A DNA stretch of 28,508 bases from Zygophlyctis sp. KS116 (Eukaryota > Fungi > Chytridiomycota). Shown here one piece after another: positions 1-28,508 of the stretch; within the stretch, counting starts at the first letter, position 1; the number at the start of each line of letters is the position of its first letter. The stretch lies in assembly GCA_054661495.1 (NCBI GenBank), contig BAAFSQ010000122.1, positions 1 to 28,508 of the forward strand, in the 5' to 3' direction. A program made the translations under genes and the position numbers. The notes below the pieces were generated by a model that did no database searches, was not told the origin of the DNA, and saw nothing but the letters and a program-made list of their open reading frames with translations.

Positions 1-30
1 TGGATATATAATCAATTTCGCTCCTGGCGT

Positions 31-75
31 TTGTCGAGTGAGAATTTGTCGAGTGAGAATTTGTCGAGTGAGAAT
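31..75. repeat. Perfect tandem repeat, 3 x 15 bp (TTGTCGAGTGAGAAT)
   Basis: Identical units at 31-45, 46-60 and 61-75. Confidence 0.95.
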
Positions 76-105
76 TTTATCAACTGGATCGTTTCAAATC
101 ATTCA

Positions 106-535
106 TTAAATTTTCCAAAAGAATATGCTTCTTAACTTTCTTAAAATGATTATCTTGATCTCTTCATCCTCTTTATTGCCTACATGCGCTAAACTAAGTA
201 GCAAAAACGCAACATCTGCATTCTCTTCAAAACAACACTCCCCCATGTTTACGGTCAAGAATGGATTTAACGATTTAACAATCAAATCTTCAATGCACTC
301 TAATTCAAATATTATGAAAAAATCAAAGACTGGAAAAGCCATGTCCGGTTCATCTAAATTCACAACCGGTTCATCAACCAATCGACCAATGAAACACAAG
401 GGGAAATGGATCAAATCTCATTTCAGCCCAATGGTATCAAACAATGCACAAAACTTGAATTTCAAGCAAAATTCGTGCATGAAAGGTCCAAGCACTTTTG
501 ATCAGGTCTTGAACAAAGCAGCAGCAATGTCCTAG
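106..535 (-). pseudogene. Possible degraded or hypothetical coding region
   Basis: The minus frame of ORF 106..414 looks protein-like and extends upstream through two TGA stops. The + ORF 125..535 is its antisense shadow. No family recognised. Confidence 0.2.
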
Positions 536-558
536 TTGTCAAAAAAGAAAAAATTGTA

Positions 559-1798
559 ATGCGACACTTTGTTAGATCACAAGTATTGAGAGTATGTAAG
601 AGGTCTTTTATCCCTACGATCGCATCTGCGTCTAGAATTCCCTTTGCAATTACTAGAAATGTGCGATTAATGAAAACTTTGACTTTTGGATCTGAGCAGG
701 AAGTCGTTTTTGAAAGATCGGATTTCCCTAAAGAAAAACTCGCACAGATCTTTGCTAATGATACAATGGCGGTCATTGGTTACGGATCGCAAGGAAAAGC
801 TCAATCGTTAAATATGAAAGATAACGGTTTAAAGGTCATTGTTGGGTTGAGAAAAGGAGGATATTCATGGGAAAAAGCAAAGAGTGATGGATGGGTAGAA
901 GGTGAAACGCTTTTTCCTATTGAAGAGGCATGTCAAAAGGGAACGGTATTATATCGGAAATCTTAATCTAGGTTATTATGAATCTTTTATCTGATGCAGG
1001 CCAAAAAGAAGCATGGCCTTCTATGAAGAAATACTTGGTCAAAGGAAAAACTCTTTTCTTCTCTCATGGATTTGGAATTGTTTTTCATGATCAGACTGGT
1101 ATTGTTCCTCCAAAAGATATTGATGTTATTTTGGCTGCTCCAAAAGGATCTGGTACAACTGTAAGATCCTTGTTTTTGGATGGAAGAGGTATAAACTCTT
1201 CTATTGCCGTATTCCAAGATGTTTCTGGAAAAGCAGAAGAAAAAGCTTGTGCTCTAGGCGTAGCAATTGGATCTGGTTATTTGTACAAGACTACATTGTA
1301 ATACTTTAAGAATTAATTAAATTAGTCAAAAGGAGGTATATTCTGATTTGACTGGTGAACGTGGTGTTTTAATGGGTGCAATCCAAGGCCTTTTTAAAGC
1401 TCAATATGATGTGTTAAGAGCTAAAGGACATTCTCCTTCTGAAGCTTTTAATGAAACTGTTGAAGAAGCTACTCAATCTTTGTATCCTCTTGTAGCTGCT
1501 AATGGTATGGACTGGATGTATGCAAATTGTTCTACAACTGCATGTCGTGGGGCTTTAGATTGGGCACCAAAGTTTTATACTGCTACTAAACCAGTGTTTG
1601 AGGTATATTTTTCCGGAATAATTTTAGAATTTGTATGAATCTGTTGAAAATGGATCGGAGACTGCCCGTACATTGTCTGAAAATGCAAAACCAGATTATA
1701 GAGAAAATTTAGAAAAAGAGTTGAAGGAAATCCGTGATTCTGAAATGTGGCAGGCCGGAAGAACCGTTCGTCAACTAAGACCAGAGAATCAAAAATAG
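559..1798 (+). CDS. ILV5: Ketol-acid reductoisomerase, mitochondrial; 4 exons
   Basis: Motifs [50 protein letters not shown]. Arg-rich presequence. Introns 946-971, 1298-1325 and 1603-1627 restore the frame; ends ...[12 protein letters not shown]. Confidence 0.96.
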
Positions 1799-1871
1799 AT
1801 GCTAGTTTGCTCTTTGTTTTAACTCTTGTTTTTAAGTAGCAGAATTGATGAGTTAGGGCCTAGTCCGGAAG

Positions 1872-4800
1872 ATGCAAAGCGGTGCAATCATTCGCATCAA
1901 ACTCAAAAACTTTCTAACTTATACCTCTGCAGAGTTTTTCCCAGGTCAACAGCTAAATCTAGTCATTGGGTAAATTACCTTCACTAAGGAATAGTCCAAA
2001 TGGCACCGGAAAATCTACAATCGTATGCGCTATTGCACTAGGTCTTGCAGGCAAACCGGATGTTCTCGGACGATCAAAGGAAATCCAGGAATTTGTAAAG
2101 CATGGTGCAGAAAAGGCTTCTGTTGAAATTGAACTGTACAATTCTGAGAATAATGGAAATTTAATAATCAAAAGAAGTTTTAAAAGAGGTTCTAATTCTT
2201 CTGTATGGAGAATTTCAGGTACTAAATACCTCTGGTAATATCTAGGAGAACCAGCAACTGAAAAGCAGGTTCGTGAAGAGGTCAGAAAATTAAATATTCA
2301 GGTCGATAATTTATGGTAATTATTCTGAATAACTTTTTAGTCAATTTCTTCCTCAAGATAAGGTGTCTGCATTCGCTCAGCTGAGTCCATCAGAACTTTT
2401 GCGAGAAACTGAACGTGCAGCTGGTGGAGACCAACTACTAAAAGATCACGACGACTTGATTGCATTTCGAAAAAACGAAAAGAAATTTGTAGGCGAGTGT
2501 GATCAATGGACTTCTAAAGTTCAAAATTTAGAGGCTAGAAATCAAGCCGTAGAAAGAGAAGTGACAAGATATCTTGAAAGAGATGCGATTTTAAACAAAA
2601 TTCGCATTTTAGAGTTATCGGTTCCTTGGATAAAATATGATCATTTAGTGGCTGTGTATCAAGATTCCAAAGAAGCTAAAAATGAAGCTAAAACGGTTTA
2701 TGAAGAGCTTATGGCTAGTGAAGCTCCATTGCACGAAGAAATTAAGAAATCAAAAACGGATTCTCAAAAATATGATCAACTCGCAAGAAATTCACAAAAA
2801 GAATTTAATGAATTGACTAATGTAAGTTTTTAAAGTATGTCGATATTATAGGAAATGGCTCGAATTTGTGAATCAATAAGCGTCAGTGACGGCAGGTTAT
2901 ATGATGAAAAATCGAATATCACATCATTGGAGTCTAAAGTGAATAAAAGAGTGACAGAGATTGATAGCCTCAAAGCCAATATACGTAGAGAGACCGTAAC
3001 AGTTGAAAATATGCTGCATGAATTAATTGAAGATGGCGTTTTGAATAACGATGGTCAAAATGAGTCTGTTCCAAAAGGAAAAGTTGCCCAGCTAATGGCA
3101 GAGCAAGATCGAATAAAGGCTATACTCTTGGAAAATATAAATCATATATCTGAACTCCACAGACAAAGATCCGAAGCTACAAACGATCGAAACCGCATTC
3201 AGCAACAAAGAGACCGAATAGCGCACAATTTGAATAATCTTGATGATTCACGTCACCAAAAATTACAGCAATTCAACAGTTCACGCGATCGAGATACATA
3301 TGAAGCTGTTCGATGGCTTCAGGCGAATAAAATGAAGTTCAAACAAGCCGTTTTTGAACCTGTTGCTTTAGAAATCAATGTAGCAGATAAAAAGTATTTT
3401 AAGAAATATTTAACTTTAGTATGGCTAGAATAGTGGAATCAATCCTAGGCAGAGCTACACTCTCGGTAATTATTCTTAAAAAATTCTCAACTCAAGACTT
3501 TTGTTACTACATGCAAAGAGGATTATGACTTAATCTGCCAAGAGCTGATCGATCGAAAGCGACTGCGAATAAATGTACAGAATGTAGACAGACCATTGTC
3601 ATTTTTTAAAAGTCCGATTGCAAAGAAACAGATAGAGAGTCTTGGATTTGAAAATTATCTTTTAGATGTTATTCAGGGTCCTGAAGAAGTTCTATCGGTC
3701 ATTTGTCAGAGGTCAGGAGTTCATAGCATTGTATGAATGTTTAGTTTTTAATCCTTAGCCAGTTGCTTTAAAAGATATTTCTGATCATACAAAAGTGCAG
3801 TCGATGCAAGAAATTCAGTCATATGTTTCTAATTTTATATCGTATACTGTTAAGAGAGCTTATGGATCTTCTTCGACTAGAACATTTAGAATCCCAAGCG
3901 ATGCAAAATTTCTGTCTCTTTCAGGTATTTTTATGACTAAATTGATAATGTAGTTGACCTACAGTACAAGCATCAACTAGAACGGGAATTTGAGGAGCTG
4001 TCTGGTGTACTTGAGGAGAAAAATAATATCGTTTTCGAAATAGAACGGAAGGAAGGGTGGATGAGATCTGAAGATCAGAAAATGCGTGATGAAAAAGTGA
4101 CATTTAATTATTTTCTTATTTCTAGATACTTGTTGGTCAGAAAAAAAAGGAATTAATGGAAAGAAGGGGCGATTATTTTAGAAGGACACAAAAATTAGGT
4201 AATGCTATTAAATTTGAAAGCAAGATGTTGATAAAGCGCATGTAGAAAGATTACAAGATTCTTGTAAAAATGTTGAGGAGGAAGAAATGTCCATACGCCA
4301 TAAAATTCTTGCCATAAATGTAAAGAAGGCAAAACAGGCTTTGCAATTACACGTAAATCTTATATTGCATCTAATCTCTAGAAAACTCAAATGAAAGCGG
4401 CAGACTTGTTTCGCGATAGGACTAAGAACATGCTTAAAGGGATCCACATACAGGCAAAACTTGCAGATTTAGAAGATCAATTCAGAATTATAGCTGATTC
4501 TCTAAAGAATGCGGAAACTCGGTATATCAGCAGTAATCAAACTCATAATATAATGTTTAGCGGTTGAGAAATTGAAGAGGTGCAAAGCTCAGGCTAGAGA
4601 TGCCTTGGAGACTGCGAAAGCATTGTGTGAAGACCTTTCAGAAAGCGATAAAAAAATGGTAGACGATGTAAGATTTTGGTTAAAATATATAAATTATTAG
4701 TTCAAAGAAAAAACAATGGAGGAAGTTGAAGCCTTGCTAGCGGAAAATCAAGCAAAAGCGGATATGATCCTTCAGACAAACCCGGGGGTTATCGAGGCTT

Positions 4801-5419
4801 ATAATGAGAGAAAAGCCCAGGTATTTTGTTATCACTTCAATAACTCTAGATTGAAGAATTGAAAAGCAATATTTCAAGGGGTGAATCTCAACTTGGTAGT
4901 TTGCGCAGTAATATCGAGGCTAAAAAGGAAAATTGGGTTGCTAAACTGAATCAGTATATTCAAAAAATCAATAAGTCTTTTTCTGATGCATTTTCTAGCA
5001 TGGGTATAGCAGGCGAAGTTCGTCTCGGCACTCATGATGACTATGACCAGTGGGGTGTTCAAATTTTAGTGAAATTCCGAGATAAGGAAAAGCTGGAACT
5101 GCTTACAAGTCATCGCCAGTCTGGAGGAGAAAGATCTGTGTCAACAATGCTTTATTTAATTGCATTACAATCTCTCTCTAAATCACCTTTTCGTGTGGTT
5201 GATGAAATAAATCAGGGTATGGATCCAAAAAATGAGAGGGCAGTTCATAATCAGATTGTAAAGGCAGCTTGTGGGTCGAATACATCACAATATTTTCTAA
5301 TAACTCCAAAGCTATTGAATAATTTGGAGTATCGTGATGAAATGCGTGTGCTATGTGTTATGAACGGGGCGTGGCTTCCTGATGGAGGGTTAGTTTCTAG
5401 GGCATTGAGCGAGTTATGA
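1872..5419 (+). CDS. SMC5: Structural maintenance of chromosomes protein 5; about 14 small introns
   Basis: MQSGAIIRIKLKNFLTY; Walker A GPNGTGKST across intron 1970-1994; DNLCQFLPQDKV across intron 2316-2340; coiled coils; QSGGERSVSTMLYL; PFRVVDEINQGMD. Confidence 0.95.
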
Positions 5420-5727
5420 ATGCACAAGGACCAATCTACAGATCAATACAAGCTAAACTCTCATCTCTGTCTCCTGCACACCTAGAAATCATTAATGAAT
5501 CTTGGAAGCATTCTTCCCATGAGGCGATGAAAGGAGTAACCAGTAAAGAGACCCATTTTAATATAAAAATTGTTTCCAATTGTTTTGAGTCAAAGGTAGA
5601 TTTTATTATAATCATTGATTAGAGCTTGATCCAAAGACATCGACTGATATATGATCTTTTACAAGAGGAATTAAAAAATGGACTGCATGCACTCTCATTG
5701 TCAGCTAAAACGGAAAAGGAAGCCTAA
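5416..5727 (+). CDS. BolA-family protein (BOLA1/Uvi31 type)
   Basis: LEIINESWKH, ETHFNIKIVS; intron 5596-5622; second exon SLIQRHRLIYDLLQEELKNGLHALSLSAKT. Confidence 0.92.
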
Positions 5728-5735
5728 TAATGTAT

Positions 5736-6786
5736 TTAATAGCGATTTCTAAATTTTAATTATTGCAAACTACAAACCTTGGGGGAGGTGCATTATATTT
5801 GTCCCTTGTGTCACCATCCTGTCTTCTCTGTGAATCATGTCCTCGATCTCTACTAGATCTGGATGAGTATCCTCGGTCCCCTCGATCCCCTCGATCTCCA
5901 CGATCATTACTGTAACGTTTTTCACTCCTATCACTTCTGTCTCCTCTATCATATCGGCCATTCCTATCACCTCTATCATAAGATCTCCTATCATCTCTGT
6001 CTCTGCGTCGAGAATCATCACGTTCAATTGATCGTCTTGGGGCTTCTCTATCAAATGACTGTCTCCCATAGCCTACTATTTAAATCACTATTGCCAACCT
6101 TTACTTGAAGAAGACTCTCGTCTATCATACTTTCGATAAGGTTCACTTCTTGAGCTATCTAATTCTTTCTTCATTGGCTTCACTCCAGGTGCTCTCGTTT
6201 CACCAATCCCACCACCCAACTTCCTAGGAATCCAGCCTGAAACGGTTCTTCCTCTTTCAACATCTACAGCCAGTCTTCTTCCTCGTATTTTATAACCATC
6301 CATTTCTCTTTTTGCTGTACTCAAATCAGATTCTCTTTCGAATTCTATAAACGCATAACCTCTTGCCTTTCCTGTACCCTTTTCTGACACCAAAGATACT
6401 TTTGTTATGGGTCCATAGTAAGAAAATATAGACTTGAGCTCATCAGCATCAGTATCATACGGCAATCTAGCTACAAATAATGTTCTATATGGGTCAGAAC
6501 CTATTGCATTTGGATCAGATATTGGATCCCAATTCTTTTTCCTAGACTTGATTAATTCAGCAGATTTGACTTCTCTTTGCTTCTTCTTCTTTAGTCTTTT
6601 AACAAAAATAGTTTCTGTTGGAACATAGTCCTGATCAAATCCTTTGCAATCTTTTAAAAATGGAGTCAATGGAGTCAGTTGTAGTCTTTTCCTATCATTA
6701 AAGTCTCTATCTGTGGGTCCGAGATAAGGTAATGGCGGTCGTGGAGTAAAGTATTTCAATAACTGCGGCGGCAAGTTTGCAGTCAT
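5736..6786 (-). CDS. SNP1: U1 snRNP 70 kDa protein
   Basis: MTANLPPQLLKYFTPRPPLPYL; RRM (DPYRTLFVARL, RGYAFIEF, VDVERGRTV..WIPRKLGGG); RD/RS-rich tail after intron 6073-6098; probable last intron 5749-5777. Confidence 0.93.
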
Positions 6787-6888
6787 TTTCAATTTTCAAA
6801 CCTTTTTCCAGCCTCGCCCTCATCTTTAAAAGGTGTCGTTTTCTGTTTCCTAAATTGTATCAGTATGCTTGATTAAAAATATATTTTA

Positions 6889-7173
6889 TTAATTCCATAC
6901 ACCTCTGTTAATCTGACCATCCTGAACAATTTTAGGGACTGAGTAATATGAATCTGCATCAAGAGATTTTGTATATTCTGCCAGACTGATCTTTCTAGGT
7001 TTGGGTTGAGAACTGGAAGTGATAGATTGTGCTTTTTCTACATTGACTGGATATTTTGACATTACAGAATTAAGTAGTATTTTATTAGGGGTTTCTAGAG
7101 AGTTGTAGTCAAAGAATGGTTTTTTAGGTTGTGCAGGGATCTTTTTAGAAGTTTTACTCATTGCTGATCCCAT
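6889..7173 (-). CDS. Small hypothetical protein with MGxxxS N-terminus
   Basis: ATG-initiated 94-aa ORF filling the gap, divergent from the RING1-like gene. The 3' end is uncertain. Confidence 0.55.
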   Translation of the reverse strand: MGSAMSKTSKKIPAQPKKPFFDYNSLETPNKILLNSVMSKYPVNVEKAQSITSSSQPKPRKISLAEYTKSLDADSYYSVPKIVQDGQINRGVWN

Positions 7174-7239
7174 TTTCTCGTCTCAAAATCGCGCAAATTT
7201 TGTTTACAGTTTTTGGGTGCGGAAATTATTACAACTATA

Positions 7240-8136
7240 ATGTCAATCGTCTATGAATTGTAAATTTGATCAAGGATTTATTAATAGTAATATAAAAACA
7301 ATCACAAAGGAACTCTCTTGTCCGATATGCCTAGGTATTTTATCAAAGACGACAGTAGTAGATCAGGTAAGTTGAAAGTGCCACAAGATTTAAACAAAAG
7401 TGTCTTCATCGGTTTTGTTATGATTGCATTAATACTGCTCTAAGGCTTGGGTATAAAAATGTTTCTAAATATTAGGAAAAAAGAATGTCCGAGTTGCAGG
7501 GCGCCATGTCCGAACAAAAGAAATCTTCGGATTGATACCAAATTTGATAATATTATTTCTAAATTATGTCCAGACAATGCCAAAGAAGAAGGAAATATTC
7601 CACAAGGAAATATTGTTTTATCAAATAAGAAGGTATATTTTGGAAAGGTAATGAATGATCAGCTTCCTAAAAAGATCTTGGCTAGATCAGGGAAAATTGA
7701 AAAGGCAGTACATGGTAATGTAAATGATCACAAAAGAAATTTGAAATTGCTAAAGTTGGCTTCTCTGGAATCAACGCAATCAATCAGTACTACATCTAAT
7801 GAGGAAGAAAAGGGTGATAACAGTCCAATAGGATTTATTGAATTTAATCCAAAAACTAGTTGGAATGTTGAAATAGAACTAATACCGGATCCAAGAGAAG
7901 TAGATAATCAAAAAAGCATATCTGTTAGGACTCTAAGAGAATGTACGGGTCGGCATTTGGCCGATTGTTTAAAGGCACATTTGGGCTCAAATAAGCAAAT
8001 AGCCTTCTTTTTTAATGATGGAAAAGGTTTTGTTGATATAGATTTAGAGAATGAATTATCAAAATTGGTAAGTGATGATTCATTTAATGCAAAGGCATTC
8101 ATTAATTTTTTGCCAATTTACTACAAATTTATTTAG
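7240..8136 (+). CDS. RING1: RING1/RNF2-like E3 ubiquitin ligase (PRC1 core): C3HC4 RING plus putative C-terminal RAWUL domain
   Basis: Splicing introns 7260-7287, 7367-7400 and 7451-7475 gives ELSCPICLGILSKTTVVDQCLHRFCYDCINTALRLGKKECPSCRAPCPNKRNLRIDTKFDNIISKLCP. The C-terminus VEIELIPDP...T..HLADCL...LPIYYKF resembles RAWUL. Confidence 0.82.
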
Positions 8137-8153
8137 CTGTTCGCTTTGGTGAT

Positions 8154-9842
8154 TCATGATGTGATTTTGTTCAGATTGATAAACTGATAGCCATCGCTAA
8201 TGCTCTTTTTATGATGCCATAGAATTTTAGTTTTGTCTTGAGTACCGCATGGTATTTTCTGTAGTTGATTGAGATCCAAAGTTTCATCACTATTTGCCAA
8301 TGACATTCCATATTCACTGTCTAGAACAGTTGGTACAGGTTTTCGAGTTATTTCCATCTGGCATCTTTGATCTATTGAAGGTAGTACTTGAGCGCTCCAA
8401 ATTCCGTTGAATTTAGGATCCCTCCTTGGCAACTTTAGCAGTTTCTTAAAAGTCAATGCAAGCTTACTGGCAGAAAACTTTTCTTTAAATTTACGCTTTT
8501 TGAAGTAGTTATCAATCTGATTGATTGATGCGTCTATCTTTGTTTCTTTAAACTTGTTTCTTTTCTCTTCAAAGTCTACTTCATGATTCCTTATACGAGT
8601 TTCATTACATAAATGATATAATGATGTAATTGGATGTTGTTTCATACTTGAATCTTTAAGTATATGCAATATGTCTGATTCTTTTATTCCAAATCCAACG
8701 AGTTCTGCAACTGTTTTCTTATTTGGATTATTGATTCCATCTGGTCTATAAGGTACATAATTATTAGCAGGTGAATCATATCCAATATTTGTCCATCTAT
8801 AATTTTAATATAAGAATATTTACGAATCTTTTGCTATTTCATCAACTGTACATCTTGAAGCAGGATTTACTCTCAACATTTTAGAGATTAATCGTGTGAG
8901 TTCTATAATTAGAAATTTAATCATCATACCAGCAGAAAAAGATTGAGGTACAGTATAATTTCCATTAATTATTAAATTGTAAAGTTGCTTCATACAAGGT
9001 GCATCAAATGGTAAATGCCCAGAAACCATTGCATATAAAATAATTCCCAAGCTCCAAACATCCACTTCCGGACCAGTATATGGAGTTGCAGCAATCATTT
9101 CTGGAGCTGCATAGTATGGCGATCCACAAAATGTTTCAAGTTTAACTTCTTTTTGCCAAGTATTACCTAGGCCAAAATCCACCAATTTGATAATTGTCCT
9201 TGAGCTATCTAAAAGTAAATTTTCTGGTTTAATATCCCTATGAACTATTGAACTCTATAATTTAAAATCCCCAGATACCTTGTGCAGATAATCAATTGCT
9301 GAAATTATTTGCCGAAAAAAGTAGCGTGATTCCTTCTCTGTCAAGTGCGTAACTTGAGTAATGTAATTAAACAGCTCCCCTCCATCAACATACTCCATCA
9401 TGATAAAAATATTTGAATCCGTTTCAATCATTTCCAGCACTTGTACAATATGAGGATGAAAAATAAGTTTGTTTAGTCTGATTTCTCTTTTAATGGTTGT
9501 TTTTAGTTTTTGAGATTTAAAATTGGATTTTTCAATGATCTTGACTGCGACTTTCTCTGATGTTTTCAGATTTAGACATAATTTAACTTTTGCGAAACTC
9601 CCAACTCCCAGCGTCTTTTTGATCGCATAATCAGCCAACGCTGGCGAATCGCGTCGTCTTCCTCTAAAGAATGTTGAATTCAGCATCTTTCCAGATCCAT
9701 ATCTAGTTTCTAGAGTATAATCATAGTGATCCATCGGCACCGCATTATCAATGGTTTTGGAAGAAATCGGTGATGGATTAGTACTTGATGGGACACGGTC
9801 AGAGTCGATTTGAGAGATTCGAGGATAGAAAAAATCCATCAT
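8154..9842 (-). CDS. Ser/Thr kinase, CAMK group (AMPK/MARK/KIN-like); several introns
   Basis: LGVGSFAKVK, VAVKII, EYVDGGELF, HRDIKPENLL (around 9215-9245), DFG, TFCGSPYYAAPE, DVWSLGIILY. Confidence 0.9.
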
Positions 9843-9942
9843 TGTATTATTAGTATGAATCTAGGTTGTTTTTTTTGGAAACTAAATCTGAAAAAGGATA
9901 TTCTCCGGAGATTGAAGATAGGATGATTAAACATTGAAAAAG

Positions 9943-11322
<1,380 letters not shown>

Positions 11323-11359
11323 CTCAGTGTACAATTCCTAGACTCAAACAATAAAATCA

Positions 11360-12513
11360 TTACAAAACATCAACTTCAGAGTCATAGACAACTGTCCTTG
11401 ACTTGTACTCTGGGGAATTAGACTCTTCCCCATATATATCCCACCAACTACCACATTCTTTTACATTTTGTATACATGAATTCAATTCTTGACTCGCGTT
11501 TTCTATATTTTCAAACTCTAGAGTCTTGCATAGAGTTTCTTTTTGACTTGAATTTATAGAGCCTGTGCAAATGTTTTCCTTGTTTGTAATTTCTTCTTTT
11601 GTACATGATTCTTCCTTGACTGGATTTACAGACTCTAATCCACTTGTTTGATTTTCTTCCATTTTAGATTTAGATTTTTGCAGCTCACATTCCTCTTCTC
11701 CAACGTTTTCTGAACTCTCTAAATCCTTGAGATTCTCTAATCTCTCTAAATTTTTAGAAATTTCTGAATCTTTCAATGCAATATTTTCTAAAATAACATT
11801 CTCTTGGGTAATATTTTCTGGCAAGTCTTCTCTTCTAGACTCTAAGATTTCAGGATTTTGAATTTTTTTAGAAATATCCTTTAGAGAGTCTTGTAAACCG
11901 TTATTTTCCTGTAGAGATTCTTCAATATCAGAGTCTACTTGTTCTTTAAACAATTCGTGTTTTAGAGGTGATTCCTTGGCCTTGAATTTCTTTATTTTGA
12001 CTAGATTCTTTTTCCCAGAAACTTTAATAGGAGAGATTGATTTTACAAGTATTTTTACAGGTGTAGTAAGAGGATCTAGCGTAGACTGTAATTCTATATT
12101 TCCCAAATGTATGAATTTCTCCTTAACTGGAGTTTTATAGAAGAATCCTTCTAGTATTTTTGGAGTAACTTTAATTGTCTTGAATTTTCTTTTTGACTTT
12201 CCCAGTAAGGAATCAAATGCATCATCATCATAGAGTAATTTAGTAGATCTTTTTCTAGCTTCTACAGGATACGGATTGTATCTCTCATTATGAAAACTCT
12301 TTACACACTTTCCAATTTCCTTTACAGGCGTATTCCTCACAAATCCATTGTCTACAACAACACTTTCAGACAACAAATCAATTTCATCAGCCTTTAAATT
12401 TACATTTAATAATTTACTTCTGGAAATTCCCTAGAGTATCTAGAGTAAATATCCTCAAAAGCCTTTTTGAGCTTGTTTTTAGACTCTATTCTTTTGGAGA
12501 CTAGAGACTCCAT
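11360..12513 (-). CDS. SCM3: Scm3/HJURP-domain CENP-A chaperone with a long low-complexity tail
   Basis: Exon 1 (12513-12418) plus intron 12392-12417 gives KRIESKNKLKKAFEDIYSRYSREFPEADEIDLLSESVVVDNGFVRN, which matches the Scm3 pattern L..FE.I..KY....DEIDL.....VDNG. Confidence 0.8.
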
Positions 12514-12590
12514 ATTCTTTTTTAAACGCGATTTTTGATTGTTTTTTGGATTTTTCTTTAGTAGAAATTCTAGAGATTTCTTTATAAAGT

Positions 12591-13175
12591 TTAGAGAGAT
12601 TTGGAATTAGAGAGATCCTTTCCATCACCATCACTTTTTTTTAATTCTGTATCAGGAACTCTAGGCCACTCTTCAATTTTAGAAACAAGCTCCTGATTCT
12701 TTAGAGAATTCTGTTTCAGTAATCTTTTTTTCTCTAAATTCTTGAATCTAGAAAACAGAAAAGCAGAATTTAATTCATACCCTTTAATTACTGGTTGTAA
12801 TTTTTCCAATTTCTTTGAGTCTGAGAATGAAATTTGAGAAAATAAAGCTTTTTGTAAATTAGACATGAATCCATCTTGAGCTGGGAGAGTTTCTATAGAC
12901 TCTGGGATTTTAGATTCACTTTTAGAATCTTCATTTTCACGAGTTTCTAGAATTTTTGATTCATTTTGACTTGAATTTACAAGATTTTGACTAGAATTTA
13001 CAAGATTTTGAATCTTTTCTTGATAAATTGGTTTACAAAATGAGAGATCGGACAAGTGATTATCACAAATATAGAAAAAATCTAGGTCTGTTCTAAGGAC
13101 TGTTGAAGTAAATTTAGAACAAATAAAACATAAATTAGCTTTTGCAGCTGTTTTCTTGACGTAGAGATTCTCCAT
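12591..13175 (-). CDS. VFA1: Vps4-associated protein 1 family
   Basis: N-Y...CFICSKFTSTVL...DFFYICDNHLSD..FCKP; C-terminal YEL...F..R...PRVP; internal QNLVNSS duplication. Confidence 0.8.
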   Translation of the reverse strand: MENLYVKKTAAKANLCFICSKFTSTVLRTDLDFFYICDNHLSDLSFCKPIYQEKIQNLVNSSQNLVNSSQNESKILETRENEDSKSESKIPESIETLPAQDGFMSNLQKALFSQISFSDSKKLEKLQPVIKGYELNSAFLFSRFKNLEKKRLLKQNSLKNQELVSKIEEWPRVPDTELKKSDGDGKDLSNSKSL

Positions 13176-13231
13176 TTTCTTTTGAATTTCTAGGTTTTAC
13201 AATTTGTTTCAAGGGTTCATTCTAGGTTGTA

Positions 13232-13489
13232 ATGAAAAAATTCAATCCTCTGCAGACTGTTTATAAAAAGACTCTAGAACAAAAAGAAATCTCTAAAAAG
13301 GAAAAATTAGAATTGAAATTATTAAAAGAAAAAAAGGAAATACAAAGGAAAATGTATCAAGAAAAGGTTTTTTTTAAAAAATTAAAATTATAGAGAATAG
13401 AAAAAAATAAATTACATTCTGCTAGGAATAGAAGAGGTCAGGTTAAATTATCTAGTAGAATTTCAGATTTAATAGAGAAAATAAAATGA
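13232..13489 (+). CDS. Small Fyv7/CCDC59-like rRNA processing protein (76 aa), absent from the ORF track
   Basis: Lys/Glu-rich exon 13232-13366, intron 13367-13393, then a second exon ending RNRRGQVKLSSRISDLIEKIK, which resembles the Fyv7/TAP26 C-terminal GQ...L..KI motif. Confidence 0.65.
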
Positions 13490-13602
13490 AAATTTTGCAT
13501 TTAGAAACCTAAAACACTTTGCTTTGAAGTTTTGAAAGCAAAAAATTCCTGTTTCAAATCTCAACTCAAATTTTAAAAAAGATTTGAAAAGATTGGAAAG
13601 AA

Positions 13603-15478
13603 ATGGTCAGTTCAAAGACAAGAGATGATTCTAAAACAGGATTTTATCCTTGTAGTAATGTCGCCCTAGGCAATTCAACCGAAAAACATATTCTGCAGGT
13701 GCCACAAGGGCTTTTGGACATTTACTCAAAAGCTGAAGATTTAATTCTAAACAAGGATTTTAATCATGGTGTGGTATTGCTTGAATCGGTCGTCAAGGCT
13801 TTTGATTGCTCTCAGTCTCAGGCTCTATTGGGATTTTGTTTGGAATTCGGTTTAGGAATCACTCAAGACTTTAAGGCTGCAGAAAAACTTTATGCTGCTG
13901 CTGGATTGCAGGGAAATGGGCTGGCTTGTGCTAGGTTATCTTTTCTTAGGAGATATGGTAGACCTGGGGTGATTATTGACAGGATGGAGGCAGAAGAATG
14001 GGTAAAGAGGGTTGGTTCAGTGGCTAGTTTAAGTTGGTTGGTAAAAGCTGCTGATCAATTTAATTTACCTGCTGCATGTTATGCTTTAGGAGTATGTTAT
14101 CATGATGGGTATTTAGTTTTTTTTCTTTAATCAATTTAGAATTGGAGTCCCAAGAACACCTAAAATGGCTGTCCGTTATTATCAAAAGGCGGCTGATGCA
14201 AAAGAACCTAGAGGTCAAGGAATTCTTGGTTATTGTTATGGTGAGGGATTTGGAGTTGAAAAAGATATTGCAAAAGCATTTGAGTTATACACTGATGCTG
14301 CAAATCAAGGGGAATCAGTATCAATGTATAATTTGGCTCACTGTTATGAAGAAGGAAATGGTGTACCAAAAGATATTGAAAAAGCTTTATATTGGTATGA
14401 AAAATCATCATGTTTGGGAAACTGCTACGCTCAAAATTCTCTAGGTTATATGCATGAAGAAGGTCTGGGAGTCAAAAGATCAGAGGAAAAAGCAGTATTT
14501 TACTATAAACTTTCGGCTGAACAAGGTTATCCTTGGTCTCAATGTAATCTTGGATTCTGTCTTCAAAATGGAATTGGGATTGAAAAAGATGAATCCTCTG
14601 GAGCTTATTGGTATCAAAAGGCGGCAATGCAAGGTCATTCTAGAGCACAACATAATTTAGGACATGCTTATCAGTATGGAATAGGAGTCTCAAAAGATGA
14701 AGCAATGGCGGTTGAATGGTATAAAAGATCTGCAGCTTCTGGAAATGCATTTGCATTACATTCTTTAGGATACTGTTATCAATATGGAATTGGAGTAGAA
14801 CCAGATGAAACTCTCTGTTCTAAATTATATAGGGAATCTGCACTATTAGGACATGCTCCTGCTCAATTATCCCTTGGGTGCTGCTACAGAAATGGAATCG
14901 GTGTACCAGTAAATGAAAATGAAGCATTTAAATGGATAAGATCATCTGCTTTGGGAGGCAATGATTTGGCTCAAAACACTCTTGGTCATTTATATGAAGA
15001 TGGAATTGGAACTATAAAGAATCTTGATAAAGCAGTATATTGGTATACCGTCTCTGCTCGTCAAGGAAATGCCTGGGCTCTTACAAACCTTGCAATAATG
15101 TATTCTGAAGGAGTCTTTGTAGAACAATCTTATCCTGAAGCTCTTCGCTTACTAAAACTAGCAGCTGATCAGGAACATTCAAGAGCTCAAGTTCGACTAG
15201 GAGAACTTTATTTTTATGGAAAAGGCATTAATGTAGATTATAATCAAGCATATCATTGGTTTAGCCGTTCTGCTGATAATGGTTCAGTTCCTGGAATGAC
15301 ATGGGTAGCCCAATGTTTGGAAAGAGGACTTGGAACATCATCATCTCTTGAGAGTGCAGTTGAATGGTATGAGAAAGCAGCTTCTTGGGGAGACCAATCT
15401 GCCTCTGAAAGATTGCTTGTTCTAACAGCTAACCCCTGTGTATCATCAATGAATGGACATGTCGCACCTTCTGCCTAA
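13603..15478 (+). CDS. Sel1-like repeat protein
   Basis: More than ten AQ..LG.CY..G.GV..D...A..WY..AA.QG repeats; intron 14109-14139 joins the two ORFs. Confidence 0.92.
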
Positions 15479-15506
15479 ACTTATTTTTCTAATAATAATT
15501 ATTATA

Positions 15507-16545
15507 ATGTCAAAATCTGTCCGTTATTATGCCGGAAAAGCTCCTGTTTGGTACAAATCTGACGATTCAGAGGATGAAATTGAGACTGAGCAATTGCAAG
15601 ATAAAGAAGAGTTTAAACAAGAAAAAATAGATTCAAGAATTTCTAGATTGCAAAACTCTGCATTTACTCAGAGACAAGTTCAGGTTGATGAAGAGCCTGT
15701 AGAAAGAGAAAGAATTGTAGTTTTACAGGAAGAGGAAGAGATTTTATCGTTGGATGAAGAAGAGTCAGAGGAAGAGTCAGAAGAAGAGTCAGAAGAAGAA
15801 ATCAAACCTCCAGTTCTATTTAAACCAGTATTTAACAAAACAAAAAAATCTGTTCAAATTCCAAAAGATCTACACAATGATCAGGAAGAGCGAAAAAATA
15901 CTTCACATGAAATGGTAGTAGAAGAGTTGAAGAGAGATTTGGTACAAAAAGAAGAAATAGAATTGGATGTAGATGACGCAGATGGGATAAATGAAGACGA
16001 GGAGATGGAGGCTTGGAAATTGCGAGAATTGTCAAGAATTAAAAGGGATGCTTTGGAAAAAGAGACTAGAGAAAGAGAGGAATTAGAAAAAGAAGAAAAT
16101 AGGAGGAAAACAGATAAAGAATTACAAGAAGAAATGGAAAAGAATGGGATTGAAGAAAAGTCTAAAATCAAGTTTTTGCAAAAATATTATCATAAAGGTA
16201 TTTTAAAGATTTATAGAAAATATAGGTGCATTTTATGCTGATGATGAGGCTGTAGCAAAGGCACTCGAAGAAAGAGATTTTTCTTTGCCTACTCTAGGTG
16301 ATAAAGTGAATAAAGAGTTATTGCCTGCAGTAATGCAAGTAAGGAATTTTGGAAAATCTGGTAGAAGTAAATATACGCATTTGGTTGATCAAGATACTAC
16401 GCAAGTAAGATTAGAAAAATTGATTTTATAGAGAGATGCAGGATGGGCACTTAAAACAACTGTAAATCTAAAAGCGACAGAGAAAATGGGCGGTGTTAAA
16501 AGAAAGTTTGAAGGATCTACAGATGAAAAAGGAGAAAAGAAATAG
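15507..16545 (+). CDS. MFAP1: Spliceosomal MFAP1/Spp381-like protein
   Basis: VRYYAGKAP; acidic region; [14 protein letters not shown]; [13 protein letters not shown]; [26 protein letters not shown]; two small introns. Confidence 0.92.
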
Positions 16546-16575
16546 TTTTTTACAAAAATGTCTTTTTCTTATTAT

Positions 16576-19097
16576 TTAAGATGTGATACTATCTAAATCA
16601 GTTACAGACGATCGTTTTCCAGTGGCTTGGTCAACTAGCATGGCTATTTCAAGAACTGTAGCAACACTGTTCCAATATTCAGATTCATATTCAGTTGTGA
16701 TAACTTCATAAAATGCCTGATAATTATCTAAAATGTTGGAACGGATCACTCTTAAAAGTATAGTCTCGGTAGACTTATCGCCCAAATAGTTATCCATCTT
16801 GGAGGAAACTAATTCTAAATGATCCTTGAGAACTTTTTTAAATTGAGTAAATACTCCAATTACATGATCTAAAAATAAATTAAAATCAGGAATACCTGGA
16901 GTCGCAAAGTTTTGTTTTGAGAGTAGTTCGTTTGATCTGCCAGAGCTTCTGAGTCGGAACGCGGAAACTTTGAGCATAAAAGATGAAATAGGATCAATGG
17001 CAGTTTTAGCCGCATCTAATATTACATCCTCGCATACCCGCTTTAAATCCAAATCTAACAACTACTAAATTAGTTTCTAGAGTGAAGTATACTTGTTTTG
17101 CATCAGAGTAATTTTCAATCATTGTTGGAGAGGCAGCCTCTGCTAAAGATTTACCCCAACTCGGTAAATTAGATACTGAAAGTGTTGTCCAACTACTACG
17201 GAGCATCGTCGTAAGTGCATCTTTCAATTAGATATAGTTTAAGCGCACCAATCATCCCATGAAAATCTATTCTCTCTTCTTTAATAAGAAATTGAGCGTC
17301 GTAAGGAATTATTTGCTCTCTCAGCATCAAGAGATTCTTAATTAAGAAGAGCTGTCCATCGAGCTTTGTCTAAAATGATTTAAATAATGTTAAATGCATA
17401 CCTGCTTATTAGACAGAATTTCTGATGCTTTAGCTAAAGAAAAACGGCAATGATCAATCGCTTCGGCAGAAATATCTTCAAAAACTGACGTCTAATCGTT
17501 CATACTTTAATATTGCTTACCGGCACTGACCCATACATGCGCCCAAGAATATACAAGGTCCGTTGAAGAGTAGGATAATATTCTCCTCCTCCATAAACCA
17601 TTTTCCCAGAAACAAGCTGATTAGGAGATGTAATGAATTCAGCATGACTTGCCCTTTCATCTTCAATTGCCGATTGTGGGTGATTATCAATTCCTTCATT
17701 ATATAAATCATCAATCACTTGGGCAACTCCGATTGTTGAACTTACTAAATTAGGCATGGGCACTGTTAAATCAATAACTTGTAAACATACATCCTCTTCC
17801 ACGAGCAAATAACTCAATATCTTCAATTCTAGGAGTGAAATTCATAATATCAGCATGTATAAATTCCTGAGCTCTAAAGACCAGCCTTGCTTGGGCATCT
17901 TCCAATGTTTTACGTGCAAGAAATTTAACAGCCGAAGAAAAATCATCTGAATTATCCTCTTGATGCATCAAATCAATCACAGAACTTCTCCTTAAATTAT
18001 CATTTTTCATATCAACAAAATAACTTAATAGTGACTGACATAAATCCACCAATTCATCAATTTTGTTTTCTTTTAAAATCAGTGGTCTATATTTATCATA
18101 TAATATGAGTGATAAAGACTCTAAATATTTCCTATTTATTAATAATAAAAACTTACAATAATTCTTCATATTCGAATTCAAAAAAATCATGAAAAAGTTT
18201 ATATTCATCTTCACAAATTTGAATTATATATGCACAACCTATTTTAGAGTACTCCAAAATTGAATCTTTTTTCATGTCTTGTATATTCCTATGAATAAAT
18301 GGCCCAATTAAACTTTTTCTAGTATCAAAAAATATATTTATCGCATCCTTTAAAAGAGTCATAAATTCCAAATTATGAACTGCTCTTGATTCTAATTCAG
18401 AAATTAATAATTTCAATTCTAATCCTAAATTTTTAAATTTGGTATAGAATAGTGAAATTTGCATATTTTTCCCAACATCACTTATTAATAAATCTCTTAT
18501 ATCTCCAGCCAAAACTCTTATTGAATTTACAATATGCATTTTAATCAACATCATTGATCGTGTCATACACTGTTTAGTTTTAATTAGATAGACTGCAGAT
18601 TCCTGATAATCTAAATTTTTTGATAGAAATTCCGAACAGTGATCTAATAGTGACAGAGAAGGAATAAAATCCTTTTTTAGAGTAATATCCTGTCCAGACA
18701 AGGATAATAATTTGATAACCATTTCTAAAGAATTAAAGTATGAGAGTTTTAATTCCAAATCACTTGCTAGATCTGATAATTTTTCTTCTTGTTGTATTAT
18801 ACTTGAAGTCTGAGACTGTAAATCTCTAGTTTTTTCAGCAACAGATTCATTTAAATTTTGTAATTTTAAAAGAATTTCTAGTGAATTTTGAATTCTACAC
18901 AGGAAATTCCTAGAATTATTTTTTAGAATTTCCACATTTTCCAAATAATTTTGAATTTCCAAAGATTCTAGTCTTAAATTTGGTAATTTTTCTCTTTTAA
19001 ATTCTACAAAATCTGAAAATGTAGAAATTATTTTCTTTTCCGAGTGTCTTTGAGGAGAAAGATCTAGTCTGTCCAGAGAATTGTAGATTTCTTGCAT
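16576..19097 (-). CDS. COG3: Conserved oligomeric Golgi complex subunit 3 (Sec34)
   Basis: KLSYFNSLE, LDHCSEFL, DAQARLVFRAQ, YYPTLQRTL..L..MY, DGQLFLIKNLLMLREQIIPYD (around 17300-17365); multiple small introns in the 3' two-thirds. Confidence 0.9.
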
Positions 19098-19189
19098 TTA
19101 CTTTTTACTTTTTACTTAAAATCCACTTAAAATCCACTTAATATTCCCTATAATATCAAGCAAGTCACTAGATCACTAGATTACTAGAT
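19098..19189. repeat. Intergenic cluster of short tandem repeats
   Basis: TTTTTAC-type repeats, ACTTAAAATCC x2 plus a partial copy, and (C/T)ACTAGAT x3 at 19166-19189. Confidence 0.85.
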
Positions 19190-19206
19190 TTAAAATACAA
19201 AATATA

Positions 19207-19986
19207 TTAACGATTCCAAATCAAAAGAGGTCCAAAATCTCCAACAACTCTTTTTAAATTCTTTGAATCTTGTAAATCTTGTATAAAAGATCCTCTTTTT
19301 CCTCCTTTTCTAGTATACTCTTGCTGTAACGCAACTACATCTACAAATCCTAATTTTTTATAAAAAGATTCTGATCTCCATAATGACCAAACTTCAATTG
19401 AAGATACAAAAGTTAATTCTTGTAATGATTCTACCAAAACTTTTGTAAATCCAAATCCTTCATACTCTGAATTCATTATTAATTTTTCTATACATATATG
19501 CCTAATATTATCACTAAATATAAAATACTCTTCTTCTCCAACTCTAGAAAAGAATTCTACAAAACCAATCAAATCTCCATTATTTCCTTGTAAATAAAGT
19601 ATTTTATAATGACATGGAGAATCTTTAAAAAGTCCTAATTTGAGTTGTCCATCAACTTGACAAATTTCTAATAATTCCTGACATGCTTTTAATGCTTCTG
19701 TATCTCCTAATTTAAGTAATTTAATAGAATAGTCCTTGTTAACAGTCATTTTTTCCCTTGTAAATAGTCTACTTAGTAATTTGAGAGAGTTATTAATCAG
19801 ACAAAATGGAAGAAATAAAATAATAATAATTGGACTAGAGACACAAATTACAAATATAGTTAAAGACACTGATAGAATTAGTCCAAAGAGTAATAAAGTT
19901 TTATAGACTCTGACTATTCCTGATGAATTTTGTAAAGATAGAGTCTCTGCAACTAGAGATAATTTACGAAAACTCCAATTTATCAT
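19207..19986 (-). CDS. GNAT-fold acetyltransferase-like protein, possibly with a hydrophobic N-terminus
   Basis: LIGFVEF, IEKLIMNSEYEGFGFTKVLV (motif A-like), SESFYKKLGF (motif B). Start is either 19986 or 19749. Confidence 0.7.
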   Translation of the reverse strand: MINWSFRKLSLVAETLSLQNSSGIVRVYKTLLLFGLILSVSLTIFVICVSSPIIIILFLPFCLINNSLKLLSRLFTREKMTVNKDYSIKLLKLGDTEALKACQELLEICQVDGQLKLGLFKDSPCHYKILYLQGNNGDLIGFVEFFSRVGEEEYFIFSDNIRHICIEKLIMNSEYEGFGFTKVLVESLQELTFVSSIEVWSLWRSESFYKKLGFVDVVALQQEYTRKGGKRGSFIQDLQDSKNLKRVVGDFGPLLIWNR

Positions 19987-20005
19987 TGTATTACCCCACA
20001 CCTGC

Positions 20006-20641
20006 TTAGACTTGCAAGACTCTTAAAACTACATGAAACCAATTGTCTGGACTGAGTACTGATAGAGTATCTGAAAACTTGAATTCATCTGTTAATATTA
20101 CTCCAAAATACATTAATTCATGTCCAGGCCATATTTCTAAAAAAACTCTTAAAAGTGATTCATTCCAATAGTCCCTAGAGAATTTCCTTGTATATATTCT
20201 GTCCTTTATATACACCTTTATAGGGAAATTTATAGTGTCTGTGATTGGAGTCATGCATAGATTATTAATCAAATTTAGAGTCTGATCTATAGATAAAGAT
20301 TGAAGATTAGACACAGATCCTGTTCTTAGAAACTCTGATTCCTTTAGAGATTGTAAAAATAATTCCTTAAATTCTGGTCTAGATTCCTTTACAAATTCAC
20401 CATGCAAGATTAAAACTTGATTACTAGAATATAAATCAAATAGAGTTCCTAAATTTCTAAATCCTAAATTTAGAGATTTTGAAGAGGCCAAAGAGATTAT
20501 AAAACTCTCTCTACTCTCTAAATATTTTGAAATTTCTAAAAAATACTGAAAAATCCAATGAATTCTTTTACAAATTAAATAAATTGGATTCTTTAAAGGA
20601 AATTCAATTCGAACAATAATACTAGAGTTTGATAAATTCAT
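20006..20641 (-). CDS. ATG5: Divergent autophagy protein 5
   Basis: PIYL..KR, LGTLFDL, FLQSLKESEFLRTGS (conjugation Lys context), FPIKVY, SPDNWFHVVL. Confidence 0.72.
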   Translation of the reverse strand: MNLSNSSIIVRIEFPLKNPIYLICKRIHWIFQYFLEISKYLESRESFIISLASSKSLNLGFRNLGTLFDLYSSNQVLILHGEFVKESRPEFKELFLQSLKESEFLRTGSVSNLQSLSIDQTLNLINNLCMTPITDTINFPIKVYIKDRIYTRKFSRDYWNESLLRVFLEIWPGHELMYFGVILTDEFKFSDTLSVLSPDNWFHVVLRVLQV

Positions 20642-21534
20642 TTTGGGTTTATAATTTCTGATATTATCCTAGAGTAACTAGAAGAAATTGTAGAATTTGG
20701 AAATTCTAGTCTAAAATTTTTACCAAAATCACTAGCTTTTCCTAAATTTGGATCAAGAGGTATAGATCCTAAAAATGGAATTTTAAATTCTCTTGATAAA
20801 TCTAGTACAGTTTTTTTAGATTCTGGAAATATTTTGTATTCTTCTCCACATTTGCATTTGTAAATTGACATATTTTCTATAATTCCTAAAATTGGAATTC
20901 CTACTTTATGACAAAATTTAATTTCTCTTGAAACATCTAATATAGAAGATGGTGAAGATGTAGATACTAGAATAGCACCAGAAATTCCAGATTCTTTTAA
21001 ATAAGTTACTATAGATAAATGTTCATCAGAAGTTCCAGGAGGAGTATCAATAATTAAATATTCTACATCCCATTCTACATTTGATAAAAATTCTTGAATT
21101 AGTCCATTCTTTTTAGGTCCTCTCCATAGTATAGCAGAGTCAGGATCAGATAAAAATCCTATAGACATACAAGCTAAATTATCAGAAACCCAAACAGGAG
21201 ACCAACCAGAATTAGAAGAATGAACAGTTTCTTCTTCTACTCCCATCATTTTAGGAATTGATGGACCAGTAATATCAAGATCTAAAAGTCCAACATCAGA
21301 GTCTACCAATGATGAAAGAGCCCATGCTAGATTAGATGCAACAGTTGATTTTCCAACTCCTCCTTTTCCTGATAAAACCAGTAATTTCATTTGGACATTT
21401 TTCAGGTTAGCATTGATTTTACTTAGATCGACTTGTTTAGAAGTAGAACATATGGTCTGATTGGGACATCCAGCACATGCAGATGAATCTCCAGCCTCTT
21501 TAGAACTTGGTCCTGGACAGCCTGAATTGTTCAT
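20638..21534 (-). CDS. NBP35: Cytosolic Fe-S scaffold P-loop NTPase Nbp35/NUBP1
   Basis: N-terminal CPG..S..AG..SACAGCPNQTIC; SGKGGVGKST; DLDITGPSIP; WRGPKKNGLI; DTPPGTSDEH; ENMS. Confidence 0.95.
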   Translation of the reverse strand: MNNSGCPGPSSKEAGDSSACAGCPNQTICSTSKQVDLSKINANLKNVQMKLLVLSGKGGVGKSTVASNLAWALSSLVDSDVGLLDLDITGPSIPKMMGVEEETVHSSNSGWSPVWVSDNLACMSIGFLSDPDSAILWRGPKKNGLIQEFLSNVEWDVEYLIIDTPPGTSDEHLSIVTYLKESGISGAILVSTSSPSSILDVSREIKFCHKVGIPILGIIENMSIYKCKCGEEYKIFPESKKTVLDLSREFKIPFLGSIPLDPNLGKASDFGKNFRLEFPNSTISSSYSRIISEIINPK

Positions 21535-21622
21535 TTTTTACCAGAGAAAAGTGAAATTTCTCATTGATCGGGTTTATAGGGATATAAAATTCCTTTATTA
21601 TTGTAATTATTTCCTTTAAAAA

Positions 21623-22228
21623 ATGGATAAAAGAGAAAAACTCAAACAATTATCCAGTGCTAGACAAGCATCTATTATAGAAAATAGAAAATCTTTAACA
21701 AAGGAAACTCTCTCTATTAATAAGAAACAGGAAAAATTAAGACAAGAAGCTCTATTATTACTAGAAAAGAAACAAGCAGCAGAGGCTGGAATAGACTATG
21801 AAAGACTACAAAATCAAAAATATTCTATAGAGGATGTAGAGAGATGGAATCAAAAACAAGAAGAAAAAAAAAAGGTTAAAGATGATGGTTTTACAGATTT
21901 TATTCAAGTTGCTTCTAAATCTTATCATAAAAAAATTAGAAATCTAAGTGTAAATCAAGATAAATACAATGAGTCAATCAAGGATTTGTCTGTAGGAGAT
22001 TCGGAGATTTTAGCAATACATCATGTACCGAGTGCACAAGGTCTAGAACAATTGGCTAATTCTGTTAAAGAGACTGAAAAATCTAGTAAAAAGAGAGCTG
22101 TAGATGAAAGTGGAGATGTAACATTTATTAATAATCGGAATATGCACTTTAATAAGAAATTGGCAAGGTCTTATGATGCTTTTACAAAGGAAATTAGAGA
22201 AAATTTAGAAAGAGGGACTGCTCTGTAA
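21623..22228 (+). CDS. SYF2: Pre-mRNA splicing factor Syf2
   Basis: GIDYER...YSIED.E.W; GFTDF; DVTFINNRNMHFNKKLARSYDAFTKEIRENLERGTAL. Confidence 0.95.
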   Translation: MDKREKLKQLSSARQASIIENRKSLTKETLSINKKQEKLRQEALLLLEKKQAAEAGIDYERLQNQKYSIEDVERWNQKQEEKKKVKDDGFTDFIQVASKSYHKKIRNLSVNQDKYNESIKDLSVGDSEILAIHHVPSAQGLEQLANSVKETEKSSKKRAVDESGDVTFINNRNMHFNKKLARSYDAFTKEIRENLERGTAL

Positions 22229-22379
22229 TGTAAGAATATTCCAAGAAAGGAATTCTATAAATCTATAATTCTATAATTTTTGAATTTTTGAATTTTTGAA
22301 TTTATTACAATTGACTCAAGACTTAATTTTTAATTGTTCTAGTTGTAATTTTTAACTGGTCTGACTATTTAGTAAAGGG

Positions 22380-23198
22380 ATGCAAGAGTATCAGAATTTA
22401 CTAAAATACAAGTCTAATCCATCAGCTTTTGACTTGAAGAAATATTTAAGAATTTCTGCAAGGAAAAGACATCCATGGCTCTGTACAACTCTAGAAATTA
22501 TTTTTCAAAATTTCAAGGATTTACAAGAGGAAAAGGTATTTCTAGAGTTGAAAAACATTTTGTGGATTTACAATGGAAAATCATTTAGGAAATGGTGGAA
22601 AATCATGCAAAAAAGGAATTATTCTGAATTCATGTTGAATTGGGGGTCTAAATATGATAAAATGTCACTCGTCTATTTAATTAGAATTCATTTATTATTC
22701 TATCAAAAGGCTCTAGAATCTAAAAATATGAAATTTTTGGCTGAATTGGATTTTCTACAAATTAATGTACATCAAATTTGGATAATATTTGGAAATGATG
22801 ATTCTATTTTTGTAGATTATCTGATTCAAAGACTAGAAATTGAAAAATTAGATTTATCTAGAAGTATTTTACATGAAACTAGAATATTTAATCAAATGAA
22901 TCACTTTTTTAGTGTGATTGGATATGATAGAAATCTAATAATTGATCTATTGATATCAAATGAAACAGAATTCTTAGAGTTTTTCTTGAAATATCTAATC
23001 AAAATTTTACAAGAATTTCAGGATTTTATAGATTCTAGTAAGGACTGTGTAGATCAAATTTCAAGACTCATGTCGGAAATAGTCAAGGGATTACAAAATT
23101 TAGCTCTAGAAATTCCTTTTTCTACTATACCATTACAAAAGAGACTGGAAATGGTGATTAAAAAAATAGAAATTTCAGGAATCTCTGAAATTTCTTAA
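22380..23198 (+). CDS. Protein Lines (LINS1) homologue
   Basis: IFGNDDSIFVDYL; FFSVIGYDRNLIIDLLISNETEFLEFFLKYL; IPFSTIPLQKRL resemble the Lines N/C motifs. Confidence 0.7.
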   Translation: MQEYQNLLKYKSNPSAFDLKKYLRISARKRHPWLCTTLEIIFQNFKDLQEEKVFLELKNILWIYNGKSFRKWWKIMQKRNYSEFMLNWGSKYDKMSLVYLIRIHLLFYQKALESKNMKFLAELDFLQINVHQIWIIFGNDDSIFVDYLIQRLEIEKLDLSRSILHETRIFNQMNHFFSVIGYDRNLIIDLLISNETEFLEFFLKYLIKILQEFQDFIDSSKDCVDQISRLMSEIVKGLQNLALEIPFSTIPLQKRLEMVIKKIEISGISEIS

Positions 23199-23231
23199 TT
23201 ACAGCAAAATTATACATGGATTTAGAAAATA

Positions 23232-24100
23232 CTAAAAATCAAGAAGAGGAGATAAAACATCATGTAAATCAAAAAAACGAGCCAATAATCTTGCATTTTC
23301 TAAAGGAATCCTTAATTTAAAATTATTATAAATTACCAAGTTCCTTGAAGCTTCCAATAACCTCCTTGAATTATTTGAACGTTTCCACTTATACTCTCCA
23401 GAGTTTTCCTTTTTTTCCTTCCTTTACAAATTCCAGCAGCTTTTAGTATTGTAGTTGCATTCACCCAATCATCACTTTTCCTTCTAATTACAGTCACTTG
23501 ATTCACATCCATTTCATAAACTTCTGCAACAGAGTAAAACGCTTGACGAACTCTTCTACAATCGCTATTATCGTCTAATTTTAATCTTTTAAGTGTATGT
23601 AATTCAGAATCTTGAACTGATTGATTTGCATTAAAAGATTTAGAATCCTTAATTTTTGTTAGATTCTGAAGGATCTGCAATCTTTGTTCTTTCAGAGTCT
23701 TATTATAAGAGTTAAACAAGTGTAAGAAATTTTCAACCATGATCATTTTACCAGTATTAGTCTCTAGTAATTCTGATAATTGAGATTCATCGTGTTCTAA
23801 AACCAATGACTTGTTTGGACTTAAAAAATCATAAATAATCCCTTGCAGATCCTTTACAGAGAATGGAATCCCACCACCCTTATTTTTTGAATTATTTTCA
23901 TCCAATTTCTGTTTTAGTTTAATTTTTTTTTCCAGATCAAGTTCTTGTTGTTTGATTTCATCATTTGCCAAATGCAACAGCTTATTCTTTAGTATACTAG
24001 GGTCTTGGCTTGGTTGAGATTTTACCCATTCATTCAAGAAATTTTCATGGGGATTATGAGAATGTGTGTAGTAGTAAGTGTCTGATTCTCCTAAATCCAT
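23232..24100 (-). CDS. KilA-N/APSES (Mbp1/Swi4-like) DNA-binding protein with the domain at the C-terminus
   Basis: AFYS..EVYEM...VIRRKSDDWVNATTILKAAG...IQGGYWKLQGTW; a small intron near 23311-23336; last exon IPLENARLLARFFDLHDVLSPLLDF-TAG. Confidence 0.88.
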
Positions 24101-24126
24101 TGGTTGATTCCAGTATTTTGACAAGT

Positions 24127-24239
24127 TTTAAAGACGCGTGCTGTTTCGCGTCAAACGGACAAACGGTTAAAACGCGACGCGACCTCTTTGAATTCCATCA
24201 GATCTTCCTGTTCCCAACTTTTTGCGTTTAAAGACGCGT
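24127..24239. promoter_or_regulatory. Divergent promoter with an MCB/SCB-like CGCG cluster
   Basis: ACGCGT at 24134-24139 and 24234-24239; TTTCGCG at 24144-24150; ACGCGA at 24172-24177 and 24177-24182. Confidence 0.7.
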
Positions 24240-24257
24240 TTCAGGTCTAGGAATGGC

Positions 24258-24860
24258 ATGTTCAAATTCCTTCAAAAACGATTTTATGAAATTCCAATTA
24301 ATCAGGCCAAAAGAGGACAGATCATTTCTTATAATTCAAAACTAGTAGAAATTCTGTCCACTTCTCATTCACAGCAAGGACGATCGGGATCGCACTATAA
24401 ATTAGAATTTAAAGATGTACAATCAGGAGCTAAAACAGTCCAAAGATTTCAATCGAATGCAGTCTGTGAAGGTGTGCAATTGGATGAAAAAACTTTGAAT
24501 TTTCTTTATCAAAACGATCATTTAGTAGTTGCTATAGATCCAGTTACTTTTGAAGAATTTGAATTTCCTGCTTCTCTAGTTCAAGGAGGTTCAAAAATTA
24601 TTGATTTTCTAAATTCAGAGTCTCAACTAAAAATTAAAATTTATCAAGGAAAACCTATACTAGCAGTCCCTCCTGCTAAAGGAATGTTTAAAGTTAAATT
24701 CACTGGTCCGGTAGGTTCAGAAAAAAGAGAAAAAGTCTTGTTCAAGAGGGCTCAACTAGATAATGATGTTGAAATTATGGTACCGGAATTTATTTCAACT
24801 GGTGACCAGATAGTTGTGTCTATTAGCGATCAAAAGTATCTATCTAAATACAAGAATTGA
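24258..24860 (+). CDS. efp: Bacterial-type elongation factor P, probably mitochondrial
   Basis: KRGQIISYN, HSQQGRSGSHYKLEFKDVQSG, QRF, FLYQND, DPVTFEE, FKRAQLDNDVEIMVPEFISTGDQIVV...YLSK; short basic N-terminus. Confidence 0.85.
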   Translation: MFKFLQKRFYEIPINQAKRGQIISYNSKLVEILSTSHSQQGRSGSHYKLEFKDVQSGAKTVQRFQSNAVCEGVQLDEKTLNFLYQNDHLVVAIDPVTFEEFEFPASLVQGGSKIIDFLNSESQLKIKIYQGKPILAVPPAKGMFKVKFTGPVGSEKREKVLFKRAQLDNDVEIMVPEFISTGDQIVVSISDQKYLSKYKN

Positions 24861-24863
24861 AAT

Positions 24864-26639
24864 CTAATAATGAGAAGGTGGTAAAATGGTGGTTTCACGC
24901 ATTAATGGTACTACTGAATTGTTTGCAGGTTCAAGGATCTTGAAGGAACACATTAATTTTTCATCAACTAAAAATTTAAATAAATTAGAATTACCAGTCA
25001 TTATTGCTCTACAGGTTAGAAATTTTTTTATAAATGTCAATTAAAAAGTAAAACTTACCCCTTATTATCTAAAAATTAGTATATTTTAAATTTACCAAAC
25101 TCTCCACAATAATTAGGAGCAGTGAATACAGTCACTAATTTACGATCATTGAAAAATTCATATCCATCTTCTACAACCATGTGTGCTCTACAAACCAAAT
25201 CTATTGAAAAGGTTTTTAGAAAAGTATTGACTGCACTTTTGCCAAAATCTAAATTTAGACAAATTAAAATTTACAAAAACTGACTCCACGGTCGTTTTCT
25301 GCCCATTCTTCTATAGCCTTTTAGTTAACGCTGATTAAAGTTACGTCGCTAGGATCAGACCATAGTAAATCTAAAAATAAATTGTTTTCAAAATTACCAT
25401 TCAGTAATCCAGATGATGGAACATCACAAGGCCTTTTCATGCTTCTTATTTGGTCAAAATTAGACAATTCTGGAGATAATCCACCATGAACGCAAAAAAT
25501 TTTATCAGAAATTAAAGCTGCAATTGGAAGACAATTAAAAACATTTGTAAAAGTCTTCCACACCTTGACATTAGTTCTCCTTTTGCATTCATCAAAAAAT
25601 CCATATACTATTTGCATTTGCATAATTAAAGTTACCTTTATTTACAGATGCACATTCATGATTACCACGAAGAATAAAAAAGTTTTCAGGATATTTAATT
25701 TTAAAACACATGAGAAGCAGAATGGTTTCTAAAGACTGTTTACCCCGATCCACATAGTCTCCTAAAAAAAGATAATTTGAATTTGGCGGATATCCACACA
25801 TTTCAAAAATACGAATTAGATCATCATACTGACCATGAACATCCCCTAAAAATTAGATTGAAGTTTTTCAATTTACCACAAACATTAACAGGACCAGTAA
25901 TCTCCAAAAGATTTGGCTGCGACATTACTACTTCTAAACAGCTCCTACAAACCCATTCAATATGTGACTTTGGAATATCTACTGCACGTCTTTGTACTTT
26001 AACCCCCCGATGAGATAAAAGATTTTTAATGATCCCATCCAAGGAAATTCCTTCATCTTCTTTTCTAAATAATGTTGTCGCTTTTTTCTTCAACTTTGAA
26101 ACTAAATCTAAATCTTCCTTTCCTTTACTAACTGGATCAATTATAAAACTACTATTATTTGAAGGAATTTCATTTGAAGTCAATACTGGAGCCCACAGTA
26201 ATGCCTCTGATGACGTAGCAGCTTCTGGAGATTGAGTAGCTAATGAATTTTCACTTTTTGTATTTGTATCTGTAGAAATAGGATCTGGTTGTGAATCTAA
26301 ATTAGAATTTGTAACAATTGGCTCATTGTGTGCCTTGTCGATAGAAGAAACAGACCCATTGCTTTCCCCAACTTCAGAGTTTTCAGTTAATGCACCAGCT
26401 TCACTAATCATCAAATCTATTGTGCCTTCATCCAGCGCCGGTGGAGCAACGGACCCACGCCTGGAAAGTCTTTTGGGTGACTGATGTACTTGATTTTCTC
26501 CCACTGCAGCAGTAAAAAGAGTCTTTTCTGTAGATGTATCCTTTAGAATACTTTTAATATTTGACAAATTTGCATCGACAGCCCCAGGGATAGCCACTCG
26601 GCTTTCTGTTTTCTCTGGAGAAGAAGCCTGGTTTCCCAT
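24864..26639 (-). CDS. PP1-family Ser/Thr phosphatase with N-terminal extension (PPZ-like)
   Basis: MGNQASS myristoylation-type start; Ser-rich extension; [59 protein letters not shown]; many small introns. Confidence 0.9.
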
Positions 26640-26926
26640 TCAAAATGAAAATTTATTGAAAAAATTTGACGACGCGAGTTTTTTGTGTCCGGATATTGTG
26701 TTGTACACTTTATCAAAGGGGAGAATGCATTCCCAATTTAGTTGAAAACTCTAGCTTTGATCTCTTTTGGAATTTCTTCCATTCCTCTTTTAAAGTTACC
26801 CATCATAAACATTTTTATGTAAAAATGGAAAATATCTAGCAGCATTAATTCCAAATGATAATCCCAAAATTATCCAAATAATTTTGTATCTAAAATCTTT
26901 AATTGTGATTTTATAAAACAGAAAAT

Positions 26927-28508
26927 TTATTCCAACCTGAATAATCGTAAATGGGATTTAATAATTAAATCCCATTTACGATGAGGTCTATCTCTAATTT
27001 GTTTTTTCATTGCCTCGGGATCAGAGATAAACATGGCCAATTCTGTCAAAGAACCATACAAATCAATCAATGCTTCCTTTCCAAGAAGAATCATATTATC
27101 AGGCATATTATTCAAGTGTGTATCACCAATACCAAGACTCGAGGATGATAAGACATGACGATGAGCAACATGAATATAGTGCCATTCAATTTTCATCCTA
27201 GTCTTCTTAAACTCTTCCAAAGATTCTAAATATTCAACTGCTTTCTTACATTTATCATATTTTCCATTGATAACCTTCCAGTAATCTACTGCAGGCGATT
27301 TATTGTCCAGACTAGAGTACCGGACTTCAATCAATGACATATGAATGGTGTTTGGTTTATCAATGCAAATTGAGGGGATTAATAGATCAAAGCCCGGATT
27401 ATTTCCCCCATAATGAATCACTTGACTCAAATATTCTTTTTTGTCACAGTTTATCTGTTTGACAAGAAATAAACAATCCTCTCTAAATGTGACTTTCTTA
27501 GATAAAAGATGATAGTTATCCTGAACAGATAAGCATATATCTTGGAATTTTGGTGATGTGATCACCTTGGAGGACTTGTAAATTTCCTTCACATACATAC
27601 TTGACTTATTAAACAAGTCTCTGGAGAGAGCTTCCCAAACACCATGAAAAATTTCAAAGTTTTCACCACCAAAGTCGCGAGTTTCAAAACCACGAATACA
27701 ACTTTCTAACTGCCCATACAAATTTAGATCATAATTACGTATATAGAAAAGCAATAAAATAGGAGGCATTTTGGCAATTGCAGATTCAAAAGTATTGCAA
27801 TATATTCCATTGGAAATGGCTGACTGAAAAACCAAATGACTGCTTTCCGAAAGCTCCTGATATAATCCCAATTTAGATTGAAGGATAACAGGTCTCAAGA
27901 AGTCTTTAAACGTACTCGGGCAACCATTCAATTTCACTTCAGTATACATATTTGAGAGTTTTTGTACTTGACGAAGTAAATTTTGGAGAACCTGGCCGGG
28001 CGAATTCTCTAGAATTTTAAGTATAGTTTCCAAGATTTTTGGATGTCCACCAGCACTCAGTAGCAATGCAACTTTAGCGAAATCCAGATCATCAATATTT
28101 ACCAGTTTATCCAATGATTCCAATGGCGTAAGGAAAAATTTCTAGAAAATTATCCCATTTTTTACTTACGTTAACACTACGCTGGGATCTTGACCCTATC
28201 GATAAGGACGTTTTCCATTCAAAAGAGCTACAAATAAAATTAAATGTCTCAAATTGCAACAGATTTGATATTGGCGCAACAAGTCTATACATATCTACAC
28301 CGCCTGTTGTGAAGGGAATATTGATTTCATCCAAGCAGAGGAAAATATTAGGTTTTCCAGAATCATTAGCAATCATTTGTATTGCATATGATATATCAAT
28401 TGGAAAGGAAGAAAAGTTTTTTCTGAGCTCGTCCTGAAACTGTTTCCATGATACTTTTCTCGAATCTATAAAATAACTTGAGTTAGCTCGTATATAATTA
28501 CGAGTATA
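26927..28508 (-). CDS. Partial (5' end outside window) P-loop NTPase plus PD-(D/E)xK nuclease protein, Crinkler-effector-like
   Basis: Frame is open to the window edge. Walker B IFLCLDE; FLTPL after intron 28142-28169; GGHPK.LE; C-terminal NNPGFDLL...LIEVRYS. Confidence 0.65.
26944..26982. repeat. Perfect inverted repeat with 19-bp arms and a 1-nt spacer
   Basis: ATCGTAAATGGGATTTAAT-A-ATTAAATCCCATTTACGAT. Confidence 0.95.

Follow-up and report, generated by a model that had tools for sequence, protein, structure and literature searches.

The gene at positions 7240-8136 on the + strand of the window (the whole 28,508-nt stretch of DNA analysed here) is almost certainly an orthologue of RING1/RNF2. 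Comparison with orthologues resolved it into 6 exons separated by 5 GT-AG introns, predicting a protein of 250 aa followed by a stop codon. Exon 1 (7240-7259, 20 nt), which starts at the same ATG and has the same length in the syntenic orthologue L069, is followed by intron 1 (7260-7287, 28 nt). Exon 2 (7288-7366) encodes the first zinc-binding cysteine pair, the equivalent of I53 (7325-7327) and a Gly at the position equivalent to D56 (7334-7336); residue numbering here is human, and was taken from 9dby_L and the RING2 alignment. Intron 2 (7367-7400, 34 nt) leads to exon 3 (7401-7450), which supplies the central C-x-H and C-x-x-C of the RING together with the helix bearing the R81 equivalent. 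Beyond intron 3 (7451-7475, 25 nt), exon 4 (7476-7632) contributes the last cysteine pair, the R91 equivalent (7498-7500), the equivalents of the nucleosome-binding residues K97/R98 (7516-7521) and the post-RING helix. The exon phases across introns 1-3 thereby give one continuous frame through the C3HC4 RING. Exon 5 (7663-8067), which holds the linker and, starting near 7858, the larger part of the RAWUL domain, is flanked by intron 4 (7633-7662, 30 nt) and intron 5 (8068-8094, 27 nt), both of which are in frame. Lastly, exon 6 (8095-8136) encodes the final RAWUL beta-strand (model strand 87-93) and the stop codon, and is conserved with synonymous changes in the orthologues L036 and L069.

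All five introns recur at identical positions in L069, with lengths of 25, 25, 26, 25 and 28 nt, and five of the six exons are of identical length in the two genes. Identity to L069 was 50-58% inside introns 1-4, 69-90% in the exons and 75% in intron 5. The RING cysteines are invariant between the two genes, and exon 3 displayed 5 synonymous and 0 non-synonymous changes, leaving its protein sequence identical. Intron 4 is bounded by the same GT/AG positions in L035 (26 nt), L036 (28 nt) and L069, and intron 5 likewise has counterparts in L035 (27 nt) and L036 (31 nt). Because these counterparts of introns 4 and 5 mostly break the frame, with stops or frame breaks in intron 5 of L036 and L069, the comparison supports the five-intron model encoding the predicted 250-aa protein. 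The original prediction named introns of 28, 34 and 25 nt, and all three are present with GT-AG borders; its total of three was wrong, having missed those of 30 and 27 nt. The three-intron model was dropped, since these two further in-frame introns align with the frame-breaking introns of the orthologues. The 5' end of the L035 scaffold (L035:1-56) could not be aligned to exon 3 or intron 3, and is probably misjoined. The start codon lies only 17 residues ahead of the first RING cysteine, and the same start occurs in L069; thus the long N-terminal arm of animal and Spizellomycetales RING1, a usual though not strictly defining feature that precedes the RING in P0021, P0014 and P0018 and is absent here, appears to have been lost. 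In the human structure, the N-terminal arm of RING1 wraps BMI1.

The surrounding gene order of SMC5, BolA, U1-70K, RING1, kinase and GCN5 is conserved in relatives, which come from lake and other metagenomes, and probably reflects the ordinary synteny of a compact genome. A head-to-head neighbouring ORF (window 6889-7173, - strand) begins 66 bp away from the start of RING1; near 7218-7231, upstream of RING1, lies a short motif that is conserved in L069 and possibly belongs to a shared bidirectional promoter. On the other side, the downstream neighbor stops 17 bp from the 3' end of RING1. Elsewhere in the window, an ORF at 14165-15478 contains at least 11 Sel1 repeats, and a weak KilA-N/APSES-like match at 23333-24124 (- strand) fits a fungal transcription factor. 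The genome contains IFT46 and several chitin synthases, by which gene content the host is a flagellated, chitin-making, zoosporic fungus, most likely a chytrid.

We compared the RING with known families using individual exons and naturally occurring reading frames. Pfam scans of single exons were blank, save that in another scan exon 3 alone exceeded the zf-C3HC4 cut-off with 23.1 bits, and a word search using the RING half returned no match. Searching PDB with the reading frame at 7477-8133 returned 10 matches, every one of them to RING2/RING1B. The same frame gave 31 matches among 1.8 billion representatives, mostly RING plus RAWUL proteins or fragments thereof, including a protein of the chytrid Phlyctochytrium arcticum and one from a choanoflagellate, and the top Atlas cluster carries C3HC4 plus RAWUL. 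A RING1 profile built from the hits of this long frame ranked RING2 (~1e-36) ahead of BMI1 (1e-17) and of BRCA1 and RAD18 (1e-10 to 1e-11). Scores on the RING1 and PCGF profiles were 21.4 and 11.8 bits for exon 2, 32.0 and 16.0 bits for the stop-to-stop piece containing exon 3, and 54 and 15 bits for the exon 4 piece, exons 2 and 3 constituting the independent part of this test. Exon 4 was also the best genome-wide match of the RING1 profile (E 1.8e-13). The RING1 identity that had been proposed from similarity to animal RING1B and plant RING1A is supported: all PDB matches were to RING2, and for each exon piece the RING1 profile outscored the PCGF one. Residues I53, R81, R91, K97 and R98 are kept, as is the post-RING dimerization helix in the RING2 alignment, with Gly in place of D56; the latter is conserved only in metazoans, and Gly occupies this position in the active Arabidopsis RING1 (PMC10638273). 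The central region, the linker and the RAWUL sequence are divergent.

The C-terminus had been predicted to be RAWUL-like, and several approaches (hhalign, a genome-wide profile, Foldseek and VIA) bore this out, identifying a RING1-type RAWUL domain, a ubiquitin-like beta-grasp, at 7858-8133 (+ strand). By hhalign, a profile of the window sequence and five relatives matched one of twelve RING1 C-termini with a probability of 95.8 (E 8e-9). The RING1-RAWUL profile found a single match in the 12.7-Mb assembly, namely this gene (C122:7858-8013, E 2.8e-4). A model of the C-terminus that was computed with an alignment from the natural read-through of intron 5 reached a pLDDT of 81.6 with beta-grasp topology. 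Ranks 1-8 of the Foldseek search were all the Ring1B C-terminal domain, the TM-score against Ring1B being up to 0.81, and VIA likewise placed Ring1B first (Z 12.6, rmsd 1.9, 88 aligned), followed by the RAWULs of PCGF1 and BMI1. These fold comparisons are partly circular, as the alignment held RING1 RAWULs, while the hhalign and genome-wide profile results are independent of the model. A single-sequence fold of the C-terminus gave a pLDDT of 54 and no meaningful match. Pfam RAWUL failed to match the C-terminus of the window gene; Pfam also misses divergent members of this family (PMC10638273).

A candidate partner lies on a 1044-bp contig of the same assembly (G000:C1142:639-1044, - strand; L002), where the contig end cuts off all but the 3' half of a PCGF gene with its RAWUL. 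This gene is interrupted by a probable 25-nt intron, and its RAWUL half agrees less well with the RING1 profile than with a PCGF profile, whose references were obtained by scanning public metagenomes for a motif. A PCGF-type RING is located upstream in the relatives L136, L138 and L137, the last of which is 98% identical where the two overlap; L136 and the RING1 orthologue L069 share a sample of origin. The 5' half was not found in the assembly, and for this reason the PCGF RING profile matched other RING families only. Taken together, the PCGF half on this contig and the RING in its relatives indicate that both PRC1 core subunits are present among the predicted genes, supporting the proposal of a retained minimal PRC1 that had been made from the RING1 and RAWUL identity. 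Codon-pattern hits that match a PCGF-like RING motif exactly occur at G000:C54:4494-4514 (+ strand) and C575:2508-2528 (- strand), neither of which was matched by the PCGF profiles. The one Pfam RAWUL match in the genome (L001) was considered as a PCGF and rejected, as it is WDR48-like.

We likewise searched the assembly for other Polycomb and chromatin genes; the assembly is gapped and these searches had no positive control, so that their negative results serve as hints. Among 18 SET matches (L051-L068), none was recognized as EZH-type and none as Clr4/SUV39-type, and Pre-SET was blank; the types seen were Set1, Set2, Ash1-like, two Set9/Suv4-20 and SMYD-type. It is possible that this lineage has lost both H3K27 and H3K9 methylation, or that the genes fall in assembly gaps. 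For SUZ12, the VEFS, CXC and MCSS searches of this gapped assembly were blank, and Zn_SUZ12 gave one weak match under the cut-off. RYBP/YAF2 gave no match in the incomplete assembly, and RYBP has been reported as lost in fungi (PMC10638273). No BAP1/ASX eraser was found in the incomplete assembly, ASXH yielding nothing over the cut-off; the only UCH-family deubiquitinase detected was of the YUH1/UCHL3 type (L089, G000:C87:32568-33167), with no UCH37 or BAP1. The lysine pair of the H2A C-terminal tail is kept. These lysines are kept also in fungi without PRC1, and hence are not diagnostic. Two further observations concern histones and SET proteins. A second histone H3 (L038, G000:C540:2458-2802) combines a canonical fold domain with an N-terminal tail that is longer and divergent and whose K9 is apparently replaced, and the paralogous SET proteins L053 (G000:C65) and L055 (G000:C39) carry a hydrophobic signal- or membrane-like N-terminal segment that is unusual for SET enzymes.

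The original prediction presented PRC1, a complex that most fungi have lost, as a surprise in a fungus, a point that the literature does not support: PRC1 subunits have been described in Rozella, Gonapodya and the chytrid Spizellomyces, so that not all fungi lost PRC1 (PMC10638273). Its suspicion that surveys might already list fungal orthologues proved correct, Spizellomyces RING1 (SPIPUN007233) and PCGF (SPIPUN008085) being included in published alignments (PMC10638273 supplements 36 and 34). No CBX, PHC or other accessory subunit is known except in animals (PMC10638273). In a mass-spectrometric study of histones from 19 eukaryotes that covered Spizellomyces, some holozoans were the only species with detected H2A K119 ubiquitylation (bioRxiv 10.1101/2021.11.30.470311), writers and marks co-occur poorly (bioRxiv 10.1101/2021.11.30.470311; PMC10638273), and PRC1 catalysis outside holozoans and Arabidopsis was left undecided by the PRC1 survey (PMC10638273). 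Searching the literature, we found no functional work on PRC1 in fungi. PRC1 in early-branching fungi being known already, this locus adds two modest twists, the lost N-terminal arm and the apparent lack of PRC2 and Clr4.

The explanation towards which we lean, and which we place slightly on the probable side, is that this gene supplies RING1 to a PRC1 core of two subunits that monoubiquitinates H2A at limited loci without PRC2. By analogy with the human and plant enzymes, the RING1 RING would pair with the PCGF RING, a Ubc4/UbcH5-type E2 would be recruited via the I53 surface and R91, and R98/K97 would dock on the nucleosome acidic patch, such that the lysine pair of the H2A C-terminal tail might be monoubiquitinated at limited loci, e.g. 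repeats or life-stage genes. Instead of RYBP/CBX, the two RAWULs may contact partners specific to this lineage, and the complex would not need PRC2. The components of this proposal merit different degrees of confidence: by the same analogy, a RING1-PCGF heterodimeric E3 ligase is probable, H2A as its substrate is an even call, and a role in silencing is tentative. The retention of I53, K97 and R98, of a Gly at position 56 as in the active Arabidopsis enzyme, and of the H2A lysine pair are in its favor. Counting against it, H2AK119ub went undetected except in holozoans and Arabidopsis, even though the sampling included Spizellomyces with its RING1 and PCGF; the window protein is further marked by its missing N-terminal arm, divergent central region and blank Pfam RAWUL, and no BAP1/ASX was found in the incomplete assembly.

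A credible, if somewhat doubtful, alternative is that the pair is a true RING1-PCGF ubiquitin ligase whose main job is other than H2A silencing, such as modification of non-histone substrates, DNA-damage signalling or service as a non-catalytic chromatin scaffold via the RAWUL domains. PRC1 genes are widespread while H2AK119ub has been seen only in holozoans and plants, with writers and marks coinciding poorly, and this distribution would fit such a ligase, as would the loss of the N-terminal arm and the failure to find PRC2, RYBP and BAP1 in the assembly. However, this fast-evolving lineage has retained R81 and the nucleosome-docking K97/R98 throughout, and a rare ubiquitin mark can escape bulk histone mass spectrometry. 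We consider it quite improbable that the protein is RING1-derived but has ceased to pair with PCGF and now acts alone or is decaying, with each gene retained independently of the other. The missing arm, the divergent linker and RAWUL, and the degenerate motifs of the more distant orthologue L073 would accord with this, but several relatives conserve the two genes in intact form, the genes co-occur in one sample, and the post-RING dimerization helix of the RING1 protein is conserved. Membership in another C3HC4 family (RAD18, BRCA1 or TRIM-like) or a false splice model, towards which exon 2 alone points in matching TRIM RINGs slightly better than RING2 with non-significant E-values, is scarcely credible and is largely refuted by the RAWUL evidence, the RING2-only matches of the long frame, the five intron positions conserved in L069 and the separate RAD18-like gene in the genome (L016).

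Within the favored reading of an H2A-directed two-subunit core, a bolder version is that a micro-intron lineage with an arm-less RING1 plus PCGF, and with neither PRC2 nor Clr4/SUV39, uses H2A monoubiquitination as its main repressive histone mark. We regard this as unlikely; if true, it would be a naturally occurring case of fungal silencing by PRC1 alone. Short of that, a further compact chytrid lineage joins the small number of fungi in which both PRC1 core subunits are known to persist, and the gene illustrates how annotation from ORFs overlooks such cases if the RING is divided by micro-introns. The wider question is what role PRC1 plays where neither H2AK119ub nor PRC2 is seen. The minimal arm-less RING1-PCGF pair would provide a convenient in vitro test case. 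The culturable Spizellomyces, already known to have PRC1, is the better system, and the window locus does not itself open the question.

Among known systems, the RAWUL of WDR48/UAF1 (DUF3337) has the same fold and is represented by one copy in this genome (L001). In contrast to the window protein, it is carried on a WD40 repeat rather than a RING, and L001 scored 10.1 bits on the RING1 RAWUL profile, compared to 23.5. In Spizellomycetales (Spizellomyces, and Phlyctochytrium arcticum KAI9098702.1, or P0021), RING1 likewise combines a RING with a RAWUL of the same signature, and both core subunits occur in one genome. Compared with P0021, the window protein is shorter by ~110 residues and has no N-terminal arm, and five micro-introns interrupt its gene. 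Published alignments additionally list EZH, EED and SUZ12 for Spizellomyces (PMC10638273), whereas EZH and SUZ12 were not found in the incomplete assembly studied here. With human RING1B/RNF2-BMI1, the window protein shares the RING sequence, I53, R81, R91, K97, R98 and the RAWUL fold; it differs in having Gly at D56, non-basic residues at K92/K93 and no N-terminal arm, and RYBP was not found. Plants have PRC2 and detectable H2Aub, whereas for the fungus studied here H2Aub is a prediction and the incomplete assembly yielded no EZH or SUZ12. Arabidopsis RING1A/B, acting with BMI1A-C, forms a core without the animal accessory subunits and carries Gly at the D56 position, yet is active on H2A (PMC10638273).
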